Shown here: in pieces, positions 1 through 64,000 of the stretch
How the letters are laid out: each line of letters opens with the position of its first letter
How positions within the stretch are numbered: position 1 is the first letter of the stretch
Sequence record: MT446422.1
Length of the DNA stretch: 64,000 bases
Source: Escherichia virus TH57
Reading direction: 5' to 3' (one strand)
Notes under the pieces: generated by a model
Told to the model about the DNA's origin: nothing
The model's input: the letters and a program-made list of their open reading frames with translations, nothing else
Databases searched by the model: none
Program-made: the position numbers and the translations under genes

Positions 1-44
1 CATCTTAATTACAAGCGTTACGCCTGTCAACTAAATCACGATAA

Positions 45-66
45 CAAAAAACCCCCTTTCGGGGGC
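45..66 (-). terminator. Rho-independent terminator downstream of the methyltransferase gene
   Basis: Plus-strand A-run followed by CCCCC-TTTC-GGGGG hairpin; on the minus strand this reads as hairpin plus T-run just after the ORF ending at 108. Confidence 0.5.
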
Positions 67-107
67 GGGTCATAGTCAACCGCTTTAAACCAGCTTGCCG
101 TTGCAAG

Positions 108-809
108 TCAGAGATCGTCGAACGAGCTAATCCAGACTCTACGATCTTCCTGGAAGGCAGGCAAGCGCGGCGCACCTAATTCACGCAGACGGTCGCGGTG
201 GATAGCCAGCACCGGCGGCGCGCCTTCTTCATTGCGGCGGTGGAAATGACGTGAGAAGATCAGCAGCGACGAGGCGAACCCGGACGACTGAGGTTTCACA
301 CCGTTGGCCCACACCGGCAACTGGAAGGTGATGCGCCCTTTGATATTGAAAATGCAGTCTGCAGGGAAGTCGGATAACTCGTCAGGCCACCAGCTTTCGC
401 TAGGGGCGTGCTTCGTCAGCAGGCAGATATTTGCGCCGTTGTCGCGCTCCTCCTTCACCTTCGCCATGATATTCAACATCCCGGTGTACGGCTCATCGTC
501 ATGCTCAAACGGACGGCTGTACGGTGGGTTGCCGTAACACCATGCGCCAGCGCCACCGTATTTCAGGGAGTCGCCATGCCAGTCCTGCACCAGCGCGTTG
601 TTTGCCTGGCTGTAGTAGTGGTCGCATTTGGAGTTCTGCCCGTCGGTAAACAGGTCCAGCGCGAACCGGCTTCCGTTGGTAACGAACGCCTCGATGCCAC
701 AAAACTCCAGGTCAGGCGTGCGCCACTGGTCCCCGATCTCTTTGAGGTCGTGAAAGTCCTGCATCTTAATGTCGATCAGCTTTTCCAGGTATGGATTCAT
801 CCGGCTCAT
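108..809 (-). CDS. DNA N6-adenine methyltransferase, phage Dam-like family
   Basis: Track ORF 108..854; NPPY catalytic motif (CYGNPPYS) plus WRTPDLEF and SKCDHYY blocks typical of phage Dam-type MTases; start moved to internal Met (residue 16) that overlaps the stop of the upstream ORF; GC-rich unlike the phage backbone. Confidence 0.55.
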   Translation of the reverse strand: MSRMNPYLEKLIDIKMQDFHDLKEIGDQWRTPDLEFCGIEAFVTNGSRFALDLFTDGQNSKCDHYYSQANNALVQDWHGDSLKYGGAGAWCYGNPPYSRPFEHDDEPYTGMLNIMAKVKEERDNGANICLLTKHAPSESWWPDELSDFPADCIFNIKGRITFQLPVWANGVKPQSSGFASSLLIFSRHFHRRNEEGAPPVLAIHRDRLRELGAPRLPAFQEDRRVWISSFDDL

Positions 810-1051
810 TGACCACCTGCCAGTTTTGCAAGGCGCTCCTCTAACTGCCACCATTCCTGTTTACGGGCATCCGCGCCGCACTGCATGATGTCCACCCGGC
901 ACGGCAGTTTGGTGAGCGTCACAAAGATGCGATTCTCATCGCTGCCGCCTTTGCGGATGATGGCGGTCTGTGCGGCCCACGCCAAAGTGAGCGTCGGGTG
1001 GTTCTTAACCTTGTGCTCGATGCGCTCGCGGAAAGTGATGAAGTTCCCCAT
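806..1051 (-). CDS. hypothetical protein (GC-rich module, coupled to the methyltransferase)
   Basis: 81-aa ORF, same strand and same GC-rich composition, stop overlaps the downstream MTase start; no recognisable motif. Confidence 0.35.
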   Translation of the reverse strand: MGNFITFRERIEHKVKNHPTLTLAWAAQTAIIRKGGSDENRIFVTLTKLPCRVDIMQCGADARKQEWWQLEERLAKLAGGQ

Positions 1052-1068
1052 TAATCTGTTACCCCGTA

Positions 1069-1629
1069 TTGCTTTTTAAGGTCGTCGAGTGCGATCTGCA
1101 GCAGTTGCATCTGGTAGACCGCCTCCCCGTTTTTTTCGAAAAGCTTAGTGATAAGTACACTCTCAAAGAATTAACGTTAATATTCATGTCAAACCTGGTC
1201 GCGAACCAGGATGCATGGATAGGCGATATAAGTGATGCCGATGCTCTGATATTTTATAGGGAATACATCGGCAGACTTAAAAGAATTAGACAAGTATACG
1301 AAGATGATATAAAGAATATCTATTACTTCAGTAAGAAAGTCGAAGTCAAATCGCTTCAAGAGATTTTCGAGTATAATACTAAAGTGAATACAAGTTATAT
1401 TTTCAAACTTCTCCAATCGAATGTTATCTCATTTGAAACGTTTTGTTTGCTTGATTCATTTTTAGATATTATAAATAAACATGATGAACAGACTAACGAC
1501 TTGGTTTGGGAAAAGTATTCAACCAAACTAAATGCCTATAAGAAAATCTTAAATATCGATTCTCTTGAAGCTCGTAAATTGTTCATCGAGACCGTTAAAA
1601 ACTGTCAAATAACGCTTCAAGCACTTTGA
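1069..1629 (+). CDS. 59: gene 59 helicase-loader homolog, N-terminally truncated; possible pseudogene
   Basis: Immediately upstream of gene 32 on the same strand as in T4; AT-rich phage-like sequence and gp59-like sequence (KLSDKYTLKELTLIF, SNLVANQDAWIGDISDADALIFYREYIGRL, as recalled from T4 gp59, not database-checked) begin only at ~1120; track ORF starts with TTG at 1069 inside GC-rich DNA, first ATG at 1186; at most 186 aa versus 217 aa in T4. Confidence 0.5.
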   Translation: MLFKVVECDLQQLHLVDRLPVFFEKLSDKYTLKELTLIFMSNLVANQDAWIGDISDADALIFYREYIGRLKRIRQVYEDDIKNIYYFSKKVEVKSLQEIFEYNTKVNTSYIFKLLQSNVISFETFCLLDSFLDIINKHDEQTNDLVWEKYSTKLNAYKKILNIDSLEARKLFIETVKNCQITLQAL

Positions 1630-1637
1630 AGTATAAT
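1613..1637 (+). promoter_or_regulatory. T4-type middle promoter for gene 32 (MotA-box variant CGCTTCA, 12 nt, TATAAT)
   Basis: MotA-box-like CGCTTCA followed 12 nt later by TATAAT, ~55 nt upstream of the gene 32 ATG, inside the 3' end of gene 59. Confidence 0.5.
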
Positions 1638-1689
1638 TAATACGTAATCAAAACAACTGCTAAAAATCAAATAATCTAAGGAAAATCAT

Positions 1690-2601
1690 ATGTCTATGTT
1701 TAAACGTAAAAACCCTGCTGACCTGGCTGCTTCCCTTAACGCTCTGAAAGGTGGTTCTGGTTTCTCTTCTGACGATAAAAAAGAATGGAAACTGAAAGAT
1801 ACTGATGGCGTCGGTTCTGCGGTTATTCGTTTCCTGCCTTCCAAAAATGAAGAAAATCCATCTCCGTTCATCAAGCTCGTTAATCACGGCTTTAAAAATG
1901 GCGGTCAATGGTATATTGAAAACTGTACTTCTACCCACGGCGATTATGAAAACTGCCCTGTGTGTGCGTACATGAATAAGAATGACCTGTACAACACAAA
2001 CGAATCCGAATATCGTAAACTGAAGCGTAATACTTCTTACTGGGCTAACATCCTGGTCATTAAAGACCCTGCTGTTCCGTCTAACGAAGGTCAAGTATTT
2101 AAATATCGCTTCGGCAAGAAAATCATGGACAAAATTAACCAGATGGTTGAAGTCGATGTTGATATGGGCGAAACAGCTATTGATGTAACTTGTCCTTTTG
2201 AAGGTGCAAACTTTGTACTGAAATCTAAACTGGTTTCCGGTTATAAAAACTACGATGATTCCAAATTCATGAACCAGTCTGAAATCGCTGGTATCAATGA
2301 TGAAGCATTCCAGAAAAAACTTTGGGACGAAATGTCTGACCTGAATGAATTGCTGGTGTTTAAATCCCTTGAAGAGAATCAGAAGAAATTCTCTAAAGTA
2401 ATGGGTACAGCTGCTCTTGGTGGTGCTGCTTCTAAAGCCGCTGCACAAGCTGATAAACTGGGCGCTGACCTGGACGATTTTGATAAAGATATGGAAGACT
2501 TCACTTCCAGCAAACCTGCTAAGTCTGAACGCACTGCGACTGCTCCAAGCACTCCAGAGCCTTCTGATGATGGTCTTGACGACCTGCTGGCTGGCCTTTA
2601 A
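1690..2601 (+). CDS. 32: single-stranded DNA-binding protein gp32
   Basis: 303 aa; N-terminus [61 protein letters not shown] and acidic Asp/Ser-rich C-terminus closely match T4 gp32; strong SD AAGGAAA. Confidence 0.95.
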
Positions 2602-2606
2602 TATAA

Positions 2607-2630
2607 GGGACCTTAGGGTCCCTTTTTTAT
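2607..2630 (+). terminator. Rho-independent terminator after gene 32
   Basis: GGGACC-TTAG-GGTCCC hairpin followed by a T-run. Confidence 0.7.
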
Positions 2631-2643
2631 TTTCAAAAAGTAG

Positions 2644-2672
2644 TGTACAAGTCCTTTGAGCTAAGGCATAAT
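2644..2672 (+). promoter_or_regulatory. T4-type early (sigma70-like) promoter
   Basis: TGTACA, 17 nt, CATAAT; the -10 and downstream leader are nearly identical to the copy at 20986-21034. Confidence 0.55.
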
Positions 2673-2715
2673 GATTCCATACTGAGTTACACGATAAACA
2701 ACTGAGGAAATTAAA

Positions 2716-3084
2716 ATGATGGAAACTGGTAAATTTTATACATTAGACCCTGCTGCCAAAAAACAATTCATCGCTGGTAGCCCTGATGACAATTCGCGCA
2801 TGGTCAAGCTGATGGAACAGCATGGCAGTTCCTTCAAAGTCCTGGATATGTGCTTTATTGATGGCGATTATTTTGTTGAAAAAGTTGAAATGAAAGATGG
2901 TACCATCTTGGATAGTATGGATGATGCTGATGAGTACTTTGAACTCGCTGAATGGGAATTCCGCCACTTCCTGGAAGTTGATGAAGATGCTCCTGTTGTT
3001 GACACGCAAACCATTCATGTGCAGGTTAATCACAAAAATGCTGCTGAAGTCATTGCCTTGATTAAAGCTACCTTTGGAATTTAA
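2716..3084 (+). CDS. hypothetical early protein (paralog family with 3404..3766 and 17128..17670)
   Basis: 122-aa ORF with SD GAGGAAA; shares N-terminal GKFY...AKKQFIAG and C-terminal DDYFEL...EEEF motifs with 3404..3766. Confidence 0.5.
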   Translation: MMETGKFYTLDPAAKKQFIAGSPDDNSRMVKLMEQHGSSFKVLDMCFIDGDYFVEKVEMKDGTILDSMDDADEYFELAEWEFRHFLEVDEDAPVVDTQTIHVQVNHKNAAEVIALIKATFGI

Positions 3085-3085
3085 T

Positions 3086-3340
3086 ATGACTAAAGATGAT
3101 TTCCTGGATGCAGTAGAAAAAGCCAGCGAACAGTTTGAAGTGATGGGTGTACGTGTCCATAAAGACCGAAATTACGGACTTGATGTTCAAACGTATTCTC
3201 TATGGCTTGTAGGCGAGCATAGTCTTGTAACCACTTTAGTTATGGGTGTAGATACTTATCCTTTGTTAGTCAAGTTCAGAAGTCTGGAAAAAGCTACTAA
3301 AGAAATGACCAAACTTGGTAAATGGCTCGACAAAATTTAA
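3086..3340 (+). CDS. hypothetical early protein
   Basis: Track ORF 3074..3340 begins at TTG; first ATG at 3086 (MTKDDF). Confidence 0.4.
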   Translation: MTKDDFLDAVEKASEQFEVMGVRVHKDRNYGLDVQTYSLWLVGEHSLVTTLVMGVDTYPLLVKFRSLEKATKEMTKLGKWLDKI

Positions 3341-3403
3341 AAAGTTGTTTGCACTATCTTTAAACATGATATTATACCTATCAAAACAAATGAGGAAATT
3401 AAA

Positions 3404-3766
3404 ATGGAAATCGGCAAAAAATATGAGTTCAATCCAAATCGTATTAAATCTTTCATTGATAATAGTTCATCGAATGCTAGTATGGTTGACATCATCCAAG
3501 AAAATGGTGGTTGGTTTGAAGTTAAATCAATATCAAGGGCAGACGGTCTTGATTATGTAACCGAAATCATTTGCGCTAACGGTGCAATCTATAATGATGA
3601 TGGTATGGGTGATGATTATTTTGAACTTAGTGAAGAAGAGTTTTATTGCTTCCGAGAATACTCCAGTTATACAAAAACACCTTCAGGAGCGGTTTCTATT
3701 AATTGTGTTGTAGATGCTAATAACGTCGACCAAATCATTGAACTTCTGCAAAAAGCTTTCAAATAA
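3404..3766 (+). CDS. hypothetical early protein (paralog of 2716..3084)
   Basis: 120-aa ORF, SD GAGGAAA; shares motifs with 2716..3084. Confidence 0.5.
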   Translation: MEIGKKYEFNPNRIKSFIDNSSSNASMVDIIQENGGWFEVKSISRADGLDYVTEIICANGAIYNDDGMGDDYFELSEEEFYCFREYSSYTKTPSGAVSINCVVDANNVDQIIELLQKAFK

Positions 3767-3769
3767 CAG

Positions 3770-3805
3770 TTTACAAAGGGTCTATGGTTGAGATATTATA
3801 GACCT
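3770..3805 (+). promoter_or_regulatory. T4-type early promoter with dyad symmetry across the -10
   Basis: TTTACA, ~17 nt, ATATTA/TATTAT; inverted repeat GGTCTAT...ATAGACC flanks the -10. Confidence 0.45.
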
Positions 3806-3828
3806 ATCAACTACCTGAGGAAAATAAA

Positions 3829-4056
3829 ATGGCTAAAGTTAATATTGATATTGTTGATTTTGAATACACTTACGAAGTTATCCGTAATCGTTATCCTTCT
3901 TTGAGTATGACTTATATTAAAGATACCCAATTCTTCAGTATCCAAATTGAAATCCAAGGTCCTCTTGAAGACCTTACTCGTTTTATGACTGACGAGTATT
4001 GTGATGGTATGCATGTTGAAGATGCTGAATTTTATATGGGCTTAATCCAAAAATAA
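3829..4056 (+). CDS. hypothetical early protein
   Basis: 75-aa ORF with SD GAGGAAAA 7 nt upstream. Confidence 0.45.
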
Positions 4057-4058
4057 AT

Positions 4059-4093
4059 GTTTACAACAGGCTATGGTAATGATACTATAGCCT
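4059..4093 (+). promoter_or_regulatory. T4-type early promoter with dyad symmetry across the -10
   Basis: GTTTACA, 17 nt, TACTAT; inverted repeat AGGCTAT...ATAGCCT. Confidence 0.45.
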
Positions 4094-4114
4094 TACCAAC
4101 TTGAGGAGAATAAA

Positions 4115-4354
4115 ATGAAATTACAACGTGAGAGCATCAAAGATTCAGAAGTTAAAGGTAAATGGTACTTCACAATCCAGGGTAACAATCCAGAAGCTCT
4201 GGAAAAAGCTGAAGAAACTTTGTGTGCAATGGGTTGGAAAGATGAGTGTGATGGTTGTCCTCTTTATGAAGATGGTAGCTCATCTGGTTTCTGGATTCAT
4301 CACTCTGACGTTGACCAATTTAAAGCTGACTGGAAAGTCGCTAAGAAAGCGTGA
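4115..4354 (+). CDS. hypothetical early protein (Cys-containing, 79 aa)
   Basis: ORF with SD GAGGAGAA. Confidence 0.45.
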   Translation: MKLQRESIKDSEVKGKWYFTIQGNNPEALEKAEETLCAMGWKDECDGCPLYEDGSSSGFWIHHSDVDQFKADWKVAKKA

Positions 4355-4364
4355 GGAAAATAAT

Positions 4365-4724
4365 ATGTCCGACATTCATGTAACCGGAATTACCCAAGTA
4401 AGAATTCATTGCCAACTTAAAACTGCACCCGGGATGGCTTATATTAATTTATCACATGACCTAGATTCTCGCGAAAGTCTGTTAACTGGTGTAATTACGT
4501 TTTACACTGGAATCGGCGGAAACGAATTTACTGTAGGCGAGATTGTTGGTCATAAATTAAAAGTTCAGAAGAACGTGTTAGAACTTTTTAATGACCTTTA
4601 TGATGATAGCGATGAAGTTTTTGATGAAATCACACAAGCAGTTAACAAAGGAATGGTAACTTTAGTTAAAATGATTAACTCTATTGGATATGCTCCTGAC
4701 CCTTTTCGATGGGAGATAATATAA
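4365..4724 (+). CDS. hypothetical early protein
   Basis: Track ORF 4128..4724; start placed at Met 80 (MSDIHV), which has SD GAGGAAAA. Confidence 0.45.
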   Translation: MSDIHVTGITQVRIHCQLKTAPGMAYINLSHDLDSRESLLTGVITFYTGIGGNEFTVGEIVGHKLKVQKNVLELFNDLYDDSDEVFDEITQAVNKGMVTLVKMINSIGYAPDPFRWEII

Positions 4725-4816
4725 TTTTTGTATTTGAGTTTATGAATGATGAATTCTATTATGCAATGCTTTAAAAATTGTATAGTCTTGATTTAAATGA
4801 ATTTGAGGAAAATATA

Positions 4817-5154
4817 ATGCTTACTGAATACACTTGCTTTGCTAAAGATGATGCACATCCTGAACTGATTCTTGAAGTTAAGGTTAATACGCTTGAACAA
4901 AAATTTGATTGGAGCCTTTACATCTATCCTAAAAATATTATTGATGGTCCACAGAAATATACGCTTAATGACAAGTGCATTAGTGGTATCATTGGATATG
5001 GTACAAGTGGAAGCAAGTATTCATTAGAAGATATTCGTCAATCTCGTTGTGCGGTATCATATTTTGATACAGATATAATTAAACATCTTTATAAATTGGT
5101 TCTTGATATTCGCAAAGATTTTACTGCCATCAAAAAGGCAACTAAGGAATTAAA

Positions 5155-5158
<4 letters not shown>
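4817..5158 (+). CDS. hypothetical early protein
   Basis: Track ORF 4778..5158 begins at TTG; ATG at 4817 follows SD GAGGAAAA. Confidence 0.45.
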
Positions 5159-6817
<1,659 letters not shown>

Positions 6818-6878
6818 TGAAAATTCAAATTGCCGGTGTTATATTTTTGGTCGTAATGGTCGGGCTTAACTTCCTACT

Positions 6879-7178
6879 ATGAAAGCCTGTCGGGTTGTTA
6901 ACAAATATCAATCCGACTTTGATGTGAATATTCAACGGGGTACCATGTGGGGGAACCCATATAAAGATGGTACCCGAGAAGAAAACATAAAGAACTTTAA
7001 AGAATATTTCATAGCAAAGATTAAATCGGGTGAAATCAAAAGAGAACACCTTGAAACCCTTCGCGGAATGCGATTAGCTTGTACATGCAAACCAAAAGCA
7101 TGTCATGGGGATATCATCGCTCTGGTCGTTAACAAACTTTTCAAAGACACCTTTTCGCTCGAGGATTTGGGCGCATAA
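6879..7178 (+). CDS. conserved small protein, DUF4326-like
   Basis: 99 aa; WGNPY ... LACTCKPKACHGDII pattern resembles the DUF4326 family; between td and nrdA. Confidence 0.4.
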   Translation: MKACRVVNKYQSDFDVNIQRGTMWGNPYKDGTREENIKNFKEYFIAKIKSGEIKREHLETLRGMRLACTCKPKACHGDIIALVVNKLFKDTFSLEDLGA

Positions 7179-7187
7179 ATACGATTC

Positions 7188-7222
7188 CGCTTCAGGGTCA
7201 TGTGTTATTATAAGCATGACCC
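7188..7222 (+). promoter_or_regulatory. MotA-box-like middle promoter overlapping a perfect 8-bp hairpin upstream of nrdA
   Basis: CGCTTCA then ~11 nt then TATTAT; inverted repeat GGGTCATG ... CATGACCC (8-bp stem, 12-nt loop) spans the -10. Confidence 0.4.
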
Positions 7223-7243
7223 CATTTTATAACAGAGGAAAAC

Positions 7244-9499
7244 ATGCAAGTACAAAAAAGTAGTGGCGTATCTCAAGATTTTGATGGCCAGAAAATTATT
7301 AAAGTTCTTTCCTGGTCATGCGAAGGAACCAATATCGACCCGTATGAATTATACGAAACAATCAAACCACATCTGCGCGATGGTATGACTACTCGCGATA
7401 TTCAGACGGTTATCATCAAAGTGTCTGCTGGACTTATCTCGGTTGAAGAACCAGATTACCAATACGTTGCGGCGAAGGCTACGATGTTTGCTCTGCGTAA
7501 AGATGTTTATGGCCAGTTCGAGCCACGTTCTTTTATTGACCAGATTTCTTATTGTGTCAATGAAGGCAAATATGACCCGGAGCTGTTGTCAAGCTACTCG
7601 GCTGAAGAGATTACTTACCTGGAATCTCGTATCAAGCACGAACGTGATTTTGACCTGACTTATGCAGGCGCGATGCAGTTGAAAGAGAAATACCTGGTTA
7701 AAGATAAAACCACTGGGAAAATCTATGAGACTCCGCAGTTCGCTATCATGGCCATCGGCATGGCACTGCATCAGGATGAACCAACGGACCGTCTGAAGCA
7801 CGTTTGTCGTTTTTATGATGCAGTATCCACGCAGCAGATTTCGTTGCCCACACCTATCATGGCGGGCGCCAGAACACCTACCCGACAGTTCAGTTCATGC
7901 GTGGTTATCGAAGCTGCTGACTCCCTGAAGTCAATTAATAAGACTGCTAATTCAATCATCGAATATATCAGTAAGCGTGCAGGTATCGGTATCAACGTTG
8001 GCATGATTCGTGCTGAAGGTTCGAAAATTGGTATGGGTGAAGTCAAGCATACTGGTGTTATTCCGTTCTGGAAACATTTCCAAACGGCTGTTAAATCCTG
8101 TTCACAAGGTGGAATCCGTGGCGGCGCTGCTACTGCTTATTATCCTATTTGGCATTTGGAAGTTGAAAATTTACTCGTTCTGAAGAACAACAAAGGCGTT
8201 GAAGAAAACCGTATCAGGCATATGGACTATGGTGTCCAGTTGAATAACCTGATGATGGAACGACTGGCCAAGAATGATTACATCACTCTGTTTAGTCCAC
8301 ACGAAGCTGGCGGTGAATTGTATTATTCATATTTTGATAACCCGGATAAATTCCGTGAGTTATATGAAGCCTTAGAAAAAGACCCATCAGTTCGTAAGAA
8401 ACGTATCAAAGCAAAAGATGTATTTGAATTATTCATGACCGAACGTTCCGGTACAGCCAGGGTTTATCCACAATTCGTTGATAACGTGAATGACTATACT
8501 CCGTTCATCCGCGATAAGGCTCCGATTCGTCAATCAAACCTTTGCTGCGAAATTGCAATCCCGACTACTGATGTGAACAGCGAAGACGCTGAAATCGGAT
8601 TGTGCACATTGTCTGCATTTGTTCTGGATAGTTTTGACTGGCAGGACCAAGATAAGATTAACGAGCTAGCCGAAGTTCAAGTTCGTGCTCTTGACAACCT
8701 GTTGGACTATCAGGGTTATCCGGTTAAAGAAGCTCTGAAAGCCAAAAAACGCCGCAACCTGGGTGTTGGGGTTACTAACTATGCTGCATGGCTGGCAAGC
8801 AATTTCGCTTCCTACGCTGATGCAAACGATTTAACGCATGAACTGTTCGAGAGATTACAATATGGCCTTATCCGAGCATCAATCAAGCTCGCCAAAGAAA
8901 AAGGACCTTGCGAATATTATTCAGACACTCGTTGGGCTCGAGGCGAATTACCTATCGACTGGTACAATAAAAAGATTGACCAAATCGCAGCTCCAAACTA
9001 CGTTTGTGACTGGGCGCAGTTGCGGGAAGACCTGGTTGAACATGGCATCCGTAATAGCACATTATCAGCACTTATGCCTTGTGAGTCATCTTCCCAAGTT
9101 TCTAACAGTACAAACGGTATCGAACCTCCGCGTGGACCAGTCTCTATTAAAGAGTCAAAAGAGGGTTCCTTTAATCAAGTCGTGCCCAATATTGAGCACA
9201 ATAAAGGATTGTACGATTACGCATGGGTGTTAGCTAAGCAGGGTAACAAACCTTATCTGACCCAAGTCGCGATTATGTTGAAATGGATTTGTCAGTCAGC
9301 ATCGGCGAATACGTATTATGACCCGCAGAATTATCCGAAAGGAAAAGTTCCGATGTCAGTTATGCTTGACGACTTGATGTACTTCTGGTATTTTGGTGGA
9401 AAAAACCTTTATTATCATAACACTAGAGATGGTTCCGGTACAGACGATTACGAAATCGAAGCTCCTAAAGCAGAAGACTGCTCCGCCTGTAAACTTTGA
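7244..9499 (+). CDS. nrdA: ribonucleoside-diphosphate reductase, alpha (large) subunit
   Basis: 751 aa; class I RNR large-subunit active-site motifs (NLCCEI, ALMPCESSS) and C-terminal Cys pair. Confidence 0.95.
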   Translation: MQVQKSSGVSQDFDGQKIIKVLSWSCEGTNIDPYELYETIKPHLRDGMTTRDIQTVIIKVSAGLISVEEPDYQYVAAKATMFALRKDVYGQFEPRSFIDQISYCVNEGKYDPELLSSYSAEEITYLESRIKHERDFDLTYAGAMQLKEKYLVKDKTTGKIYETPQFAIMAIGMALHQDEPTDRLKHVCRFYDAVSTQQISLPTPIMAGARTPTRQFSSCVVIEAADSLKSINKTANSIIEYISKRAGIGINVGMIRAEGSKIGMGEVKHTGVIPFWKHFQTAVKSCSQGGIRGGAATAYYPIWHLEVENLLVLKNNKGVEENRIRHMDYGVQLNNLMMERLAKNDYITLFSPHEAGGELYYSYFDNPDKFRELYEALEKDPSVRKKRIKAKDVFELFMTERSGTARVYPQFVDNVNDYTPFIRDKAPIRQSNLCCEIAIPTTDVNSEDAEIGLCTLSAFVLDSFDWQDQDKINELAEVQVRALDNLLDYQGYPVKEALKAKKRRNLGVGVTNYAAWLASNFASYADANDLTHELFERLQYGLIRASIKLAKEKGPCEYYSDTRWARGELPIDWYNKKIDQIAAPNYVCDWAQLREDLVEHGIRNSTLSALMPCESSSQVSNSTNGIEPPRGPVSIKESKEGSFNQVVPNIEHNKGLYDYAWVLAKQGNKPYLTQVAIMLKWICQSASANTYYDPQNYPKGKVPMSVMLDDLMYFWYFGGKNLYYHNTRDGSGTDDYEIEAPKAEDCSACKL

Positions 9500-9537
9500 T
9501 ATAATTATGCTCATGGATGAGCTATTGAGGAAATAAA

Positions 9538-10716
9538 ATGAGTACAGTTTTTAATACCACTCCGGTGGATGTTTTAGCCGAGCCTATGTTTTTTGGTTCA
9601 GGATTGGGGATTGCCCGTTATGATATCCAGCGTCATAAAGTTTTCGAAGAATTAACAGAAAAGCAATTATCATTCTTCTGGCGTCCAGAGGAAGTAAACC
9701 TGATGATGGACGGAGCCCAATTTAATAAGCTTCCTGAACATCAACAAAATATTTTTACCAACAACCTGAAATACCAATCACTTCTGGATAGTATCCAGGG
9801 TCGTGCTCCAGCTGCAGCATTAGCCGCATTAGTTTCTGACCCAAGTCTTGATACATGGATTCAGACCTGGACATTCAGCGAGACAATTCACTCTCGTTCT
9901 TATACGCACATAATGCGAAATCTTTATACGGACCCGGCGAAGGTATTCGACGAAATCCTGTTAGATGATGCAATCATGAAGCGCGCAGAATCCATCGGTC
10001 ATTACTATGATGATGTTCTGAATAAAACTCGTCAATGGCAAAACCAGATTGCTTTTGTTGAACTGGCCAAAGAAACTCCCGAAGCGGACGAACGTTTGGA
10101 ACGAGCTATCAAACAAGAATCTATCGCCAAACGAGCATTGATGAAGTCTCTTTATCTCTGCCTGCATGTCATTAATGCCCTGGAAGCCATTCGTTTTTAT
10201 GTATCTTTTGCTTGTACTTTCAACTTCCATAAGAACATGGAAATCATGGAAGGCAATGCGAAGATAATGAAGTTCATCGCCCGTGATGAACAGCTCCACC
10301 TTAAGGGGACTCAATATATTCTTCGTCAGTTGCAGACTGGTACCGACGGTGACGAATGGGTTAAAATCGCACATGAATGTGAAGCAGAAGCCGCAGCCAT
10401 TTTCATGGAAGTTAATCGCCAGGAAAAAGAATGGGCCGTGCATCTGTTTAAAGATGGTGGACTTCCTGGGTTGAGCGTCGAGATTCTTAACCGGTTCATC
10501 GATTACCTGACGGTTTCTCGTATGAAGCAATGCGGTCTCCCGTGTGAAATCGTGTTAGAATCTACTAAGCACCCGATTCCATGGATTCGCGAATATCTTA
10601 ACTCTGATAATGTGCAATCAGCACCGCAAGAAGTTGAGTTGTCTGCTTACCTGGTAGCCCAGATTGACAATGACGTCGATGAGAACGTTCTTGCTGGTTT
10701 CCGTAAATATCTATAA
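9538..10716 (+). CDS. nrdB: ribonucleoside-diphosphate reductase, beta (small) subunit (uninterrupted, no intron)
   Basis: 392 aa; R2-type sequence with di-iron ligands (ETIHSRSY, ALEAIRFYVSFA, RDEQLH); continuous ORF. Confidence 0.95.
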   Translation: MSTVFNTTPVDVLAEPMFFGSGLGIARYDIQRHKVFEELTEKQLSFFWRPEEVNLMMDGAQFNKLPEHQQNIFTNNLKYQSLLDSIQGRAPAAALAALVSDPSLDTWIQTWTFSETIHSRSYTHIMRNLYTDPAKVFDEILLDDAIMKRAESIGHYYDDVLNKTRQWQNQIAFVELAKETPEADERLERAIKQESIAKRALMKSLYLCLHVINALEAIRFYVSFACTFNFHKNMEIMEGNAKIMKFIARDEQLHLKGTQYILRQLQTGTDGDEWVKIAHECEAEAAAIFMEVNRQEKEWAVHLFKDGGLPGLSVEILNRFIDYLTVSRMKQCGLPCEIVLESTKHPIPWIREYLNSDNVQSAPQEVELSAYLVAQIDNDVDENVLAGFRKYL

Positions 10717-10721
10717 GGAAA

Positions 10722-10738
10722 GGGCTTCGGCCCTTTTT
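10722..10738 (+). terminator. Rho-independent terminator after nrdB
   Basis: GGGCTTCGGCCC hairpin followed by TTTTT. Confidence 0.6.
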
Positions 10739-10742
10739 GTCT

Positions 10743-11153
10743 ATGAAACAAATCGCTGACGAATACAGTTTTATAAAATACGCGGAGTTGGAGTTAGTCG
10801 ATGGTAAAATCCCTATCCTTACTCTCGCAAACAAGAAAAATGTTATCTATGCTATTTCAGTTGATGATGAACTAGTGTATATTGGTAAGACGAACAACCT
10901 TAAGAAGCGTATCAACTATTACCGGACTGCAATTAACCGAATCGAACAGACGAGTGATTCAAACAAATCCCGGATGATACATGAAGCTTTACAAGAAGGC
11001 AAAAAGGTGGTATTCTATGCACGACAATGTTTCAATCTGTCAATGACCAATGAGCTTGGCACGATGTCAGTCGAAACTATGTCTCTGGAAGAGCCGATGT
11101 TCATCAAGCTTTTTAATCCCCCGTGGAATTACCAACATAAGGTGAAGAAATGA
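10743..11153 (+). CDS. denA: endonuclease II (GIY-YIG family)
   Basis: 136 aa from ATG at 10743 (MKQIADEY); GIY-YIG-like VIYAISVDDELVYIGKTNNLKKRINYY; FYARQCFNLSMTNELGT and KLFNPPWN match T4 DenA; position after nrdB as in T4. Confidence 0.8.
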   Translation: MKQIADEYSFIKYAELELVDGKIPILTLANKKNVIYAISVDDELVYIGKTNNLKKRINYYRTAINRIEQTSDSNKSRMIHEALQEGKKVVFYARQCFNLSMTNELGTMSVETMSLEEPMFIKLFNPPWNYQHKVKK

Positions 11154-12286
11154 TTGAATTATATGACAACTTAATGAAGCTGTGCGCCGAATCTGAAAAA
11201 GGTAAGTTTTTCTATACTGATTTCGTTTCTCCATTTGAAACTAAGTTCCGCATCTTTAGCTATAACTATGCTTCCTATAGTGATTGGCTACTGGATGATG
11301 CACTTGAATGTCGCGGCATTATGTTTGAAATGGATGACAATGGCCCAGTTCGCATTGCGGCCCGTCCTATGGAAAAATTCTTTAATCTGGGTGAGAACCC
11401 AATGACCATGGACCTTAACCTTGATGAAGTTGTCCTGGTTACTGCAAAAGCTGATGGTAGTTTGGTTTCCACTTATATGGACCAGACCAATATCGCCTTT
11501 AAATCCAAAGGGTCAATCAAAAGCTCACAAGCTGCAGAAGCTCTGCAGGTGTTTAAACAACCTCATCGTGAAGCGTTCAGGGCGCGTGTGACTGAAATCA
11601 CTGAAGCTGGATATACTTGCAATATGGAATATGTTGCACCAACCAATCGCATTGTTCTTCCTTATCAGGAACGTGACCTGATTTTGCTGAACGTTCGTCA
11701 TAATGAAACTGGTGAATATATTCCTTATCCTGAATTGTTCAAAGATGCTGCGCTCCGTCCTTTCCTGGTTGAAGCATATGACCCGGCGAGCATTGAGAAT
11801 GTTCGTGGTATGAAAGAGATTGAAGGCTTCGTCTATGAGCTGGCGAGTGGTCAGAAGTTCAAGATGAAAACAGAATGGTATTGTGCTCTACATCATACCA
11901 AAGACTCCATTAATAATAATGAGCGACTGTTTGAGGTTGTTGTTGCTGGCGGGGCTGATGATGTTATTGCCATGTTTACTGGCGATGATTACGCTCGTGA
12001 AAAAGTTAATGCCTTTACCATTGTACATCTGGATTATCTGTCCAACACTCTTGGACTGTTGCTTGATGCACAAAAACAGTTAGCAGGAAAAGACCGTCGC
12101 GAGTTTGCGATTAAAGGTCAAGAGTTGTGTAAACCATACCCGGGATTGTTCTCCGTATTAATGAACACCTATCAACGCCCACAGGAAACTGAACAAACGA
12201 TTGCTCAAATCAATAAAGTTTTCCTTAAAAATCATAAACTTTACATTCCGTTGGACTACCAGGCGGAAGTAATCCTTCCTGAATAA
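11150..12286 (+). CDS. rnlA: RNA ligase 1
   Basis: 378 aa; FRIFSYNYASYSDWLLDDALECRGIMFEMDDNGPVRIAARPMEKFFNL and lysine nucleotidyl-transferase motif TAKADGSLVSTY match T4 Rnl1 (gene 63). Confidence 0.9.
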   Translation: MIELYDNLMKLCAESEKGKFFYTDFVSPFETKFRIFSYNYASYSDWLLDDALECRGIMFEMDDNGPVRIAARPMEKFFNLGENPMTMDLNLDEVVLVTAKADGSLVSTYMDQTNIAFKSKGSIKSSQAAEALQVFKQPHREAFRARVTEITEAGYTCNMEYVAPTNRIVLPYQERDLILLNVRHNETGEYIPYPELFKDAALRPFLVEAYDPASIENVRGMKEIEGFVYELASGQKFKMKTEWYCALHHTKDSINNNERLFEVVVAGGADDVIAMFTGDDYAREKVNAFTIVHLDYLSNTLGLLLDAQKQLAGKDRREFAIKGQELCKPYPGLFSVLMNTYQRPQETEQTIAQINKVFLKNHKLYIPLDYQAEVILPE

Positions 12287-12296
12287 TAAAAAGGGG

Positions 12297-12325
12297 TGTA
12301 CAAGCCCCTCCTTTCTATACATAAT
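12297..12325 (+). promoter_or_regulatory. T4-type early promoter
   Basis: TGTACA, 17 nt, CATAAT; the first ATG of the downstream track ORF lies inside the -10, so the CDS start was moved to 12357. Confidence 0.5.
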
Positions 12326-12356
12326 GGTTCCATCAACTACTGATGAGGACCAAAAC

Positions 12357-12590
12357 ATGTTAAACTTAATTACAAATGACAGAGTTACACAGGCATATGG
12401 TGACAGAAATGATGGAATCTATGTCTACAAGGGAGACCGCCGGATTGGTTTCATTACTGACCTGAAGGCCAAATTGTTAAAAGAATTGAAAGCCCAAACA
12501 AGTGATTCTGGGTTTAGAGCAAGAGCCAAAAAGAAAGATGAGCGCCTGGGTGCCAACTCTTTTGGTCCTAGAGGTTACAACCGCTACTAA
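12357..12590 (+). CDS. hypothetical protein, stand-alone paralog of the N-terminal domain of the following alc-like gene
   Basis: 77 aa from Met 12 (SD GAGGA); YGDRNDGIYVYKGDRRIGFITDLKAKL parallels YGDRHDGIYVYKGTKKIGLMTDLRKKL in 12604..13107. Confidence 0.4.
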   Translation: MLNLITNDRVTQAYGDRNDGIYVYKGDRRIGFITDLKAKLLKELKAQTSDSGFRARAKKKDERLGANSFGPRGYNRY

Positions 12591-12603
12591 TGAGGAAAAT
12601 ATT

Positions 12604-13107
12604 ATGGATATGCAACTGATTTCAAACGAAATGATTGTCAATGAATATGGTGACCGCCATGACGGAATTTATGTCTATAAAGGGACCAAGAAAATTGGTC
12701 TCATGACTGACCTGCGGAAAAAACTCGCCTCCAATAAAAAGTTGAAGGCGAAACAAAAAGAATATCGTGATAAAAAATCAGAAGAGCGGAAAGAAGCACT
12801 GCATGAATCTGTTCCTGAAATGGTTGACTTCTTAAAGAACCATTTGGTTAAATATGATGCAGAAGTGTTCATTAACCAGACCCAACCTAATGTACATATC
12901 AATGGATGTGTTTGTTATGTTGTGGTTGAACCCCTGACACTTCAACACCGCCTGGGGATTAAACACCCAGTGTTAACCCAGGATGATATGGCGGATGAAG
13001 TTGGTAATCAGTTCCGCATTTCAGCGTCTGACAGTACAAATCACATCCTCCTGAATGGTTTATCCCAGGATGATATTGTTGAGGTAATCATCAAGTTATG
13101 CAAATAA
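12604..13107 (+). CDS. alc: putative Alc (host-transcription inhibitor) homolog
   Basis: 167 aa, same length as T4 Alc by memory, and sits between rnlA and pseT as in T4; assignment by synteny and size only. Confidence 0.4.
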   Translation: MDMQLISNEMIVNEYGDRHDGIYVYKGTKKIGLMTDLRKKLASNKKLKAKQKEYRDKKSEERKEALHESVPEMVDFLKNHLVKYDAEVFINQTQPNVHINGCVCYVVVEPLTLQHRLGIKHPVLTQDDMADEVGNQFRISASDSTNHILLNGLSQDDIVEVIIKLCK

Positions 13108-13451
13108 GTAATCTCACCGCAGGGCTTATGCTAGCCCTGGTAGTAACTGCTGGTAGTGGTTTCTATCTAAAAGCAAAAGTAGATAATCTCAAGACAGCGG
13201 TGGCGGAAGTCACCAAAGTTGCAGAAGATAATGCGAAAAATCTGCAATCAGTAAAAGACCAGATTAATCAAATTAATCTCCTTGACCAGGAGCGTCAGGA
13301 ATATGTTGAACTTCTGCAGAAGGAAAATGATAAACTCCGTGCGGATGCAAAACGTACTAAGGTTGTGGCAGCGAAGCCTAAATTAGTTGAAAAACAGATT
13401 AATCAGTCCTTTGATAAGTTTGCCCAGGACTTCCAGGAGCTCACCAAATGA
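13098..13451 (+). CDS. i-spanin (Rz-like inner-membrane spanin, pseT.3-like)
   Basis: 117 aa; N-terminal transmembrane helix LTAGLMLALVVTAGSGFYL followed by a charged coiled-coil domain; start overlaps upstream stop. Confidence 0.6.
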   Translation: MQISNLTAGLMLALVVTAGSGFYLKAKVDNLKTAVAEVTKVAEDNAKNLQSVKDQINQINLLDQERQEYVELLQKENDKLRADAKRTKVVAAKPKLVEKQINQSFDKFAQDFQELTK

Positions 13452-13738
13452 TGAAATCTATCATGGCAGTATGTTTGGCTATTGGGCTCGTTTCATGTGC
13501 CCAGAAGCCCGTTGTGGAGCCCACAATCCAAGTTCATCCTAATTGGCCTGTTGCATTGGCTGATTACAAGCAGCAATGGGAAGTGAGGGTAATTGATGGC
13601 CAGGCCTGGGTTGGTATGCCTTTTGAAGCATCGCAAGAATTTAGAATCTGGCTGAACGATGTAAAAAGGTATGTACATGACCAAAAAGGTATGTTATGTT
13701 ATTATCGTTCTGAACTAAAAGAGGAGCGTTGCAAATGA
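13448..13738 (+). CDS. o-spanin (Rz1-like outer-membrane lipoprotein, pseT.2-like)
   Basis: 96 aa; signal peptide with lipobox LVSC; ATGATGA overlap with the i-spanin gene. Confidence 0.6.
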   Translation: MMKSIMAVCLAIGLVSCAQKPVVEPTIQVHPNWPVALADYKQQWEVRVIDGQAWVGMPFEASQEFRIWLNDVKRYVHDQKGMLCYYRSELKEERCK

Positions 13739-13843
13739 TTGAGGCGTGTACTGACGGATGGGATATCTTTCGATTTGGTGCTGCATGTTTTTGTTTTGGA
13801 ATCGTGTTTAGCATGTGCATGCATGGTATTTTTGGAAAGTAGT

Positions 13844-13871
13844 GTACAAACTCATGGGAGCAGAGTATAAT
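13844..13871 (+). promoter_or_regulatory. T4-type early promoter
   Basis: TGTACA, 16 nt, TATAAT. Confidence 0.5.
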
Positions 13872-13905
13872 GCTCCTACGGATTATAAAATTTGAGGAAA
13901 TGACT

Positions 13906-14384
13906 ATGACTTTACGTGATAACAGTTTTGTGGCTAAGCCTGAATACATTTCAAGTATTAAATCTCCTGTATTACAAAAGCTCTTAAAATTAGGGTCCTG
14001 CGCAAGTACACCGATTGAAAAGAAAGCCACTTTCAATTATACTTGGACTAATATAAATGGCATTGATGTAATAAAACAGGTAACTTTTTATGCTCCGGGT
14101 GCTATTGAGCCTTCGCAGATTATTAATCTTGAGGAATACCAATATGTTCCACTTCAATATTGGTATCGTATGATGCTCCCTGTGTGGGAATACCCTGAAT
14201 TCATTGAAGAGTACAATGAAAAAGAACGTATTCGCGAGCTAGTAAAAAGTTTTGAATATGCAGCTAAACGCCATGGTCAAATGCAAGCTGCCGCTACACT
14301 TGGTGATGTTTCTGAAAGCGCAGCTTATGAAACTGGTAAAATCCTTAAAACTTGTCGCGAAGAACTTTATAAGGAGCTTGGTGT

Positions 14385-14388
<4 letters not shown>
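13906..14388 (+). CDS. hypothetical protein
   Basis: Track ORF 13870..14388; first ATG lies in the promoter -10; start placed at Met 13 after SD GAGGAAA. Confidence 0.45.
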
Positions 14389-16249
<1,861 letters not shown>

Positions 16250-16275
16250 TGTATGTCCTCTTTGGTGATATACTA

Positions 16276-16283
16276 TATTTATA
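16276..16283 (-). promoter_or_regulatory. T4 late promoter (TATAAATA) for the HNH gene
   Basis: Minus-strand TATAAATA ~25 nt upstream of the HNH ATG, followed by SD AAAGAGGA. Confidence 0.5.
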
Positions 16284-16310
16284 CTCAAGTAGTGGAGATG
16301 TGGAAAACCT

Positions 16311-16508
16311 ATGAATAATATCGAAAAGATTTTTCGTACAATCGAAGAGATTGAAAAACGTTACGAATACTTTTTCAGTGTATGGCCTTTAACTGACGGA
16401 CGTATTGGCCTAGATGTAATGGACTACAAAGATGAAGACAAGGTCGATGGCGGTATTTTTAAATCCGCGCCGGAACTCCTTGCCTTCTTGGAAGAACATT
16501 ATGTATAA
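16311..16508 (+). CDS. hypothetical protein
   Basis: 65-aa ORF. Confidence 0.35.
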   Translation: MNNIEKIFRTIEEIEKRYEYFFSVWPLTDGRIGLDVMDYKDEDKVDGGIFKSAPELLAFLEEHYV

Positions 16509-16716
16509 CAAACATCATGAAATTGAAGAAGAAGCTTATAAAGAGCTTCAGAAACTGGTAGGGCAAAATATGTCTCCTGCTCTTATCAACAACCTGGCTG
16601 CACTGCGTAATGACATCAACGAACGGTACAAGGGCGAATATTATGTTGAATTCGTTCCGCTGACTGAAGTCATTGACCGATTTATCGTTAATGTCAGGGT
16701 GCATACCGTCCATTAA
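16501..16716 (+). CDS. hypothetical protein
   Basis: Track ORF 16432..16716; ATG at 16501 overlaps the stop of the upstream ORF. Confidence 0.35.
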   Translation: MYNKHHEIEEEAYKELQKLVGQNMSPALINNLAALRNDINERYKGEYYVEFVPLTEVIDRFIVNVRVHTVH

Positions 16717-16741
16717 CGCTTTAAAAATTTTATGGTATAAT
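16717..16741 (+). promoter_or_regulatory. MotA-box-like middle promoter
   Basis: CGCTTTA, 12 nt, TATAAT, then GGGGTCTAGGTCC resembling the conserved GGTTCTAGACCC element. Confidence 0.45.
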
Positions 16742-16788
16742 GGGGTCTAGGTCCTTTGGATAATCCCAATAACTAAGCGAGAAAAGAA

Positions 16789-17067
16789 ATGTTTCCTACA
16801 TATTCTGAAATTGTTAAAGTAGTTTTTAGTCAGATTTTATCTGATTATCTATACGAAAGCGTCGACGTGTCGACTGAACTAAAAGTACACGGTCGTTTGT
16901 CTGCTATTCTGGAAATCATGTTCCCGGATGCAGTTGATGCAATCACTGTCCAACTCACGTCTGGTGCAGCATTCGCAATTGTTCCGTTTAAAATTGATGG
17001 AGCCACTTTGACCGTTTCGTGCAAGGTTGACTTCCAAAATCAAACTGCAATTGCAGAAGCAATTTAA
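16789..17067 (+). CDS. hypothetical protein
   Basis: 92-aa ORF downstream of the middle promoter. Confidence 0.4.
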   Translation: MFPTYSEIVKVVFSQILSDYLYESVDVSTELKVHGRLSAILEIMFPDAVDAITVQLTSGAAFAIVPFKIDGATLTVSCKVDFQNQTAIAEAI

Positions 17068-17069
17068 GT

Positions 17070-17098
17070 GTTTACTTTCACCACGGATGGTGTATAAT
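17070..17098 (+). promoter_or_regulatory. T4-type early promoter
   Basis: GTTTAC, 17 nt, TATAAT. Confidence 0.5.
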
Positions 17099-17127
17099 GA
17101 ATTTCATCGACACATGAGGAAAACAAA

Positions 17128-17670
17128 ATGAGTAATTTCTTTGAAGAAGGCAAGTTTTACAAATTTGTATCTGAAAATGCCAAAAAACAATTTATTGCCG
17201 GAGGCTGGGCAGCTAATTACCAAATTGCTGGATACATCGGTATGACTCCGTTTGAAGTTAAGATTTTACCTGATAATGTTAGCGGCGGTAAAAAAGTTTG
17301 TGAGATTCGTTTGATTGATGAAAATGATTTTGTGGATTTGGCAAAAATATCTGGCACACAGAACAGGCATCATGGAGCAATATTTGTTTCCAATGGTCCT
17401 TTGTCAGATGAATTTGAATATTTCATCCAGGTAGAAGTTGGTGTTAAGCCAGAAGTTGAGCCTGTACCAGCGAAACTTGCATCAGTTTGGAAATTGCTTG
17501 TGGTTAAAAATGGCAAGATTGAGATTAACTCTCGTCATACGTCAAAAGAATACGCGGAAGGCGAAGCCGAGCGTTTGTTAAACCGCGGTACTGCAGAAGA
17601 TTGTTATATTATCAAAGGTGATATCACAAAAGCTTCTATCGTTAAACAAGTAAAACAGGAGACAATCTGA
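17128..17670 (+). CDS. hypothetical protein (N-terminus paralogous to 2716..3084)
   Basis: 180 aa; N-terminal EEGKFYKFVSENAKKQFIAGG matches the GKFY...AKKQFIAG motif of 2716..3084; SD GAGGAAAA. Confidence 0.45.
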   Translation: MSNFFEEGKFYKFVSENAKKQFIAGGWAANYQIAGYIGMTPFEVKILPDNVSGGKKVCEIRLIDENDFVDLAKISGTQNRHHGAIFVSNGPLSDEFEYFIQVEVGVKPEVEPVPAKLASVWKLLVVKNGKIEINSRHTSKEYAEGEAERLLNRGTAEDCYIIKGDITKASIVKQVKQETI

Positions 17671-17903
17671 TGCTTAGCGAAACCCCAATTACTGTTGAAG
17701 AGTTCCACGAAAAAGTGAAGTCATTTGCTCAAGAGATGATTAACCGAGTATCGCAGCGATTCCCTGATGCGACTCTGAAAGTTATTCAGGAATCTGCACG
17801 CAGTTTTATGATTGTCATTAATCCAAAAAATGGTGACCAGTTTACCCAACTGAAATTGGGTTCTGATGGTCTGGTTGAAGCGCAGCGAGTGTACATTCAA
17901 TGA
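17670..17903 (+). CDS. hypothetical protein
   Basis: 77-aa ORF, ATGA-type coupling to upstream gene. Confidence 0.4.
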   Translation: MLSETPITVEEFHEKVKSFAQEMINRVSQRFPDATLKVIQESARSFMIVINPKNGDQFTQLKLGSDGLVEAQRVYIQ

Positions 17904-18235
17904 TGAATTTAATGGATATTTTCCAGGAAGCACTTAAAAATGATTTGGGTGACCATCGTAAGTTGGACCCAGAAACAACTGCATTTATCAAAGTAACGCT
18001 TGCGAATGATGCTCTGTTTAAAAGTATTCACCCAAGTAATTATGATGCGGTTGTTATTACAGAAGCTCCTGTAGAAATTGGTGAGCGAATGTTTGGGGTG
18101 ATTTTTGATGATAAGAAAAAACGCTTCAAAGATGGTGATAGTATAATTACAACACATGTTAAGAGCATTACTAAATTGCGACATGAATTATATCGTGTTG
18201 AAACTATTAAAACCAATTATCTCGTGGTGATGTAA
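17900..18235 (+). CDS. hypothetical protein
   Basis: 111-aa ORF with coupled start/stop. Confidence 0.4.
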   Translation: MMNLMDIFQEALKNDLGDHRKLDPETTAFIKVTLANDALFKSIHPSNYDAVVITEAPVEIGERMFGVIFDDKKKRFKDGDSIITTHVKSITKLRHELYRVETIKTNYLVVM

Positions 18236-18817
18236 ATGAAACCAACTACTGTTCTGCAAATAGCATACCTTGTATCTCAAGAATCAAAATGTTGCTCCTG
18301 GAAAGTGGGAGCTGTTATTGAAAAGAATGGTCGCATTATTTCTACAGGGTATAATGGTTCCCCTGCAGGTGGGGTTAACTGTTGCGAGCATGCAGAGGAG
18401 CAAGGTTGGTTACTGAATAAACCTAAACCTGTTCTCGTCCCTGGTCATAAGCCAGAATGTGTGAGATTCAGTAAGGTTGACCGTTTTGTATTGGCGAAAG
18501 CTCATCGTGAAGAACATTCTGCATGGTCAAAGAACAACGAAATCCATGCTGAGCTTAATGCGATTCTGTTCGCAGCAAGGATGGGTTCGTCAATTGAAGG
18601 CGCTACTATGTATGTGACGCTTTCTCCTTGCCCTGACTGTGCAAAGGCAATTTCTCAATCAGGAATCAAGAAATTGGTTTACTGTGAAACGTATGATAAG
18701 AATATTCCTGGTTGGGATGATATCCTGAAGAATGCAGGAATTGAGGTGTTCAATGTGCCTAAGCGTAGTCTAGACAAATTGAACTGGGAAAACATTAACG
18801 AATTTTGTGGTGAATAA
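18236..18817 (+). CDS. cd: dCMP deaminase
   Basis: 193 aa; zinc-binding deaminase motifs HAELNA and SPCPDCA; same length as T4 Cd. Confidence 0.9.
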   Translation: MKPTTVLQIAYLVSQESKCCSWKVGAVIEKNGRIISTGYNGSPAGGVNCCEHAEEQGWLLNKPKPVLVPGHKPECVRFSKVDRFVLAKAHREEHSAWSKNNEIHAELNAILFAARMGSSIEGATMYVTLSPCPDCAKAISQSGIKKLVYCETYDKNIPGWDDILKNAGIEVFNVPKRSLDKLNWENINEFCGE

Positions 18818-19050
18818 TGAAATTTCGTCTAGTTAAGTTTTCAGGTCTGAACTCAAAAGGTGAAAACCTGGTAGCCTATTCAGTAGAATATAAAAAGTAC
18901 TTTTTCTCTCGTTGGAAATCGTACTATAAATCCGAGTGGGTTCGCCCCGAAATGAACTATAAAACGGTGCCTATTCTTGAAAATTGTCATAGCCTATTAA
19001 GAGCTCTAAAAGAGCGTAATGCAACAACCATTAAAACTGTTTTGGAATAA
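18817..19050 (+). CDS. hypothetical protein
   Basis: 77-aa ORF coupled to cd. Confidence 0.4.
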   Translation: MKFRLVKFSGLNSKGENLVAYSVEYKKYFFSRWKSYYKSEWVRPEMNYKTVPILENCHSLLRALKERNATTIKTVLE

Positions 19051-19052
19051 TT

Positions 19053-19352
19053 ATGATTTTAACTGAACAAGAAACAATTCGTCTCCGTGAAAAAGTCAAG
19101 ACTATTTTGTCTGTTGGTTTTCACGAAGTTCTGTTTGAAAAAGCAGATGGTAGCATCCGTCGTATGACTTGCACTCGCGACCTGGACCTGCTGCCGTATA
19201 AAGAAACCCAGGCCCCTGGTCCAGAAGCTCATAAAGAACCAGTTAGCTATATCCGGGTATTTGATACCAAGCTTAATGAATGGCGTTCATTCTGTTTCAA
19301 TAAATTGATTTCCGTGAATGGACTGCAGACCGAGACTCTGCTTGTCCTTTAA
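19053..19352 (+). CDS. hypothetical protein
   Basis: 99-aa ORF. Confidence 0.4.
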   Translation: MILTEQETIRLREKVKTILSVGFHEVLFEKADGSIRRMTCTRDLDLLPYKETQAPGPEAHKEPVSYIRVFDTKLNEWRSFCFNKLISVNGLQTETLLVL

Positions 19353-19377
19353 TGCTTCAAACGGTGCGTGTTATTAT
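19353..19377 (+). promoter_or_regulatory. T4-type middle promoter for gene 31 (MotA box TGCTTCA)
   Basis: AATGCTTCA, 12 nt, TATTAT immediately upstream of gene 31. Confidence 0.5.
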
Positions 19378-19383
19378 TAATAC

Positions 19384-19731
19384 ATGACCAAACAACATGG
19401 ATTAAATATGGAATTACCAATTAAAGCAGTAGGTGAATATATTATTTTGGTTTCTGAGCCAAAGCAAGCTGGCGATGAAGAAACTACGGCATCAGGTATC
19501 GTTATCGGAAAACTCCATCAGGGTGAAATCCCAGAGATGTGTGAAGTATTTTCGATTGGCCCAGATGTTCCTGAAGGTTTCTGTGAAGTAGGTGATTTGA
19601 CTCCTCTTCCGGTTGGCAAGATTGCAAACGTTCCACATCCTCTGGTTGCTCTGGGACTTAAGCAGGCTAAAGAAGTTAAGCAGAAATTTGTGACCTGTCA
19701 TTATAAAGCTGTTCCTTGTCTTTATAAGTAA
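19384..19731 (+). CDS. 31: co-chaperonin gp31 (GroES analogue)
   Basis: [67 protein letters not shown] match T4 gp31. Confidence 0.9.
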
Positions 19732-19740
19732 AATTAGCGT

Positions 19741-19748
19741 TATAAATA
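19741..19748 (+). promoter_or_regulatory. T4 late promoter (TATAAATA)
   Basis: Plus-strand TATAAATA; the first ATG of the track ORF at 19754 is too close to be translated from it, supporting the downstream start. Confidence 0.4.
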
Positions 19749-19888
19749 ATAATATGGATTGGCTGCCGGACCAGTTAGTTACCCGGAGAATCCTAAACGG
19801 TGGACTACAACTGAGAGACTTGCCGAAAGGAAGTGAAATTCAGAAGAACGTGTCCACCAAATATTCACCTCATATTGAGGCTTCTAAA

Positions 19889-20143
19889 ATGTCTTTAAAC
19901 AAACAATTACAACACGCTCTTGAACTGCAACGCACTGCATGGAATAACGGTCACGAAAACTACGGCGCATCTATTGATGTTGAAGCCGAAGCACTGGAAA
20001 TTCTGCAGTATTTCAAACATCTTAACCCGGTACAAACCGACCTTCGCGCTGTACTCGAAGCTAAAGATGAATTGAAATATGCTAAGCCGCTGGCATCTGC
20101 TGCGCGTAAAGCTGTTCGACATTTTGTCGTTACTCTGAAGTAA
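19889..20143 (+). CDS. rIII: putative rIII lysis-inhibition accessory protein
   Basis: 84 aa from Met 46 of track ORF 19754..20143; size and position next to gene 31 fit T4 rIII; synteny and size only. Confidence 0.4.
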   Translation: MSLNKQLQHALELQRTAWNNGHENYGASIDVEAEALEILQYFKHLNPVQTDLRAVLEAKDELKYAKPLASAARKAVRHFVVTLK

Positions 20144-20389
20144 GTTTTAGGTGATTCGCTACCTTAAGTGCGGCTAGAAAATCGAGGAGCCGTCGAACTG
20201 TCTGATTAATGATTTGCGAATCATTATAGTTTTAAGACCCCGGCAGTTTTATGGTGTACCTCTTGAATGTGAATGATGACGGGTTTATGGTTATCCTGGT
20301 CGTTAAATATCCAAAAACCTATGTTCCCTTCGAGGGCTTGCGCAGGCAATGTCAATAAGTCCTGCATTCTATTTTAAAGAGAATTTAAT

Positions 20390-20551
20390 ATGGCTAAGAA
20401 AGAAGTTAAAGTTGTTGATGGCTCCTCCAAACGCGCTGGTTACAAGCGTGCGTCCAACAAGCGAATCAATCAGGTGACTGATAAACTTCAGGCTCGTGCT
20501 CGTGCGGTATTGCGTGCCGATGCAGCTTGCTTTGGTAAGCCGAAAGCATAA
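20390..20551 (+). CDS. small basic protein (53 aa), hypothetical
   Basis: Read from sequence: MAKKEVKVVDGSSKRAGYKRASNKR...; below the track size cutoff; followed at once by a strong terminator; SD weak. Confidence 0.3.
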   Translation: MAKKEVKVVDGSSKRAGYKRASNKRINQVTDKLQARARAVLRADAACFGKPKA

Positions 20552-20556
20552 GTTCA

Positions 20557-20581
20557 GGGGCTCTTCGGAGCCCTTTTTTTT
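20557..20581 (+). terminator. Rho-independent terminator
   Basis: GGGCTC-TTCG-GAGCCC hairpin plus 8-T run. Confidence 0.65.
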
Positions 20582-20594
20582 CTAGGAAAATATT

Positions 20595-20951
20595 ATGAAC
20601 GATAGATACAATCACACGTTTACTACACCGCGTGGAGCATCGTATGCAGCGCCTGGTCTGGAGCCATACAATGCAATTCCGGAACATCATCCTGCTGCAT
20701 ATGTTCCACCAAGCCCTCCGATATACACACCACCTGCGAAACCGTATGACGATGCAATTTATCTTGTCGCTTTCTTAAGTGAAGCTGGTACACAAGACCG
20801 GGGCTGTCAACGTTCTGGTTTGCTTACTGAACTGGAAGCACATAAACGCGCCAGAGAATGGATTGAGACAAATCCAAAGGGTGAAGCTATTGTAATGAAA
20901 GCCAAAAACTTCTATACAGCTGAAGTAACCCATAAAATAATTATCAAATGA
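20595..20951 (+). CDS. hypothetical protein (Pro-rich N-terminal half)
   Basis: 118-aa ORF between two terminators. Confidence 0.4.
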   Translation: MNDRYNHTFTTPRGASYAAPGLEPYNAIPEHHPAAYVPPSPPIYTPPAKPYDDAIYLVAFLSEAGTQDRGCQRSGLLTELEAHKRAREWIETNPKGEAIVMKAKNFYTAEVTHKIIIK

Positions 20952-20976
20952 CTCCTTCGGGAGTCTTTTTTTTTTT
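20950..20976 (+). terminator. Rho-independent terminator
   Basis: GACTCC-TTCG-GGAGTC hairpin plus 11-T run. Confidence 0.7.
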
Positions 20977-20985
20977 CATAAAAGG

Positions 20986-21014
20986 TGTACAACAGGATTT
21001 GCCCAGTGCATAAT
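20986..21014 (+). promoter_or_regulatory. T4-type early promoter (second copy of the 2644-2672 cassette)
   Basis: TGTACA, 17 nt, CATAAT; 27-nt block GCATAATGATTCCATACTGAGTTACAC identical to 2666-2692. Confidence 0.55.
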
Positions 21015-21055
21015 GATTCCATACTGAGTTACACAATAAAACACTGGAGAATAAA

Positions 21056-21424
21056 ATGAAAATCAATCTTAACTCATACATCAAAGGTAAAGACCACGAC
21101 GGTTACAAAGCCATTGAAACTAAAGAGATGCAATGGCACTTGTATAAAGAACAGTTTGAATTTGTTGGTTGCATGACTCCTGAAGGTCCTTCTGATGACT
21201 TCTCTTGGAAAATTATGGTAACAAACTTTTTTACTGGTGATACCTACGAACTGAAAACTATCATAACCGGTAAGATTCGTTGTAAGACCTATGAAGATGA
21301 AGAAACTGGTTATTCTGAAGATGTTACATGGTATCAAAATGGTCGCAATACTGCTGATGATTTGATTGAAAAAATGAAAGCTAAGGGTGAATTAAATTTA
21401 GATAATTGGATTAAAGTCGCATAA
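21056..21424 (+). CDS. hypothetical protein
   Basis: 122-aa ORF, SD GGAGAA. Confidence 0.4.
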   Translation: MKINLNSYIKGKDHDGYKAIETKEMQWHLYKEQFEFVGCMTPEGPSDDFSWKIMVTNFFTGDTYELKTIITGKIRCKTYEDEETGYSEDVTWYQNGRNTADDLIEKMKAKGELNLDNWIKVA

Positions 21425-21428
21425 AACA

Positions 21429-21468
21429 GTTTACTTTGGTACAGGTTATGATATTATAGACCTGTACC
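21429..21468 (+). promoter_or_regulatory. T4-type early promoter with 9-bp perfect inverted repeat across the -10
   Basis: GTTTAC, 17 nt, TATTAT; GGTACAGGT ... ACCTGTACC flank the -10. Confidence 0.45.
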
Positions 21469-21495
21469 AACAAATGAAAACAACTGGAGAATAAA

Positions 21496-21861
21496 ATGAA
21501 CTACATCAACTTTGAACGCAAATATGTTTCTATCAGTGCAGTTGGTTCTAACGAGTATATGAGCTTATGGGAACATAAAAATGGTTCGGTATGTGAAATT
21601 GACCATTGGGTTTCTCCTGATTATGTTTATATGCGATTTGAAAATGGTATCACCCTTTCAATCACTAAAGAAGGTTCTACTTTTAAAATCGCGTTAGATG
21701 ATGATTTCCGTGAACGTGATTTAGGAACTCATCCTTGCTGGAATGGTGTTAATCGCAAGCTTCTGGTTAAAACTTGGATTCGTCACATCCTGAGCAATAA
21801 AGCAAAACCTGAACACCTGGAAGCAATCTTTGATGTAGTTCTTAATGAATTTGATATCTAA
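21496..21861 (+). CDS. hypothetical protein
   Basis: 121-aa ORF, SD GGAGAA. Confidence 0.4.
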   Translation: MNYINFERKYVSISAVGSNEYMSLWEHKNGSVCEIDHWVSPDYVYMRFENGITLSITKEGSTFKIALDDDFRERDLGTHPCWNGVNRKLLVKTWIRHILSNKAKPEHLEAIFDVVLNEFDI

Positions 21862-21899
21862 TCTTAAATGGGGGCGAAAGCCCCTTTGAGGAAAATACT

Positions 21900-22187
21900 A
21901 TGTTTATGACTACTTACTTTGATACACGTAAAAATTTCTGTGAAGTTGTTTTCTCTAAAAAAGGCCCTAATGTTCCTGCTGGGTGTGAACCAACACGCGA
22001 TTCCATTAAGAACTATGTTGATGTAGTTTGTCCACTAGAATTCAGGACTGTTAATGGACGCGATACTCTGGCAATCACCAAGCTTAGACGCGACATTGAT
22101 ATTGACCCAATTGCTGCGCGGGAAATTAATTCATCTGATATTAATGGTAAAAATGTTAAATCACGCGGTTTCCTGACGAGGTTCTAA
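21900..22187 (+). CDS. hypothetical protein
   Basis: 95-aa ORF, SD GAGGAAAA. Confidence 0.4.
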   Translation: MFMTTYFDTRKNFCEVVFSKKGPNVPAGCEPTRDSIKNYVDVVCPLEFRTVNGRDTLAITKLRRDIDIDPIAAREINSSDINGKNVKSRGFLTRF

Positions 22188-22381
22188 TGAAATTATTCTT
22201 ATCACAAACTGTTCAGTTAAAAGGTGTGGGTATTCCTGGAATGATTTCAAAGGTCCTGCCTGCTTTTAAATTCGGGGGTATTGTAATTAAAGAAGCGTAT
22301 TTAGTCTTGTGGGTTGATGGAACTGAAGACCTTCGCATGGGTGGTGAGTTGTCTGTAATCAAATGTTTAAAGCGAGGCTAA
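22187..22381 (+). CDS. hypothetical protein
   Basis: 64-aa ORF with overlapping stop/start. Confidence 0.35.
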   Translation: MKLFLSQTVQLKGVGIPGMISKVLPAFKFGGIVIKEAYLVLWVDGTEDLRMGGELSVIKCLKRG

Positions 22382-22382
22382 T

Positions 22383-22595
22383 ATGTTTAAGAAATTGATT
22401 CAGAAGATTTTGGGCACAGAAATGGTTGAAGTGACTTATCGCGTGACCGACGTAAGTCCATGGGCCCGAAATATTGAACCATATACTAAAACAATTAAAA
22501 TGCTGAAATCTGACGGCGGATTATCTATTAAAGACCGTCTACCTGGTTATGGTCATTGGGCTGATGTAGAGATTATCAGTGTCAAAGATATTTAA
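22383..22595 (+). CDS. hypothetical 70-aa protein, tandem paralog A
   Basis: MFKKLIQKILGTEMVEVTYRVTD...SIKDRLPGYGHW...IISVKDI parallels the next ORF. Confidence 0.45.
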   Translation: MFKKLIQKILGTEMVEVTYRVTDVSPWARNIEPYTKTIKMLKSDGGLSIKDRLPGYGHWADVEIISVKDI

Positions 22596-22604
22596 GGAAC
22601 CTTC

Positions 22605-22817
22605 ATGATTAATAAATTATTTAAAAAGCTGTTTGGCTTGGAAATGGTTGAAGTGACTTATCGTGTTATTGATTTATCACCGCCATATGCTTGCGATGAA
22701 GATGCTATTAAAACTGTTGTTATGCGAAAAACATATCGCGGGCGGTCAATTAAAGAAAGATTGCCAGACCATGGCATGTGGTATGCAACCAAGATTATCA
22801 GTGTCAAAGATGTCTGA
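22605..22817 (+). CDS. hypothetical 70-aa protein, tandem paralog B
   Basis: MINKLFKKLFGLEMVEVTYRVID...SIKERLPDHGMW...IISVKDV. Confidence 0.45.
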   Translation: MINKLFKKLFGLEMVEVTYRVIDLSPPYACDEDAIKTVVMRKTYRGRSIKERLPDHGMWYATKIISVKDV

Positions 22818-23268
22818 GTTAGAAATCAGAAGTAATTTTCCGTGGCCATCATGTGCATTAAGTAACTTTGCTAAATGGCCTTTTGTTATGGAGGGTATCC
22901 AGTTTGGAGGTCTTGAAGGCTTCCTACAAGGATGCAAGGTGAGAAATGTTGAACAACAAAAACGTATATTTGGGATGTCCGGATTGGCCGCCCAGCAAAG
23001 TGGAAGAGCTTATGCAAGAGCTGCGGACCGTGGGACGCTTTTCTGGTGTGGAATTCCCTTTTCAAGATACTCTACAGCATGGAAAGAGTTGTATACAAAT
23101 GCATATTTTGAAGCAGCGCTCCAAAACAGAGGGTTTCGCGATGCGTTACAATCCACAAAAGGCAAAGTTTTAAAGCATTCGATGGCAAGTCACCTTACTG
23201 TTCATGATACAATATTGACTGAACAAGAATTTATTGACATACTTAACCAATTGAGAGATGCATTATGA
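22810..23268 (+). CDS. NADAR-like (YbiA-like) domain protein, candidate ADP-ribose/N-glycoside hydrolase
   Basis: 152 aa from Met 50 of track ORF 22663..23268; LSNFAKWPF, EGFLQGCK and YFEAALQNRGFRDALQST resemble YbiA/NADAR blocks as recalled; start overlaps upstream stop. Confidence 0.45.
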   Translation: MSELEIRSNFPWPSCALSNFAKWPFVMEGIQFGGLEGFLQGCKVRNVEQQKRIFGMSGLAAQQSGRAYARAADRGTLFWCGIPFSRYSTAWKELYTNAYFEAALQNRGFRDALQSTKGKVLKHSMASHLTVHDTILTEQEFIDILNQLRDAL

Positions 23269-24089
23269 AACCCGTTATTTTAACAGATATTGATGGCGTA
23301 TGTTTGTCATGGCAGTCTGGCTTGCCTTATTTCGCTCAAAAATATAATTTACCCCTGGAACACATCCTTAAGATGATTCAGGATGAAAAATTTGTGACCC
23401 CTGGTAAACTTTTCAATTGTGATGAAGAGTTAGGCGCGCAGTTAATTGAAAAATATAACTGTTCGGACTTTATTCGCTATTTGTCTCCTTATGCGGATGC
23501 ATTAAGGGTTATTAATAACATTAAAGAGCAATATGATTTTGTGGCTGTTACAGCACTGGGTGATTCTATTGATGCTCGCCTGAATCGTCAATTCAACCTG
23601 AATGCTTTGTTCCCTGGGGCATTTAAAGAAGTGATGATGTGTGGTCATACAGCCTCTAAAGAGGAGTTATTTCAGAAGGCAAAAGACAAATATAATGTCA
23701 TTTGTTATATTGATGACCTTGCGCACCATTGCGACCATGCGAGTGAAATTCTTGAGGTTCCTGTTTATTGGATGGCCCGCGGCGAACGTGATGCTATTCC
23801 TAAAACAGCTTCCAAAGTTTTTAATTGGGACGATGTTGCTGGACAGCTTAAACTGAAACACAAAGATGAACCGGTCAAACCAGAATTCACCCCAGATGAA
23901 CTCCGTAAACTGGAAGAGCTGTTTCGTGAAACTCGCCGTCTTCAACAACAAATGCAACAAGGCTGGCAACCAGGTCAACCATGGACTCCTGGTTATAATC
24001 CAGCATATCCATATCAATATGGCCAGCGTGTGGGTACTGGTATTGAATATTGGTACAATCAACCGACCGGTGGCCAAGGGGGTAATTGA
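23265..24089 (+). CDS. HAD-superfamily phosphatase-like protein with Gln/Pro/Tyr-rich C-terminal tail
   Basis: 274 aa; N-terminal HAD motif I ILTDIDGV; C-terminal low-complexity QQQMQQGWQPGQPWTPGYNPAYPYQYGQ; ATGA overlap with NADAR-like gene. Confidence 0.45.
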   Translation: MKPVILTDIDGVCLSWQSGLPYFAQKYNLPLEHILKMIQDEKFVTPGKLFNCDEELGAQLIEKYNCSDFIRYLSPYADALRVINNIKEQYDFVAVTALGDSIDARLNRQFNLNALFPGAFKEVMMCGHTASKEELFQKAKDKYNVICYIDDLAHHCDHASEILEVPVYWMARGERDAIPKTASKVFNWDDVAGQLKLKHKDEPVKPEFTPDELRKLEELFRETRRLQQQMQQGWQPGQPWTPGYNPAYPYQYGQRVGTGIEYWYNQPTGGQGGN

Positions 24090-24367
24090 TGTTTGTCGTT
24101 CATACTATTTCTGATTATGGTCCTACTACTACCATGGATTATGGCCATGTTAATCAGTTTATTCGTCATGTGAATCATGATTACTCGTTTGATATTAACC
24201 CAGCCAAAGACCATCCGGTTTGGCGTGAATGCGTTGAGCAAGGGTTTATCTATGTTCACTTTATGTCTAAGTTTAAACCAGATGGGCGAATGAGATTTGT
24301 GTTCTCTTATCATAAGCGTCTGGATTTGCTTTTGGAAGATGTGGCATATAATAGAGCCAACGACTAA
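24086..24367 (+). CDS. hypothetical protein
   Basis: 93-aa ORF coupled between the HAD-like gene and ligase. Confidence 0.4.
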   Translation: MMFVVHTISDYGPTTTMDYGHVNQFIRHVNHDYSFDINPAKDHPVWRECVEQGFIYVHFMSKFKPDGRMRFVFSYHKRLDLLLEDVAYNRAND

Positions 24368-24370
24368 GAG

Positions 24371-25918
24371 GTGATTATGATTTTAGATATTTTAAATGAA
24401 ATTGCTGCAACCGATTCCACTAAAGAGAAACAAGCTATCCTGGAATCGTATTCTGACAATGAAACCCTTAAACGCGTGTATCGTTTGACATATTCCAAAG
24501 GCATCCAGTTCTATATCAAGAAATGGCCAAAACCTGGGACAACGACTCAAAGCTTTGGTATGTTGAATATCGATGATATGCTTGACTTTATCGAATTTAC
24601 ATTGGCCTCTCGCAAATTGACAGGTAATGCTGCAATCGAGGAATTATCTGGCTATATTGCTGATGGTAAAAAAGCAGATGTTGAAGTTCTTCGCCGTGTG
24701 ATGATGCGTGACCTGGAATGCGGGGCATCCGTATCAATTGCAAATAAGGTTTGGAAAGGTTTAATTCCTGAACAACCGCAGATGCTTGCTTCTTCCTATG
24801 ATGAAGCCGGTATTGCCAAGAACATTAAGTTCCCGGCCTTTGCGCAATTGAAAGCCGACGGTGCTCGGTGTTTTGCAGAAGTTCGTGGCGATGAGTTGGA
24901 TGATGTTCGATTGTTATCCCGAGCTGGCAACGAATACCTCAAGCTTGACCTCCTTAAAAAGGAATTAATTGAAGCCACCCGTGAAGCGCGTGAGAGACAC
25001 CCTGAGGGCGTTTTAATTGATGGTGAGTTAGTATACCATGAACAGAAAGTAGCTCCCCAGAATGACGGTTTGGGCTTCCTTTTTGACGATATGCCTGAGC
25101 TTAGCAAGGCAAAAGAATTCGAGGAATTCGCGGAATCAAGAACCTTTTCAAATGGTCTGGCAAACAAATCATTGAAAGGAACTATTTCTGCAGCAGAAGC
25201 TTCTTGCATGAAATTCCAGGTTTGGGATTATGTTCCGCTGATTGAAGTCTATTCTGATGTTAAGATTCTCAATCCGTTGAAATACGATGTGCGTTTTGCT
25301 GTTCTGGAAAAAATGATTGCAGATAACGTGGTGCTGCACGGTTTTGACCGCATGATTCTGATTGAAAACCATGTTGTTAACAATCTCGATGAAGCGAAGG
25401 TTATCTATAAGAAATATGTGGATGAAGGTCTTGAAGGTATTATCCTTAAGAACATGGCATCGATTTGGGAAAACAAGCGCTCCAAGAACTTGTACAAGTT
25501 CAAAGAAGTAATTGACATTGCAATGGAAATCATTGGATATTACGAGCACGATAAAGACCCGAATAAGATTGGCGGTGTTGTGCTTCGTTCTTCTTGTGGT
25601 AAGATTACGAATAACTGTGGTTCTGGTTTTAAAGACACAACTCAAGTCAAAGATAAGAAAACCAAAAAATGGGTTACTATTCCGATTGAGAAGCGTCATG
25701 AAATGGACCGTGAAGCCTTGATGGTTAAAGCTCGTAAAGGTGAATTGGTTGGAATGATTGCTGACTGTGAATGTAATGGTTGGGTGACTTCCGAGACTCG
25801 TAAAGATAATACGGTTGCATTGTTCCTGCCGATTATCAAAGGGTTCCGTTTCGATAAAGACCATGCAGACACATTCGAAGATGTATTTGGCGACTGGTCA
25901 AAGACTGGGTTAAAATAA
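24371..25918 (+). CDS. 30: ATP-dependent DNA ligase
   Basis: 515 aa; ILNEIAATDSTKEKQAILE, adenylation motif FAQLKADGARCFAEV, VLIDGELV, GLEGIILK; long stretches match T4 gp30. Confidence 0.95.
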   Translation: MIMILDILNEIAATDSTKEKQAILESYSDNETLKRVYRLTYSKGIQFYIKKWPKPGTTTQSFGMLNIDDMLDFIEFTLASRKLTGNAAIEELSGYIADGKKADVEVLRRVMMRDLECGASVSIANKVWKGLIPEQPQMLASSYDEAGIAKNIKFPAFAQLKADGARCFAEVRGDELDDVRLLSRAGNEYLKLDLLKKELIEATREARERHPEGVLIDGELVYHEQKVAPQNDGLGFLFDDMPELSKAKEFEEFAESRTFSNGLANKSLKGTISAAEASCMKFQVWDYVPLIEVYSDVKILNPLKYDVRFAVLEKMIADNVVLHGFDRMILIENHVVNNLDEAKVIYKKYVDEGLEGIILKNMASIWENKRSKNLYKFKEVIDIAMEIIGYYEHDKDPNKIGGVVLRSSCGKITNNCGSGFKDTTQVKDKKTKKWVTIPIEKRHEMDREALMVKARKGELVGMIADCECNGWVTSETRKDNTVALFLPIIKGFRFDKDHADTFEDVFGDWSKTGLK

Positions 25919-25923
25919 CAAAA

Positions 25924-25941
25924 GGGCTTCGGCCCTTTTTT
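25924..25941 (+). terminator. Rho-independent terminator after ligase
   Basis: GGGCTTCGGCCC hairpin plus TTTTTT. Confidence 0.65.
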
Positions 25942-25943
25942 AG

Positions 25944-25951
25944 TATAAATA
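25944..25951 (+). promoter_or_regulatory. T4 late promoter (TATAAATA) for alt
   Basis: Plus-strand TATAAATA ~25 nt upstream of the alt ATG. Confidence 0.5.
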
Positions 25952-25976
25952 CATAATATTTTATAAGGAACCTATT

Positions 25977-28037
25977 ATGTCTGAACAATTAAATGAACTC
26001 TTTGACAAATATATCGAAGCCTTCGGTTATCCTGTCATTAATATGAATCCAAAATACAAGGTCCCGCAGGTTTGGCAATTCGGTGTTCCTGGGACCAATT
26101 CTCTTATGGCCCGTTTGATGCAATTCACGGGCAAAGAAACAGTTAAACAATATAAACGTGGCGATGCAATTGCCGAGGTATTCCTGTTATCCGGGACTTC
26201 ACACGGCCACGCTGTTCCTCTGAAGGGTGGTCTAGGTGAAAAACCTCTTGACGCGATTAACCTGATTTTTGTTACAGTCTGGGAAAGCATTAAACTAGGT
26301 AAACCTGATGTAGTCTTGTTCCGTTTCCCATCCAAAAAGATGAAAGGACAAGACCAAGCTGTTATTCGTATTATGAATCGACTGATTCAAATGAAAACCA
26401 GCGGGCGTTATCATGTTCTTCCGAATGCTTCTGGCCTCGGTAAAAAGAACGCTTATGTAATTATGTACAAAAAGGGTGTTGACCTGCTTTCGGTTGATGG
26501 TATGCCACCAGTCCCTGAGAAATATCAAAAAGTTGAAACTAAAGTTGGCGATGTATTCACCAATAAAGATACAGGCGCGCAAGTCTCCAAACAAGAAATC
26601 GCAGCCGAAGTTCTGATTGACGCAGCAAACAAAAAGACCGATGCGGCTGTTGCACAGAAAACAAAAATCAGCCGCCGAGCTATTGCACAAGCCCAGTACG
26701 CTCCAAGTGATTCCGTGCCAGAAGGTTGGGACGAAATTGATGCAGAAGCTGCTAAGTTTAGTCGACCGGCTACAGCAGAACTTATTGATGATTATGAAGA
26801 ACTGGAAATTTTTGTTCGACCTTCCGAAACGAATACTATGGCTCGTATGCGCGCAGCAGATACGGCTATGCGTGCAAATGGTGTTTGGAAAGAAGAAATT
26901 CGTGTTGAAGACTCCGACCCAATTTTTAACCGTATGCATCGCGAACTTAAACGTGCCCCAGTTGGTAGTATGAAGCAGATGCAGATTTTTGCCGAATCAT
27001 GTGCAGAGATTCTTAACCTTCGCAAAGCCGCATTTATCGAAAGAAAAATGAATGATGCTCCTCCTAACCTGGATGCAGCCACTTATGCAGCCACGCTCTG
27101 GGAAGAAGAATACACAAGCGCCATTCGTGTTGCAGTTAAAGACTTTGCAGAAGAAGCATCAGAAAATACTCTTAATTTCACAGCAGGGTATACTGACAAC
27201 CGTTTCCATTATGGCCAGCGTGAAGCAATTGCAGATTATTGTGGAGCCAACTATGTCGATATTAATAATTATTTGATGGGTAATTATTATGAAGAAGACG
27301 CCGAATTCCTAAATCTAGACAGAGTTGTCGAAACAATTAAGGAATTGGATTCGGCCTTTGAAATTGGACATAAGTTGCCACCTAATACAACTCTTTGGCG
27401 TGGTCAATATTTAAACGTTCCTACATTTAATAAAATTAAACAGTCGAAATTATTTTATTTTAGGAACTATGTATCAACATCATTTAAACCAATTATCTTT
27501 GGTGGCTGGGTGGCGAACGTTGCTATGGCCGCAGTTCATCAGGACTATCGCGACGGGACATCTTTCCAGGCTGATGACGAAATTGTTTTACCAAATATCC
27601 CAGGTGCAAACCCGGACAACGCAATGATTCATGTCGGTTGGAAAATTTCTGGGGCAGACTTAATTAACGTAATTGTTCCTGGGGAATTGTCAGGCAACCC
27701 ATCCGAGCAGGAAGTTATTCTTCCACGTGGAACTGTAGTTAAGATTACCAAAATTACGGATGCTTCGTATAAAGGAAACGCGAACGTCAAAATGCTGGAA
27801 GCTGATATCCAGACCACTGACCAACTGGATGAAAATGCAGTTATCTATGATGGTGATGTGTTGATGGAAACTGGTGAGCTTGTCGTTTATCAGGGCGAGG
27901 AATCAGAAGAGCCAGTAGAATCTGTTGACTTTGCATCGTTTGCATCCTCCGGGGTGACGAAGAAAGTCAATCAAGGTCTTGGTATTCTTGCTAGTTGTAT
28001 TAATTTGGAAGCTATTCCTCCTAAATTCCTTTCGTAG
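25977..28037 (+). CDS. alt: ADP-ribosyltransferase Alt (virion-packaged, modifies host RNA polymerase)
   Basis: 686 aa; ART-type motifs (NYVSTSF with STS, EQEVILPRG with catalytic Glu); position after ligase as in T4. Confidence 0.8.
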   Translation: MSEQLNELFDKYIEAFGYPVINMNPKYKVPQVWQFGVPGTNSLMARLMQFTGKETVKQYKRGDAIAEVFLLSGTSHGHAVPLKGGLGEKPLDAINLIFVTVWESIKLGKPDVVLFRFPSKKMKGQDQAVIRIMNRLIQMKTSGRYHVLPNASGLGKKNAYVIMYKKGVDLLSVDGMPPVPEKYQKVETKVGDVFTNKDTGAQVSKQEIAAEVLIDAANKKTDAAVAQKTKISRRAIAQAQYAPSDSVPEGWDEIDAEAAKFSRPATAELIDDYEELEIFVRPSETNTMARMRAADTAMRANGVWKEEIRVEDSDPIFNRMHRELKRAPVGSMKQMQIFAESCAEILNLRKAAFIERKMNDAPPNLDAATYAATLWEEEYTSAIRVAVKDFAEEASENTLNFTAGYTDNRFHYGQREAIADYCGANYVDINNYLMGNYYEEDAEFLNLDRVVETIKELDSAFEIGHKLPPNTTLWRGQYLNVPTFNKIKQSKLFYFRNYVSTSFKPIIFGGWVANVAMAAVHQDYRDGTSFQADDEIVLPNIPGANPDNAMIHVGWKISGADLINVIVPGELSGNPSEQEVILPRGTVVKITKITDASYKGNANVKMLEADIQTTDQLDENAVIYDGDVLMETGELVVYQGEESEEPVESVDFASFASSGVTKKVNQGLGILASCINLEAIPPKFLS

Positions 28038-28041
28038 GGGG

Positions 28042-28070
28042 TTTACAAGCACAAGGAAGTGCGATACAAT
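28042..28070 (+). promoter_or_regulatory. T4-type early promoter
   Basis: TTTACA, 17 nt, TACAAT. Confidence 0.45.
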
Positions 28071-28101
28071 GTTCATATTAATTGCACATGAGGAAAACAA
28101 A

Positions 28102-28392
28102 ATGAAATCATCTTTTCGCTTTAATGGCCAGGAACTGGTAGTTGAGAATGTTATCCCGGCTTCAGAAGAGTTTGACAGCGCAGTGGGTAATGAATTACGC
28201 CGTGTATTTGGTGAAGATAAGAAGTTTGACCTTCGCCCTGTTGAAAACTTTGTAAATTCTGAACAAACAGAAAATATTTTTAATGGCGTAGTAACTGGAC
28301 AACTTGAATCTGAAGCACCAATTGCAATTACAGTATTTGCTAAGAAAGAAGCTGTAATGACTGCAGCAGGTTTCATTTCATTCCGCAAATAA
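28102..28392 (+). CDS. hypothetical protein
   Basis: Track ORF 27979..28392 overlaps the alt 3' end; start placed at Met 42 after SD GAGGAAAA. Confidence 0.4.
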   Translation: MKSSFRFNGQELVVENVIPASEEFDSAVGNELRRVFGEDKKFDLRPVENFVNSEQTENIFNGVVTGQLESEAPIAITVFAKKEAVMTAAGFISFRK

Positions 28393-28418
28393 AAAAGGGA
28401 CCTTCGGGTCCCTTTTTT
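28391..28418. terminator. Bidirectional hairpin terminator between the early block and gene 54
   Basis: A-run, GGGACC-TTCG-GGTCCC, T-run; stem identical to the hairpins at 2607 and 40363. Confidence 0.7.
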
Positions 28419-28419
28419 A

Positions 28420-29379
28420 TTATAATATACGTTGACTTCCACCAGAGAGTGTTCTCCCAGAACCAGTAAACGTATTGTATAGACTTGTTAATCCAGATTG
28501 AGCACCAGACAAGCGACTCAATTTGGCAACTTCTGCGTTCAAGTTGTTATCTGAACTAATACCAGATACACCTTTAATAACCTTATCTTCCAACCATTCC
28601 AATGCTGCAGCTCTTCCCACCGCACCAGTTGACATAACGCGATAAGCAAAAGTCACATCAAATGTAGCTATCTGATTATCCCCTTCATAGCTCAATTCAG
28701 GCGCTGATACACTTACAGGAACACAACCAGTTAACATAACAACCGTATGCGGCAATCCGTTACGTGAGTGCAGGTTAACCTGAATATCAGCTTCAACGTC
28801 TTCAGGCAAAGCCCTTAGCTGGGTAACTGGGTCCTGTACAGAGTTAACCCAATCGTTAAATGCTCTGAAGTTCCCTGCCTCTGAATCCATTCTAAAGCTC
28901 AATACCAACGGAGAATATTCTCTCCCTGTTATCTTGATATTTGGCGCATTATGGTTAAGGTCCATTTCGTAGTTCAATGTGTTATCCGGAAGCTTAACAG
29001 AGTGAACTAATAGACCAGCCGTTGGATAAGCCATATTAAAGAAATCAAGCAGGTAAGTACCAACCTCAAATTCACCTAATAATGATTGCACAACACGGTT
29101 ACTCATTGCACCGATAAGATATTTGCTTATCCCTGATTTACGAATAAGCTTTTGTGTTCCGGCAGTAACAAGAGTTGTTATCCCTTGAGTTAAGTCGCCT
29201 TGCGTTAAACCAAACCAATCTGAGTTAACAGGAAGGTTGCTAAATAATGCTCCGCCAAACTGGTCCAGAAGATTCTGAGATTTGGAGGAAGGTGTGGTCG
29301 CGAAGACCACACTAAAAAGGTTATTCCTTTGTAAGTCGATATTAATCGCCTGCGTTTGGAATTCTTGTAAAGTAAACAT
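28420..29379 (-). CDS. 54: baseplate tail-tube initiator gp54
   Basis: 319 aa; extended match to T4 gp54 (NIDLQRNNLFSVVFATTPSSKSQNLLDQFGG, DIQVNLHSRNGLPHT). Confidence 0.9.
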   Translation of the reverse strand: MFTLQEFQTQAINIDLQRNNLFSVVFATTPSSKSQNLLDQFGGALFSNLPVNSDWFGLTQGDLTQGITTLVTAGTQKLIRKSGISKYLIGAMSNRVVQSLLGEFEVGTYLLDFFNMAYPTAGLLVHSVKLPDNTLNYEMDLNHNAPNIKITGREYSPLVLSFRMDSEAGNFRAFNDWVNSVQDPVTQLRALPEDVEADIQVNLHSRNGLPHTVVMLTGCVPVSVSAPELSYEGDNQIATFDVTFAYRVMSTGAVGRAAALEWLEDKVIKGVSGISSDNNLNAEVAKLSRLSGAQSGLTSLYNTFTGSGRTLSGGSQRIL

Positions 29380-30473
29380 TAGAAACCCTCCGCATATAAC
29401 GAGCCACGGTTAAGCGTAATGATTTCACGGAAAGTGATTTCAAGCACAAAAGTCGATGGTAGGTTAGGAGCAATAGCTAATCCACCGAAATGACCATCCG
29501 GCGATTTGTCAAATCGTATGCTCTGAATCTGACACGGCCCAAATAGCTCCCCACGGCCATCATACGAGCTTGTATCGCCAAAGTTGCGGATATACCAAAT
29601 GGTAGGGTTAGAGACCACCAGAACGTTCGTTAGGAAGCTTGTTATCTCTTCACCGAGCAACTTGCCGTCAAAGTTATCGATTGCTTCCTTTTTGAAGGTG
29701 GATTTATACCATGTATCGATTTTTTCTTTCAGCTCGGAAGCAAACGAACTTTTACCAGTTTCCCCATAGGAGTAATAGTTAAAAATCTCGTATATCTTCA
29801 CTATCTGGATTAAGTCCTGGGCTGAACGTGGAGTCATTTCCCATGTGTAAACTTTTGTCCTGTTATCTGGGCCAGCGTACATGCTTCTTGCCGTTGTGTA
29901 AATCTGCTCGCCGTGGTCGGCCATTACACCGTTTGTAACCGATTCGAGCGCACCGAAAACTGCAGTCGATGCGATATTACTAAGAATACCAGTAGCTGAG
30001 CCACCGCCTTTCGTAATAAGAGATTCGCCAACATCATTGAATCGATGCGATACGGATTCTACATCAGACTTCGAACGAGGCAACAGGATATTTGCAACAG
30101 CGTTCGAATCAAAACTTTTGCCACTTGAGCCTGAACCGATTAATTTCGATTTAGCAAAAGAGGTTAAACTTTTAACTGGGTTAAATGAAGCACCATTGGA
30201 AACGTTCTTTAATGAAGTCAATTGGCTTGACCGGTCTGAGCGTAATTCCGGAGATGTTCTTGAACTGAAATTGTATGCCGTGAATAACAGACCATTCTTA
30301 TAAAGGTCATTAACTCGCATATCATCTGAAGAATCATTACCGGAAGCTCGTTCTGCTGGATATTGCGCCACAATAGTAGCTTGAGTCTGGGCAGCTTTTG
30401 ACTGCCCAGCGGAGGTCTTAGAACCTCCGTTAAATAAACCCGCAATATCAATATCGAGTTCTTTTACTTTCAT
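29379..30473 (-). CDS. 48: baseplate tail-tube cap gp48
   Basis: 364 aa, same size and position as T4 gp48. Confidence 0.85.
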   Translation of the reverse strand: MKVKELDIDIAGLFNGGSKTSAGQSKAAQTQATIVAQYPAERASGNDSSDDMRVNDLYKNGLLFTAYNFSSRTSPELRSDRSSQLTSLKNVSNGASFNPVKSLTSFAKSKLIGSGSSGKSFDSNAVANILLPRSKSDVESVSHRFNDVGESLITKGGGSATGILSNIASTAVFGALESVTNGVMADHGEQIYTTARSMYAGPDNRTKVYTWEMTPRSAQDLIQIVKIYEIFNYYSYGETGKSSFASELKEKIDTWYKSTFKKEAIDNFDGKLLGEEITSFLTNVLVVSNPTIWYIRNFGDTSSYDGRGELFGPCQIQSIRFDKSPDGHFGGLAIAPNLPSTFVLEITFREIITLNRGSLYAEGF

Positions 30474-30481
30474 GTTATTCC

Positions 30482-32227
30482 TTAGTTAATTCGGGTAGCC
30501 TGTCTCATGCCAGGGGCAGGGGTTGAACTTTGAGGAGGCATATTGTATTGCGTCCTGGAAGTCTTCTGGATATTATTGACCGTGTTAATTTGGGCCTGAG
30601 CTGGTACATCCTTGTATTTATTTTCTTTGGCCTTCATGCCTTCATCGACCTTCGCGGCTTGTTGCGCATCCGGAGAAGTCTTAACATCAGGTGGTTTAAC
30701 CTTCGGCTCGTCTTTAAACTTCTCAAGAGACTTATCGAGTTTTTCCAACAGGGCGCGGATATTCAAGTCTTTCGGAGCTCCACCTTTCGCCATAGCAGGG
30801 TCAGCTAATTGTTTTTCAATGTTAGCTCTCATTTCCAGGGCATTCTTTTTATCGGTTGCGTCTGGCTTCATTAGGTTGTCGGCAGTTTGGGTCAAACGAA
30901 TAATATCAGCCTGTGCTTTGTCACGCTTCTTGAAATAGTCCAGACGTTCTTCTTCCGGAAGGTCTCTGAAGCTTGTGTCAATACCACCCGCGCGAAGCTG
31001 GTCGGCTTGTTCCTTGGTAAGGTTACCATATTTTTCGGCTTGATTAATTAGTTCAGGTTTATCCTTATACTTCTTATTCATCTTCTCTGCAGCTTCCATT
31101 GCTTCGGCCGAACGTTTGTCATGATATTTTGCTATCTTGGTTTGGTCTTCATCATCCAAAGTTGCCCCTGTATTTTGCTGATAAGACATCAAAGCCGAGG
31201 CTTCCACATTATCTGCCAGGTCACCCATTCCCGGGATTTTGCTTAAGATAGCTGAAATCAGTTTCGAAATCCCAAGCATAAGAAGTTGAGCCATGTTCTT
31301 CGTTAAGTTGACCATTCCACGAATAATAGCTTCAGCTAATCCTAACCAGTTCCTTTCACTAAACATCGCTTCAGCGTTCTTAGCCCAAGTCATTAGTCCT
31401 TCGAGCAACGGCCCCCATTCTTTGAACTTATCATTAAATTCGGCCCATCCTTTTTCGAATTGTTTCATGAAATATTGGAAGTAAACTCGTATCGCATCGA
31501 TACCGAATACCAACAACAATAATCCACCAACAAGCTTGGCTGCTTCGGCTGCTGCCGTAATTGTATATTTGAACAACATCCCGGAGATTCGGTCAGCTAC
31601 AGAAATCGATGCCTTAAATCCTTTTTCGGTTATCTTCGAAAGGGTGTCAAGCTTATCGCCAAGTGACCAGGTATTAGTCTCTTTGCCTTCTGCATCGTTT
31701 TTTGGTTGTTCTGGTTCCGGAATGAAGTCAGCGTCGGGCTTTTGTTCTTCTGGTGGTATGAGCTCTGGAACGCTCGCTGTGGGCTTATTCTCTTCAGGCT
31801 CTGGTAGTGCATCCTCTACAGGTTTAAGGCTTTCAGAACCAGCCACAGGAGACGTGACGCCTAGTTTACCACTTATCATTGCGCTGAGTTTGTCGAGCTT
31901 ATCCGAGAGAATATCCGTGAGGTTTTTAATCCCTTGTTGAGTCTTCTCTGTGGCTTCGGCCGTCAGTTCGACCCCGGCACTGATATCCTGGAGGACTCCA
32001 TTATTGGTCTGGATATTCTCGATAATCTGATTACTCTTATCCTCAATAGTTTCCGACACAAGTTCGGTGGCTGCTTGTGTATTTGTAAGAGTTGTATTCA
32101 GATTAGATAATTCATCATTCTGTTCAGCAGAGAGGGCTTCCGCCCTCCTTTGTGGTGCTAATTCTTCGATAAGCTTTTTATTCGGTCCACCGCGTCTGAA
32201 GCTCGTTTGTTCGGAGTTCTTATTCAT
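30482..32227 (-). CDS. 29: baseplate hub subunit / tail length determinator gp29
   Basis: 581 aa, tape-measure-like coiled-coil/low-complexity composition; synteny 48-29-28-27. Confidence 0.8.
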   Translation of the reverse strand: MNKNSEQTSFRRGGPNKKLIEELAPQRRAEALSAEQNDELSNLNTTLTNTQAATELVSETIEDKSNQIIENIQTNNGVLQDISAGVELTAEATEKTQQGIKNLTDILSDKLDKLSAMISGKLGVTSPVAGSESLKPVEDALPEPEENKPTASVPELIPPEEQKPDADFIPEPEQPKNDAEGKETNTWSLGDKLDTLSKITEKGFKASISVADRISGMLFKYTITAAAEAAKLVGGLLLLVFGIDAIRVYFQYFMKQFEKGWAEFNDKFKEWGPLLEGLMTWAKNAEAMFSERNWLGLAEAIIRGMVNLTKNMAQLLMLGISKLISAILSKIPGMGDLADNVEASALMSYQQNTGATLDDEDQTKIAKYHDKRSAEAMEAAEKMNKKYKDKPELINQAEKYGNLTKEQADQLRAGGIDTSFRDLPEEERLDYFKKRDKAQADIIRLTQTADNLMKPDATDKKNALEMRANIEKQLADPAMAKGGAPKDLNIRALLEKLDKSLEKFKDEPKVKPPDVKTSPDAQQAAKVDEGMKAKENKYKDVPAQAQINTVNNIQKTSRTQYNMPPQSSTPAPGMRQATRIN

Positions 32228-32738
32228 TTAGGAGTTCCATTATTTTCAGTAACCCCTTAACAGGACCATTCGGACCCGGGATTGCTAATGTGCTTGTGAT
32301 ATCGTCTGCCCACTTAGCAACAAAAGCAGGCATATCCAGAAAGTCTGGAACGTCGTCCCCGAGATAAAGAGTCTCCAGAAGATTGTCAACTGGTCCAAAT
32401 TCTTCATACGGTTTATTAGAGCGGAATTTAAATGTCTTTCCTTGATAAGAGAATTCAAGGCGCTGGCAGATATAAACATCATCCAGCTTATATGTAAACC
32501 CATTAATCTCGCGTTTGTCTTTTAGCTTACCATTAAATTCCAGGAGGTGTAAAGATACAAAGTCGGATTCAGCTGCTGTAAGATTAGGGAATATCGATTG
32601 CATAATCTTTCTTAATGCAGCGTAAGGGTTAGGCTCGTTTTTAATCAGATTGTGATGCTTAAGCCCAAGCTTAGGAACGTGAATCTCTTTATCACCCAGC
32701 TGTATTTTCTTCGTCGGCAGAATTAGTTTTAAGTTCAT
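32220..32738 (-). CDS. 28: baseplate distal hub subunit gp28
   Basis: Track ORF 32220..32780; start placed at Met 15 (MNLKLIL) to limit overlap with gene 27; synteny. Confidence 0.65.
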
Positions 32739-33861
32739 TTTTAACCTTCGGTGGTTCTTCAACTTCGATAGGCTTACCATTGGTAAACATATAGAGGTTT
32801 GTAATTGATGTATTGTTACTCACTTCATGAATAACTTCGTCTACGTAAAAATCATATTTGAATTGGTTTTTTGGGTCATAAAAATTTATCTTATCGCCCG
32901 GAGTTAATTCAAAGTTCCCGTATGTTTTGCAATGTGCGTAACCATCATATTGAGACATGGTTATCAATCGCTGTGCTTCCTCGAAACCATTTCGATATGT
33001 ATAATCCGAATAGCCGCCTGAACGAGATACCAGAATGCTGTTTTGTCCTTCACCAAAAGTTATTCTGGTTGCATTCTTGTCAAGGAACGAGTGCGCATAA
33101 ACGGTCGCGTTTTCATATGGTTTTCTCGTGTGCTGGTTCGCCTTTGTTAACCATTCAAAATCGAAGGCCAACGGGGTCTCGAGGTTTTGTACAAACTGCC
33201 CAACCAATCGAGGTTCACCTACCACGAAATTAATCGGCTCTTGTGTAGTTAACCATTCATAATCCTGGATACTTATGCCGTCAATATCTTGCCATACAAA
33301 TACAAATTTATCAGATTCAACAGCAAGCCCAACTTCCCTGATGAATTCCATATACTGGCTCATCGAATCGCACCATGGAACATTAGGAGCATAAACGTTT
33401 ATACCGTTTATCGGAGGGGCAAGCAAAGGTCTGTCCTGATAAATTACCCCGGTCATTTCGACTAATGTTTCTTGTACACTCGGATAAAACATGCGGCTGA
33501 ATTTCAGGTCTTCGATTTCATGAATCGGTGCCAGCTGAATTGTAATTATGTTATCACCCTTTGAATCCACGGAAACAGCAAAGTGTTTACTCCCGTATAT
33601 TCTGGATTGGGTTCGGTCTGAGTTGGCATTCTTAACGGAGACCTGTATAATTTGCTCGCCGTTCATTTTTGTATGTAAGTTCTTTGTGTCGTAGAATTGC
33701 AACAGACCTTCGTTTCTTCCGTAAAGGGAATCGCGCATAGTCATTGTTGTAAATGTTGCAGCTAGTTCTACAAAACGGTGTTCGAGCCAGGCATCATAAT
33801 CTTCGTAAAGGCGTATGCTGATATTAGGAAAGCCTTCACGCTGCATAGATTTAGCTGTCAT
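32692..33861 (-). CDS. 27: baseplate hub subunit gp27
   Basis: 389 aa; [41 protein letters not shown] match T4 gp27. Confidence 0.9.
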
Positions 33862-34610
33862 TTTTTCAAGTCCTTCTCAACTAACGATAAAGCAATACCT
33901 CGTTCGATAGGAATCATATGCATGATGCTATCCAGCGAATATTGATTCTTTACCAGCAAGTGGTTAATTTGGTAAAATACAAAGACTTCATCCGGGTTAA
34001 GGATAAGCTTAAAGACGTCAAGCAGGTCGGTGTATTCGGTTTTGTGTTTTTCGCAGCAACCATATGTAAATGGAATATAAACTGAATGCATTTTCTTAAG
34101 GAGCTCTTCGAGACTCTCTATATCAATTGCGTCAATAACCTGCATCTTCGTTTCTTCAGGAAGGTCTTCCCAATTGTATTTTTGTTCTGAGTCTTCGACA
34201 GTCTGGATGGTGTTTAGAACAAGCTCCGACTTATCTTTATATTCCACTTCGGGGAACTTAAATTGTATTTTTATCCCCGCGGTTTCCATTGTTGGATTTG
34301 TCAATGGGCCTTGGCTCATATTAAACAAAGTCTGCTTTGTCTTTTTACATTTTTGACATTCGAACGCTACCGGGACTTTTGTCTTACCGATAGAGGAAGT
34401 GAATACCTTCAAGAATATGTATGGCCTCCATGCTTTCGGATACTCTCCAAAATAATCTTCCAACAGTTCGTCTAATAATTGTTTTTGTTCTTCGACGGGT
34501 TTGTTGTTCATGTCGTTTCGCACAAGCAGTAAATCACGGTAATCAGCGACTGTAAACGGTTTGAAACGATGAACTCCGTCTGGCATTTCGCATCTTACGA
34601 TATTGGCCAT
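33858..34610 (-). CDS. 51: baseplate hub assembly catalyst gp51
   Basis: 250 aa; Cys-rich (CQKCKK, CCEKH); same size and position as T4 gp51. Confidence 0.8.
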
Positions 34611-34634
34611 AGAATCCCCTTTTATCTTTATTGA

Positions 34635-34646
34635 TATTTATAAATA
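34635..34646. promoter_or_regulatory. Overlapping divergent T4 late promoters for genes 51 and 26
   Basis: TATTTATAAATA reads TATAAATA on both strands (34635-34642 minus, 34639-34646 plus). Confidence 0.5.
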
Positions 34647-34663
34647 CAGTAAAGGAGCAAATT

Positions 34664-35287
34664 ATGACTTATGAATTTATTGTCCAAATTAAAAATAAAA
34701 CTATAAATTGTAGGGCTTTTACCTTGCGCGAATACAAAGATTTGCTTCAGGCAAAATTAGAAAAGCGTATGGAACCTGCAATAATTGAACTGCTTAATAA
34801 ATGCACTGATGCTAAAGGGTTAAACAAACAGGAAGCCGAGCTGCTTCTTATTAATCTCTGGGCAAATAGCCTCGGAGCTGTTAACGTCGAGCATACATGG
34901 GTATGTGAGTGCGGAAAGGAACAAGATATTCCTGTGACTATAAGTCGTGCAAGCATCGTGGATGAGTCTGAAGTTATTCGTGATTTCGGGGCATTTAAAA
35001 TTAAATTTCGTTATCCTGGACTGTTTGAAGACGGTGATAAAGGAAAAATGATTGCTTGTTGTATTGAATATATTATCACGGAAGGCGGTGAGCGCATCGT
35101 TGTTGATGACTTAAATGAAGCCGAAATCGAGGACCTGTACAATGCAATTACCCTCGATGATATAAATGCACTAACGGAAGAACTTCTCAAGCCACAGGTC
35201 CAAATGGCTATTCCTATCTCTTGCGAGTGTGGAGCGCATTCTGTCCATGTAATTAAGGGGCTTAAAGAATTCTTTAAGTTTATGTAA
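34664..35287 (+). CDS. 26: baseplate hub subunit gp26
   Basis: Track ORF 34631..35287; start at Met 12 after SD AAAGGAG; synteny with 51 and 25. Confidence 0.75.
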   Translation: MTYEFIVQIKNKTINCRAFTLREYKDLLQAKLEKRMEPAIIELLNKCTDAKGLNKQEAELLLINLWANSLGAVNVEHTWVCECGKEQDIPVTISRASIVDESEVIRDFGAFKIKFRYPGLFEDGDKGKMIACCIEYIITEGGERIVVDDLNEAEIEDLYNAITLDDINALTEELLKPQVQMAIPISCECGAHSVHVIKGLKEFFKFM

Positions 35288-35677
35288 ATGAATATAAACA
35301 AAATGTATAGCGATGTGTCTCCTGACTTGTCAATGAGTTGGGATAAAGACGTTGCTAAAGTAACCGGTGCAAGGTCTGTTAAGAACAGTCTTCTGGGTAT
35401 AATCACCACAAGAAAAGGGTCAAGGCCTTTTATGCCTGAATTTGGATGTGATATAAGTAATCAGCTTTTTGAGAATATCACACCATTAATCACAGATACC
35501 ATTAAACGCAACATCGTCTCCGCGGTGCGGAACTTCGAACCAAGGATAAGCAATTTACAGGTTGCAGTTGTCCCTATGTATGATGATAACTCCATTATCG
35601 TAACGGTTCAGTTTAGCATTGTTGATGACCCTGACACCCTCGAACAAATCAGGATTCAGTTAAGTCAAAACGGTTAA
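35288..35677 (+). CDS. 25: baseplate wedge subunit gp25
   Basis: 129 aa; LLGIITTRKGSRPFMPEFGCD matches T4 gp25. Confidence 0.9.
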   Translation: MNINKMYSDVSPDLSMSWDKDVAKVTGARSVKNSLLGIITTRKGSRPFMPEFGCDISNQLFENITPLITDTIKRNIVSAVRNFEPRISNLQVAVVPMYDDNSIIVTVQFSIVDDPDTLEQIRIQLSQNG

Positions 35678-35702
35678 TGCTTTAATTTTATGGCTGTATA
35701 AT
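35678..35702 (+). promoter_or_regulatory. T4-type middle promoter for uvsY (MotA box TGCTTTA)
   Basis: AATGCTTTA, 12 nt, TATAAT, followed by conserved GGTTCTAGACCC; starts right after the gene 25 stop. Confidence 0.6.
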
Positions 35703-35730
35703 GGTTCTAGACCCTTACATTGGATACATT

Positions 35731-36165
35731 ATGAAAACAGAGATTGAATATAAGTTAGAAGTCTTTCAGGATGAGTTAGATGCAGATTTAAAAATTGATG
35801 GTACTCAACTTCAATATGAAACACAAAACAACGTTTTGTTGCATAGCAAATGGTTGAGATTGTATACCAACTGCAAGAAAGAAATAATGCGTCTTGAGAT
35901 TCAGAAGAAAACTGCACTGAAAAAACGGCTAGACCATTATACAGGAAGGGGTGACCCAGGGGAAGAAGTATGCATGGATGTATACGAGAAGTCAGAATTG
36001 AAAACAGTCATGGCCGCAGATTCAAACATACTGAAGATTGATACTTCAATTCAGTATTGGGCACTACTCCAGGACTTCTGTAGCGCTGCATTAGATGGTG
36101 TTAAGTCACGAAGTTTCGCACTTAAACATATGTTAGAAATAAGACAATTCGAGGCAGGCAAGTAA
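35731..36165 (+). CDS. uvsY: recombination mediator UvsY
   Basis: Start at Met 11 of track ORF 35701..36165; KKTALKKRLDHYTGRGD, VDTSIQYW, C-terminal IRQFEAGK match T4 UvsY. Confidence 0.9.
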   Translation: MKTEIEYKLEVFQDELDADLKIDGTQLQYETQNNVLLHSKWLRLYTNCKKEIMRLEIQKKTALKKRLDHYTGRGDPGEEVCMDVYEKSELKTVMAADSNILKIDTSIQYWALLQDFCSAALDGVKSRSFALKHMLEIRQFEAGK

Positions 36166-36398
36166 TGCGATATTCTATCGACGATGCGTTTAACCAAGAC
36201 GAAGAGTTCGAAGAAGAAATTAAGTATATGATGAAGGAATGGAAATTGAATCGCGCAGATATTCGTATCTGCGCTGACCACCCTTGTGGTGAAGATGTTA
36301 TCTATGTTAAAGGTAAATTTGCAGGATACATCGATGATGCGTTCTATTCTCACAATATGGGGATAGATACCGGTATGAGATACTTTAAGGAAAATTAA
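36165..36398 (+). CDS. hypothetical protein (uvsY.-1-like)
   Basis: 77-aa ORF overlapping the uvsY stop. Confidence 0.45.
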   Translation: MRYSIDDAFNQDEEFEEEIKYMMKEWKLNRADIRICADHPCGEDVIYVKGKFAGYIDDAFYSHNMGIDTGMRYFKEN

Positions 36399-36509
36399 AT
36401 GAAAAATATTAGTAAGATTCTCGACGAGATGGTTATCTCTGCAAACCGAATAACTGAAATTGTTAATGAGATGAAAGCTCGTGCTGCTATTATGAAGAGC
36501 ACTAAATAG
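36399..36509 (+). CDS. small hypothetical protein (36 aa, uvsY.-2-like)
   Basis: ATG directly after the upstream stop; below the track cutoff. Confidence 0.3.
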   Translation: MKNISKILDEMVISANRITEIVNEMKARAAIMKSTK

Positions 36510-36537
36510 ATATGTAAGTTTAACTGAGGAGACAATC

Positions 36538-36705
36538 ATGTCAGATAAGATTTGTGTTGTCTGTAAAACTCCAATCGATTCTGCATTGGTTGTGGATACA
36601 GACCAAGGTCCGGTGCATCCGGGCGCCTGTTATAATTATGTTCAGAGTTTGCCAGTTACGGAAAATACAGAAGAGCAACTGAACGAGACCCAACTTTTAA
36701 TTTAG
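36538..36705 (+). CDS. small Cys-containing hypothetical protein (55 aa)
   Basis: SD GAGGAGA; MSDKICVVCKTPID...; followed by terminator; below the track cutoff. Confidence 0.3.
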   Translation: MSDKICVVCKTPIDSALVVDTDQGPVHPGACYNYVQSLPVTENTEEQLNETQLLI

Positions 36706-36732
36706 CTAGTGTTGTTAACCATTTTTGGTTTT

Positions 36733-36760
36733 GCCCCTTCCTTTTGGTTGGGGCCTTTTT
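36733..36760 (+). terminator. Rho-independent terminator after the uvsY operon
   Basis: GCCCC ... GGGGC stem followed by CTTTTTA. Confidence 0.45.
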
Positions 36761-36762
36761 AT

Positions 36763-36990
36763 TTAGAAATCTTCGTCTTCGTCGTCGTCCATATCCTCAA
36801 GCTCGGCGCGTTTACCGGCAAGAGCATCACGAACACTGATATCATCGGAATCTTTTAGTTCAGCTTCTTTGCTGCGTTTTTTATAATAGCCTTCCAACTC
36901 CTTCAGACCGTCCATGGTCTGACAGGAACCAATCTTAGCCATAAAGCCTTCAATTGATGCTTCGTACATAATTTCTTCAAAGGATTTCAT
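36763..36990 (-). CDS. UvsW.1 small acidic protein
   Basis: 75 aa with acidic C-terminus (DMDDDEDEDF), immediately downstream of uvsW. Confidence 0.6.
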   Translation of the reverse strand: MKSFEEIMYEASIEGFMAKIGSCQTMDGLKELEGYYKKRSKEAELKDSDDISVRDALAGKRAELEDMDDDEDEDF

Positions 36991-38489
36991 TATATTTCCA
37001 CCTGTTTAATTACATAATTGAATTGTTCGTCTGCATATCGTTGTATGCGTTCAAGACCATGCTTTAGAGCAAAGTTCAAATGAACATATTTCTTTTTAGC
37101 ATTTGCTGATTTAGGTTTAACACCCATATCATCAACGATATCAAAAACGTTTGCGGTCGATTTAGATTCATGTTTTCGAAGCACACGGCCAATTGTCTGG
37201 AGTACAATTACCTTTGATTTGACCGGGTGAGCGAAAATAATATGATGAAGGTTTTTAACGGAAATCCCCGTCGAGAATACACCATATGAAGCTACAACAA
37301 TAATTCCCTTTCCATTCTCTGCCATGACCTTCAGAGCATTACGGGTTTCGGTATCAACTTCCCCGGAAACATAATACACTTTCTCATGACCAGCTTCCTT
37401 AAGCATTTCAAACATCGATTTGCCATGCTCGATATTCTTAAACATCAAAAAGACGTTTTCATCTTTTTTAGCAAGCTTGAGAGCAAGATTTGTTACCCAT
37501 TTATTTCGGCGTGTAGCTTTTGTAATTACCTTAATTTCATCCTGATAAGTTTTACCTTTCATTTTAACGGTAAATTCATCAGGATAACGAAGGAAAATAC
37601 TATTTATTTTAAGGTCAGTAACCTGACCGTCTTCCATCAATTTAGATGTTGATACTGGTTTAAAGATATCACCAAACAGACCCATATATTGCATAAGGTT
37701 GGCTTTGCCGTCACGGAGTGAGCCTGACAGACCAAATTTAAACATACAATTCGTAAGGCCTTCGATAACCGTCGAAATTGATTTACCTGTAGCCATGTGA
37801 CATTCGTCATTCATAAACTGGCCGAACTGTTCAAACCATTCTTTAGGTTGTTTTACAGCCGTCTGATAAGTCGATACATAAATCATCGCATCAGAATCGC
37901 GTTTAGTCCCGGAACGAATACCCAGACAAGCTTCACGAGGGAAAAGCCGATAATCAACAAAGTCATTAATCATCTGGTCAACAAGCGCGGTTGTAGGAAC
38001 AAGGATAAGCACCTTGCCTTCATAGTTCTCGAGATAATATCGCGCCAGAAGCGCCTGGATGAGGCTTTTACCCGCAGACGTAGGTAAGTTCAGAATCTTT
38101 CTTCTGTTGACCAGACCATCATATACGGCGTCAGATTGATACCAATGGGGCGTTATCTTAGTATTGCCTGAATAGATTTCTTTTGACTCGACCCATTTGT
38201 CGAATTCTTCGCGAGAGATTTCTTCTTTCTCGGTGATTTGTGGGTCAATCCAGAATGAATAGCCAAACTGGTCAGCGAACTTTTTAATTTGATTAACCAA
38301 ACCGTATGGTAATTTACGATTGTAATCCAGGAGGCGGATTCGTCCGTCCCAAACTCCCTGCTTGAATTTTGGATTGAAGCGATAGTTTTCAGCTTCGAAG
38401 CTGAAGTAATCACGGAGTTCGTAGAAGATTCCATCTTCACATTCAACATGCACGTGACTAAAATTTAGAAAGTTGATTTTAATATCCAT
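36990..38489 (-). CDS. uvsW: DNA/RNA helicase UvsW (SF2)
   Basis: Start at Met 14 of track ORF; Walker A LPTSAGKS, DEAH-like NDECH, helicase motif VI; synteny. Confidence 0.85.
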   Translation of the reverse strand: MDIKINFLNFSHVHVECEDGIFYELRDYFSFEAENYRFNPKFKQGVWDGRIRLLDYNRKLPYGLVNQIKKFADQFGYSFWIDPQITEKEEISREEFDKWVESKEIYSGNTKITPHWYQSDAVYDGLVNRRKILNLPTSAGKSLIQALLARYYLENYEGKVLILVPTTALVDQMINDFVDYRLFPREACLGIRSGTKRDSDAMIYVSTYQTAVKQPKEWFEQFGQFMNDECHMATGKSISTVIEGLTNCMFKFGLSGSLRDGKANLMQYMGLFGDIFKPVSTSKLMEDGQVTDLKINSIFLRYPDEFTVKMKGKTYQDEIKVITKATRRNKWVTNLALKLAKKDENVFLMFKNIEHGKSMFEMLKEAGHEKVYYVSGEVDTETRNALKVMAENGKGIIVVASYGVFSTGISVKNLHHIIFAHPVKSKVIVLQTIGRVLRKHESKSTANVFDIVDDMGVKPKSANAKKKYVHLNFALKHGLERIQRYADEQFNYVIKQVEI

Positions 38490-38517
38490 GATGATTCCAA
38501 GGTAATAAATATATCTA

Positions 38518-38525
38518 TATTTATA
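38518..38525 (-). promoter_or_regulatory. T4 late promoter (TATAAATA) for uvsW
   Basis: Minus-strand TATAAATA ~30 nt upstream of the uvsW ATG. Confidence 0.45.
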
Positions 38526-38543
38526 CACTAACCGAGGTTCATC

Positions 38544-39212
38544 ATGATTGACAAGAACTACATTGAGGAAATTCGTGTCCTCGAGAAAAAAGAAGCCAAA
38601 GAAAAATTAGCCGAATACGCAGCATCACTTGGCGTTGATGTTAAGAAAACAAAAACCTTTGATAATATGTTGGCTGACCTGGAAGCAGGACTTAAAGCAT
38701 TTGCTGACATGCCTATGCCTGATGATAATGAAGGCCTGAGCATCACTGACCTTATCGATGCCGACGATGAATTATCTGGTGCTAAATTCGAAGGGGATGA
38801 GTCCGCTAAAGAAGAAGCCAAACTATTATTTGATGCTCCAACCGAAGTAAAGGTTGAAGTTGTAGAAATCGAAAAACCTGCAACAGTTTTGGTTGAAGAA
38901 GATGTTCCCTTTGTCGAAGAGAAATTCAAAGAGGCTGTAGCCAAGGTTATCGAATCTGAAAAACCTGTATTTGCTCTGCCAAAAAACTTTAGTCCAAATC
39001 TTATGCTTATTGGCAAGAACCCTGGATTCTGTACTGTCCCATGGTGGATTTATCAGTGGATTGCCGAGACTCCAGATTGGAAAGAACGTCCAACTGCTTT
39101 CCCACATCCCACCGCACACCAAACTCTATTCAGTTTGATTTATTACATCAATCGTAATGGGTCTGTTCTAGTAAGAGAAACTCGTAACTCATCTTTTGTC
39201 ACTTTAAAATAA
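38544..39212 (+). CDS. inh: putative Inh (prohead protease inhibitor), acidic protein
   Basis: 222 aa, acidic; immediately upstream of hoc as in T4; synteny and size only. Confidence 0.45.
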   Translation: MIDKNYIEEIRVLEKKEAKEKLAEYAASLGVDVKKTKTFDNMLADLEAGLKAFADMPMPDDNEGLSITDLIDADDELSGAKFEGDESAKEEAKLLFDAPTEVKVEVVEIEKPATVLVEEDVPFVEEKFKEAVAKVIESEKPVFALPKNFSPNLMLIGKNPGFCTVPWWIYQWIAETPDWKERPTAFPHPTAHQTLFSLIYYINRNGSVLVRETRNSSFVTLK

Positions 39213-39221
39213 GGGTTTATT

Positions 39222-40355
39222 ATGGCTTATACCGTAGATATTGCTCCTTTGGCGGCCACAGCCGTTATTGGAGCAACAACCAATTTCACTGCGACCGGTT
39301 CCGGTGCTGCAGCTGAAGGTACCGAATCATTTGTTTGGACCGTTGATGGCGTTCCTCAATCTTCTGTGACTGCTGCAATGGATTATGTTGCTGTTGGTCC
39401 AGCAGGCAGTAAGACTATTAAAGTTGTTGCAACTACCACTCCGGCAGACGGCGAACCAGAAACTGCTGAGGCTGAGACAACTTTAACTATCCAGAATAAA
39501 ACAATGCCGGCAATCACGCTGACTTTAGACCCAGCCTCTGTTACTAAAGAAATAGGACAATCTCAAGTTGTTACAGCTAATATTAGCGGGCAACCAGATG
39601 GAGCGTCCGCTTCTTATGTATGGAAACGAAATGCTGACGTAATCCCAGGGCAAACTGGTAAAACAATCACCATCACCGAATCGGCTGAAGCAAATTATAC
39701 ATTGAACTGTGAAGTTACTGTTTCAGCAACAGATTATGATAATGGCACCGCAACTAAAAGCGCAGTAGTTACCTTTGTTAAGAAAACTATGTCAGGTGTT
39801 TCTGTTACATTAACCCCAGAATCAATTAATGTTCCGGAAGGTACCCCGGCTTCTTTTAAAGCGGATGTAGTCGGCGCACCTAGTGGAGCTACTTTTGCCT
39901 ATTCTTGGAAGAAAGATGGTTCTCCTGTAGTTGGCACCACGGATACTCTAGCAATCGACACAAGCACCGAAGGTTCCCAGGTTATTGAAGTTTCTGTTGT
40001 GGTTTCGGCGACTGATTATGACCCGGCGACTGTCACAAAAACCGGTAATGTAACAGTCACGGCTAAAGTCGCACCAGTTCCAGATGGCGAATTACCTTAT
40101 GTTCATCCATTGCCGGTACGTAATTCAGCTTATATCTGGTGTGGTTGGTGGGTTATGGATGAAATTCAGAAAATGGCTCTTGCCGGGCAAGACTGGAAAA
40201 CCGATGCCCCAGATAGCCCATATTATTTGCACCGATACACACTTCAAAAAATGATTACCGACTATCCAGAGGTTGATGTACAAGAATCTCGTAATGGTCG
40301 AATTATTCATCGCACCGCTTTAGAAGCTGGTATTATATACGATTACGTTTATTAA
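39222..40355 (+). CDS. hoc: highly immunogenic outer capsid protein Hoc (Ig-like repeats)
   Basis: 377 aa; repeated Ig-like modules; C-terminal capsid-binding region ELPYVHPLPVRNSAYIWCGWWVMDEIQKM matches T4 Hoc. Confidence 0.85.
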   Translation: MAYTVDIAPLAATAVIGATTNFTATGSGAAAEGTESFVWTVDGVPQSSVTAAMDYVAVGPAGSKTIKVVATTTPADGEPETAEAETTLTIQNKTMPAITLTLDPASVTKEIGQSQVVTANISGQPDGASASYVWKRNADVIPGQTGKTITITESAEANYTLNCEVTVSATDYDNGTATKSAVVTFVKKTMSGVSVTLTPESINVPEGTPASFKADVVGAPSGATFAYSWKKDGSPVVGTTDTLAIDTSTEGSQVIEVSVVVSATDYDPATVTKTGNVTVTAKVAPVPDGELPYVHPLPVRNSAYIWCGWWVMDEIQKMALAGQDWKTDAPDSPYYLHRYTLQKMITDYPEVDVQESRNGRIIHRTALEAGIIYDYVY

Positions 40356-40362
40356 TTAAAAA

Positions 40363-40387
40363 GGGACCTTCGGGTCCCTTTATTTTT
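40363..40387 (+). terminator. Rho-independent terminator after hoc
   Basis: GGGACC-TTCG-GGTCCC hairpin plus T-run. Confidence 0.7.
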
Positions 40388-40474
40388 ATGGTACTGAGCA
40401 AACGTTGCCTGGGCCCCTTTCTCCGGTAAGTCCTTGTGGCCACCATAACAATTGTTCATCTGGCATAAAAACAT

Positions 40475-40504
40475 GTTTACAAGTTAAAAATTCCATGTTA
40501 AGAT
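40475..40504 (+). promoter_or_regulatory. T4-type early promoter
   Basis: GTTTACA, 17 nt, TAAGAT. Confidence 0.4.
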
Positions 40505-40521
40505 AGCTTCACCAACTCAAC

Positions 40522-40725
40522 ATGAGAATCATTATGGATAAGGTTAAAGTACATTTTCTGCATGAATCTGGTATGACATTTATTGAAATCGCCAAGGTAT
40601 TAGGCGGGACTGCTAAAGAGATGGCAAAAGCCTGGGTTGATGTAGAACAAGCCAAAGCTAAATTTAAAGCGAAAGAAAAGATTGTTTATCGTAAACGTTT
40701 GAATAACAAAAAGGTGAAGAAATGA
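40522..40725 (+). CDS. hypothetical small basic protein
   Basis: 67-aa ORF with Lys-rich C-terminus. Confidence 0.4.
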   Translation: MRIIMDKVKVHFLHESGMTFIEIAKVLGGTAKEMAKAWVDVEQAKAKFKAKEKIVYRKRLNNKKVKK

Positions 40726-40985
40726 CATTTGCAGAAGAACTACGCCAAATAGCCAAAGAGTCACAAGATAAAGTTGCAAATGACTTTATTGCTATATTTC
40801 GCAAAGTGGCTATTGCCGCTGCCGAGAATGGCAAAGATGCTGTTAATATGGCAGTTTCTGAAAAAGAGTATGAAGAAGGAAACCGCGCAAAGATATCTGA
40901 ATTTCTGCGGGCAGAAAAATTTACATCATTTACCTGGAATTATGACTGGCAAGAAGCCAAGCCAATGCTGTATGTAAAATTCTGA
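40722..40985 (+). CDS. hypothetical protein
   Basis: 87-aa ORF with ATGA overlap to upstream gene. Confidence 0.4.
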   Translation: MTFAEELRQIAKESQDKVANDFIAIFRKVAIAAAENGKDAVNMAVSEKEYEEGNRAKISEFLRAEKFTSFTWNYDWQEAKPMLYVKF

Positions 40986-40992
40986 CCCTTTT

Positions 40993-41018
40993 TGCTTCAA
41001 ATAAAAATGCGGTATAAT
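40993..41018 (+). promoter_or_regulatory. T4-type middle promoter (MotA box TGCTTCA) upstream of rnlB
   Basis: TTTGCTTCA, 13 nt, TATAAT, followed by conserved GGTTCTAGACCC. Confidence 0.55.
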
Positions 41019-41114
41019 GGTTCTAGACCCTTTGTGACTATTAATTCCTTTCAGAGAAAGAAAGTATAGTGGGTCTAATTTATAATGATATTTATAACAT
41101 CAAAGTGAGAGATT

Positions 41115-42122
41115 ATGTTTAAAAAATACAACAGCCTTGAAAATCACTATAACAACAAGTTCATTGAAAAGATTCGTCTACAAGGCTTCACCAGCGGTGA
41201 ATGGGTAGCTCGTGAAAAGATTCATGGTACCAACTTTTCACTAATCATTGAACAAGACAATGTGACATGTGCGAAACGCACTGGACCTATCCTGCCTGCA
41301 GAAGATTTCTATGGATATGAAATTGTATTAAAGAACTATGCAGATTCTATTAAATCTGTACAGAAACTTTTGCAGGATATTAATTACCAGTCATATCAGA
41401 TTTATGGCGAGTTTGCTGGTACAGGTATTCAGAAGAATGTTGATTACGGTGATAAAGATTTTTATGTATTTGATATCCGCGTTACTAAGGAAGATGGCTC
41501 TGAATCCGTCCTGACTGACACACTTATGGAAGCCTTCTGCATTATTCATAAGTTTAAAGTTGCTCCGCGCCTGGCTACCGGAAGCTTTGAAGACCTTATT
41601 AAGCTCCCTAATGACCTGGATTCTGTGGTCCCTGATTACAATTTTACAGTGGATAACGCAGGATTGACTACAGCAAATACCACTGATTTTGATGCAAAGG
41701 TGGAAGGTAAAGTATTCACTGCTGAAGGATTTGTATTAAAACCTGATGTCCCTGCCTGGTTACCTAACGGCGAGCGTGTAGCGATTAAATGTAAGAACTC
41801 TAAATTCAGTGAAAAGAAAAAGTCTGATAAGCCTATTAAGGCTGCTGTTGTGTTGTCCCAGGAAGACCTGGATATTTTATGGAAGTTCACTGATTATGTG
41901 ACTGTTAACCGCATCAATAATGTTATCAGTAAGATTGGGGAAGTATCGCCGAAGGATTTTGGGAAGGTAATGGGTTTGACTGTCCAGGATATCCTGGAAG
42001 AAGCGGGTCGTGAAGGCCTTGAATTAACCCAGACGGAAAATCCTGTTGAAGTTAAAAAGCAACTTATCGCAAATGTAAGAGAAACATTAAGACATGTTTG
42101 GATTGCATTAATTAGTGAATAA
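41115..42122 (+). CDS. rnlB: RNA ligase 2
   Basis: 335 aa; [19 protein letters not shown], nucleotidyl-transferase lysine motif [30 protein letters not shown] match T4 Rnl2. Confidence 0.9.
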
Positions 42123-42150
42123 AAAGGGCCGCAAGGCCCTTATTCTTTTT
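42121..42150. terminator. Bidirectional hairpin terminator between rnlB and the gene 24 paralog
   Basis: A-run, GGGCC-GCAA-GGCCC, T-rich run. Confidence 0.6.
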
Positions 42151-43423
42151 CCAGTGGTGGAAGTTTAACACCAAGATAAGAACTCAATTGGCTTTGGTTG
42201 GCCATCTTATCCATATCAGCTCCATCAATAATGCGAGCTTCTTTATCATCTTTAGCAACCGTGTAAGGGTTCGCTGTCAATGCATAACGAGCTAACAGTG
42301 CAACCGTAGGCTGTAAGCTTTCAGGGTCAACAATAACCTTGAATTCCCCAACCGAGGTATCACCCTCATCATCAACTTCGCTAAGCCCTTCCGTATAAGG
42401 CGCATAATACAAAGATGCGACCGTCTGACCCTCGCCCATATCCGCATTTACACCAACAATAACATAATCGCATGGACTATTCATATCTGCATAAAGAGGC
42501 AAACCGTTCTTCAGAACACCATAGGCCAATTCATCCTGGTCTTCCTTTTTCTCAACCCAACCAGAAGCGGCTAAAATAGCTGCACAACGGGAAGAAGCAA
42601 CCGCATATGTACCAGCAAACGAAGTCTGACGTTGAACTGCAGAATTCATTTCACACATATAATAATACAGGGTTCGTGCGCGGTCCTGTGCGTTATCATA
42701 TTTCGGGTCAGTGAGATTCAACACACCTTTTTCAGAAACACCTTGGACCTTGAAGCGGGAACTAACAGTAATAAGGGATTGCAATACATCCTTATTAATT
42801 TCCTCTGCCATTTGAATGCCGAGAATATTATCGATGAAGTCTGTTGCATCGAAACCGTTTGCTTCCAGGTCCTGGGCAAGCTCGACAGTTAAAGAAGTTT
42901 TCAACTTTCTGGATTTAACTTCAGTCTGCCATTTATCGATACGGAAACCAGCTTCAGCAATTTCAGGATGCCCCTTTTCAAATTTATCAGTGAAAGCAGC
43001 ATCTGACATCATTCTTATATGTCCAGCAGCAATGGCTTCAGAAATAACTTCACCTAAATCAGTTTCGAGTGTCCCGGCAAAGGGAGAAGCTTCCAGAACT
43101 TTGAATACAACGCTTTCAAACTGAAACATATCGCCGACTGCATAAGCTTCGTCTTTGTTCGTAAATTCTGGGATATTCTTACGCTCGAACATACCAATCT
43201 GGCCCGCGAATGTTGCTCCACCGAGATAAGTCATTTTATCATCTGGGTTCAGAACACGAACACCATACAGCGCTGCAACAGGCTGGGTAGTTTTCTGTTC
43301 GGCCACGAGTGCTTTAAAAATTCGTTTATTCGTAGCCTGGGTATAAGAAAGCAAATTAGGACGGGCGACCTGGTTGGCCGCCGTTAATGTTGATTCATGA
43401 ATTAGTGCATTAATCTTTTGCAT
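42140..43423 (-). CDS. capsid vertex protein gp24 paralog (divergent second copy)
   Basis: 427 aa, gp23/gp24 fold family; shares blocks with the adjacent copy (KSRKLKT.LTVELAQD.EANGF, EINKDVLQSLITVS, YAPYTEGL, LARYALTANPYTVAKDDKEARIID) but is more diverged from T4 gp24. Confidence 0.75.
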   Translation of the reverse strand: MQKINALIHESTLTAANQVARPNLLSYTQATNKRIFKALVAEQKTTQPVAALYGVRVLNPDDKMTYLGGATFAGQIGMFERKNIPEFTNKDEAYAVGDMFQFESVVFKVLEASPFAGTLETDLGEVISEAIAAGHIRMMSDAAFTDKFEKGHPEIAEAGFRIDKWQTEVKSRKLKTSLTVELAQDLEANGFDATDFIDNILGIQMAEEINKDVLQSLITVSSRFKVQGVSEKGVLNLTDPKYDNAQDRARTLYYYMCEMNSAVQRQTSFAGTYAVASSRCAAILAASGWVEKKEDQDELAYGVLKNGLPLYADMNSPCDYVIVGVNADMGEGQTVASLYYAPYTEGLSEVDDEGDTSVGEFKVIVDPESLQPTVALLARYALTANPYTVAKDDKEARIIDGADMDKMANQSQLSSYLGVKLPPLEKE

Positions 43424-44704
43424 TTACGCCTCATAAATGATTGGCGGAAGTTTAACACCGAGCAGATAAGACATGTTGCTCTGACCGGCCATTAAATCCA
43501 TATTGGTTGCATCGATAATACGAGCTTCTTTATCGTCTTTAGCAACGGTGTAAGGGTTGGCTGAAAGTGCATATCGAACCATCAAGGAGATAGATGGCTG
43601 CAAGCTGTCTGGGTCCACAATGACCTTAAACGCACCTACGTGTTCTTCATCATCTAAGTCCAGGCCTTCGGTATAAGGAGCATAGAAGATTGAGCCTACG
43701 ACTTCGTTTCCGCCGTAATTTTCTTTAACGCCAACGGTTACATAATCCAATGGACTGTTAACATCACAGAATACAGGGAGGCCATTAATCAAATAACCGT
43801 ACGCTGTTTCAGGAAGCCATTGTTCATCTTCTGGTTTATGTTTCAGCCACCCAGAACCGGCCAGCATAGCAGCAACACGGCTAGAGGCAACAACAAAGGT
43901 ACCGGAATAAGATGTAGTTTTCTGAATTTCGGAGTTCATTTCGCAAACCAGTTCATACAGTTTACGTGCGCCTTCTGGAGCTGCATCATATGTTAAATCG
44001 ATGGTGCCATTGTCAGAAACGCCAGTTACTTTATAACGCTTGGAAACGGTAATAAGAGACTGAAGAACATCTTTGTTAATTTCATCTGCCATAATAGTAG
44101 CAAGCAGGTCTTCCAGGAAAGCAGGAGCATTAAAGCCATTTGCTTCCATATCCTGAGCAAGTTCAACAGTTAATGCAGTTTTCAATTTACGGGATTTAAC
44201 AGGAGCATTCCATTTATTAACCTGGAATACAGCATTGCTAATTTCAACATCACCGGCTTCGAATTTTTCGGTGTGTGCAGCATCAGGAACTAAACGAATA
44301 GTCGATGCAATAAGACCTTCTTGCAGAACATCAGATAACACTGTTTCTGTGGTCGATGCAAATGGATTATCAACCAGAGCTTTATAAACGATATTCTGGA
44401 ATTTAATGTATCCGCCTTTAGCTACGGCCTGAGTTGGGGTTGTAAATTCCGGAATAGTTGTACGGTCTTTTGAACCAACTTCACCACCATAAGTAGCACC
44501 AGTCTGGAAACTGAATTCATTATCAGGAGTAAGATATTTAACACCGTACAGAGCCGCAACTGGCTGGTTAGTACGTTGTTCAGCGATAATATCGCGGTAA
44601 ATCAATTTGGTTGTAGCACGGGTCAAAGCAACAAGATTCGGGCGGCCCAAGGAGTTGCTGGTAGTAATAGTTGACTCGCGCAGTAATTTGTTAATCTTTG
44701 CCAT
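43424..44704 (-). CDS. 24: capsid vertex protein gp24
   Basis: Start at Met 14 (MAKINKLLRES as in T4); close match to T4 gp24 throughout. Confidence 0.9.
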   Translation of the reverse strand: MAKINKLLRESTITTSNSLGRPNLVALTRATTKLIYRDIIAEQRTNQPVAALYGVKYLTPDNEFSFQTGATYGGEVGSKDRTTIPEFTTPTQAVAKGGYIKFQNIVYKALVDNPFASTTETVLSDVLQEGLIASTIRLVPDAAHTEKFEAGDVEISNAVFQVNKWNAPVKSRKLKTALTVELAQDMEANGFNAPAFLEDLLATIMADEINKDVLQSLITVSKRYKVTGVSDNGTIDLTYDAAPEGARKLYELVCEMNSEIQKTTSYSGTFVVASSRVAAMLAGSGWLKHKPEDEQWLPETAYGYLINGLPVFCDVNSPLDYVTVGVKENYGGNEVVGSIFYAPYTEGLDLDDEEHVGAFKVIVDPDSLQPSISLMVRYALSANPYTVAKDDKEARIIDATNMDLMAGQSNMSYLLGVKLPPIIYEA

Positions 44705-44744
44705 TTGCGCTTTCCTTTTGTGATATACTTTATTTATTCCCAAT

Positions 44745-44769
44745 AAAAAAGGGACTCCGAAGAGTCCCT
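44745..44769 (-). terminator. Rho-independent terminator downstream of gene 23
   Basis: Plus-strand A-run then GGGACTC ... GAGTCCC; on the minus strand hairpin plus T-run. Confidence 0.6.
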
Positions 44770-44784
44770 GAAATTTATTAAGGA

Positions 44785-46344
44785 TTAAATTCCCTTAACA
44801 TATACACGTCTAAAGTAACCGTTCAAGCCGAGGCTGTTAACGATGTCCGGCATGCCGTTCTGAATGCGCTTGGTCGGAGCCTGAGCAGCAGGGTCAGCAA
44901 ACGGGTTGATACCGATACCGTAACGGGTTTTGAAGCCCATAACCGGCTGGAAGTTTTTCGGGTCAGAGCCACGCAGCGGGGTCAGTGCAACATATGGTGC
45001 GTAGTAGATACCAGCATCCATTTCGTTAGCGCCTTTGTAACCGATGGTGAAATAGTCTGCACGAGCATACTGGTCGATATAGACACGGTATTTGCCACCC
45101 AGAACACCGGCGAACACAGCTTTAGTGGTATCAACGTTGAAACCTTTACCCAGACCCTGAGCAGCATAACTAACAGAAGTATCAACAGCAGCCAGTACGT
45201 TAACTACGTTACGGGAAGCGATGATGAAGTTACCTGCACCACGACCGGTCTGACGAGCGATTTCAGCGGCTTCTTTATCAATCTGGAACAGTAAAGCTTT
45301 GAAGCTTTCACCAGCCCAACGAGCACCACGGATATCAATCGGGTCCTGGAAGTCAAACACACCAGCTTTAGCGCCAACGGTGTTGGTCATACCAGATTTA
45401 CCAACCTGTGCGGAGTAGTTAATCCAATCGATAACTTCACGGTTGATTTCCAACATAATTTCGGTAGCCAGAATACCACTCAATTCGGCATCAGCATCCA
45501 TACCGTGAACAGCACGCAGGTCCTGTGCCAATTCGATAGAGTAGCTTGCTTTCAGCTGGCGAGATTTAGCTTCGATAACTTGTTTATCGATACGGAAGCC
45601 CATTTCGTTCCACGGGTTATCAGAGGAACCGTTAAAACCTTCTTGAAGTTCGGCGATAGAGGTAGCCATACCTTCAGCCAGTTCAGCCAGTTTGCCAGCT
45701 TCGAGCAGTTTGGTAACTTCAGCATCCAGTTTAGCAGCGTCAGTAGCGCCAGCATCAACGGTTACAGCTTCAACAGCCTGGAAGTGCGCGGAACCGGTTG
45801 CTTCGAAGAAGTGAGAATAAATTTTACCAACTTCCAGAACTTTGCTTGCAGCCAGAGCTTCAAAAGTCTGAGCAGCGCCCTGACCAGAGAACATAGCGTT
45901 CGGAGCATACATCGGGTGGAAAGCTTCTTTAGCACCGGCAGCTACAGGGTCTTTACCGTAAACTGCGCGCAGGGCAAATACCTGGCCAGTCGGGTTGTTC
46001 AGAGGCTGTACGCCACAAATATCAAACGCAATCAGATGCGGGATAGCACGACGAACCATGCCCATAACTGCCGGCCCAATCTGAGTTACTGCACCAGAGG
46101 TCTGGCCAGCAGCGATATTGGTAGCATCATAACCATGGTCACCACCGATTTCAGCTTCGGTCAAGAAAGAACCAAATGCTTCGGAGATTTTTTCGTCACG
46201 ATATTCAGGAGCGGTTAGAATATCTTGTTCCTGGTTTTCAAAGATTTTAGCGATGATAGCTTGTTTGGAAGCACCAACGATTTCCGGAAGAGCTTCGTTT
46301 TCCAACAGAGCGGACCATTTTTGAACTAATGCATTCTTTTTCAT
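44785..46344 (-). CDS. 23: major capsid protein gp23
   Basis: 519 aa; extended match to T4 gp23; locally higher GC and biased codon use typical of a highly expressed gene. Confidence 0.95.
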   Translation of the reverse strand: MKKNALVQKWSALLENEALPEIVGASKQAIIAKIFENQEQDILTAPEYRDEKISEAFGSFLTEAEIGGDHGYDATNIAAGQTSGAVTQIGPAVMGMVRRAIPHLIAFDICGVQPLNNPTGQVFALRAVYGKDPVAAGAKEAFHPMYAPNAMFSGQGAAQTFEALAASKVLEVGKIYSHFFEATGSAHFQAVEAVTVDAGATDAAKLDAEVTKLLEAGKLAELAEGMATSIAELQEGFNGSSDNPWNEMGFRIDKQVIEAKSRQLKASYSIELAQDLRAVHGMDADAELSGILATEIMLEINREVIDWINYSAQVGKSGMTNTVGAKAGVFDFQDPIDIRGARWAGESFKALLFQIDKEAAEIARQTGRGAGNFIIASRNVVNVLAAVDTSVSYAAQGLGKGFNVDTTKAVFAGVLGGKYRVYIDQYARADYFTIGYKGANEMDAGIYYAPYVALTPLRGSDPKNFQPVMGFKTRYGIGINPFADPAAQAPTKRIQNGMPDIVNSLGLNGYFRRVYVKGI

Positions 46345-46365
46345 GTGTTGTATAACCTTATTAAA

Positions 46366-47184
46366 TTAAGAAATTCGTGATGCTGCGAGAGCAGACAAGT
46401 CCGCAAAGGACAGGGTAGGCTTGGTGCCTTTTTCTTCAACTGCTTCTGAAATGTAATTCAGTGCCGCAGCATCGTCTACATTTTTATTTATAGCGGCTTC
46501 GGTGATTGGTTTGTCGGTGGCTTCTACCTGACCTTTAACCATTTCAACGATAGCGCCAATTTTGGTACCGAATGCATCAGAGTATTCCATGCCTTCTACC
46601 AGAGAACCAACTTTTTCTTTTTGAGATTCAGTCAGGTCTTTAGTCGCTTCAGTCAACGCAACTTCACGTTGGACATAATTGATATAAGCATCACGCTTAG
46701 CAACTTCTTCGAACAGATTAGCGGTTTCTTCTTTCTGTTCAGCCAGTTCTTCCTGCATTTCTGCAACAACATCAACAGATTCTTCTGGAACAACAACGTT
46801 GTGCTCAACGAACAGTTCTTTCATGCCGGTGAACATGGATTCGAACAGGTCGGCTTTAATGCCACGGTCGACAGCCAGTTTATTTTCAGCGAGCCATTCT
46901 TTAGCAACGTGGTCCAGGAATTTAGCTGCAGATTCTTTCAGTTTTTTCTCTGCTTTTTCGTCGGCTTCTTCTTTATTCTTTTCGACTTCTTCTTCAGCTT
47001 TTTCAGCGATGGCGTGAATGTGAGATTCTGCCAGTTTGATGGCGTGTTGCTTGACGGTAGCTTCGAATACAGTGCCGAAGGTAGCTTTCGCTTCCGGGGA
47101 CAAATTAACTGATTCGAAAATACTATCAAGAGCAACGGAAGCATCGATATTCTGAGCTTCAGAAATGAGTTGTTCTTTAAGCAT
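46366..47184 (-). CDS. 22: prohead core scaffold protein gp22
   Basis: 272 aa, highly charged Glu/Lys/Ala-rich helical composition; synteny. Confidence 0.85.
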   Translation of the reverse strand: MLKEQLISEAQNIDASVALDSIFESVNLSPEAKATFGTVFEATVKQHAIKLAESHIHAIAEKAEEEVEKNKEEADEKAEKKLKESAAKFLDHVAKEWLAENKLAVDRGIKADLFESMFTGMKELFVEHNVVVPEESVDVVAEMQEELAEQKEETANLFEEVAKRDAYINYVQREVALTEATKDLTESQKEKVGSLVEGMEYSDAFGTKIGAIVEMVKGQVEATDKPITEAAINKNVDDAAALNYISEAVEEKGTKPTLSFADLSALAASRIS

Positions 47185-47213
47185 TTTGTAGTCCTGTTGT
47201 TAAGATATACATT

Positions 47214-47221
47214 TATTTATA
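47214..47221 (-). promoter_or_regulatory. T4 late promoter (TATAAATA) for gene 22
   Basis: Minus-strand TATAAATA overlapping the gene 21 stop. Confidence 0.5.
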
Positions 47222-47855
47222 ACGTCTTTAAAGCCTCTGCGAGAGCCATAAAGGCGTCATCGGCACTGGTATCGGCAACTGCCGTTTGTGATTCTGTAAT
47301 CTGCTTTGGTTTGACCCAAGCGTCCGGAGCACTTGGCCCCCATACTGCATCTACTCCAACCGTCAATTTAAAACCTTCATTAACGATGCTATAACCTTTT
47401 GCTGATTTAGTCAGGGAACCAAGTCCACGACTAGATACACCAGGAATCCAACCTGCTCTTATATTCGCAGCAAGTTTATCACCTGGGCCATGGTCGCCTT
47501 CGATAATACGCGCGCGGCCATATACATCATTACCTTTCCACCACATGTCCTCGATAATAATTGCCGCCTGCATAGGGTCAACGTTTGCACGAGGTGGATG
47601 GTTTAATTCTCCAAGAGACTGTTTGGTTTCAACCTGTTCGGCGATATAGTCCGCAACGGCTTTTTCCAAAATATGTTTAGGATAAAGTCGTTTATTACGG
47701 TTAACAACTTCAGCTTGTAGGAAAATACCTTCAATATAAAGTCCTGGCTTTAAACCGCTGCTGGAACCATCATGAGATTCCAACATCGGTACACCATCTT
47801 TAATTTCGCCCGGTTGACCCCAGTGTTCAATTAGTAACTCTGGTTTCTGTTCCAT
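47217..47855 (-). CDS. 21: prohead core protease gp21
   Basis: 212 aa; near-identical blocks to T4 gp21 (LLIEHWGQPGEI, GLYIEGIFLQAEVVNRNKRLYPK, GDHGPGDKLAANIRAGWIPGVSSRGLGS). Confidence 0.95.
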   Translation of the reverse strand: MEQKPELLIEHWGQPGEIKDGVPMLESHDGSSSGLKPGLYIEGIFLQAEVVNRNKRLYPKHILEKAVADYIAEQVETKQSLGELNHPPRANVDPMQAAIIIEDMWWKGNDVYGRARIIEGDHGPGDKLAANIRAGWIPGVSSRGLGSLTKSAKGYSIVNEGFKLTVGVDAVWGPSAPDAWVKPKQITESQTAVADTSADDAFMALAEALKTL

Positions 47856-48283
47856 TAATCAAGTCCGAATGCTTTACGCTTAGCTCGAGCTTTTTTGCGC
47901 TTGCGCTCTGCTCTGATTTGCGTAGATGGGTTTGCTCTTTTCGTTTTAGTAGCCAGACGGGCAATTTGACGACGTTTAGCTTTAGAAAGACCAGTTGTTT
48001 GGAAAGCATTACGCTTACGAGTAGCTAGGTCTTTTGTGCGGGTTAGCTCACCGCGAGACGATACATGTTTAACGATAAATTCGTTAAGCTGAACACCTTC
48101 ATTCAGTGCACCGATAACCGTTGCTTTTTCGTATTCACCGGCTGCAAACATGTTTTCTACAATAATATTTATATCGTCTTTTTCTAAGGCTTCAGATAAT
48201 GAATCAAATTGTCCCTGAGCTTCTTCGGAAACACTTTCGATGTTTTCAAGAGTTAATTCGTAATCATCAGGGATAATAAACAT
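47855..48283 (-). CDS. 68: prohead core protein gp68
   Basis: 142 aa with basic C-terminus; synteny. Confidence 0.7.
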
Positions 48284-48543
48284 TATTCATCGTCCTCATC
48301 TTCATCTTCATCATCGTCGCCTTCGTCAGCGTCATCAGATTCTTTTTTGTCTTTCTTTTCTTCTTTGCCTTCGTCCTTGTTTTCATCTTCTTTAGGCTCT
48401 TCACCTTCAATCATGATGGAACGTGCAATTTCAATCTTACGTTCTTCAATCAAACTACCGCATACTGGGCCAATGTTTTCAGCAAAATATTTGCGAACGG
48501 CTACGAGGTCGTTTGATTTAATGGCTTCAAATAAATCATCCAT
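48283..48543 (-). CDS. 67: prohead core protein gp67 (acidic tail)
   Basis: 86 aa, C-terminal Asp/Glu run; synteny. Confidence 0.7.
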
Positions 48544-50117
48544 TAGAAATCCTCTTCTTCTTCTTCAGGGTTTTGGAAACGAGCCTCTTTGGACTCCAAT
48601 TCAATTTGCTTAGCTTCTTGATTAATTTCTTCATCAGACATCTGGAGGAAATCCTTCATAGCCGTTTGATGCGAAATATATTTACCGATAAACGGTTCAG
48701 CCATCGTTAGCATATTGATTCTGCGTTCCATGATTTCTGCGTCTTTCATTTCGGTGAAATAGCTATCACGGTTGAACGTAACTTTAATATTATTTAGTTC
48801 CTTTTCCCATTCCTCTTCTGAAATAATTTTTTTCAGGATAAGGTTGGTTTTAAGTGGGTCGAGGAAAACTTCTTCAAATTTATTCTGTAGCTGCCTAATC
48901 CATTTAGAGAAATTCAATTCATCGCGAGTAATTGTCGCGCCCGCATCAAACATAACACCACTGTTTTGGTCATTAGGGATACGAGATAATGGAATTCGGA
49001 GAGCTTGATATAGGTTGTTCTTAAACCAACGAACATCGTCCATATCCGACATGCCTTGTGCACCCGGGAGAGTGTCAACTTCGGTGACAGCTTTACCATC
49101 ACGACGTTGCAACCAATAGTCTTCTGTCATTGACATGTTGTGCTGTTGGTTTTTGATTTTACCCGTGGTTGCATCATATACGACACGGTTTTTCATCGTG
49201 TTCATAATATGTTGCATATGCGCTGCTGCTTTACGAGACGGCATATTCCCAGTATCGATATAAAAGACTCGGCGGTCTGGAGCACGAGTTATACGATAAA
49301 TGACTAAAGCATCTTCTAATAGTTTTAATTGGTTTGCAGGTTTAATTGCTCGTTGTAAGTATCCGATGATATTCTTGCCACAGCAATCAAGTAATCCAGA
49401 ATGCGCATATACAATCGCCGCACGAGGAATTTTTATTTTAGTACCTGCTTCATATATACGACCATCGGCACAATAACTTTCATGGCCAGTATCGTATACA
49501 AAATATTCTCTGTAACCGTCGACAATTTTTGTACCATTTTCCATGCGTGTAACGATTTCACGGATGAACTGGATTTGTCTTGGGTCGAGGCGACGAAGTT
49601 CTTGAACTCCATCTTTAAGTTTTGCTGGGTTGATAATTTTGTGGAAGAAAATTCGAGAATCCACATACCAACGTTTAAAGTGGTCAGAACCTTTACGCTC
49701 GAAATTAAGAAGGTTATTAACTTCCGCGAATTCTTCAAGGATTCGGTCTTTAATTTTCTGACTAAATTCGGTAGCATCAAGATTAAGAGCTACAACATCT
49801 TTACCGTCTTCAAAAACGATAGCATCAGACACAATTTCTTGCACCGCGTTATCAACTTCATAATTATTTAGTAAGTTGCGGTAGGTGTCAATTAATTCCC
49901 TGGTATTTTTTACTTCAGGTTCATTACTCCCGAACATCTGTTGCATCAATGCATTATACGGGACGTTTTGTTCTTGTGACTCAATTTCGCGAGCCCCATC
50001 GTCAAACTTCGGCCCGGTCATTGACTCTAAATTATTTTTTTCTTGTTGCTTATATTCTTGTTCATCTTCTTTAGCCCAAGGCTTAAGAAAATTTAGTATT
50101 GTGTTAAAACCTGCCAT
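48543..50117 (-). CDS. 20: portal vertex protein gp20
   Basis: 524 aa; same length and position as T4 gp20. Confidence 0.9.
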
Positions 50118-50164
50118 TAGAGTCTCCGAAGTTTGGGAAATGAGGCCGAAGCCTCATAATAACT

Positions 50165-50172
50165 TTATTTAT
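50165..50172 (-). promoter_or_regulatory. T4 late promoter (TATAAATA) for gene 20
   Basis: Minus-strand TATAAATA ~48 nt upstream of the gene 20 ATG, with GAGGCTTCGGCCTC hairpin in the leader. Confidence 0.45.
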
Positions 50173-50174
50173 AC

Positions 50175-50666
50175 TTATTCCCACCAGTCAATTGCGAACG
50201 TAGTTTCGAATGTCTCAATCTCATTATTCGAATCCCAATCCATCTGGACTTCACCAACGTTAGTTGGCCACATGCCGGTGATAACAACTTCTTTCGTAAC
50301 GGTCTTGCCATCACGATGGAACTGGCGAACAGTAGCGGTTTTCTTATAATCAGCAGGAGCTGCACCGGTAATTTCGTTGGTCATACCGTGACACATATTT
50401 TGCCAATCAACAATTGCTTGACGAACTTTATGGGCATCGTCGTTATAAATCGTAATAGTCCAGTCATCAAATGTACGGTCTCCCGCAACGTTGATTTTAC
50501 GGTTCATGTAACCAACTGGTACTTTTTCTACAATGCCTGCTGGCATCGGTGCAGCTTTGCAATGGAAAGCAAAGTTTTTACCCAGGAATGGGATTTCGAC
50601 TTCGAACAGGTTAGGGCGAGCAAAGTCACCGGATTCGAAAGCGCGTGTGATATCGGTCAACTCCAT
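50175..50666 (-). CDS. 19: tail tube protein gp19
   Basis: Start at Met 18 (MELTDITRAFESGDFARPNLF); close match to T4 gp19. Confidence 0.9.
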   Translation of the reverse strand: MELTDITRAFESGDFARPNLFEVEIPFLGKNFAFHCKAAPMPAGIVEKVPVGYMNRKINVAGDRTFDDWTITIYNDDAHKVRQAIVDWQNMCHGMTNEITGAAPADYKKTATVRQFHRDGKTVTKEVVITGMWPTNVGEVQMDWDSNNEIETFETTFAIDWWE

Positions 50667-50718
50667 TAAGGAATCCTCTTTATAGACACAGGTCGCACGT
50701 ACGCGTCCCTGGTGCATG

Positions 50719-50726
50719 TATTTATA
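50719..50726 (-). promoter_or_regulatory. T4 late promoter (TATAAATA) for gene 19
   Basis: Minus-strand TATAAATA ~55 nt upstream of the chosen gene 19 start. Confidence 0.45.
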
Positions 50727-50801
50727 CTAGGTAATATGATTCATCAATAAATGTATTTAGGTCGCTGGGGGAGCTCTGAGGAGTCCGTAGAACCGATGAT
50801 A

Positions 50802-50827
50802 TGCTTTTATTTATAGCATTGTATAAT
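50802..50827 (+). promoter_or_regulatory. Middle-promoter-like element on the plus strand (antisense to the HNH gene); also reads as a minus-strand late promoter
   Basis: ATGCTTTT, 13 nt, TATAAT, then GGTTCTACGG resembling the conserved element; the same bases contain TATAAATA on the minus strand (50808-50815). Confidence 0.35.
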
Positions 50828-50861
50828 GGTTCTACGGTTTACTGCTTAATTACATTTACTG

Positions 50862-51467
50862 TCAGGATAATATATCCCATAAGTCAATACTATTTGATTT
50901 TCCTTTGGACCTATTAGATTCCCAAGTGACTATTTCTAAATTGTTGAGCGAAGCGATAACAGTCTCTGGTATATGATTATAAAATCCATACGCAATAGAA
51001 ACTTTATGGTCAAGTTGGTATGCACCTTCTTCCCCACATTTTCCTATCTTATCTGCATTTTCCCATGTTGACCAAATATTCTTTAGATGTTTTGCTCTTG
51101 TCAATGCATGAACACGTTGAGCGTACAAATAGAATTCACGCTTATTGCCTTTCCAGCTATGATGTTTTTCACCACGTTGCCATGGTCTTGGCACACCGCC
51201 TTGTGCAATAACATTCTTTTGTCCAATATCTTTTCTTGAACACGCCTTACATAAATGTTTATCAACGCGACGAAGCAACTGAATCCCTCGCTCAAAATGT
51301 ATCCCACATTCATCACAGGAACACTCAATCTTTTTATTACTATTATCTGGCATTTGTTCAACTGGAACAGAAATCACATCATGGTATGTTAGAGGTTTAC
51401 CTAAGTATTCGCTCCACCACTTTGCATGATTTCGTATTTGAACTTCAACAAATTTAGAAATAATCAC
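50862..51467 (-). CDS. HNH endonuclease-like protein with N-terminal Cys cluster
   Basis: 201 aa; zinc-finger-like CSCDECG ... CKACSRK; C-terminal HNH motif QLDHKVSIAYGF ... NLEIVTWESNRSKG; between genes 18 and 19. Confidence 0.6.
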   Translation of the reverse strand: MIISKFVEVQIRNHAKWWSEYLGKPLTYHDVISVPVEQMPDNSNKKIECSCDECGIHFERGIQLLRRVDKHLCKACSRKDIGQKNVIAQGGVPRPWQRGEKHHSWKGNKREFYLYAQRVHALTRAKHLKNIWSTWENADKIGKCGEEGAYQLDHKVSIAYGFYNHIPETVIASLNNLEIVTWESNRSKGKSNSIDLWDILS

Positions 51468-51534
51468 TTGTAAATCCTTGCGCGTATTTATATCATACGC
51501 GCATTATAACCCAAGTTAAATCAGAAGTAAAGTC

Positions 51535-53514
51535 TTATTGCACCCCAATCAGCTCATCAAAATCTGCACCAGTGCTAGTGGCTACGAAATTAAGCTGTAT
51601 ATAGTTAATACTGCGAGCGGGTTTATAATAAATGCTAGCAACAAACTCATTTCGGTCAATAACCGATGGGGTGTTGTTAGTAGTATCACAAACCACACGA
51701 CCTTCATAAATGCCACCGAGTGCACGAATACCATCCAAGTATTGAGAAGTTTCCATACGGAATGATGCACGAGTGAAGTTATCGTTAAGCTCAAACAGTT
51801 TATATTTGGATGCGTCACCGATATTTTTCTTCAGCATATTCGTAAGACGACGAACGTTAATATGGTCCATCGGAGATGGAACTTTAGTTGCAGTCTTATC
51901 ACCGTACAGAACAAAACCATCGCCACCTGCGAAACCAACAACCGGGTTGATAGCTTCCTGATACATACGGTCACGTTGGGTCTGACGTGGTTCGATTGCC
52001 AATTTCAGAACGTTCAGAATCTGACCACGGTTATAACCGGCTGGAGACATCCAAGGCTGAGAAATATCATCAGTACGAGCACACAGACCAGCCATATCAG
52101 CTGCCAGAGGAACCCAACGGTTCACGTCGTTATATTTATCATACTGATATTTATAGTTGCCATCAATGGCAGCATAAGTCGTGCTGATATTCATGTTATC
52201 AGTATCGAATGCACCGCTACCTGTACGCCAATCAATCAGGTTATCCACTGCACGGGTCAGAGGAACATTAACCAACAGGCCTTTCGGCGGGGAGATAAAT
52301 GCCAGGCAATCCTGACGTTCGTCAGCGATAGAAACTACGTGCTTCTGAACAGTGGAAGCAGTCGCATCACCTTCACCAGCTACTGCGCCAGCGATAAGCA
52401 GGTTAATATGCAGTGCTTCACGGTCAGCAAACAGGTCCCAACCTTGCATCAAATCACCAGCAGTAACCTGGTCGTTTGCAGAAATACCGCCCATCAGATT
52501 GATGATGCCTGCAAAGCCTTTTGGCCAGTTCAGAGAAGTCGCATAGATGTAATTGGAAGTACCTTTTGCAAAGTAGTCGTCCAGATAAATGTTGTTGCCG
52601 TAAACGTCTTTATCGCCTTCTTTAGTTGACAGAACAACGTTTTCAACGATAGCACCATCACGACGAACGATGATTGCATACTGGTCGTCAGACTGTGGTC
52701 CGTAGTTAAACACCGCACGAGCTACAGAAGCACGGGAACCGCCGCCTGGATAAATATCCAGCATCTTCGAAGCGCCAGCATCATAAGCAGCTTTGGAAAC
52801 GATTTCAACTTCGAGAGTCGAGCCGATTTCACCAGGATAAAGAGCAACAACACCTGGCATTGCATATTTCTGTAGGGAAGCCTGGAATTCCAGAGAGGTA
52901 ATAGCTTCTTCACTATTTTCCGCTTCGGTCAACAGGATACCAGAATCGGTAACAATTTTCCCGAGGGTAATCGTACCAGACACACCTGAAGAAGTGGTTA
53001 GGATTTCAGCAGTCCAAGCCGGGCCTAAAGCAGGATACTGGTTTACAGATTTTGCAAAGGCAATAATTTTGTCAGACGGAATGAAGACCGCAAGGATTTT
53101 CCCGTCAACGTCAACCTTGGTGATACGGCCAGCAGTTTCAACAACAGTCTGGTTGTGTTTAACCTGGATAACGTCACCGACTGCATAGTTAGAACCTGCA
53201 GTAGCGATTGTACTTTCGATGTTCCCTGCTACCGGGGATGCGTTTTTAGCAAATTCACGGTTAACAACACGAACGGTGCGCAGGTCATTACCATATTGAA
53301 GGAAATTCATTCCACTCATAAAGTAGTCAGCCGTAATATTGTTCGGGCCACCAAACAAATCGACAAGTTCCACTTCGTTTGTAATTTGAGTTACCTGGAA
53401 AGCTGGGCCCCACTGGAATTTACCAACCAGCGCCGCACGACCCGTCGCGTTACGAACAACAGTGCTTTGGACCGTTGTTTCTTTGAGCTCAATGCCCGGG
53501 GATAATAAAGCCAT
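51535..53514 (-). CDS. 18: tail sheath protein gp18
   Basis: 659 aa; close match to T4 gp18 over its whole length. Confidence 0.95.
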   Translation of the reverse strand: MALLSPGIELKETTVQSTVVRNATGRAALVGKFQWGPAFQVTQITNEVELVDLFGGPNNITADYFMSGMNFLQYGNDLRTVRVVNREFAKNASPVAGNIESTIATAGSNYAVGDVIQVKHNQTVVETAGRITKVDVDGKILAVFIPSDKIIAFAKSVNQYPALGPAWTAEILTTSSGVSGTITLGKIVTDSGILLTEAENSEEAITSLEFQASLQKYAMPGVVALYPGEIGSTLEVEIVSKAAYDAGASKMLDIYPGGGSRASVARAVFNYGPQSDDQYAIIVRRDGAIVENVVLSTKEGDKDVYGNNIYLDDYFAKGTSNYIYATSLNWPKGFAGIINLMGGISANDQVTAGDLMQGWDLFADREALHINLLIAGAVAGEGDATASTVQKHVVSIADERQDCLAFISPPKGLLVNVPLTRAVDNLIDWRTGSGAFDTDNMNISTTYAAIDGNYKYQYDKYNDVNRWVPLAADMAGLCARTDDISQPWMSPAGYNRGQILNVLKLAIEPRQTQRDRMYQEAINPVVGFAGGDGFVLYGDKTATKVPSPMDHINVRRLTNMLKKNIGDASKYKLFELNDNFTRASFRMETSQYLDGIRALGGIYEGRVVCDTTNNTPSVIDRNEFVASIYYKPARSINYIQLNFVATSTGADFDELIGVQ

Positions 53515-53543
53515 TTTGAGTCCTCTAATAGTTTGCTTTACTT

Positions 53544-55850
<2,307 letters not shown>

Positions 55851-55854
<4 letters not shown>

Positions 55855-56726
55855 AATGATACCCTATTTTTTCTTGGAGCTGGAGGTGCTGGGTCAACCG
55901 GTACAGGAATATCCTGCGAATAGGTTTGAACAGATTCGCCTTGCCAGTCTTCTTGGTCGACGTCTCGTGGAACGGCTTCCGAGTCAACAGATTCGAAATT
56001 ACCTTCCGGTGCAAGCTCTCTGGAATTTGCAAAGAAGTCAAGATAGATAGTACGGATTTCCCCGGCTACTTCCTTGACCGGTGGATATAACCAACCGTTA
56101 ACTTCGAACATAATGGACCATTCGAGTCTACGACGAGTCATTGCATCACCTTCAATTTGCTCATCCATTGCTATGGACTGCAATACAATTCTTATATCAC
56201 GTTCGAACGTAATTTCATTCGTATAAAGTTCTGTGATAGTTGTATTAAAATGTGGCTGGAAGTAAGGCATGATTTGTTCAATAATCTGGAACATATCATC
56301 TTGATGCCTTGTATATATTCCAAGCTCGAAAATCATTTTGACCGGTACAGGAGAATATTGAGATATCTGCTTGCGAGGGTCGTTATTAGCAAATCGCGCC
56401 TGTGTGTGATTCTGGAGAGCCGTTTTATATTGCCCGTTATACATCAAGTCAACCATATGCAGGTTCATACGGGGCAATACGGTCTCGATTTTAGCCTTCT
56501 GAGCAGCACGTTCTTGTGGTGACATGTCAGGAGTCGGTGTATTCTGAATAGCGGTCCATTTTCCAAGCTGCATCATGAATTTTTCTTTTGAAGCATAAGA
56601 AATAGGGACCTTAATATATTTAAGTCCAGTGTCTTCTCTGGTTCTGGCCACTTGTACATGGGAAAATAAATCGCCCATTAAAACGATATAGCGACGCAGA
56701 GACGAATTATAAAAATGCCCAAACAA
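55851..56726 (-). CDS. 15: tail sheath stabiliser / tail completion protein gp15
   Basis: 291 aa; [22 protein letters not shown] match T4 gp15. Confidence 0.85.
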
Positions 56727-56769
56727 AGTAACCTCCAGACGCCCAGTTCGGGCGCATTAATAAATGTAT

Positions 56770-57555
56770 TTATTCATCAAAGAAACTATCGTCAAAGCTG
56801 TCCTGTTTTGCTTTAGGTGGAGCCTCAAGACCACGACCATTCTGCACAAAATACGGTTTAACATATTCAGCTGCTTCTGCGTTAATCTCATTGGATTCAG
56901 CATAAGGGATATCGCTGATATCTGTAAGACCATCGATATTGTGGATTGGTTGCAAATCGAGCTCACTGAATTCTGGAATATTAATACCTTCATTTCGTTG
57001 CAATTCAGGTTTAAGCTCTTCCCCGGAGTAAATGTATTTGCTCGCAGTGATTTTACGAATGGCGTTTTGGCCTACCTGATAGAATGGGTCATAAGGTTGC
57101 ACCCATGTTATTTCAAACAGGCTGTTATCGAGAGGGAAATAAATCAAATCCCCGGCAATAGGTTCAGTTCCGTTGCATTGATGTTTAAACAGGTTAGGGT
57201 TAATCGATATTGTAATTTCATCGTTCACAGTCATACCGAATTTACTAAAGATAGAACCATCACCCTGATATGCATCAAACGTATCCAGATATCCAGCAAA
57301 TTTCCATGCTTTATCAAATTTACTCTGGAGGTCTTCACCGAATAACAAATCAGGTTTAACGAATTGTCTTGGGATATAATAGAGAGACATCCCACGCATC
57401 TGAATACTTTCAGCAACGATAGCATCAGCTAAAGTCTGGGTATTTTCATGATGCATAAAGTTTACATAAGGGTTCAATATCTCTGTAGCATTAGTATTGT
57501 CATACCCGGTCCCGTCTTCGAGCCGGGCGAATAATCTTGAGTCATAAGTAGCCAT
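56770..57555 (-). CDS. 14: neck protein gp14
   Basis: 261 aa; synteny 13-14-15. Confidence 0.8.
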
Positions 57556-58493
57556 TAGCCCACCAATATAGGAGTCGGTGCATCCAGCAGGTCAAGTTCT
57601 TCGCGGAGACGTTCTTTTTCCATGCGAGCTTCTTCGATTAAACGGACACCATCAACCGTGGTACCACCTGGCATCATCATCCCTTGGTGTTTAGCCAATA
57701 CGTTGCCGTTAACTTCCTTAACGAGCGCCGTGGCATAGTCTTTCACCCAACGGTTATTGTATGCACCATCTTGAAGACCAAGGTCCTCACCGGCTCTCAT
57801 ACCGCTTATTCTGCGCGCAGGGTTATCCCACTGCGCACCAGCATTCCATGGATTTGAACAATCACCGGAAGCATAGCCGTAACCTGCAGTATTGCTGGCC
57901 ATTGCATCAACACCATTAAAGGATTTGGTGTAAACTTCAATTACAATCACATCTCCCTGACGGAAGTTGCCCATAATTTTAAGTTGTTCAGTATCGTCGT
58001 TATACCAGTAATCGGGAAGCGGAACCATCAAGTCTTGCATCATTGAACGATATTGCATAAGCTGTGTAAAATAACCAAGGTCTGCCCCAAAAGCATTTGG
58101 GCCAAAGCTATTACATGAACTTCCCATCCCACCATTAATTCCGGCGAGTCCCAGAACAAAATCCGTAAACCATGGATATGTTGCTTGACCGTCCATCGAA
58201 GTTAATGAACCGACGTTAGTACGAATAATCTGTGTTACTGCAAAAATATTACGTCCTTTTAAATCGAAAACACCATCACGGAATTTCTGTTGTGAAACTT
58301 CATCATGACCGATATAAAAAGCCTGATATCCTTTGTTATAACCATTATAATGATATTCGCCATATAATTCTAATGCACGCTGGATGCAATCATAAACCTG
58401 TTCGGTCGTGACTTCGATATTCGTGATTGGAGCACCAAGACGACGAAGGATTGCATCTTTTAATTGTTTTGGGTTGTATGATTCAGTTGCCAT
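57555..58493 (-). CDS. 13: neck protein gp13
   Basis: 312 aa; synteny. Confidence 0.8.
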
Positions 58494-58511
58494 ATGTTTT
58501 CCTCTTTACTG

Positions 58512-58519
58512 TATTTATA
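58512..58519 (-). promoter_or_regulatory. T4 late promoter (TATAAATA) for gene 13
   Basis: Minus-strand TATAAATA ~20 nt upstream of the gene 13 ATG. Confidence 0.5.
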
Positions 58520-58521
58520 CG

Positions 58522-58544
58522 AAAAAAGGGCCGAAGCCCTTTTG
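58522..58544. terminator. Hairpin terminator downstream of wac
   Basis: A-run, GGGCCGAAGCCC, T-run; reads as hairpin plus T-run on the minus strand after wac. Confidence 0.6.
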
Positions 58545-60122
58545 TTATGGTCCAACAGTCACGAATGTCGACAAAAGAACCCATGCATTATCAACGAGCA
58601 CATAAGGGAGTCCGTCAGCCGTAGGAGCAACAGGAGGCCTTTTGGCGAGTTCTGTTTCTAAGGCTAATACTTTACCTTCAAGTTCAGTTATCTTCGTCTC
58701 GGCTTCATCGGTGCGCGTTTCGATACCATCCACACGCAATGTCAGAGCAGATACATCACCACCTACGATTTCGGCCCAAGCACCGTCACGGCGACCATAT
58801 ATCTTCGTATCAGATGGAGCGTCACTAAGCTTAGTCGGCATTTCATTGGCCAGACCTTCGACAGTCGGGAGAATACCTTTTTCAGCAACAGTCGAACCGT
58901 TTGGGTTAGTTCCGTCGATTTGTGATTTAATCGTTAGGATAGAACCTTTGATACCTGACTGATTGTTACCGATTTCAGCCTGAATATCCTGAATGGCCGC
59001 GGCATTTGCGCGACTAGAAGTTTCGACTTCACGCATACGCGGAATCAAGGAAGTTGGTGCAGGGCTATCGCTAATACCTACTGCAACGTTAAGGGCAACA
59101 ACTTGTCCCTGCAAACCGCTGCTTGTATTTTCCCCGATAACAACACGAACACCTGTCATATCGTCGCGCAACGTTTTTAGACGTCCATTAATTGAAGTAG
59201 GTTCGGCATCGGTACCAATATCAGTTTCAACCTTTGACAATCTTGTATTCATACCAGATGTGGTATTTTCTAAATTTGTTGCCTTGGTTTCCAGAGTCCC
59301 GACACGGTTTGCGATACTTTGACCTTGACCAAAACCAATTGCAGTTTTGATATTCCCTATGTCAGTTTCATTGGTTCCGGCTTTAGCTTCAACCGCAGTT
59401 AAACGAGTATAAACAGGAGATTTACCAATACCTTCTGTACGCGGACCTAATTCTTCGCGTATCTCATTTAATTTAATCGTGAGACCACCCACATCAGAAT
59501 CATTGTAATTTTCCTCGAGAATAGTAAGACGACGTTGCGTGGTTGCAATTGCTGTACTGTTATCGATGATAATACGTTTCATCCCGGTGGCATCATTGGT
59601 TTCGCCTTCAGGCAACGGGTCGCCATTGATATCTTGGTTTGCATAATGACCCATTTCACGCTTAATACGGTTAATATTGGCACGAACGGTCAAATATGGT
59701 CCATCTTCCAGCGGGTTATAATAACCAACATCTTCCTGTAATTCACCGAGATTTGTGCCGGTATCAAGTAAAGCAATATCAGTTTCGGCTAAACCAGTTT
59801 GGAGGTCAACAATATTTTTACGGTTGGTTTCAATCTGTTGAATAACGCTTGCATCAGTGGAAATCTCCAGAGCTTCTTTAATCTGGTTAACACTATCGAC
59901 TATTTCGTTTACTTTGTCCTTAGTGGTCGTGTCATTCTTTTCCAGAGTTTCAACGTTGGTCTGTACGCCCAAAGCGGCGGCATTAAGGGCACCATCGTGC
60001 CCGTATTTGGTAGTGGCTGCAGTTAAGCAATCACCGTTGCGAATCCATTCAATTCGTTTCTGGTCAGCTTCTGGTACACCATCGACAAACGGAAGATTTG
60101 CTAATTCTAATTTGTTAATCAT
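58545..60122 (-). CDS. wac: fibritin (whisker) protein Wac
   Basis: 525 aa, extended coiled-coil segments; C-terminal foldon-like DGLPYVLVDNAWVLLSTF. Confidence 0.85.
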   Translation of the reverse strand: MINKLELANLPFVDGVPEADQKRIEWIRNGDCLTAATTKYGHDGALNAAALGVQTNVETLEKNDTTTKDKVNEIVDSVNQIKEALEISTDASVIQQIETNRKNIVDLQTGLAETDIALLDTGTNLGELQEDVGYYNPLEDGPYLTVRANINRIKREMGHYANQDINGDPLPEGETNDATGMKRIIIDNSTAIATTQRRLTILEENYNDSDVGGLTIKLNEIREELGPRTEGIGKSPVYTRLTAVEAKAGTNETDIGNIKTAIGFGQGQSIANRVGTLETKATNLENTTSGMNTRLSKVETDIGTDAEPTSINGRLKTLRDDMTGVRVVIGENTSSGLQGQVVALNVAVGISDSPAPTSLIPRMREVETSSRANAAAIQDIQAEIGNNQSGIKGSILTIKSQIDGTNPNGSTVAEKGILPTVEGLANEMPTKLSDAPSDTKIYGRRDGAWAEIVGGDVSALTLRVDGIETRTDEAETKITELEGKVLALETELAKRPPVAPTADGLPYVLVDNAWVLLSTFVTVGP

Positions 60123-60131
60123 TTTTATTCC

Positions 60132-61667
60132 TTATCTGACCTTAATAATAAAAAGAATGGACATGGACCATGGGCGGCTTTCATTACCTATCAGACCTTC
60201 GCTGTTTAATGTAGTTCGAGAATCACGGCTACCAGCGCTATCGATTTCATAACCTTCGTTCGTAAAATAAGAACGGTTATCCCAGTCCAAACCTTTACGA
60301 GTGCCTGCATAGTTTGAACGAACTGTGTTACCAAATGCACCAGCATTATCATGTTCACCAAAACCACCGGCGTGCTTGTGGAAACGGAGTTGTTGCGCCT
60401 GTACTGTACCGTGACCATATGAACCAACACCTTGACCCAATTTAGGTTTTTGTTTGGAATCATTTCCCTTGGCGTTTCTTATATTAATGTTTGTTTCCCA
60501 TTCCTTCATAGCCCCATCGTTAGAACTGTTGGAACCACGAGGAAACAATCCACGAAAATCTGGCTTATTGCCAGTTGCGCCCCATTTACTACCAACGACA
60601 TTTCGGAAACCAGCATCACCGACATTACCACCGTCACAAATTTCCCAACCAGAAGGAATATTACCAGTTTGGCCACCCCACATAATAATAGTTCCGATTG
60701 GCACACTATCTTTTAGTTCGTTACGGGTTACAACATCCTGACCATTTCTGCGTAAAGTTCCATTAACGTTAAGAGTTCCATTAATTGTACCGCCACCAGT
60801 CGAAATGACGTTTGCATTATATGCAAGAGCTGTATTGCCATCACCTGAGCCAACAGTAGTGGTCAGTTTGACAATGCCAAGTCGTCCGGTATTACCAGTT
60901 TTTGCCTGAAGAGCTTGTGGAGTAATTGCTTTTGTTGCATCCGTACCTGTAATTGCTTCAGCACTGGAAGCCAATTGGACCAACCCTCGGCGGGAGGCAT
61001 TTGCAGTCAATGAAATAAGTCCAAGTGGAGAAACTGCCACACCGTTATTCATTGCACCAGCTTGAACCTCGGCCGGGGTTGCAATTTTAACAATCCCCTG
61101 TACAGTGGTTGTTGCTGCGCTATAAGTTGGAAGAGCTGCAGTTGCTGCACCGATGGCCAATGAAACCTTCAAAGGAGTCATGGCCGTTGTATCATCTGTT
61201 CCTGCTAGAGCTGCGGCTTGAGTCGAAATCTTAATTACACCATTACGGTCTTCTGTAGAAGTGCGGGTATTAAATGTATTATCAATAGAAGCTTTAAGAC
61301 TTGATGGAACAATAGCTGCATCGGTTACTGTACCATCAATAGCTTCTGCATCGGTTGCGTAACGGGTAATTCCGACAACAGTCTCTGTGGCCTGGGTTGG
61401 AATACTCAAACGAGCTTTAAGAGTTTCGGGGGTTACCGCAGTGTTATTGCCTATGCCATCAATAACTTCTTGTTCGGTCGCCAGGCGAATAATACCTGGT
61501 ACTGCAACCGTAGATTCTGGGATAAATCCATCAATAGCAATAGGAGCCAAAGCTCCCAATGCTTCCTGAACATTTGTTACTGACGGAGGAAATGAAGTTC
61601 CCGTTGGGTCAAATGTTTTATATTCGGATTTATCGCTAATATGTTTTAGCGTGTTAGTCGTTGTCAT
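60132..61667 (-). CDS. 12: short tail fibre protein gp12
   Basis: 511 aa; FDPTGTSFPP, LATEQEVIDG, C-terminal HKHAGGFGE...GNTVRSNYAGTRKGLDWDNRSYFTNEGYEID match T4 gp12. Confidence 0.9.
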   Translation of the reverse strand: MTTTNTLKHISDKSEYKTFDPTGTSFPPSVTNVQEALGALAPIAIDGFIPESTVAVPGIIRLATEQEVIDGIGNNTAVTPETLKARLSIPTQATETVVGITRYATDAEAIDGTVTDAAIVPSSLKASIDNTFNTRTSTEDRNGVIKISTQAAALAGTDDTTAMTPLKVSLAIGAATAALPTYSAATTTVQGIVKIATPAEVQAGAMNNGVAVSPLGLISLTANASRRGLVQLASSAEAITGTDATKAITPQALQAKTGNTGRLGIVKLTTTVGSGDGNTALAYNANVISTGGGTINGTLNVNGTLRRNGQDVVTRNELKDSVPIGTIIMWGGQTGNIPSGWEICDGGNVGDAGFRNVVGSKWGATGNKPDFRGLFPRGSNSSNDGAMKEWETNINIRNAKGNDSKQKPKLGQGVGSYGHGTVQAQQLRFHKHAGGFGEHDNAGAFGNTVRSNYAGTRKGLDWDNRSYFTNEGYEIDSAGSRDSRTTLNSEGLIGNESRPWSMSILFIIKVR

Positions 61668-62350
61668 TAGTAGACTCGCTTATAGTAGTAAAGAGATGTT
61701 GGACCATTAACCGAACCACCTTGCAAGGTTACATCTTGTGCGCCAAGATATTCCCATTGTCCATACCCGGCACGTGGTTGTTGAACAATAGTTTGTTCCA
61801 TAACGCAACCATATTGGGATTTGGTTTCAAATATATGATTCTGATAGTCGTTATATGTAATATTTAATATAGACTGGTCCAGTGCATCAATTGATGTTTC
61901 CGCAAGAATAAGACCTTGTGAAATCGCAGTCAAAAGAACATCATTGACCTTCGATGCAACCAGCACGCTTGAGTCACCAACAATAACTTCTACCGGGAAA
62001 CCGAATACTTTAATAAGCACGGTTGCGCCAAGAGTTTCACCAGAAATAGACCCAGTGAACTTAATTTTATCAGACTGACTAATAAATCCAGGGGCGGTAT
62101 TCTCATGACGAGTAATTATCGAACCAACAGGAAGTTCAGCACGAAATGCAATATCATCAATTGCACTTTGGACTGTTGGATAGAATACACCATCATTTGT
62201 CTGGTTAGCAGACGGACCACCGATATAGCGGTTACCCGCTACAGCAGTGGAATCAGTAGTTGTATAATCAAACTGGAGGTAACCAGCATGGCGAGATATT
62301 ACACTCGCCTTTTTATTTGTCAACGTAGTCATTATGCAATCCTTACCCAA
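61667..62350 (-). CDS. 11: baseplate wedge / tail pin protein gp11
   Basis: 227 aa; synteny between 10 and 12. Confidence 0.8.
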   Translation of the reverse strand: MGKDCIMTTLTNKKASVISRHAGYLQFDYTTTDSTAVAGNRYIGGPSANQTNDGVFYPTVQSAIDDIAFRAELPVGSIITRHENTAPGFISQSDKIKFTGSISGETLGATVLIKVFGFPVEVIVGDSSVLVASKVNDVLLTAISQGLILAETSIDALDQSILNITYNDYQNHIFETKSQYGCVMEQTIVQQPRAGYGQWEYLGAQDVTLQGGSVNGPTSLYYYKRVY

Positions 62351-64000
62351 CGGTAAACAATCAAATATGGAGGAAGTATATCTATTGGCTGTGCCAGTGG
62401 GTCAAGAGCTTCATTAATAGTCGCATAATCTTCGCGATAGTTCGTATAAGCCGGACCTTGTGCATCTGGGTCAATCTGACAACCACCAACAATAATTGGG
62501 CCAGTTGCATCAGCTACTAATACTTTTTCATCGGTCTGAATTTTAGGAATATTGGTTGGTTTAATGTGAATTTGTACATTACCCCCAGTACCCCCTGCAG
62601 TTGCCTGTGGAACACCAGAAGAATCCAGGTCGTTATTGTTCGTATGGAAGTTCGAGGCTGGGTCAGCAGACCAACCAATCAAAACACGCTCTTCAAGGCG
62701 CTTCCATGTTCCCATACCCATATATGTTGCAGGGTTATTTGGGTTGGTCGTGTTCTCGTAAATTGTGCCAATTGGATGGAACATATTAAAGAGAATCGAA
62801 ACAGCAGATGGTTTAATTTCGCTTGGGTCAACCGGTTCCAGGTTAGGAGCAAATGGATTATCATAATCCGTAATTCTTATATCGCCGGTGATTGAAACTT
62901 CTGGACCTTGAGAAACATAAATGTTATTTGTTTCATCTGTAATTTCGTCAAGAGTCATTGTGGTACCGATATCGTTATTGTACCAAACTATGGACAGAAT
63001 ATCACCATCTTCAAATGTACGAGCAAACTCAAAAGATTCGATGCGGTTATTTTCATCAAAGGTTGTTATATAATCTTCTTTCGATTTGGCCCATTGGCCA
63101 CCATTATCTGTACACTCTTCTGCAGTTTCACCATTAGCACCTTCGCAGGTATAAGCTGGATAGTTTGCAGTTCCTGCTTCGTGTTGTAATATGCTGTTGA
63201 TATAAACTTCACATGCGTTCGGGTTAATCGGACTGCTCGGAGATACCGCCAGTTCAGTAACCATAAATGTGTGCTTAGTAGACAAATCAGCTACAATCAA
63301 AGAACCTTCAACCGGGGTTTCAAGAGTAAATTTCGAATCACGAATTTGAACATCTCGACGGTTATAAGAACTACGATACTGAGCAATACCATCGTTGAAT
63401 GTTCTGACAATGACTGTATCACCAGCAGCACAAGGCATACGTAAACGAATATTGCGACCGTCAAGGGATACAATTTCACCAGCTGCTGCACCAGGCGAAC
63501 CAAATTCAGCATTATCAGGGTCAAAAATATCATCTTTACCATAAAACAGGTCGTTACCACGGTGTTTAACTTCGAGGCTAGCAATGTTATAAGGACGACC
63601 ATTAAACACGTCCAGGAAGTCCGTTTGGCCTTCTGTTGCAATGAATTGCTGAGTCTCAACGGTTGCTACATCGTTATTTGAAATCTTGTCAATCTGTTTG
63701 TTGTCAATATATTCCCAACGACCAGGAGAACAATAAACCAGTTCGATATCCGCTAGGTTACGACGAATAACAACAGGGTCAGGAGAACCTTTCATTGTGT
63801 CACCGACAGCCGGAACAATCGTCACCGGGGAGACTTGCCATGTTGCAAATACATCACGCAAACGAATAACGTAATTATATTCGGCTGGTGTTCCTTTAGG
63901 GAGTTTAACAGTAATCATACCATTTGAGGTATTCACTGCATAGCTACGACCCATAACAGCTTCCAGGGTTGTGCCGTCGGCTACTGACCATGTTTTCCAT
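62332..64000 (-). CDS. 10: baseplate wedge / tail pin protein gp10, partial (5' end beyond the window)
   Basis: Track ORF 62332..63954; the frame stays open from 63954 to the window edge, so the N-terminus is probably outside the window (T4 gp10 is ~600 aa). Confidence 0.8.
   Translation of the reverse strand, partial: WKTWSVADGTTLEAVMGRSYAVNTSNGMITVKLPKGTPAEYNYVIRLRDVFATWQVSPVTIVPAVGDTMKGSPDPVVIRRNLADIELVYCSPGRWEYIDNKQIDKISNNDVATVETQQFIATEGQTDFLDVFNGRPYNIASLEVKHRGNDLFYGKDDIFDPDNAEFGSPGAAAGEIVSLDGRNIRLRMPCAAGDTVIVRTFNDGIAQYRSSYNRRDVQIRDSKFTLETPVEGSLIVADLSTKHTFMVTELAVSPSSPINPNACEVYINSILQHEAGTANYPAYTCEGANGETAEECTDNGGQWAKSKEDYITTFDENNRIESFEFARTFEDGDILSIVWYNNDIGTTMTLDEITDETNNIYVSQGPEVSITGDIRITDYDNPFAPNLEPVDPSEIKPSAVSILFNMFHPIGTIYENTTNPNNPATYMGMGTWKRLEERVLIGWSADPASNFHTNNNDLDSSGVPQATAGGTGGNVQIHIKPTNIPKIQTDEKVLVADATGPIIVGGCQIDPDAQGPAYTNYREDYATINEALDPLAQPIDILPPYLIVYRWVRIA

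Follow-up and report, generated by a model that had tools for sequence, protein, structure and literature searches.

The region between genes 30.9 and 30.4 of a Gaprivervirus-like phage is the T4 30.5–30.8 gene block with the variable gene 30.6A

We analyzed a 64,000-nt stretch of the genome of Escherichia virus TH57 (MT446422.1), hereafter the window, with attention to positions 20595–22381. The window derives from a Gaprivervirus-like T-even phage and has a DNA identity of 99.2% to TH54 and about 91% to SP18. Five open reading frames of 118, 122, 121, 95, and 64 aa are encoded on the plus strand of this interval; their coordinates agree exactly with a preliminary description of this DNA (five ORFs of 64–122 aa), and all five are under purifying selection (dN/dS of 0.05–0.35 versus orthologues in SP18, C6, JS09, and T4). 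In SP18 the same five ORFs are annotated as gp30.6A, gp30.8, gp30.7, gp30.6, and gp30.5. BLASTP against the T4 proteins gave orthologues for four of them: 30.8 (40% identity), 30.7 (80%), 30.6 (78%), and 30.5 (75%), with T4 accessions NP_049822 to NP_049819. The order 30.8-30.7-30.6-30.5 is that of T4 and was also found in SP18, C6, and others.

The placement of the cluster in the rIII-to-30 region was borne out: rIII and 30.9 lie on the left, and two copies of 30.4 followed by 30.3 (Pfam Phage_30_3), 30.2, 30.1, and the DNA ligase gene 30 lie on the right. The order and strand of the four orthologues relative to rIII, 30.9, 30.4, 30.3, and the ligase gene, the early promoter of 30.7, and the hairpins are all common to T4 and the window, whereas 30.6A and the second copy of 30.4 are present in the window and absent from T4. 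An independent 95.9-kb Logan contig encodes an identical 30.6A protein within an unchanged gene order. No tRNA genes were found in the window, and Rfam gave no match over 19500–24500 at E ≤ 1.

The five encoded proteins are small (7–14 kDa) and soluble; transmembrane segments were predicted in none of them, and no enzymatic or catalytic motif was recognizable in any. Families matched across the cluster were Pfam PF06019 and PF06919 and PHROGs 1507, 1582, 2153, 1690, and 17531; in the Pfam, PHROGs, NCBIfam, and PADLOC scans, only self-named families of unknown function were retrieved. Searches of the PDB by sequence with all five proteins (single-sequence and profile) gave nothing significant, and the best match, a WD40 repeat at E = 0.022, was taken as chance.

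The first gene of the cluster, 30.6A (20595–20951, plus strand), encodes a 118-aa protein with 92% identity to gp30.6A of SP18 and no match among the T4 proteins by BLASTP. Its N-terminus is rich in Pro and Tyr, and its conserved C-terminal domain of ~65 aa carries the motif GTQDRGCQRSGL; residues 44–109 match phrog_17531 (E = 1e-25). Within the GTxDRxCxRSGL motif, the columns G65, T66, D68, R69, C71, R73, S74, G75, and L76 are invariant (alignment A2), and the dN/dS of the gene is 0.11. The C-terminal domain YLVAFLSEAGTQDRGCQRSGL...NPxGEA is common to the window protein and gp30.6A of TuIa, SP18, and JS09 (phrog_17531). It is a rare domain: an exhaustive HMMER search with it against 1.84 billion representatives returned only four clusters, all of the same family, and full-length 30.6A was found in only five phage records. 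The gene is carried by the window phage, TH54, SP18, phage 212, and C6 and is missing from EAWsc9, T4, and most relatives.

The domain was also found in the 30.6 slot of Mosigvirus JS09 and after 30.9 in CkP1. The Mosigvirus protein is longer (204 aa), has a different N-terminal part, and occupies the position of 30.6 between 30.7 and 30.5, whereas the 118-aa window protein is encoded between 30.9 and 30.8, with an intact 30.6 also present. Derivation of JS09 gp30.6A from 30.6 was rejected (BLASTP E = 2).

Gene 30.8 (21056–21424, plus strand) encodes an acidic protein of 122 aa (pI 4.9). Its residues 2–121 match positions 3–123 of the 124-position Phage_30_8 profile (Pfam PF06019) with 149.9 bits at a cut-off of 25. 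The T4 allele is strongly diverged from that of the window (E = 1e-19), while alleles of Mosigvirus and Dhakavirus are closer (89–97% identity). In a confident model, a helix at the C-terminus follows an all-beta domain, and a Foldseek search of BFVD with gp30.8 retrieved only members of its own family. Gene 30.7 (21496–21861, plus strand; 121 aa) covers the complete Phage_T4_Gp30_7 profile (Pfam PF06919, positions 1–118 of 118; 164 bits at a cut-off of 27) and was found in 994 phage records; a model of fair quality predicts a seven-stranded sheet with two helices. Both models represent small beta-rich domains without an enzyme-like PDB match. The two genes share an initiation cassette and have similar N-termini; a tandem paralogy was nevertheless rejected at an hhalign probability of 0.1%.

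Gene 30.6 (21900–22187, plus strand), following 30.7, encodes a basic protein of 95 aa (pI 9.2) that matches phrog_2153 over positions 1–95 of 95 (E = 1e-45) and is homologous to T4 30.6 over its full length; Pfam PF26902 (Phage_T4_Y12K) was recorded for the identical 30.6 gene on the Logan contig. Gene 30.5 (22187–22381, plus strand; phrog_1690) encodes a protein of 64 aa, and its start overlaps the stop codon of 30.6 (TAATG). The identity of gp30.5 to T4 30.5 extends over 63 of 64 residues (E = 2e-31), and 16 columns are invariant across eight phages. T4 30.5 co-purifies with host polyphosphate kinase (Ppk) and activates the bNACHT11 sensor (bioRxiv 10.1101/2024.12.17.629029, a preprint); two further small T-even proteins among the bNACHT11 triggers are T2 gp6, which binds CoaA, and T2 gp57, which binds GlpK. 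By homology, gp30.5 of the window probably binds Ppk and could be recognized by NLR-like bNACHT11 receptors; both activities were reported for the T4 protein, which is 75% identical to the window allele. A literature search by gp30.x names, accessions, and "30.6A" gave no function for 30.6A, 30.8, 30.7, or 30.6.

The intergenic regions differ in their regulatory elements. An intrinsic terminator after 30.9 (20556–20581, plus strand; AGGGGCUC-UUCG-GAGCCCU followed by U8, −13.6 kcal/mol) forms the left repeat flanking 30.6A (repeat family D6). Its hairpin (20556–20575, followed by T8) is located just left of the 20595–22381 interval. Across nine T-even phages, all eight pairs of the hairpin are kept, five of the eight with compensatory changes and none broken. 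The translation-initiation cassette AGGAAAATATTATG of 30.6A (20584–20597, plus strand; repeat D15) recurs with 13 of 14 nt at 21889–21902 before 30.6, and the same 14-mer is found upstream of T4 30.6. No promoter was found between the hairpin with its T-run after 30.9 and the start of 30.6A; therefore, expression of the gene must depend on transcription that passes a terminator of apparent strength. The terminator after 30.6A (20950–20976, plus strand; GACUCC-UUCG-GGAGUC followed by U11, z = −2.4) overlaps the stop codon of the gene and forms the right D6 repeat; its stem has the same sequence as the core of the 30.9 terminator in T4. Next comes a degenerate predicted early promoter of 30.8 (20986–21014, plus strand; TGTACA-N17-CATAAT, then GGAG and ATG), which agrees with TTTACW-N17-TAYWAT at 10 of 12 positions; the promoter is conserved in relatives, where the −35 element reads GTTTACA.

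Gene 30.7 is preceded by a predicted T-even early promoter matching the consensus perfectly (21429–21457, plus strand; GTTTACT-N16-TATTAT) and kept in SP18, EAWsc9, C6, JS09, and T4; five matches to this consensus occur in 64 kb versus 0.07 expected. Neither an upstream stem-loop nor a T-run was found at this promoter. Instead, a 9-bp inverted repeat, GGTACAGGT/ACCTGTACC (21438–21468; −17.4 kcal/mol, z = −5.4), is embedded in it. The palindrome (GGTACAGG/CCTGTACC) spans the spacer to about +5, and the 8-nt cores of its arms do not vary among six phages from four genera; it may be a putative operator for some regulator. The translation-initiation cassette AAACAACTGGAGAATAAAATGAA of 30.7 (21478–21500, plus strand; repeat D4) recurs with 91% identity at 21038–21060 before 30.8.

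A GC-rich tetraloop hairpin in the 30.7-30.6 spacer (21870–21885, plus strand; z = −3.5), with neither T-run nor promoter, marks the start of a packed block from 30.6 to gene 30, in which gaps range from −5 to +9 nt. Of 11 phages, 9 have a hairpin here, with differing stem sequences, as judged from individual folds, since stem lengths differ and RNAalifold misaligned them. Genes 30.6 and 30.5 overlap by 1 nt, and a 1-nt gap separates 30.5 from the first copy of 30.4, so neither junction is insulated. No promoter was found before 30.6A, 30.6, or 30.5. In a generic scan, 16 promoter-like sites (14.0 ± 3.7 expected) and 7 terminator-like sites (3.9 ± 2.0 expected) showed no enrichment; the evidence for the regulatory elements is their conservation. 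Of the insulated, cassette-like organization proposed in the preliminary description, the terminator before 30.6A, the terminator and degenerate promoter before 30.8, and the consensus promoter before 30.7 were upheld, but only a hairpin precedes 30.6, and the genes from 30.6 and 30.5 onward to the ligase gene are contiguous.

These elements were compared with the promoter-early stem-loop (PeSL) cassettes of T4-type phages, for which a recombination model has been published (Arbiol et al. 2010; Comeau et al. 2014) and excised mini-circles were looked for by inverse PCR on infected cells (PMC2839356). The PeSL layout (stem-loop terminator, early sigma-70-type promoter, Shine–Dalgarno sequence, ATG) was found in one of the four intergenic regions, the 30.6A-to-30.8 spacer, the only one in which a stem-loop (20950–20965 with T11) lies directly upstream of a predicted promoter. 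This spacer also has the PeSL-typical location in a variable region beside an ORF indel, and the ancestral 30.9-to-30.8 spacer of T4 and EAWsc9 likewise fits the layout. Unlike PeSLs, 30.6A has a terminator without a promoter, 30.7 a promoter with an internal palindrome, and 30.6 a hairpin only; the repeats flanking 30.6A consist of a hairpin 3′ arm and T-run and not of whole PeSLs.

Association of such elements with insertion, deletion, or replacement of ORFs among close relatives was found at the 30.6A indel and at the left edge of a patch in 30.7. Repeated hairpin 3′-arm and T-run sequences flank the indel on both sides (alignment A1). The 30.7 patch (21502–21701) is about 20% divergent, with intergenic cassettes on either side that are 97–100% identical; its left edge falls at the promoter/initiation cassette, and the first 200 nt of the gene have been replaced as a divergent recombination patch. 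Variable patches are present in both 30.7 and 30.6. The comparison demonstrates that the region is diversified through homologous recombination, which acts at terminator hairpins with T-runs, at early promoters, and at Shine–Dalgarno/ATG cassettes. Recombination at such short conserved regulatory sequences inserted 30.6A between 30.9 and 30.8, and the same process accounts for the replacement in 30.7. Partial cassettes (hairpin with T-run, or Shine–Dalgarno/ATG) appear to be enough for exchange.

The presence/absence pattern across relatives, also proposed for examination in the preliminary description, separates 30.6A, which is variable, from the 30.8-30.5 set, which is shared by T4, SP18, C6, and others. 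Modular acquisition, as suggested there, is accordingly supported for 30.6A, a rare indel between repeated hairpin/T-run sequences, and is reflected in the sub-genic patches, but 30.8-30.7-30.6-30.5 occur as a set in T4 order and look vertically inherited.

In T4, genes 30.8, 30.7, 30.6, and 30.5 yield RNA and protein early in infection, and growth on laboratory E. coli does not require them. T4 30.4–30.8 are classed as "early-RNA_early-Protein" (PMC9697503 supplement), and T4 30.1–30.9 as "Non-essential" (HIDEN-SEQ preprint); in CRISPRi-ART, the latter genes were scored "Not Fit", except 30.6, which was "Semi-Fit". Natural deletions were found in phage G2285 and in the 30.7::30.3 fusion protein P0057.

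The cluster is already known, as the T4 30.5–30.8 block with the known variable gene 30.6A, ordinary in a T4-type phage, and there is no discovery to flag. Its designation as uncharacterized was apt insofar as 30.6A, 30.8, 30.7, and 30.6 have no recorded function, but the genes belong to a named, standard T4 30.x block and 30.5 has an activity. The ORFs are not all T4 30.x genes of known function, an outcome on which the preliminary reading would have fallen: four of the five match such genes, and an activity is described for 30.5 alone.

Several other readings of the locus were weighed. Taken literally, the preliminary description would have all five ORFs independently acquired and transcriptionally insulated, a separate terminator and promoter belonging to each. 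Gene 30.6A behaves so, and shuffling by PeSLs has been documented for T4-type phages; however, 30.8, 30.7, 30.6, and 30.5 hold the T4 order in several genera, 30.7 is widespread in phage records, no element occurs at the 30.6/30.5 or 30.5/30.4 junction, a hairpin alone separates 30.7 from 30.6, and 30.6A is itself promoterless. T4 synteny and the uninterrupted run of genes that begins with 30.6 and ends with gene 30 contradict this reading, which we consider very unlikely. The probability is negligible that some of the ORFs are open by chance and that function resides in the RNA hairpins and promoters. The intergenic elements do equal or exceed some of the genes in conservation (about 91% identity to T4 for the 30.7 promoter versus 40% amino acid identity for gp30.8), but this explanation is contradicted by dN/dS values well below 1 for all five ORFs, by the existence of curated Pfam and PHROG families, and by detection of the T4 orthologues of 30.8, 30.7, 30.6, and 30.5 as early proteins (T4 lacks an orthologue of 30.6A). 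It is highly improbable that gp30.8 is an immunity protein of the Imm63 type, part of a polymorphic-toxin system and shielding the infected cell or the phage against a toxin: the label stems from one GenBank record of an orthologue (EAWsc9), and it was rejected as a Pfam scan at E ≤ 1 gave PF06019 alone for gp30.8, with Imm63 absent, and 38 of 38 homologues carried PF06019 only. No cognate toxin gene is adjacent to 30.8.

A counter-defence island, in which each small protein inhibits one anti-phage system as 30.3/AdfN does DarTG1 and variability between phages would mirror an arms race, is possible but rather doubtful. It accords with the location of the proven anti-DarTG1 factor 30.3/AdfN 430 nt downstream, with the sensing of 30.5 by an immune receptor, with gene content that varies strongly between genera, with the fast evolution of 30.8 and the variable patches of 30.7 and 30.6, and with other orphan T4 genes, e.g., nrdC.1, having proved to be defence inhibitors. 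On the other hand, 30.5–30.8 were not named as conditionally essential under six defence or medium conditions or in uropathogenic isolates, being absent from the hits named in the HIDEN-SEQ main text (RexAB, RnlAB, CBASS, DarTG1, DarTG2, minimal medium, clinical isolates), and the sole known partner of 30.5 is a metabolic kinase and no defence protein. PADLOC-DB gave zero families for 10 proteins at E ≤ 1; this is weak evidence because PADLOC models defence systems and not anti-defence proteins. The island overlaps with the explanation that we prefer; its claim on targets is narrower.

The preferred account, which we hold to be reasonably probable, is that the locus represents the standard 30.9-to-30.5 part of the T-even rIII-to-gene-30 variable region and that its four unassigned proteins bind host proteins. 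In this account, gp30.6A, gp30.8, gp30.7, and gp30.6 would bind host proteins stoichiometrically during the first minutes after infection, their targets would be metabolic enzymes or immunity components, and each binder would provide a host-specific advantage and not a core function. Against this account speak the absence of 30.5–30.8 from the named HIDEN-SEQ hits, the canonical PeSL layout in just one of four intergenic regions, the promoterless 30.6A, and the unenriched generic scan. By analogy and context, the four proteins are candidate host-protein binders because T4 30.5 and the two small T2 proteins behave in this way toward Ppk, CoaA, and GlpK, because none of the five proteins has transmembrane segments, because the predicted structures of 30.8 and 30.7 are small and beta-rich without an enzyme-like match, and because the adjacent 30.3 is AdfN, an anti-DarTG1 factor. 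Like the bNACHT11 triggers, among which gp30.5 has its T4 orthologue, the other four are small, early, and non-essential; there is no sequence or detectable fold kinship among them. AdfN is a proven NADAR anti-DarTG1 factor in T4 (HIDEN-SEQ preprint), encoded at the same locus, and 30.3 of the window is 84% identical to it; unlike the five proteins, which have no catalytic motifs, it is an enzyme, and it is encoded outside the 20595–22381 interval.

More speculatively, gp30.6A may act as a cassette that targets the host or counters its defence and moves between two fixed slots of the T-even genome (after 30.9, and at the 30.6 position after 30.7); the junction "tetraloop hairpin plus AGGAAAATAYTATG", which is repeated, may serve as its portable adaptor for recombination and expression. 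Each of the 30.5–30.8 proteins may neutralize a different host enzyme, as 30.5 would Ppk, thereby triggering NLR-like sensors. A joint reading that combines the mobile gp30.6A cassette, the neutralization of different host enzymes by 30.5–30.8, and the operator role of the 30.7-promoter palindrome is unlikely as a whole.

The residual value of the locus is that four conserved T-even proteins without a function form a small, well-defined target set; those with T4 orthologues (30.8, 30.7, and 30.6) are made early, and the four adjoin both the proven anti-defence gene 30.3/AdfN and 30.5, which binds Ppk and trips an NLR-like immune sensor. The 30.6A indel is a clean natural case in which a gene was gained or lost where terminator sequences are repeated, and it extends the support for the published PeSL model to a further T-even genus.

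Sequence comparison places the window among the T-even phages. Region 20100–22700 had 99.2% identity to Escherichia virus TH54 and about 91% to Shigella phage SP18 (Gaprivervirus), and 897 phage records matched it in a nucleotide comparison. Genes on the + strand were ordered as dCMP deaminase, 31.2, 31.1, gp31, rIII, 30.9, the five ORFs, two 70-aa ORFs, 30.3, 30.2, 30.1, and DNA ligase gp30, which is the T4 order cd-31-rIII-30.9...30.1-30. The five ORFs, taken in the preliminary description for an uncharacterised cluster, were found exactly where it had put them: 20595–20951, 21056–21424, 21496–21861, 21900–22187, and 22187–22381, all on the + strand (118, 122, 121, 95, and 64 aa, respectively). 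They are labeled gp30.6A, gp30.8, gp30.7, gp30.6, and gp30.5 in the SP18 record; this is an ordinary T-even locus, already known.

The rIII ORF as listed (19754–20143) encoded 129 aa; T4 rIII (82 aa) aligned to residues 50–129 only, and a protein of about 84 aa is annotated in other records. The 5′ end of the listed ORF is probably over-extended, the likely start being the ATG at 19889. The rIII–30.9 spacer (20144–20389, 246 nt) contained neither a credible ORF nor a consensus early promoter and did not match Rfam; T4 has a gap of similar size, and identity across Gaprivervirus, Dhakavirus, and Mosigvirus relatives was 88–95%. Unrelated sequences are joined at the left end of the window, because positions 1–1131 (57% GC) matched solely Serratia phage JS26, a 64-kb non-T4 phage (80.8% over all 1100 nt), and T-even homology began at about 1131 within a 5′-truncated gene 59, followed by gene 32. 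This left-hand region had a Dam-type N6-adenine methyltransferase ORF (108–854, − strand, PF05869). The join is an assembly chimera, the result of records having been concatenated, or a genuine insertion.

Four of the ORFs had T4 counterparts: 30.8 (PF06019, E = 4e-44; 40% identity), 30.7 (PF06919, E = 1e-48; 80%), 30.6 (phrog_2153; 78%), and 30.5 (phrog_1690; 75%); 30.6A (phrog_17531) had none. All five were under purifying selection (dN/dS of 0.05–0.35 against SP18, C6, JS09, and T4), and an independent 95.9-kb Logan contig contained the exact 30.6A protein, the same gene order, and both 30.4 copies; therefore, the five ORFs are real genes. Residues ~21–34 of gp30.6 (21960–22001) formed a short hypervariable patch, KGPNVPAGCEPTRD in the window versus KAPKDLPAHLQLTSE in T4, set between 20 invariant N-terminal residues and a core that is conserved; SP18 differed from the window here by 19 nt in a single 50-nt bin. 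Diversifying selection on a surface loop is a possible explanation.

The ORFs had been described as separated by terminators and cassettes resembling PeSL (promoter-early stem-loop), but insulation within the cluster proved to be confined to the left half: from 30.6 onward, 30.6, 30.5, 30.4a, 30.4b, 30.3, 30.2, 30.1, and gene 30 were packed contiguously, successive genes being −5 to +9 nt apart. The terminator after 30.9 (20556–20581; 8-bp hairpin, UUCG loop, U8) was followed by AGGA and the ATG of 30.6A, and no promoter was found in this spacer; the 8 pairs were kept in 9 phages (5 with compensatory changes, 0 broken). The terminator after 30.6A (20950–20976; 6-bp UUCG hairpin, U11) overlapped the 30.6A stop codon. 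It preceded a putative promoter (20986–21014, TGTACA-N17-CATAAT; the −35 box is GTTTACA in relatives), GGAG, and the ATG of 30.8, a layout predicted to be of the PeSL type.

Before 30.7, an early-promoter match (21429–21457, GTTTACT-N16-TATTAT) was one of five perfect T-even matches in the window, versus 0.07 expected. Within it, a 9-bp inverted repeat, GGTACAGGT/ACCTGTACC (21438–21468; fold z = −5.4), had 8-nt arm cores invariant in the window, SP18, EAWsc9, C6, JS09, and T4, in contrast to the neighbouring gp30.8 with its 40% identity to the T4 protein. The repeat may serve as an operator or, in read-through transcripts, as a hairpin for RNA processing; no covariation was found in it to separate the two. 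The 30.7–30.6 spacer (21862–21899) contained a GC-rich hairpin with a GAAA loop, lacking a T-run and a promoter; 9 of 11 phages had a hairpin 3′ of 30.7, with differing stem sequences. Translational control of 30.6 is possible, since in the minimum-energy fold this hairpin is extended by a UCUUAA/UUGAGG pairing that would mask the 30.6 Shine–Dalgarno sequence; the extension is shared by C6 and JS09 and missing from T4. A generic scan of promoter-like and terminator-like sites gave no enrichment, and conservation is the stronger evidence for these elements.

Modular acquisition, proposed for the whole cluster, was borne out for 30.6A and for sub-genic patches, but not for the cluster as a unit. 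30.6A behaved as an indel, present in the window, SP18, phage 212, C6, and TH54; in EAWsc9 and T4, the 30.9 terminator led directly to the 30.8 promoter. The insert was edged by a repeated hairpin 3′ arm with T-run (20567–20590 and 20960–20983), the right-hand stem having the same sequence as the core of the 30.9 terminator in T4. The full-length protein occurred in only 5 of 50,697 phage records, and its C-terminal domain alone in another 115, mostly Mosigviruses; across 1.84 billion representatives, no more than 4 clusters had the domain. In Mosigvirus JS09 it lay within a 204-aa protein between 30.7 and 30.5, the usual 30.6 slot, and Karamvirus CkP1 had a 152-aa version after 30.9. Movement of 30.6A between these two slots would fit, because its initiation cassette, AGGAAAATATTATG, recurs before 30.6 in both the window and T4.

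Identity to close relatives varied in a mosaic fashion. Around 30.7, the intergenic cassettes were 97–100% identical to those of SP18, EAWsc9, and phage 212, and the 30.7 gene was 85–88% identical to all five phages compared, with divergence concentrated in 21502–21701 and an abrupt left boundary at the start codon. 30.8 and 30.7 had a common 23-nt initiation cassette, distinct from that of 30.6A. The two 30.4 copies resembled different alleles, each single in relatives. Both 30.4a (22383–22595) and 30.4b (22605–22817) belonged to phrog_2042; the former shared 96–97% identity with the lone 30.4 copy in EAWsc9 and in C6, and the latter 91% with the lone copy in phage 212. Good DNA agreement between 30.4a and 30.4b was confined to the two ends of the gene (79% across the initial 62 nt, 89% across the final 27 nt), and the pair looks like two stacked alleles rather than a recent local duplication. 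The exchange pattern agrees with the published PeSL model, although most elements here are partial cassettes. 30.8-30.7-30.6-30.5 was syntenic across genera and 30.7 occurred in 994 phage records; these four are backbone accessory genes and not recent acquisitions. Phage G2285 lacked 30.8, 30.6, and most of 30.7 and 30.5. P0057 (ENA metagenome), compared with window 21496–23268, was a natural chimera in which residues 1 to ~82 of gp30.7 continue in frame into the C-terminal portion of gp30.3. Its structure implies that 30.6, 30.5, 30.4, and one half of 30.3 were deleted at a microhomology, RDLGT/DRGT.

PADLOC and NCBIfam profile scans gave no matches, PDB sequence and profile searches gave nothing significant, and our literature search found no report on the function of 30.6A, 30.8, 30.7, or 30.6. 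An 'Imm63' label on one gp30.8 orthologue was unsupported by family evidence. T4 30.4–30.8 are early in both RNA and protein (PMC9697503 supplement), and T4 30.1–30.9 are non-essential by transposon sequencing (HIDEN-SEQ). One HIDEN-SEQ comparison had T4 30.8 insertions up ~9-fold, not significantly (log2 fold change 3.22, p = 0.19, adjusted p = 1.0). CRISPRi-ART knock-downs of the T4 genes were scored 'Not Fit', except 30.6 ('Semi-Fit').

Host polyphosphate kinase co-purifies with T4 30.5, which activates the NLR-related bacterial sensor bNACHT11; T4 evades this sensor after deletion of 30.5 together with its homologues of T2 gp6 and gp57. The adjoining 30.3 is AdfN, an NADAR enzyme countering DarTG1. 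For the five proteins, the chief competing explanation is a more specific role in counter-defence. All five are small, without hydrophobic segments, and no catalytic motifs were seen in any of them. Given these features, the early expression, the dispensability, and the T4 30.5 data, the best-supported mechanism is that the five proteins would act as early, dispensable, host-directed binders, a role shown for 30.5 in T4 and one that we infer for the other four.

Follow-up and report, generated by a model that had tools for sequence, protein, structure and literature searches.

The interval 22383-22817 of the window (the whole 64,000-nucleotide stretch of Escherichia virus TH57 DNA analyzed here, record MT446422.1) contains two adjacent open reading frames (ORFs) on the plus strand, each of 70 codons, that are almost certainly paralogs of T4 gene 30.4. 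The right-hand gene, copy B, is a divergent addition to a known family, and the pair that it forms with the left-hand gene, copy A, is already present in a dozen GenBank genomes, where it is undescribed. Comparison of the two copies with each other and with related phages indicates that the recent event at this locus is the horizontal spread of copy B and not its birth. An evolutionary account that combines an old split, horizontal spread and recombinational loss is very probable. Taken alone, a divergent extra copy of a small accessory gene is nothing unusual in the hyperplastic regions of T-even phages.

Organization of the locus

The record nearest to the window is that of the Gaprivervirus phage TH54 (98.7% identity over 1.6 kb by megablast), and the window belongs to a T-even phage of the Tevenvirinae. 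Its gene order is rIII, 30.9, 30.8, 30.7, 30.6, 30.5, copy A, copy B, 30.3, 30.2, 30.1 and ligase (gene 30), which is the order annotated in T4, PP01 and VR25, where the 30.4 slot lies between 30.5 and 30.3. The neighboring genes match the Pfam families Phage_30_8, Phage_T4_Gp30_7, Phage_30_3 and DUF3045 and are followed by an ATP-dependent DNA ligase.

Copy A (22383..22595, plus strand) occupies the left ancestral slot, straight after gene 30.5 (22187..22381, plus strand; 64 amino acids, PHROG 1690 at 1.7e-28, syntenic with T4 and VR25), whose stop codon ends 1 nt ahead of the ATG of copy A. Copy B (22605..22817, plus strand) occupies the right ancestral slot, next to gene 30.3. The copies lie in the same frame with a period of 222 nt and are separated by a 9-nt spacer at the duplication junction (22596..22604, plus strand), which is unlike the sequence upstream of copy A and holds most of the ribosome-binding site of copy B. 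The Shine-Dalgarno sequence of copy A, GAGG at 22374-22377, is 5 nt ahead of its ATG; that of copy B, AAGGAA at 22594-22599, is about 6 nt ahead of its ATG and spans the stop codon of copy A and the spacer.

Gene 30.3, now adfN (22810..23268, plus strand; 152 amino acids, PF08010 Phage_30_3 at 3.4e-63), encodes a NADAR ADP-ribosylglycohydrolase that counters DarTG1. No separate Shine-Dalgarno sequence is evident for it, and its start overlaps the end of copy B by 8 nt (ATGTCTGA, 22810-22817), an overlap also found between 30.4 and 30.3 in T4, PP01 and VR25. Copy A has no overlap with adfN; it ends in KDI-TAA, followed by the spacer, unlike the single-copy 30.4 genes, which end in KDV-TGA. The first-pass annotation had described both genes as coupled to the NADAR-like gene, which is correct for copy B and incorrect for copy A.

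No family was found in an Rfam scan of 19500-26500, no MotA-box middle-promoter pattern occurs between 19377 and 24579, and sigma-70 and terminator scans found nothing dividing copy A from copy B or the pair from its neighbors. Since none of these scans yields an element that divides the copies, the pair appears to lie in one transcription unit. The operon had been called accessory, which agrees with T4, where genes 30.1-30.9, including 30.4, were all scored as non-essential on K-12 by HIDEN-SEQ, a transposon sequencing of T4 (10.1101/2025.11.20.689424).

Family membership and divergence of copy B

The claim that the ORFs are paralogous over their full length is borne out at these exact coordinates: the proteins align end to end without gaps, with 37 of 70 residues identical (53%; BLASTP, E=7e-23). 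The PHROG 2042 profile (72 positions) matches both over residues 1-70, copy A at 1.7e-34 and copy B at 2.9e-26. Homologs, as well as the tandem pair at locus L009, carry the precomputed Pfam assignment PF26911 Phage_T4_Y12I, that is, T4 gp30.4; a Pfam-A release predating PF26911 gave zero matches for either ORF. The motifs named by the first-pass annotation are likewise present, namely a similar start (MFKKLIQKILG in copy A, MINKLFKKLFG in copy B), a central SIKDRLP (A) or SIKERLP (B) and a C-terminal IISVKDI (A) or IISVKDV (B).

Copy A is 95-97% identical to the single-copy 30.4 proteins of related Gaprivervirus phages, for example TH41 and EAWsc9, differs from that of VR25 at 4 of 70 residues, and is 74% identical to RB69 gp30.4. 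Identity to T4 gp30.4 is 46% for copy A and 30% for copy B. The central cassette is of the 'WARN-IEPYTKTIKMLKSDGGL' type in copy A and of the 'PYAC-DEDAIKTVVMRKTYRGR' type in copy B. The motif PGYGHWADVEI, conserved even in T4, has become PDHGMWYATKI in copy B, and the C-terminal family motif RLP-x-YGHWADVEIISV, kept by copy A, reads RLPDHGMWYATKIISV in copy B, which retains only R, L, P, G, W and IISV. Because this C-terminal motif is changed, copy B represents a divergent subfamily and not a typical family member; in a neighbor-joining family tree rooted on T4, no member of the non-Tequatrovirus clade has a longer branch.

Members of the family differ in net charge. The isoelectric points are 9.0 for copy A, 9.4 for copy B and 4.6 for the T4 protein, and the idea of a DNA mimic was rejected because the two window proteins are basic and their T4 counterpart is acidic. 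When 1.84 billion representative proteins were searched exhaustively with a profile, only three genuine family clusters came back, together with two spurious matches to repetitive proteins; the search gave no distant 30.4 relatives and no functional lead. In the literature searched, no paper on phages names gp30.4, gene 30.4 or Y12I, and none gives an account of the tandem pair.

Age of the split and selection on the two copies

At the nucleotide level, copies A and B are 61% identical, falling to 51% at third codon positions. The Nei-Gojobori method gives a pS of 0.68, a saturated dS of about 1.8, a dN of 0.40 and an omega of about 0.22, with pN reaching up to 0.50 in the central third of the genes. 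Saturation of this kind is not what a recent duplication would leave, contrary to the first-pass annotation. The split thus appears to be old, with copy B having diverged unequally.

The amino acid sequence is conserved, with an omega of about 0.1-0.3, and copy A compared with its VR25 counterpart gives a dS of 0.14 and an omega of 0.17. Among 14 copy B sequences, 11 of them distinct, variable codons comprise 19 synonymous and 7 nonsynonymous cases; per site, nonsynonymous change is depleted about ten-fold. These values indicate that both copies are under purifying selection and that copy B is not decaying.

Within the otherwise saturated background, two blocks are nucleotide-identical between the copies: a 23-nt block, GAAATGGTTGAAGTGACTTATCG, covering codons 13-20 (22419..22441 in A and 22641-22663 in B, plus strand), and a 20-nt block, AGATTATCAGTGTCAAAGAT, in the C-terminal codons (22570..22589 in A and 22792-22811 in B, plus strand), which in copy B and in single-copy genes runs directly into the adfN start codon. 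The same codon is used in 12 of 13 cases inside the two blocks versus 8 of 20 outside them (Fisher p=0.004, with blocks defined post hoc).

Distribution of single copies and pairs

Of 50,697 phage records searched by tblastn with copy A, 721 contain the 30.4 family, and all of these are from T-even phages of Escherichia, Shigella, Yersinia, Salmonella or Citrobacter. The family is narrowly confined. In the cluster formed by Tequatrovirus, Mosigvirus, Gaprivervirus and Dhakavirus, 30.4 always lies immediately upstream of adfN with the 8-nt overlap. Copy number does vary across relatives, a check that had been proposed along with the original description: 13 of the 721 records have two 30.4 places, and about 98% have one copy.

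A B-type sequence (at least 90% identity; tblastn with copy B) occurs in 14 of the 50,697 records, and the next best match is at 58.6%. Two copies are present in the Gaprivervirus phages TH54, TH44, PSD2001, P896 and CJ20, in the Dhakavirus phages dhaeg, LHE83, WG01 (two records), PSD2002, ABTNLS3 and 04086, and in fDHCT2, which is probably a Dhakavirus, although its record names no genus; the fourteenth record, phage 212, has a single copy. No full-length single-copy B-type gene exists among the 50,697 records. A word-indexed search of 5.8 billion proteins with copy B returned three matches, of which one is a tandem copy and two are A/B chimeras.

Probable spread and loss by recombination

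Between the window and the Dhakavirus phages, copy B is 98-99% identical in nucleotide sequence, whereas copy A and the flanks are 85-88% identical. For copy B, comparison with LHE83 or 04086 gives a dS of 0 and comparison with dhaeg a dS of 0.10; for copy A and the flanks it is 0.31-0.50, including 0.31 for copy A against LHE83. Sliding identity against the Dhakavirus phages outlines a recently exchanged mosaic tract with approximate bounds 22494..22890 (plus strand, about 400 bp) that is 96-100% identical to LHE83, WG01, dhaeg and 04086 and is flanked by sequence of about 62-96% identity in 50-nt windows. This tract spans the C-terminal half of copy A, the spacer, copy B and the first 27 or so codons of adfN.

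The junction is common to all 14 tandem loci examined, with 1-3 substitutions. Four types of copy A cassette are found ahead of copy B (WARN-IEPY, VHPQ-DEPY, HTADHLEPY and YLQDNKEK), and all A copies in arrays have the KDI-TAA ending and the common spacer, while B is always of the PYAC type. Because four A cassettes share one ending, one spacer and one type of B, we infer that the junction arose once and that copy B has since moved by homologous recombination via conserved flanks.

Loss of the array can also be traced. A/B chimeras occur as the single gene of phage 212 and, in metagenomes, as the proteins P0002 and P0003; they are A-type up to nucleotide 36 and 100% B-type from nucleotide 60. 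Since the A-type sequence ends and the B-type sequence begins at these positions, the crossover falls within the 23-nt block, to which the crossover of the single-copy chimera at metagenome locus L012 also maps. The array thus appears to be lost by crossover between the copies in this block, yielding an A/B chimera.

Predicted fold and the variable loop

Structure prediction, another of the checks suggested at the outset, gave the same result for both proteins. The AlphaFold2 (AF2) models of A and B have equal secondary structure, with a helix at residues 2-10 and strands at 14-23, 34-41 and 60-69, and mean pLDDT values of 87 and 84.8, respectively. The predicted protein is thus an N-terminal helix with a three-stranded sheet. 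Because purifying selection acts on both copies and they share a confidently predicted fold, A and B look like expressed, functional genes.

In the family alignment, residues 1-26 and 48-70 are conserved and the center consists of discrete cassettes. The family alignment and the AF2 model place a hypervariable loop between beta1 and beta2 at codons 24-33 (22452..22481 in copy A, equivalent to 22674-22703 in copy B, plus strand). Between copy A of the window and that of WG01, pS is 0.70 and pN 0.03 in codons 1-23, as compared with 0.12 and 0.22 in codons 24-47; in codons 27-31, within the loop, pS is 0.32 and pN 0.76, with small counts. The pattern, drawn from small counts, is that of a hypervariable loop on a constrained, strongly conserved scaffold. 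The divergence emphasized by the first-pass annotation is supported in that the family shows localized diversification; over the whole genes, omega between A and B is about 0.22. Sequence and fold searches revealed no resemblance to any characterized inhibitor or anti-defense protein and no functional analogue.

Relation to adfN and DarTG1

T4 gene 30.3 was renamed adfN when its product was identified as a NADAR ADP-ribosylglycohydrolase that strips the ADP-ribose added by DarT1 from DNA, and T4 requires it for growth on DarTG1 (PMC11825919). AdfN has no antitoxin action in uninfected cells and barely rescues T5 and Bas25, which are not Tevenvirinae; its full activity is confined to infection by T-even phages, and it may depend on a further protein that these encode (PMC11825919). 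T4 adfN supplied in trans rescues RB69 (PMC11825919), and since it does so despite a considerably different gp30.4, no matching of 30.4 and adfN alleles is needed.

In the HIDEN-SEQ comparison of control and DarTG1, exactly two T4 genes were significant, 30.3 with a log2FC of -7.25 and 30.4 with a log2FC of -1.79 (p=1e-4, adjusted p 0.014); 30.6 and 30.7 were unaffected, 30.5 was not significant owing to an outlier site, and 30.4 was unaffected on DarTG2 (-0.03) (10.1101/2025.11.20.689424). The authors of that study argue against widespread polar effects and discuss 30.3 only (10.1101/2025.11.20.689424). The reading of 30.4 on DarTG1 is our own, made from the HIDEN-SEQ table for T4 and not from data on the window phage. 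The transposon has no terminator and carries stop codons in all three frames at its ends (10.1101/2025.11.20.689424). An insertion in 30.4 would therefore uncouple adfN from translation of 30.4, and no Shine-Dalgarno sequence is evident for adfN itself. A polar cis effect on adfN is thus an equally good explanation of the 30.4 result as a role of the protein. The earlier suggestion of an anti-defense or inhibitor function is a reasonable but tentative one, given that the genes adjoin a proven counter-defense gene and that T4 30.4 is significant on DarTG1.

In its range, the 30.4 family (721 records) agrees with the close adfN alleles (at least 60% identity, about 730 records). About 780 distant adfN homologs occur in phages of Klebsiella, Acinetobacter, Aeromonas, Vibrio and in other phages, where no 30.4 was detected. 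The small ORFs upstream of adfN in Krischvirus 011D4 and Tegunavirus phiR1-RT show no relation to 30.4, and in Slopekvirus AYL none is annotated there. A universal partnership of gp30.4 with AdfN was rejected because these distant T4-like adfN loci lack a related upstream ORF.

Origin and possible role of the pair

Copy B and its junction would have had a single origin and would have spread as a cassette by homologous recombination, with the 30.4 C-terminal block serving as the left flank and adfN as the right flank. The gp30.4 protein would probably be a small binding protein of the adfN counter-defense module, whose conserved face may contact a constant partner while the variable loop may track a variable host or defense target. 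Copy B would then add a second specificity, and in two-copy phages it is copy B, not copy A, that would be translationally coupled to adfN. Taken as a whole, in a judgment that blends identity, evolution and function, this explanation is the best available and has a little better than an even chance of being right. Its functional part, that gp30.4 is a small binding factor of the adfN module and that loop and paralog provide alternative specificities, is tentative and falls clearly short of even. The more specific proposal that gp30.4 is the 'additional T-even-encoded protein' that AdfN may need against DarT1, with the loop and copy B setting which DarT or defense variants are countered, is doubtful.

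As to the origin of copy B, the model of the first-pass annotation, in which the resident 30.4 gene was duplicated in tandem on the spot only recently and then came under rapid diversifying selection, would account for the strict head-to-tail arrangement with its 222-nt period and common frame, the two nucleotide-identical blocks and the fast evolution of the loop region in the family. It is very unlikely, however, as it is already contradicted by a dS of about 1.8 (pS 0.68) and an overall omega of 0.22. Moreover, copy B is no closer to the resident copy A (53% identity) than to the alleles of other genera (46-59% for all except T4 gp30.4), its upstream sequence is unlike that of copy A, and across two genera this B is preceded by four types of A cassette. 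An alternative is capture of an allele, in which copy B would be the 30.4 gene of an unsampled T-even lineage. Unequal or illegitimate recombination in co-infected cells would have brought it next to the resident allele, and A and B would be xenologs. The 15 nt upstream of copy B (ATTTAAGGAACCTTC) differ from the resident 30.5/30.4 junction and loosely resemble that of T4 (TTAAAGGAATTAGT), mosaic exchange is evidently frequent at the locus, and a single-copy allele, P0027 ('YEFC...VMRK'), is a weak sister of copy B in the tree. We nevertheless consider capture possible but unlikely. Neither the 50,697 phage records nor the 5.8-billion-protein search, with its one tandem B and two A/B chimeras, contains a full-length single-copy B-type gene, and copy B lacks a motif that is retained in all single-copy alleles, that of T4 included; such a loss is more in keeping with a redundant copy whose constraint was relaxed or altered than with an orthologous allele performing the same task.

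As to function, the main rival is that gp30.4 has nothing to do with adfN or defense and is one of numerous small T4 proteins that serve early host takeover or are neutral accessories. The DarTG1 phenotype would then be purely polar, and copy B would be a supernumerary allele of slight use that a hyperplastic region tolerates. This possibility is a serious one, rated somewhat below even: the effect of 30.4 insertions is partial (-1.79 against -7.25 for adfN), adfN overlaps 30.4 and, having no evident Shine-Dalgarno sequence, should depend on coupling, the transposon terminates translation, other T4-like genera have unrelated ORFs upstream of adfN, and 30.4 is dispensable on K-12. On the other hand, purifying selection is clear for A as well as for B, and good folding is predicted for each. 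The hypervariable loop points to an antagonistic interaction, transposon insertions elsewhere in the operon, in 30.6 and 30.7, are without effect, and the HIDEN-SEQ authors argue against widespread polarity. A more extreme version, in which the 30.4 ORFs are translated leaders that bring ribosomes to adfN and encode functionless peptides, could draw on the conservation of the 8-nt overlap ATGTCTGA from T4 to the window. It is scarcely credible in view of the amino acid conservation (omega about 0.1-0.3), the confident AF2 models and the conservation of copy A although it is uncoupled from adfN.

If the binding-factor explanation is correct, the A/B pair would be a two-specificity adaptor set for enzymatic counter-defense. 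Gene 30.4 is also a candidate, cheap to test, for the factor that makes AdfN depend on T-even infection, and the occurrence of a single A, an A+B pair or an A/B chimera in otherwise similar phages provides a natural comparison set for the role of the loop. More generally, the locus is a small example of how short conserved intragenic blocks allow the gain of a cassette, its exchange between genera and its loss.

Comparison with known systems

AdfN is a NADAR enzyme, whereas gp30.4 has neither an enzyme-like fold nor homology to NADAR proteins. The uracil-DNA glycosylase inhibitor p56 is an example of the small phage inhibitor proteins beside which gp30.4 may be set. The annotated pairs of WG01 (ORF208/ORF207), dhaeg (dhaeg_55/56, both VOG1998) and LHE83 (WEY10262/WEY10263) have the same array and junction as the window. 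Across the Dhakavirus and Gaprivervirus pairs, which are deposited only as 'hypothetical protein', the B protein is 94-100% identical to that of the window; PSD2001 and CJ20 leave copy B unannotated and call a longer AdfN of 161 amino acids that starts within it. T4 gp30.4 (UniProt Y12I_BPT4, 68 amino acids), encoded between 30.5 and 30.3, is of the same length class and occupies the same slot as the window ORFs. T4 has one 30.4 gene and the window has two, and the 8-nt overlap of T4 30.4 with 30.3 is matched by that of copy B.

Gene 30.4 and the start of adfN

Published transposon-sequencing data for T4 (the HIDEN-SEQ preprint, 10.1101/2025.11.20.689424) identified only two significant conditionally essential genes on DarTG1, and 30.4, the T4 gene to which the tandem 70-aa paralogs A (22383-22595) and B (22605-22817) are related, ranks second (log2FC -1.79, adjusted p 0.014; Extended Data Table 6, sheet S6). 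Its significance on DarTG1 is absent from the main text of that preprint.

The start of adfN (gene 30.3; 22810-23268), encoding the NADAR anti-DarTG1 enzyme, overlaps the end of B. An in-frame ATG lies 27 nt upstream of the adfN start and is created by the B-specific W-Y-A codons (tgg tAT Gca; 22783-22812). Annotation in several records (PSD2001, CJ20 and metagenome locus L009) begins AdfN at this ATG within B, giving a protein of 161 aa; in PSD2001 and CJ20 B itself is left without annotation. The 161-aa call is probably a gene-caller artefact; alternatively, phages carrying B could possibly produce an N-terminally extended AdfN isoform.

According to record metadata (loci L004, L006 and L017-L022), many phages with B or with an A/B chimera, a single-copy 30.4 gene derived from crossover between the copies, were recovered from the faeces of poultry, ducks or swine; these are WG01, LHE83, ABTNLS3, fDHCT2, PSD2001, P896, CJ20 and 212. 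The pattern may be no more than a consequence of where phages of Dhakavirus and Gaprivervirus have been collected.

Model m5397eefe7423 resembles two BFVD entries in predicted fold. One is a protein of 76 aa from Citrobacter phage Merlin (27% identity, Foldseek E=3e-3); the other, from Escherichia phage EcS1, is 64 aa long. Both may be remote 30.4 relatives from other T4-like genera.

Other genes of the accessory cluster

An additional forward-strand ORF of 118 aa (20595-20951), with a proline-rich N-terminus and a match to PHROG 17531 (function unknown), lies between 30.9 and 30.8, flanked on both sides by terminator-like GC hairpins with T-runs (20556-20575 and 20950-20965). ECML-359 and similar close relatives have just ~115 nt at this position. 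The complete insert occurs in only four phage records, namely TH54, 212 and SP18 (twice), and is annotated as gp30.6A in SP18; pieces of the segment are present two to five times per genome.

Downstream of adfN, the forward-strand gp30.2 homolog (23265-24089; 274 aa; PHROG 420) shows a weak polynucleotide-kinase-like match and ends in a low-complexity, Q/P/G/Y-rich tail (...QQQMQQGWQPGQPWTPGYNPAYPYQYGQ...GGQGGN). Nested within adfN on the same strand, in a different frame, is a 75-aa ORF (22946-23173), the counterpart of T4 30.3', which the T4 record lists as an internal translation product in another reading frame within gene 30.3.

Follow-up and report, generated by a model that had tools for sequence, protein, structure and literature searches.

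A putative anti-DarTG1 gene and a predicted capped HAD phosphatase gene are probably separate neighbors in a T4-type operon of Escherichia virus TH57

Introduction

Two overlapping genes upstream of the DNA ligase gene of Escherichia virus TH57 (sequence record MT446422.1) raise the question of whether a NADAR-like protein and a HAD phosphatase-like protein act as one counterdefense unit or simply stand next to each other. The DNA analyzed here, called the window throughout, is the whole stretch of 64,000 nucleotides. A first-pass annotation of this sequence had read the two genes as a candidate module for removing and processing ADP-ribose that would counter DarTG-type defense, and it had named profile searches, structure prediction, and co-occurrence of the pair across phage genomes as ways of checking this proposal.

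The NADAR half of the question has a published background. The NADAR nature of the T4 gene 30.3 product (gp30.3) was an earlier bioinformatic prediction that was followed by in vitro work in 2024 (PMC11125620) and by genetics in 2025 (PMC11825919). Johannesman et al. (Nat Commun 2025, PMC11825919) gave T4 gene 30.3 the name adfN (anti-DarT factor NADAR) and reported that deletion of adfN made T4 sensitive to DarTG1 and that RB69 was rescued by ectopic expression of adfN. Purified T4 AdfN alone stripped ADP-ribose from DarT1-modified DNA in vitro, and AdfN was weakened by the substitutions E36A and K43A and by an RB69-type truncation of 15 C-terminal residues (PMC11825919). The independent in vitro study found guanine-specific de-ADP-ribosylation by T4 gp30.3 and noted that the gp30.3 clade has a His at a position occupied by Asp or Glu in other NADARs (PMC11125620).

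Results

The window contains T4-like myovirus DNA, and the 2.2 kb around the two genes was 98.7% identical to Escherichia virus TH54 and 92 to 95% identical to the VR7/SP18 group. Gene names and gene order were assigned by mapping VR7 proteins onto the window, which placed rIII (19889..20140), 30.9 (20390..20548), 30.8 (21056..21421), 30.7 (21496..21858), 30.6 (21900..22184), 30.5 (22187..22378), and a first copy of 30.4 (22383..22595) ahead of a second, divergent copy of 30.4 (22605..22817, plus strand). The 70-aa product of this second copy was assigned to phrog_2042, with 54% identity to VR7 gp30.4, and was identical to that of the first copy at 37 of 70 residues. The stop of the second copy overlaps by 8 nt the start of 30.3 (22810..23268, plus strand; 152 aa), the adfN orthologue, which was identified by PF08010 and by alignment to T4 gp30.3. 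Gene 30.2, an ORF of 274 aa (23265..24089, plus strand), follows, and direct reading of the sequence placed an ATGA stop/start overlap between the two genes at 23265..23268 on the plus strand. Next come 30.1 (24089..24367, plus strand; DUF3045; PF11243, E = 6e-17; 91% identity to VR7 gp30.1), whose ATG has one base in common with the 30.2 stop, gene 30, encoding the ATP-dependent DNA ligase (24377..25918, plus strand; PF01068, E = 3e-28; 90% identity to the VR7 ligase), and alt, encoding an Alt-type ADP-ribosyltransferase (25977..28037, plus strand; PF03496, E = 8.9e-20). The coordinates that the first-pass annotation had given for the two ORFs, the overlap of the first stop with the second start, and the placement of the pair in the rIII-to-30 region beside ligase and Alt were all exact.

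The genes in this region are tightly packed. Between 30.8 and alt, 7 of the 10 junctions show either an overlap or a gap of at most 9 nt. The ATGA overlap between 30.3 and 30.2, which T4 and 13 IMG/VR loci share, is thus an instance of how closely the genes of this operon are packed and is not diagnostic of a module. No terminator-like hairpin with a T-run was seen from the hairpin at 20950-20965 to the end of the ligase gene. In tblastn searches of phage records, 30.3 was found in 1,509 records and 30.2 in 1,438, and both are real, conserved genes.

The product of 30.3 in the window matched the Pfam family PF08010 (Phage_30_3) over residues 12 to 150 (E = 3.4e-63, 212 bits, against a gathering cutoff of 36 bits) and was 84% identical over its full length to T4 gp30.3, with 24 substitutions between two proteins of 152 residues each. 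Residues E36, K43, and H123 of T4 AdfN were all present in the alignment, E36 and H123 being invariant among nine divergent members of the gp30.3 family, and the C-terminal helix region was intact, its last 16 residues aligning to T4 free of gaps. Membership in the wider NADAR superfamily was indicated by two relatives that matched Pfam NADAR (PF08719) at 1.2e-5 and by alignment of the gp30.3 family profile onto the catalytic motif of E. coli YbiA (2b3w). The match of the window protein to the YbiA-type N-glycosidase model TIGR02464 (NCBIfam) was subthreshold (E = 0.052). A single-sequence AF2 prediction of the protein had a pLDDT of 35, and the NADAR fold is taken from the T4 literature. PADLOC returned no match for either gp30.3 or gp30.2 of the window.

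Because of the 84% identity to the T4 orthologue and the retention of the catalytic residues, we infer that 30.3 in the window encodes an intact AdfN, a NADAR-superfamily DNA ADP-ribosylglycohydrolase acting against DarTG1. Such a protein would cleave off the ADP-ribose that DarT1, the host toxin, attaches to guanine bases of phage DNA, after which phage replication would proceed in DarTG1-carrying hosts. The annotation of the first gene as NADAR-like was thus upheld by PF08010, by the three conserved residues, and by published work on the T4 orthologue, and the anti-DarT counterdefense ascribed to it may be extended from T4 AdfN, which counters DarTG1 (PMC11825919). This half of the proposal was already known, and the window adds one more intact allele.

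The N terminus of the protein encoded by 30.2 (gp30.2), MKPVILTDIDGV, corresponds to HAD motif I. The motifs D8-I-D10-G-V, T96, K132, and D150-D151 make up a complete set, with the second Asp that is typical of phosphatases. Among 84 aligned homologues, D8, D10, K132, D150, and D151 were invariant and T96 was at least 90% conserved. An AF2 model of gp30.2 computed with this 84-sequence alignment had a pLDDT of 89 overall and of more than 94 for residues 1 to 190, and it consisted of a Rossmann-like core with four cap helices (residues 16 to 65) inserted between motifs I and II. Residues 1 to 200 (23265..23864, plus strand) were delimited as the predicted catalytic part, a C1-capped HAD phosphatase domain. 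In a Foldseek search of the PDB, the top match to the model was the mouse cytosolic 5'(3')-deoxyribonucleotidase (cdN; 2jao; E = 2.7e-8, probability 1.0), and human cdN and its mitochondrial counterpart, mdN, recurred among the matches. The same entry, 2jao, was the only HAD structure in the PDB that was matched by the gp30.2 sequence, with W16 standing opposite the Phe that follows DGV in 2jao. A search of the BFVD recovered orthologues together with loosely annotated viral "5' nucleotidases."

Searches of Pfam and NCBIfam with gp30.2 of the window gave no match, and no curated HAD profile scored above threshold; across the 84 family members, NT5C (PF06941) was matched weakly and below threshold by 15 and PF00702 below threshold by 19. 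Since the family is too divergent for curated models, its HAD membership rests on fold and motifs. On the model, gp30.2 is predicted to be a genuine, catalytically competent C1-capped HAD phosphatase. The second product had been described in the first-pass annotation as a HAD protein (DIDGV) with a Gln/Pro/Tyr-rich tail, and the four motifs, the capped fold, and a Q/G/P/Y-rich end agree with that description. The proposed checks divided between the two proteins: profile searches identified the first (PF08010) but gave no curated HAD profile for the second, whereas structure prediction returned a capped HAD fold for the second but only the low-scoring model described above for the first.

gp30.2 was assigned to phrog_420, a PHROG without an assigned function, and literature searches for gp30.2 found no functional work. 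The named sources of its 114 cluster-level homologues were all phages except for one labeled Acinetobacter baumannii. When one genome from each of 185,579 bacterial and archaeal species was scanned, the sole relative to emerge lay on a phage-sized contig of 178 kb. Among the neighbors of distant environmental HAD relatives (26 clusters), only PhoH and generic ATPases recurred, and no NADAR, ligase, or nucleotide metabolism signal was seen. By these comparisons, gp30.2 represents a divergent HAD superfamily branch that is essentially confined to phages.

HAD superfamily enzymes that carry a cap act on small molecules, and those that lack one act on macromolecules. By these structure-function rules, the substrate of gp30.2, with its C1 cap, would be a small phosphorylated molecule, and because gp30.2 most resembles 5'(3')-deoxyribonucleotidases, a (deoxy)nucleoside monophosphate would be the most likely candidate, a proposal made with low confidence.

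The C-terminal part of gp30.2 (residues 201 to 274; 23865..24089, plus strand), delimited from AF2 secondary structure and pLDDT, contains a long helix (residues 210 to 232) and continues as a Q/G/P/Y/W-rich tail with a pLDDT of 50 to 70 past residue ~235. By a count of the translation, about two-thirds of the last ~49 residues are Q, G, P, or Y. About half of the homologues lack the tail, and in the others it is hypervariable; the motif GIEYxxxQPT, which reads GIEYWYNQPT in the window, was common to 15 of 58 long homologues. We speculate that this variable, disordered tail probably serves to anchor gp30.2 to a partner protein.

Gene neighborhoods were compared from the side of each gene. At all 28 T4-like HAD loci, the order HAD gene, (30.1), ligase gene was kept. 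At these same loci, a NADAR gene lay directly upstream of the HAD gene in 6 and 0.6 to 1.5 kb upstream in 6, and no NADAR gene was present within 6 kb in 15. Seen from the NADAR side (79 IMG/VR loci), a HAD gene was adjacent in 15, with an ATGA overlap in 13 of them, and 0.1 to 1.2 kb away in 14, and none was found within ~3 kb in 50. In eight complete genomes, including those of CBH8, Merlin, Cronus, and EcS1, the NADAR and HAD genes were 53 to 69 kb apart (in phage Merlin, the neighbors of the unlinked NADAR gene are without assigned function). Adjacency of 30.3 and 30.2 is confined to one sublineage, and the genes that constantly accompany 30.2 are 30.1 and the DNA ligase gene rather than the NADAR gene. 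The check on co-occurrence named in the first-pass annotation showed that the pair is not kept side by side across the loci compared.

Constant linkage to the ligase gene would fit a role for gp30.2 as a PNKP-like nucleic acid 3'-phosphatase that prepares nicks for the ligase encoded two genes downstream, and so would a weak PHROG match to polynucleotide kinase phrog_415 (E = 0.0038) and some database annotations in which homologues are named "polynucleotide kinase." However, the four-helix C1 cap lies over the active site in the gp30.2 model, and, as reportedly set out by Burroughs et al. in 2006, HADs with a cap accept small substrates, whereas phosphatases that process ends lack a cap. Alignment by hhalign against the phosphatase domain of the phage's own PNKP recovered motif I only, at a probability of 12%. 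The phage, moreover, already encodes PseT/PNKP (14702..15610; PF25109), and a conserved gene order in the core of T4-like genomes does not have to imply a common function. A PNKP-like end-healing role was rejected on the cap architecture and the hhalign result, and we regard a nick-preparing 3'-phosphatase at this locus as very unlikely.

Genetic data on both genes were available from the T4 transposon screen HIDEN-SEQ, whose supplementary resampling tables compare a control host with a defense host (bioRxiv 10.1101/2025.11.20.689424). The DarTG1 test in this screen used one DarTG1 allele, plasmid-borne, in E. coli K-12, and the identity of the DarTG1 sheet was confirmed by the DarTG2 header directly after it. 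Insertions in T4 30.3 were lost on the DarTG1 host (log2FC = -7.25, padj = 0), whereas insertions in 30.2 were unchanged (log2FC = -0.12, P = 0.61, 71 TA sites). Insertions in 30.4 were mildly depleted on DarTG1 (log2FC = -1.79, adjusted P = 0.014), as expected from polarity, since 30.4 lies upstream of 30.3. Insertions in 30.2 were also neutral on DarTG2 (log2FC = 0.00), on RnlAB (0.02), and in M9 versus LB (-0.10), and in the reference library (K-12, LB) they occupied 72 of 72 sites. T4 30.2 was dispensable in every Tn-seq condition examined (K-12 LB, RnlAB, DarTG1, DarTG2, and M9).

These results bear directly on the proposal that the pair is a functional module, in which AdfN would remove ADP-ribose and gp30.2 would process the released ADP-ribose or a derivative of it or serve as a T-even-specific cofactor. 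Such a cofactor would answer to published observations: T4 AdfN was fully active only during T-even infection, for which the authors suggested an additional phage protein, and in uninfected cells it failed to relieve the toxicity of DarT1 (PMC11825919). Elsewhere, enzymes that release ADP-ribose are often paired with phosphatases, HAD 5'-nucleotidases among them (PMC9503650), and the ATGA overlap is kept in T4 and 13 further loci. Against this stand the neutrality of 30.2 insertions on DarTG1 and DarTG2 hosts, where the former eliminates 30.3 insertions, the wide separation of the two genes in eight genomes, the 50 of 79 NADAR loci with no HAD gene nearby, and the in vitro activity of AdfN by itself; overlaps, for their part, are the norm in this operon. 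No HAD link was found in the NARP3 paper. The neutrality of 30.2 on DarTG1 also speaks against gp30.2 as the T-even factor on which AdfN seems to depend. The Tn-seq data, the lineage-limited adjacency, and the generic overlap go against a coupled two-gene module, and this reading is largely refuted for DarTG1 in T4; we consider it highly improbable overall, although gp30.2 might act against other DarT variants or in other hosts. The two-gene counterdefense of the first-pass annotation therefore stood for the NADAR gene but not for its HAD partner.

Discussion

The pair is most plausibly read as two separate enzymes whose genes are neighbors in a compact early/middle operon of the T4 type, with gp30.2 outside the anti-DarTG defense, and we hold this to be probable. 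Where the original proposal was right, its content was already known, and its new part, the module, was unsupported. The locus amounts to a known counterdefense gene beside an ordinary neighbor.

A further possibility concerns the role of gp30.2 itself, which may be an independent counterdefense or nucleotide pool enzyme. Its target would be some host system or condition that laboratory E. coli K-12 lacks, and it might work, for instance, by removing phosphate from a toxic or signaling nucleotide. Several observations are compatible with this: the gene occurs in more than 1,400 phage records and yet was dispensable in all T4 Tn-seq conditions examined, the region is rich in accessory and anti-defense genes, and the family is phage restricted apart from the one phage-sized contig. 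Many T4 accessory genes, however, are dispensable in the laboratory irrespective of what they do, and we judge this explanation doubtful. In an equally doubtful form, gp30.2 would be a second, independent accessory phosphatase acting on a toxic or signaling nucleotide or on an ADP-ribose-derived product of such a host system, with its hypervariable tail and short motifs such as GIEYxxxQPT tethering it to a phage or host complex. An independent accessory function would explain why 30.2 is kept beside the ligase gene at every T4-like HAD locus compared and yet has been dispensable so far.

Among T4-type accessory proteins whose enzyme fold is clear, gp30.2 is one of the most widely conserved. 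A conserved, laboratory-dispensable phosphatase beside a ligase is a legitimate question, although it is unsurprising for a T4 accessory gene. As for the factor that restricts T4 AdfN to T-even infections, the T4 Tn-seq data argue against gp30.2.

Comparison with known systems places the two products in different company. The adfN orthologue of the window shares with T4 adfN its position in the order 30.4/30.3/30.2/30.1/30 and the 8-nt and 4-nt overlaps, and it differs in having two 30.4 paralogues upstream, where T4 has one. With DarG1-type NADAR antitoxins and YbiA (PF08719), the phage proteins share the catalytic motif LSNF...P...G...E-G-x-L-Q-x-x-K, and guanine-ADP-ribose hydrolysis has been reported for all three groups (PMC11125620). 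In contrast to DarG1 and YbiA, the phage gp30.3 clade forms its own Pfam family, PF08010, and carries His (H123) instead of Asp or Glu in the last strand; unlike the DarG1-type antitoxins, it comes without a cognate toxin gene.

For gp30.2, T4 PseT (HAD_PNKP) offers a likeness within the same phage, since both proteins belong to the HAD superfamily and carry a DxDGT/V nucleophile motif. PseT, however, is capless and acts on polynucleotide ends, whereas gp30.2 is predicted to be capped and matches PNKP at motif I alone. The closer resemblance is to cdN and mdN (NT5C, PF06941), with which gp30.2 shares the HAD core, the C1 helical cap, the DxDGV motif, and an aromatic residue four positions after the motif (W16 in gp30.2, Phe in 2jao). 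It differs from them in its low identity (15 to 17%), in falling outside the family at the Pfam level, and in its extra C-terminal extension of ~75 residues, made up of a helix and a disordered tail.

Homologues of gp30.2 and its C-terminal tail

In one cluster of gp30.2 homologues, represented by a protein of 302 aa (P0022), a single ORF encoded both the HAD domain and a DUF3045 (gp30.1) domain. This ORF may be a true fusion, or the assembly may be wrong by one base at the TGATG junction; a real fusion would hint that gp30.2 and gp30.1 are functionally linked. Among bacteria and archaea, searched with one genome per species, the sole relative of gp30.2 (48% identical) was found in the Flagellimonas marina assembly (NZ_JBHSCL010000010.1), on a contig of 178,077 bp. 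The contig is as large as the genome of a T4-like phage, which, together with the identity of 48%, suggests a phage genome or contaminant within the assembly. More distant HAD relatives (25 to 33% identity) were encoded on environmental viral contigs (loci L030 to L081), with neither a ligase nor a NADAR gene within 6 kb and with a PhoH-like gene as a neighbor in 7 of 26 clusters.

The C-terminal tail of gp30.2 (residues 201 to 274; 23865..24089) was missing from approximately half of the homologues and was hypervariable among the others. The motif G-I-E-Y-x-x-x-Q-P-T occurred in 15 of the 58 long versions, from various genera, and may serve as a docking motif for some partner; six-frame translation of the window yielded no further copy outside the tail.

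Gene content of the window

Other genes in the window included those for gp32 (1690..2601), frd/td (5367..6817), nrdA/nrdB (7244..10716), RNA ligase 1 (11150..12286), alc (12502..13107), and, at 14702..15610, the polynucleotide kinase/phosphatase pseT, which gives the phage a separate end-healing phosphatase.

Between 30.9 and 30.8, an additional ORF of 118 aa (20595..20951), which VR7 lacks, was flanked by two hairpins, at 20556-20575 and 20950-20965, that resemble terminators and have T-runs; it looks like a small inserted cassette. The N-terminal half of its product is proline rich, and only residues 44 to 109 matched phrog_17531, a family of unknown function (E value, 1e-25).

Upstream of adfN, two copies of gene 30.4 were found (22383..22595 and 22605..22817; 70 aa each), which were 96% and 54% identical, respectively, to VR7 gp30.4 and identical to each other at 37 of 70 positions. 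The second copy shares its last 8 nt, stop codon included, with the start of adfN. Insertions in 30.4 were modestly depleted in the T4 Tn-seq screen on DarTG1 (log2FC, -1.79; adjusted P = 0.014), which was likely caused by polarity on adfN, with an accessory role of 30.4 itself a conceivable alternative. VR7 and T4 each carry a single gene 30.4, whereas the phage studied here carries two in tandem.

Follow-up and report, generated by a model that had tools for sequence, protein, structure and literature searches.

Why should a short run of bases just past the -10 box be repeated at promoters scattered along a T4-like genome? The question is raised by the uvsY promoter in a 64,000-nucleotide stretch of Escherichia virus TH57 (MT446422.1), the whole of which is referred to here as the window. 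The phage is a T4-like coliphage of the genus Gaprivervirus (Tevenvirinae), with SP18, VR7 and TH54 as near relatives. Over positions 35000-37000 of the window, identity is 99.6% with Escherichia virus TH54 and 98.8% with Shigella phage SP18. Early and middle transcription run along the + strand of the window and, according to the SP18 annotation, the local gene order is gp26-gp25-uvsY ... hoc-two small ORFs-rnlB. A preliminary description of this DNA had proposed that a near-palindromic block around CTAG follows the -10 box at several middle promoters, and that it marks either a regulator binding site or a conserved feature at the 5' end of the RNA.

The repeat itself is as described. The exact 19-mer GTATAATGGTTCTAGACCC occurs twice in the window and only twice, at 35696-35714 (upstream of uvsY) and 41012-41030 (upstream of rnlB). 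There are also two variants. One, at 16735-16754, precedes cd.3 and reads GTATAATGGGGTCTAGGTCC, which has an additional G; the other, at 50821-50839, reads GTATAATGGTTCTACGGTT and lies between gp18 and gp19, antisense to an HNH gene. There are two matches to TATAATGGTTCTAGACCC in the window, compared with 0.05 expected from shuffles, and six to TATAATGGNNCTA with at most one mismatch, compared with 1.24 expected. The likeness continues past TATAAT and is not limited to the hexamer. The gene contexts that had been given (uvsY, rnlB, antisense to HNH) are all correct. The four copies, numbered 1 to 4, and the elements around them are:

35676..35684, + strand: MotA box AATGCTTTA of copy 1 (uvsY middle promoter), with a 12-bp spacer to the -10 box
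35697..35702, + strand: -10 hexamer TATAAT of copy 1, a sequence match
35703..35714, + strand: block GGTTCTAGACCC of copy 1, comprising the discriminator (-6 to -1), the predicted start A at 35709 and then +2 to +6
40991..40999, + strand: MotA box TTTGCTTCA of copy 2 (upstream of rnlB), with a 13-bp spacer
41013..41030, + strand: -10 box and block TATAATGGTTCTAGACCC of copy 2, an exact repeat of copy 1, with the predicted start at 41025
41065..41077, + strand: weak tandem copy TATAGTGGGTCTA, a relaxed-pattern match downstream of copy 2
16715..16723, + strand: MotA box variant AACGCTTTA of copy 3 (upstream of cd.3), with a 12-bp spacer
16736..16754, + strand: -10 box and block TATAATGGGGTCTAGGTCC of copy 3, with one extra G and the predicted start near 16749
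50800..50808, + strand: MotA-box-like TATGCTTTT of copy 4, with a 13-bp spacer, read directly from the sequence
50822..50839, + strand: -10 box and block TATAATGGTTCTACGGTT of copy 4, with the predicted start at 50834, antisense to HNH and gp18
50785..50794, no strand assigned: CCGTAGAACC, perfect inverted-repeat partner of GGTTCTACGG (50828-50837)

The uvsY start codon at 35731 gives a 22-nt leader from the predicted start at 35709; the rnlB and cd.3 start codons are at 41116 and 16789. The strand opposite the MotA-like box of copy 4 reads TATAAATA, which is the late-promoter consensus (minus strand, upstream of gp19). The arms CCGTAGAACC and GGTTCTACGG bracket the whole copy-4 promoter; they are 10 nt long, 100% complementary, 33 nt apart and kept in SP18. 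Together with the 33-nt loop between them, which carries the minus-strand late-promoter motif, they span 50785-50837.

Copy 4 is indeed antisense to the HNH gene, but its real home is the gp18-gp19 intergenic region. The HNH gene encodes a free-standing endonuclease (50862-51467, minus strand, between gp18 and gp19; gp19.1 in VR7) and was found in only five database phages, including VR7, RZ and DK-13. It is inserted directly after the copy-4 block, in VR7-like phages only, and is missing from SP18 and TH54. Because SP18 has copy 4 and lacks the HNH gene, we assign this copy to the gp18-gp19 spacer and regard the gene as a later insertion. Its absence from TH54, despite the 99.6% identity at uvsY, indicates that the window is mosaic. 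The early pseT-cd region contains a second HNH-type endonuclease ORF (254 aa; 15524-16288, minus strand), some 450 bp upstream of the promoter copy at cd.3.

T4 middle promoters are the textbook example of sigma appropriation. We took as a MotA box the sequence (a/t)(a/t)TGCTT(t/c)A, with core CTT, centred near -30 and 11-13 bp upstream of the -10 box. A MotA-box-like GCTT motif is present 12-13 bp upstream of the -10 box in all four copies, each of which has a perfect TATAAT. A scan for sigma70 -35/-10 pairs detected copy 3 (TTAACG) and missed copies 1, 2 and 4, the outcome to be expected when a promoter has no -35 element. The annotation of SP18, a phage with 98.8% identity to the window at the uvsY locus, includes motA and asiA; both genes lie outside the window. 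With a MotA box 11-13 bp from a sigma70-type -10 box, and with MotA and AsiA encoded in SP18, the copies have the features of MotA middle promoters, and we infer that they are MotA-dependent.

Other promoters in the window with a MotA box and TATAAT (at 1372, 1632, 18142 and 24347) lack the block, which therefore marks a sub-class and is not part of the general middle-promoter consensus. Isolated blocks (at most one mismatch) lacking TATAAT were absent from the window, the SP18 regions fetched and T4. The idea of a free-standing site was dropped, as every copy is tied to TATAAT. In a scan of IMG/VR with the pattern TGCTTTA-N(11-13)-TATAATG, which provides a crude background only, none of the 120 matches listed (unrelated contigs) had the block.

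Homology with T4 (NC_000866) makes it possible to place the transcription starts. Homologs are PuvsY (TATAATgaatctaagtcc), PnrdC.7 (TATAATggttctaagccc) and the gene-34 internal promoter P34i (TATAATggtcccagagag), with mapped starts at 115371, 53325 and 153011, respectively (Hinton 2010, PMC2988021 Table 1). Each of these starts is the A of (T/C)C(T/C)A, seven bases past the hexamer. By homology, the block would span -6 to +6 and include the discriminator, the start and the first transcribed bases. The predicted starts are 35709 (from the T4 PuvsY start at 115371), 41025, approximately 16749 and 50834. Of the block, therefore, probably no more than the final 6 nt, about half, are transcribed. 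Among the 58 T4 middle promoters, discriminators with GG occur in about four, plus PuvsY with GA, and most are A/T-rich. MotA activation therefore does not require the block. As the preliminary description had claimed, conservation runs through the transcription start region, beyond the MotA box and -10 box that MotA/AsiA require.

A census with a relaxed pattern over the window, the rest of SP18 and T4 identified further members. In Gaprivervirus, members precede uvsY, rnlB and cd.3, and another is P34i (SP18 -153635); antisense members are at gp18/19, srd/modA (SP18 +11414) and gene 3/gene 2 (SP18 +73490). The T4 members are uvsY, nrdC.7, P34i and antisense copies at srd/modA (+11885) and gene 3/gene 2 (+75988). 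Antisense copies are also present in JS98 and RB69, both at srd/modA (L063:2200-2225 and L215:3110-3135, respectively) and at gene 3/gene 2 (L212:3900-3925 and L217:133-158). The copy in gene 34 was found in T4, SP18 and JS98, the three phages for which gene-34 loci were covered, and the uvsY copy is present in RB69-like phages. Thus the uvsY, srd/modA and gene 3/gene 2 positions are conserved in four genera (T4, SP18, JS98 and RB69). The srd/modA and gene 3/gene 2 sites lie just past the 3' end of a gene and point back into it. Neither is among the 58 T4 middle promoters listed by Hinton (2010, PMC2988021), and from their sequences we describe these cassettes as middle-promoter-like.

Constraint between genera was assessed using 11 distinct PuvsY orthologs, chosen by UvsY homology or gene context rather than by motif and then aligned on TATAATG, an alignment that fixes -6. 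TATAATG is kept in all 11. The majority-base fraction is 0.77 over -6 to -1, 0.82 at +1 and 0.9 at +3, compared with 0.46 in the spacer, 0.66 in the MotA-box region and 0.58 over +2 to +8. The positions conserved between genera are mostly untranscribed (-6, -5, -3 and -1, together with +1); +3 is the transcribed exception, and +2 to +8 overall drifts. From these fractions we conclude that what is constrained between genera is chiefly the untranscribed DNA near the start.

Within a genome, paralogs have the transcribed part in common. Four T4 copies read TCTAAG(T/C)CC, three copies in SP18 and the window share TCTAGACC, and the RB69 version, T(C/T)TGAGTTCC, occurs at uvsY and srd/modA. Over -6 to +10, in a comparison of three loci in four genomes, identity is 0.69 for different loci within a genome and 0.58 for the same locus between genomes, and within-genome similarity as high as observed was reached in 2 of 576 label permutations. 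This is a pattern of concerted evolution among dispersed copies, as judged from the alignments. Identity is confined to short tracts (about -14 to +8), beyond which the flanks have sharply diverged; two window copies are identical over 21-22 bp and differ in their flanks. In JS98 the copies differ among themselves.

Around CTAG, the block in the window does form a near-palindrome, but its homologs in T4, JS98 and RB69 do not. Since it is restricted to the Gaprivervirus versions, palindromy is not a conserved property, and operator symmetry was rejected as one. The window has 41 CTAG sites where base composition predicts 235, a strong depletion, yet the tetranucleotide is retained by three block copies, which argues for selection on the block. 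In T4 there are 256 such sites, with 548 expected.

Three copies, at rnlB, cd.3 and gp18/19, are gains specific to Gaprivervirus. In JS98 the genes that flank the cd.3 copy abut; compared with that phage, the copy is a clean insertion of 65 bp, and the inserted DNA contains a MotA box, a -10 box, the block, a leader and a Shine-Dalgarno sequence. Over its full length, the rnlB copy most resembles the one at gene 3/gene 2 in SP18, which belongs to the same lineage. A repeated promoter-leader-Shine-Dalgarno unit is thus tied to indels between related phages, as in the PeSL and PmSL cassettes described previously (Arbiol 2010, PMC2839356; Comeau 2014, PMC4122927). The upstream stem-loop typical of PeSL/PmSL units was not found at copies 1-3; copy 4 has the bracketing 10-bp inverted repeat instead.

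On balance we lean, if not strongly, towards the view that the block, real and above chance expectation, is the core of a paralogous family of -35-independent middle-promoter cassettes that is homogenised within genomes. Each cassette would consist of a MotA box at about -30, TATAAT at -12 to -7, a discriminator of the form G(G/A)N(T/C)C(T/C) at -6 to -1, a start A seven bases past the hexamer and GC-rich first 5-7 transcribed bases. Non-template G at -6/-5 is the contact of sigma region 1.2. The MotA box and -10 box would position the MotA/AsiA-remodelled sigma70 polymerase, while the G bases and the pyrimidine-A start context may stabilise the open complex and fix the point at which transcription starts, the reliance on both arising because there is no -35 contact. 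The copies would be homologous by descent, having spread as 50-65 bp cassettes into new intergenic sites, with their likeness within a genome maintained by duplication or gene conversion; such a history would leave two window copies identical over a short tract with differing flanks. The explanation builds on the promoter anatomy, the homology to mapped T4 promoters, the positional conservation in four genera, the cassette gain and the within-genome similarity, and adds to these the putative contacts with sigma 1.2 and core and a presumed homogenising process. The G..YCYA start context is also seen at early promoters of these phages, which have conserved leaders of their own; this points to RNA polymerase contacts and fits polymerase preferences plus cassette homology. 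Some points weigh against the explanation. T4, SP18, JS98 and RB69 all infect E. coli or Shigella and thus meet one common RNA polymerase, so that polymerase contacts alone do not predict genome-specific versions of the block. Short identity tracts with sharply diverged flanks are unusual for simple gene conversion, and most T4 middle promoters work with A/T-rich discriminators.

Genome-specific versions among paralogs (T4 TCTAAGTCC, SP18 TCTAGACC, RB69 T(C/T)TGAGTTCC) could instead indicate an operator for a phage-encoded, lineage-specific factor that reads either the DNA from -6 to +8 or the first bases of the nascent RNA, with uvsY, the gene-34 internal promoter and the antisense promoters as its regulon. 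The within-genome similarity would fit a co-evolving factor, and the sharp ends of the identity tracts at about -14 and +8 and the retention of CTAG despite its genome-wide avoidance are consistent with a binding site. We nevertheless give this reading a small chance of being right, considering the lack of isolated copies outside promoters, the heterogeneity of the JS98 copies and the unconserved palindrome. We know of no candidate factor, and the same pattern is explained by cassette duplication or conversion, for which the cd.3 insertion and the rnlB copy are direct evidence. If the copies are simply recent duplicates, the bases downstream of the -10 box might have no function and their identity might be about to decay. 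The lineage-specific gains at rnlB, cd.3 and gp18/19 are compatible with this, yet at uvsY, srd/modA, gene 3/gene 2 and gene 34 the discriminator and start context have been retained in four genera while spacers and leaders diverged, and we consider the idea very unlikely. A conserved 5' RNA feature, such as a stabilising hairpin or a processing or translational signal, is highly improbable. The rnlB copy could form a 5'-terminal hairpin, TAGACCC...GGGTCTA (41025-41077; -13.3 kcal/mol, z = -2.0), the 3' arm of which is part of the weak promoter-like copy TATAGTGGGTCTA; the T4 gene 3/gene 2 leader also folds (z = -4.2), and a CCAATAAC motif recurs in several leaders. However, the first 60 nt of 12 family transcripts have no common fold (z at or below -2 in two, with no significant fold in the other ten), and Rfam covariance models at the gathering score gave no matches in the whole window. 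Moreover, only six nucleotides of the block (+1 to +6) are transcribed, +2 to +8 is barely above the spacer in inter-genus conservation although untranscribed -6 to -1 is conserved, and antisense copies have no downstream gene. The RNA alternative of the preliminary description is accordingly not sustained.

The family might alternatively provide primer promoters for R-loop replication origins, with a GC-rich 5' clamp followed by A+T-rich DNA keeping the transcript hybridised. Copy 1 is the positional ortholog of T4 PuvsY (oriF), and the gene-34 internal promoter (oriG) has a related block in T4, SP18 and JS98. A G(G/A) discriminator, uncommon among T4 middle promoters, is present at both proven R-loop origins; antisense members without an obvious coding target could also be accommodated. 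The plasmid screens of Kreuzer and Alberts reportedly recovered only ori(uvsY) and ori(34). Downstream GC content is 0.28 in the T4 family and 0.32 (sd 0.05) at other T4 middle promoters, a difference of less than one sd, so that downstream A+T content gives no distinctive sign of a DNA unwinding element. Both oriF and oriG are R-loop origins driven by MotA-dependent promoters (PMC3016281; PMC2988021). The five T4 members lie 0-5.5 kb from five early-active origins (PMC3016281), although this proximity argument is post hoc. According to the same review, no motif is common to all T4 origins, no middle promoter lies near oriE, and R-loop formation needs no specific sequence (PMC3016281). We regard an origin-primer role for the family as quite unlikely. 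A similarly doubtful suggestion is that -6 to +8 is read by a lineage-specific factor, or serves as a functional code, marking a class of primer and antisense middle promoters. If true, that class would include oriF, oriG and the conserved antisense srd/modA and gene 3/gene 2 promoters, the block would provide the first signature in sequence that T4-type origins have in common, and co-evolution would account for the versions seen in each genome.

Other readings of the start region were rejected. HRRASWW is the NAD-capping consensus, and the -3 to +4 context does not match it; a T4 NAD-cap preprint makes no mention of uvsY or nrdC.7. BoxA-like antitermination, a primase GTT site and anti-Shine-Dalgarno pairing each need bases that are not conserved across the family. 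A (C/T)CAATAAC motif recurs 9-25 nt past the predicted start in the window (16760-16775), at gene 3/gene 2 of SP18 and JS98 and at T4 uvsY, in whose leader it occurs twice.

Early promoters of these phages have features of their own. In SP18 (e.g., 59175, 19352, 167789, 48090 and 47513, all minus strand) they form sub-families with identical leaders after TATAAT, namely GACCCTATCAACTAC(T/G)GGAG, GTTCCCATACTGAGTT and GACCCCACTGGAG, which are PeSL-type promoter-leader-Shine-Dalgarno cassettes. Also present is a class of early promoters with inverted repeats flanking the -10 box: GGGAGC-agag-TATAAT-GCTCC in the window (13842-13890, + strand), GGGGTC...GACCCC in SP18 (6910 and 166751, both minus strand) and GGGACC...GGTCCC in T4 (7191, minus strand). 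The covariation of these repeats suggests a conserved stem with the -10 box in its loop.

Overall, the block family is, from its sequence features, a sub-class of a well-known promoter type and not a new kind of element. Like T4 PuvsY, PnrdC.7 and P34i, its members lack a -35 element and have a MotA box placed 11-13 bp ahead of a sigma70 -10 box. T4 PnrdC.7 (TATAATGGTTCTAAGCCC) differs from the window block at two of 12 positions (an AG/GA swap), and T4 PuvsY (TATAATGAATCTAAGTCC) has the same gene position as copy 1. Unlike these cassettes, the published T4 consensus (MotA box, TGn, TATAAT) stops at the -10 box. The G at -6/-5 after TATAAT, combined with the lack of a usable -35 contact, recalls sigma70 promoters with a GGG(A) discriminator element or an extended -10. 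Discriminator G bases are said to stabilise open complexes, in 2006 work by Haugen and by Feklistov. The sigma 1.2 element covers only 2-3 of the 12 block positions and leaves the TCTA context and the genome-specific +2 to +6 unexplained.

The comparison with oriF and oriG is one of position and composition: copy 1 is at the oriF position, and the oriG promoter is matched by those inside gene 34 of SP18 and JS98. Both T4 origins have a middle promoter followed by A+T-rich DNA, and oriG, like copy 4, is antisense to a late gene. However, oriF and oriG are defined by function, through plasmid replication and a persistent R-loop. PeSL and PmSL units are likewise short, repeated intergenic promoter cassettes with a leader and Shine-Dalgarno sequence; they adjoin indels and have been proposed to recombine mutually, and a Mot-box PmSL occurs in phage nt-1 (PMC2839356, PMC4122927). 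PeSLs have a stem-loop just upstream of the promoter, which copies 1-3 lack, whereas the arms at copy 4 bracket the promoter. Also unlike PeSL/PmSL units, half of the block family occupies conserved core positions and is not confined to hyperplastic regions.

In the openly searchable literature we found no mention of a discriminator/start block common to several middle promoters, of its genome-specific forms or of antisense members; nor did a search with the sequence of the block as a string yield anything relevant. Three aspects are new: the shared block, antisense members that are conserved, and promoter copies that evolve in concert although dispersed. Should the block do no more than optimise polymerase contacts, promoter annotation would be usefully refined and little else gained. 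If confirmed, the finding would provide testable leads on what separates origin or primer promoters from ordinary middle promoters, and would reveal how promoter cassettes move about T4-like genomes and become homogenised there.

Follow-up and report, generated by a model that had tools for sequence, protein, structure and literature searches.

Gene 24 exists as a conserved pair of capsid vertex protein paralogues in Escherichia virus TH57 and related T4-like phages

In T4-like phages, the capsid vertex protein gp24 arose long ago by duplication of the major capsid gene, gene 23, and can be replaced through gp23 "bypass24" mutations (PMC3012670, PMC10580926). T4 gp24 loses 10 N-terminal residues by cleavage, and 55 subunits of gp24* occupy 11 vertices in essentially one conformation throughout (PMC9546572). 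Amino acids 11 to 20 of T4 gp24 touch the neighbouring hexamer, while amino acids 26 to 29 form a pairing with the I-domain linker of the next gp24* subunit; amino acids 60 to 81 belong to I-domain linker 1 (PMC9546572). A single gene 24 is present in about 1300 of 1417 records, comprising T4 and most Tevenvirinae, and about 106 phage records from four genera (Dhakavirus, Gaprivervirus, Gelderlandvirus, and Marfavirus) carry a pair. The RB69 annotation gives os as another name for T4 gene 24. At a cutoff of at least 80% identity, the second copy matched 106 records and the first copy 92; the first copy of Marfavirus is approximately 72% identical to that of TH57 and falls below this cutoff. 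The double gene 24 is already described in deposited genomes, as 24a/24b in JS98, 24(1)/24(2) in VR7, "capsid vertex protein I/II" in VR20, VR25, and VR26, and gp108/gp109 in Salmonella phage S16, and the pair is annotated in the CF-SP2, F48, and Marfa records as well. A literature search found no paper that deals with the second gp24 or with what it does, and no direct evidence for either product in virions of a phage with the pair. The abstract of the 2004 JS98 paper (J Bacteriol) reportedly refers to a "gene 24 duplication in JS98." A claim of novelty for the duplication fails because the pair is common and previously described in the phage group, which the original prediction itself had named as grounds against it.

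We analysed a window of 64,000 nucleotides from Escherichia virus TH57 (record MT446422.1), a VR7/JS98-like coliphage (Gaprivervirus). The head-module genes in the window are ordered 20-67-68-21-22-23-c1-c2, where c1 and c2 denote copies 1 and 2 of gene 24. Gene 23 (44785..46344, minus strand) encodes a major capsid protein with 98% identity to gp23 of VR7 and JS98 and 85% to that of T4, and it is a more distant paralogue of both copies. Directly downstream lies c1 (43424..44704, minus strand; 426 amino acids, ATG at 44704), which encodes a canonical T4-like vertex protein and is the orthologue of JS98 24a and VR7 24(1). The TAA stop codon of c1 (43424-43426) abuts the ATG start codon (43421-43423) of c2 (42140..43423, minus strand; 427 amino acids), a derived paralogue orthologous to JS98 24b and VR7 24(2), and rnlB is the convergent neighbour beyond c2. 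In JS98 (Dhakavirus) and VR7 (Gaprivervirus), the two genes likewise lie between gene 23 and rnlB, their order and orientation unchanged, with 89 to 96% identity for c1 and 96 to 99% for c2, and with the same abutting codons, ribosome-binding site, and terminator layout. The same pair is found in S16 (gp108/gp109, Gelderlandvirus) and in Marfa and F48 (Marfavirus). A longer c1 reading frame with a TTG start, extending to 44743, was rejected as an artefact of mechanical ORF listing because it spans the Shine-Dalgarno and promoter-like sequences. Antisense reading frames within c2 (42632..42892 and 42816..43124, plus strand) were without support, and sigma-70-like sites were below chance expectation.

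Both copies are full-length members of the gp24 family. Pfam PF07068 (Gp23) covers each of them end to end (E about 1e-97 each), and BLASTP aligns c1 with c2 over their full length at 57% identity (E=1e-176). Against T4 gp24 (PDB 1YUE), c1 scored 647 bits end to end and c2 scored 498 bits over residues 1 to 424. Similarity to gp23 is far weaker, with T4 gp23 chains reaching only 45 to 51 bits against either copy and the window's own gp23 sharing 28 to 29% identity with them in its C-terminal part. The product of c1 is 95.8% identical to VR7 24(1), 89.2% to JS98 24a, and 69.6% to T4 gp24. For c2, the corresponding values are 98.6% for VR7 24(2), 95.8% for JS98 24b, 84% for the S16 type, 80% for F48, and 55.5% for T4 gp24. 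These results bear out the original prediction of two adjacent minus-strand genes of the gp23/gp24 family, the upstream one T4 gp24-like and the downstream one a diverged paralogue. The predicted gp24 fold of both copies is not in doubt, because they share 55 to 70% identity with a solved structure. A PDB search returned no structure of the c2 type, and the best matches were T4-type gp24 at approximately 55% identity. T4 gp24 (PDB 1YUE; capsids 5VF3, 7VRT, and 7VS5) has the same length, cleavage motif, and position downstream of gene 23 as both copies. The T4 maturation-cleavage motif is kept at the N terminus of c1 (MAKINKLLRE/S), and c2 (MQKINALIHE/S) keeps the L/I-x-E motif at residues 8 to 10, as do all c2 orthologues (LIQES, LIRES, and LIHES); in T4, the gp21 protease cleaves gp24 at this motif. 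Both copies are gp24-like in size and have a predicted 10-residue propeptide, in contrast to the 65-residue propeptide of gp23.

The arrangement of expression signals shows what is predicted to be a single late transcription unit, consisting of the gene 23 terminator, a late-promoter-like element, c1, c2, and a closing terminator. Just past the gene 23 stop codon is an intrinsic-terminator-like hairpin (44750..44769, minus strand; 8-bp stem with 5 G-C pairs, followed by TTTTTTATT), and a terminator is annotated at the same position in the Marfa record. A T4 late-promoter-like element, AATAAATA (44731..44738, minus strand), lies 26 nt 5' of the c1 ATG and has one mismatch, at the first base, to TATAAATA, which is present exactly at the homologous site in VR7, JS98, S16, Marfa, and T4. 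Because of this mismatch, transcription of c1-c2 in the window may rely partially on read-through from gene 23. The Shine-Dalgarno sequence of c1, AAGGAA (44712..44717, minus strand), was read from the sequence, and the surrounding AAGGAAAGCGCAATG block is conserved in VR7, JS98, S16, and Marfa. The Shine-Dalgarno sequence of c2, GAGG (43429..43432, minus strand), is located within the last codons of c1. In a comparison of the c1/c2 junction across eight genomes, GAGG or GAGC and the abutting or overlapping stop and start codons were kept in VR7, JS98, dhabil, CF-SP2, S16, F48, and Marfa, and the Marfa record has a ribosome-binding site annotated at this junction. No separate late promoter for c2 was found, the sole near match being inside c2 itself; c2 must therefore be co-transcribed with c1. 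A bidirectional terminator-like hairpin (42124..42141; 7-bp stem with 5 G-C pairs and T-runs on both strands) closes the c1-c2 unit on one strand and rnlB, which converges on it, on the other, and a terminator is likewise annotated past the second vertex gene of Marfa. An Rfam scan of 41000-46500 gave just subthreshold matches, on the terminator hairpins.

The relationship of the two copies was examined with gp24 sequences in a neighbour-joining tree of Kimura distances (500 bootstraps, bipartition counting). Both copies are gp24 and fall into separate clades, each with 100% support and with congruent internal topology. The c1 clade grouped with T4/RB69/KM16/Entb43/PEi20 (99% support), and c1 and c2 were monophyletic in 0 of 500 bootstraps. 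The distance between them is comparable to that between gp24s from different genera, and the stem branch of c2 is long (0.20). The nucleotide identity between c1 and c2 is 61%, with dS saturated, and their amino acid identity is 56 to 57% in all four genomes compared. The longest nucleotide run common to both is 14 nt, and no gene conversion or concerted evolution between c1 and c2 was detected in the four genomes. These comparisons show that the pair is old and that both genes, their order unchanged, have been inherited together from before the split of the four genera. Of the predicted tandem duplication, the two tandem paralogues stand, but a local or recent event does not, given the co-inheritance in four genera and the failure of the copies to group together in the bootstraps.

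Across both copies, dN/dS was 0.02 to 0.07, indicating strong purifying selection. Between the window and VR7, the values were 0.060 for c1, 0.027 for c2, and 0.065 for gp23, and between the window and JS98, they were 0.052 for c1 and 0.019 for c2. The constraint on c2 is slightly stronger than that on c1, and the c2 frame is intact in every genome examined. The original prediction suggested that two vertex proteins may alter the composition of the vertex or provide a backup; selection of this strength on each copy speaks against a backup that could be dispensed with, as it does against a copy in decay.

The two copies differ markedly in their lineage-fixed changes, defined at sites invariant across all other Tevenvirinae gp24 sampled. 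There are 25 clade-fixed substitutions in c2 and 1 in c1, while 152 alignment columns are invariant in all copies. T4, with its single gene 24, has none of the 25 substitutions that c2 carries at these subfamily-invariant positions. On this pattern, c1 is the copy that has retained the ancestral gp24 character, and c2 is the derived one. Ten of the 25 changes are at T4 positions 25, 26, 27, 32, 34, 36, 39, 56, 57, and 68. The c2-specific changes thus cluster in residues 25 to 68, which in T4 comprise the intrapentamer beta-pairing segment and the I-domain linker with which it pairs. In T4 numbering, positions that tell the copies apart include 25 to 27 (VAL in c1, LSY in c2), 34 (L in c1, R in c2), 57 (Y in c1, V in c2), and 415 (L in c1, Y in c2).

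We consider it probable, at roughly 0.6, that the locus is a conserved two-gene vertex cassette of the JS98/VR7/S16/Marfa group in which c2 encodes a further functional vertex subunit, with homopentamers of its own. Both proteins would be made late in infection and would serve as pentameric vertex subunits in prohead assembly. Separate homopentamers are the most likely arrangement because the c2 changes cluster in the segment that pairs neighbouring pentamer subunits in T4, and it is on this placement in the T4 structure that the proposal is based. The 11 nonportal vertices would then be a mixture of two pentamer kinds. Since T4 gp24* has essentially the same conformation at all vertices, it is not obvious why the capsid structure would require two vertex proteins. 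The pair can be likened to gp23 and gp24 themselves, as another tandem duplication of the capsid fold with one copy specialising (PMC3012670, PMC10580926). However, gp23 and gp24 (28 to 29% identity) have known distinct places, in hexamers and pentamers, respectively, whereas any division of place or function between c1 and c2 (57% identity) is putative.

A different reading, which we regard as unlikely, is that c2 encodes a conditional alternative vertex protein, the "backup" of the original prediction, able to build all vertices and favoured by temperature, by the host folding machinery, or by a host defence that recognises gp24. Every recognisable gp24 feature is retained in c2, and its closest single-copy relative, gp24 of the Klebsiella phage JD18 (Jiaodavirus; 64% identity, 73% bootstrap support for grouping with c2), has no second vertex protein beside it in its phage, so a c2-lineage protein is able to fill the role unaided. 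In addition, the authors who described the VR phages reportedly termed them low-temperature phages, but the pair is equally present in S16, JS98, and Marfa, for which we know of no low-temperature reputation. Moreover, c2 is co-transcribed with c1, is translationally adjacent to it, and lacks a separate promoter, and its expression is therefore not obviously conditional. A constraint at least as strong as that on c1 would also be unusual in a spare.

JD18 gp24 is nearer to c2 than to c1 over alignment columns 121 to 360 in a sliding window. Its N terminus is canonical, and at 14 of the 25 c2-specific sites it shows the ancestral state. This profile is suggestive of a clean c1/c2 chimera produced by unequal crossing-over, but a simple two-piece model was unsupported because c2-type and ancestral states interleave along the sequence. 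The pair itself may stem from a duplication in the shared ancestor of the four genera with later acceleration of c2, from an older duplication followed by differential loss, or from the uptake of a JD18-like gene.

If c2 is a second vertex subunit as we propose, the paralogues might build geometrically distinct vertex classes on the prolate head, such as the apical vertex versus the ten off-axis vertices or a portal-proximal versus a distal ring. This extension is speculative, and we doubt it. If true, it would make the way in which a prolate head distinguishes its vertices accessible to genetics; to our knowledge, there is no earlier case of position-specific penton proteins in a tailed phage, and it would be the first.

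It is quite improbable, in our estimation, that c1 and c2 co-assemble as mixed pentamers with a hybrid composition at every vertex. The single predicted transcript for both genes would suit such co-assembly, and the 152 invariant columns point to conservation of the core fold and of many contacts. However, a fixed two-component stoichiometry is incompatible with five-fold symmetry. In addition, the c2 changes flank both sides of the contact between the N terminus and the I-domain linker (25 to 27 and 56 to 68), which resembles co-adaptation of c2 with c2.

We give equally little credence to the suggestion that c2 has left the vertex role to become an assembly factor, a prohead-only component lost at maturation, or a host-acting nonvirion protein. 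The long stem branch of c2, a burst of substitution followed by tight conservation, is often a pattern of neofunctionalisation. Against this, c2 keeps at full length and with few short gaps the I domain, both linkers, and the C-terminal region, including the strongly conserved NPYTVAKDDKEARIID, and it retains the gp21 cleavage motif with no added protein part. The idea that the tandem copy is recent and specific to this phage, or is decaying towards loss, has nothing but the tandem arrangement in its favour and can practically be dismissed given the low amino acid and nucleotide identities at saturated dS, the orthologues of each copy in four genera with congruent trees, and, against a pseudogene, the dN/dS of 0.02 to 0.03 and the intact frame of c2.

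As a discovery, the double gene 24 is minor, being a signature of a well-sampled T4-like group that includes phage therapy and biocontrol candidates (JS98 and S16). What is added here is that the pair is old and vertically co-inherited, that the second copy is the derived one and is constrained at least as strongly as the canonical gene, and that its fixed changes concentrate at what in T4 is an intrapentamer subunit contact. The role of c2 is a legitimate and cheaply testable question for specialists in T4 head assembly. The window also differs locally from its relatives: it does not have the approximately 360-bp segment between gene 23 and c1, with a small opposite-strand reading frame (JS98 orf173/VR7ORF190c), that is found in Dhakavirus and Gaprivervirus relatives, and its late promoter differs at the first base from those of JS98 and VR7, while the vertex genes themselves show no comparable difference.

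Two neighboring minus-strand ORFs related to capsid vertex gene 24 are flanked in the ORF listing by gene 23 (44785..46344, minus strand) and rnlB, the convergent RNA ligase 2 gene (41115..42122, plus strand). The upstream copy, c1 (43424..44704, 426 aa from ATG), is on the gene 23 side, and the downstream copy, c2 (42140..43423, 427 aa), is on the rnlB side. With names taken from annotated relatives, the head module has the standard T4 order (portal gp20, gp67, gp68, gp21, gp22, gp23, c1, c2), and past the pair are rnlB, 24.2/24.3-like small genes, hoc, inh, and uvsW. c1 and c2 show 57% identity along their full length (E=1e-176), and gp23 is 28 to 29% identical to either copy in the C-terminal part only. 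Both copies match Pfam PF07068 end to end and align end to end with the T4 gp24 crystal-structure sequence 1YUE, at 647 bits for c1 and 498 bits for c2. The original prediction of two adjacent minus-strand genes of the gp23/gp24 family, with the upstream one T4 gp24-like and the downstream one diverged, is therefore confirmed as written. The mechanical ORF listing also contained a TTG-initiated c1 (43424..44743, minus strand, 439 aa). The TTG start at 44743 was rejected, as its 13 additional codons are Shine-Dalgarno and promoter-like sequence and the annotated orthologues all use the ATG matching 44704.

The closest DNA to the locus by megablast was that of Escherichia phages TH54, CJ20, 212, UPEC07, VR20, and others (95 to 97% identical), with vB_EcoM-VR7 at 93% and JS98, Bp7, and VR5 at about 85%. 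A 25-kb query gave the same neighbors, and the window thus represents a VR7-type coliphage (Gaprivervirus, Tevenvirinae). Both copies are named in deposited records, as "24a" and "24b" (gp24 head vertex protein) in JS98, "24(1)" and "24(2)" in VR7, "capsid vertex protein I" and "II" in VR20, VR25, VR26, and CJ20, and gp108 and gp109, "similar to gp24 head vertex protein," in Salmonella phage S16; Salmonella phage CF-SP2 and Klebsiella phages F48 and Marfa have two "capsid vertex protein" genes apiece. Using c2 as the tblastn query, gp24 homologues were found in 1417 phage records, 106 of which hold a c2-type gene at least 80% identical, and among the rows sampled, two match sites per record were confined to phages with a c2-type gene. 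The c1 query reached at least 80% identity in 92 records, with Marfavirus c1 at about 72%. By these counts, the pair occurs regularly in four genera, Gaprivervirus, Dhakavirus, Gelderlandvirus, and Marfavirus. The duplication is real and correctly described, ordinary in its lineage, and already known from database annotations, so that its presumed novelty does not hold. In the literature searched, which lay outside the original JS98 papers, we found neither a discussion of a second gp24 nor a test of the function of c2. New here are only how the two copies evolved and where the c2-specific changes fall.

A neighbor-joining tree (Kimura distances) was constructed with gp24 from 16 loci and the window, and bipartitions were counted over 500 bootstrap replicates. 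In all duplicated genomes, c1 fell into one clade (100%) and c2 into another (100%), with the same branching in both: Gaprivervirus with Dhakavirus, then Gelderlandvirus, then Marfavirus. The identity of c1 and c2 inside one genome was 56 to 57% in all four lineages, and their longest common nucleotide run was 14 nt, so by these two measures there is no concerted evolution between the copies. The clades, their matching branching, and this independence indicate that the pair is older than the divergence of the four genera and has been co-inherited ever since. c1 grouped with the single gp24 of T4, RB69, KM16, Entb_43, and PEi20 (99%), c2 was placed on a long stem branch (0.20) beside the single gp24 of Klebsiella phage JD18 (73%), and a joint c1 and c2 clade appeared in 0 of 500 replicates. 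The deep placement of c2 could be too deep through long-branch effects. A distance tree of the 16 loci and the window cannot separate three origins: the common ancestor may have duplicated the gene, with c2 then changing in a burst; the duplication may be older, with differential loss in other lineages; or a JD18-like gene may have been captured.

We defined clade-fixed sites as columns in which one paralogue clade has a fixed residue and the other clade, together with five single-copy Tevenvirinae gp24s, has a different, invariant one. There were 25 such sites for c2 and 1 for c1, so that c1 is the conservative, ancestral-type gene and c2 the derived one. JD18 gp24 (locus L004, 2501..3781), the single copy of Jiaodavirus, has an intermediate or mosaic look. 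Over its first 90 residues it is canonical (80% identical to c1 and 52% to c2), whereas alignment columns 150 to 360 are nearer to c2 (72 to 75%) than to c1 (60 to 71%), and of the 25 c2-specific sites, 6 show the c2 state and 14 the ancestral one. This pattern may bear on the source of c2.

In the least saturated comparison, that of the window with VR7, dN/dS was 0.060 for c1, 0.027 for c2, and 0.065 for gp23; with JS98, it was 0.052 for c1 and 0.019 for c2. Among duplicated genomes, c2 was conserved more than c1 in most comparisons (78.9% and 72.6%, respectively, between the window and Marfa), and the reading frame was intact in every copy examined. A decaying duplicate is excluded by the low dN/dS and intact frames, a dispensable spare copy is unlikely, and as far as sequence can tell, both genes are functional. 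Divergence from JS98 across 42140..46344 was uneven, with amino acid identities of 97.9% for gp23 (dS 0.50), 89.2% for c1 (dS 1.24), and 95.6% for c2 (dS 1.82), which suggests that a recombination boundary separates gene 23 from the vertex genes.

By their expression signals, the two genes form one late operon, in which c2 expression is coupled to c1 expression. Directly 3' of the gene 23 stop lies a GC-rich hairpin with a T-run (44750-44769, minus strand), followed by the late-promoter-like AATAAATA (44731-44738, minus strand), AAGGAA, and the c1 ATG; the homologous place in VR7, JS98, S16, Marfa, and T4 has the exact late promoter TATAAATA. No exact or one-mismatch late-promoter motif was found within c1. 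The c1 stop runs straight into the c2 start (TAAATG), with GAGG five bases upstream, a junction design kept in all eight genomes compared, and a bidirectional hairpin (42124-42141, both strands) closes the unit. The Marfa record is annotated with a matching layout (terminator, RBS, CDS, RBS, CDS, terminator).

c1 and c2 are thus two intact, constrained, and co-transcribed gp24 genes with asymmetric divergence. Ten of the 25 c2 sites are at T4 positions 25, 26, 27, 32, 34, 36, 39, 56, 57, and 68, and over positions 25-68 all other gp24s are 72 to 85% identical to each other but only 42 to 52% identical to c2. In the T4 capsid cryo-EM structure, upon expansion, residues 26-29 of gp24* make a parallel beta interaction with an I-domain linker of the neighboring gp24* within the pentamer, residues 11-20 extend onto the adjoining gp23 hexamer, and I-domain linker 1 includes residues 60-81 (PMC9546572). 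The fixed changes in c2 thus affect both sides of a contact within the pentamer. The I domain (roughly residues 82-142) had the greatest variability in every comparison, as expected of a surface protrusion. The 10-residue propeptide of T4 gp24 is cut off by gp21 at an L/I-x-E motif (PMC9546572), and this motif is kept at residues 8-10 in c1 and c2. Both products would be cleaved by gp21 and would serve as vertex subunits of the prohead and capsid. From the changes on both contact partners, we infer that c2 subunits may be co-adapted to c2 neighbors and would form their own, separate homopentamers; rival readings are that c1 and c2 share mixed pentamers or that c2 is a conditional alternative vertex protein. 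The 55 gp24* subunits of T4 are conformationally alike over all 11 vertices (PMC9546572), which speaks against two vertex proteins being structurally necessary. A non-vertex role for c2 is a further rival reading. JD18 has no vertex protein other than its gp24, the nearest single-copy relative of c2, which supports the competence of c2 as a vertex protein.

The spacer between gene 23 and c1 (44705..44784) is only 80 bp in the window, whereas in VR7, JS98, and the phages most closely related to the window (TH54, CJ20, and others) it is about 360 bp longer (compare 4158..4594 in extracted locus L001 and 4178..4593 in L002) and contains a small opposite-strand ORF (JS98 orf173/VR7ORF190c). The junction of this length difference coincides with the late promoter's first base, AATAAATA in the window and TATAAATA in the relatives. 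The content of this spot differs among other phages: T4 has segD, IME341 has a homing endonuclease, RB69 has two tiny ORFs, and Acinetobacter phage Meroveus has a nuclease/acetyltransferase gene, so that the spot is an insertion/deletion hotspot. No gene is present in the spacer between c2 and rnlB (42123..42139) in the window, VR7, JS98, or T4. Comparison of this spot with loci L017 (5086..5649), L006 (3802..4365), and L013 (3804..4367) showed a gene named DprA-like by RefSeq between the vertex gene(s) and rnlB in Gelderlandvirus (S16 and CF-SP2) and Proteus phage phiP4-3, with a truncated form in Klebsiella phage F48; JD18 and Entb_43 have an unnamed ORF of similar size there. The Hoc-like outer capsid protein (39222..40355, plus strand, 377 aa) is longer than the annotated JS98 hoc, whose record coordinates span 849 nt, and has visible repeats (…VSATDYDNGTATKSAVVTFVKK… and …VSATDYDPATVTKTGNVTVTAK…) that would fit Ig-like domains in tandem. 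The left end of the window has an uneven base composition, with a GC content of 0.47 in 1..2000 and 0.36 in 4001..6000; elsewhere it is about 0.40 to 0.44.
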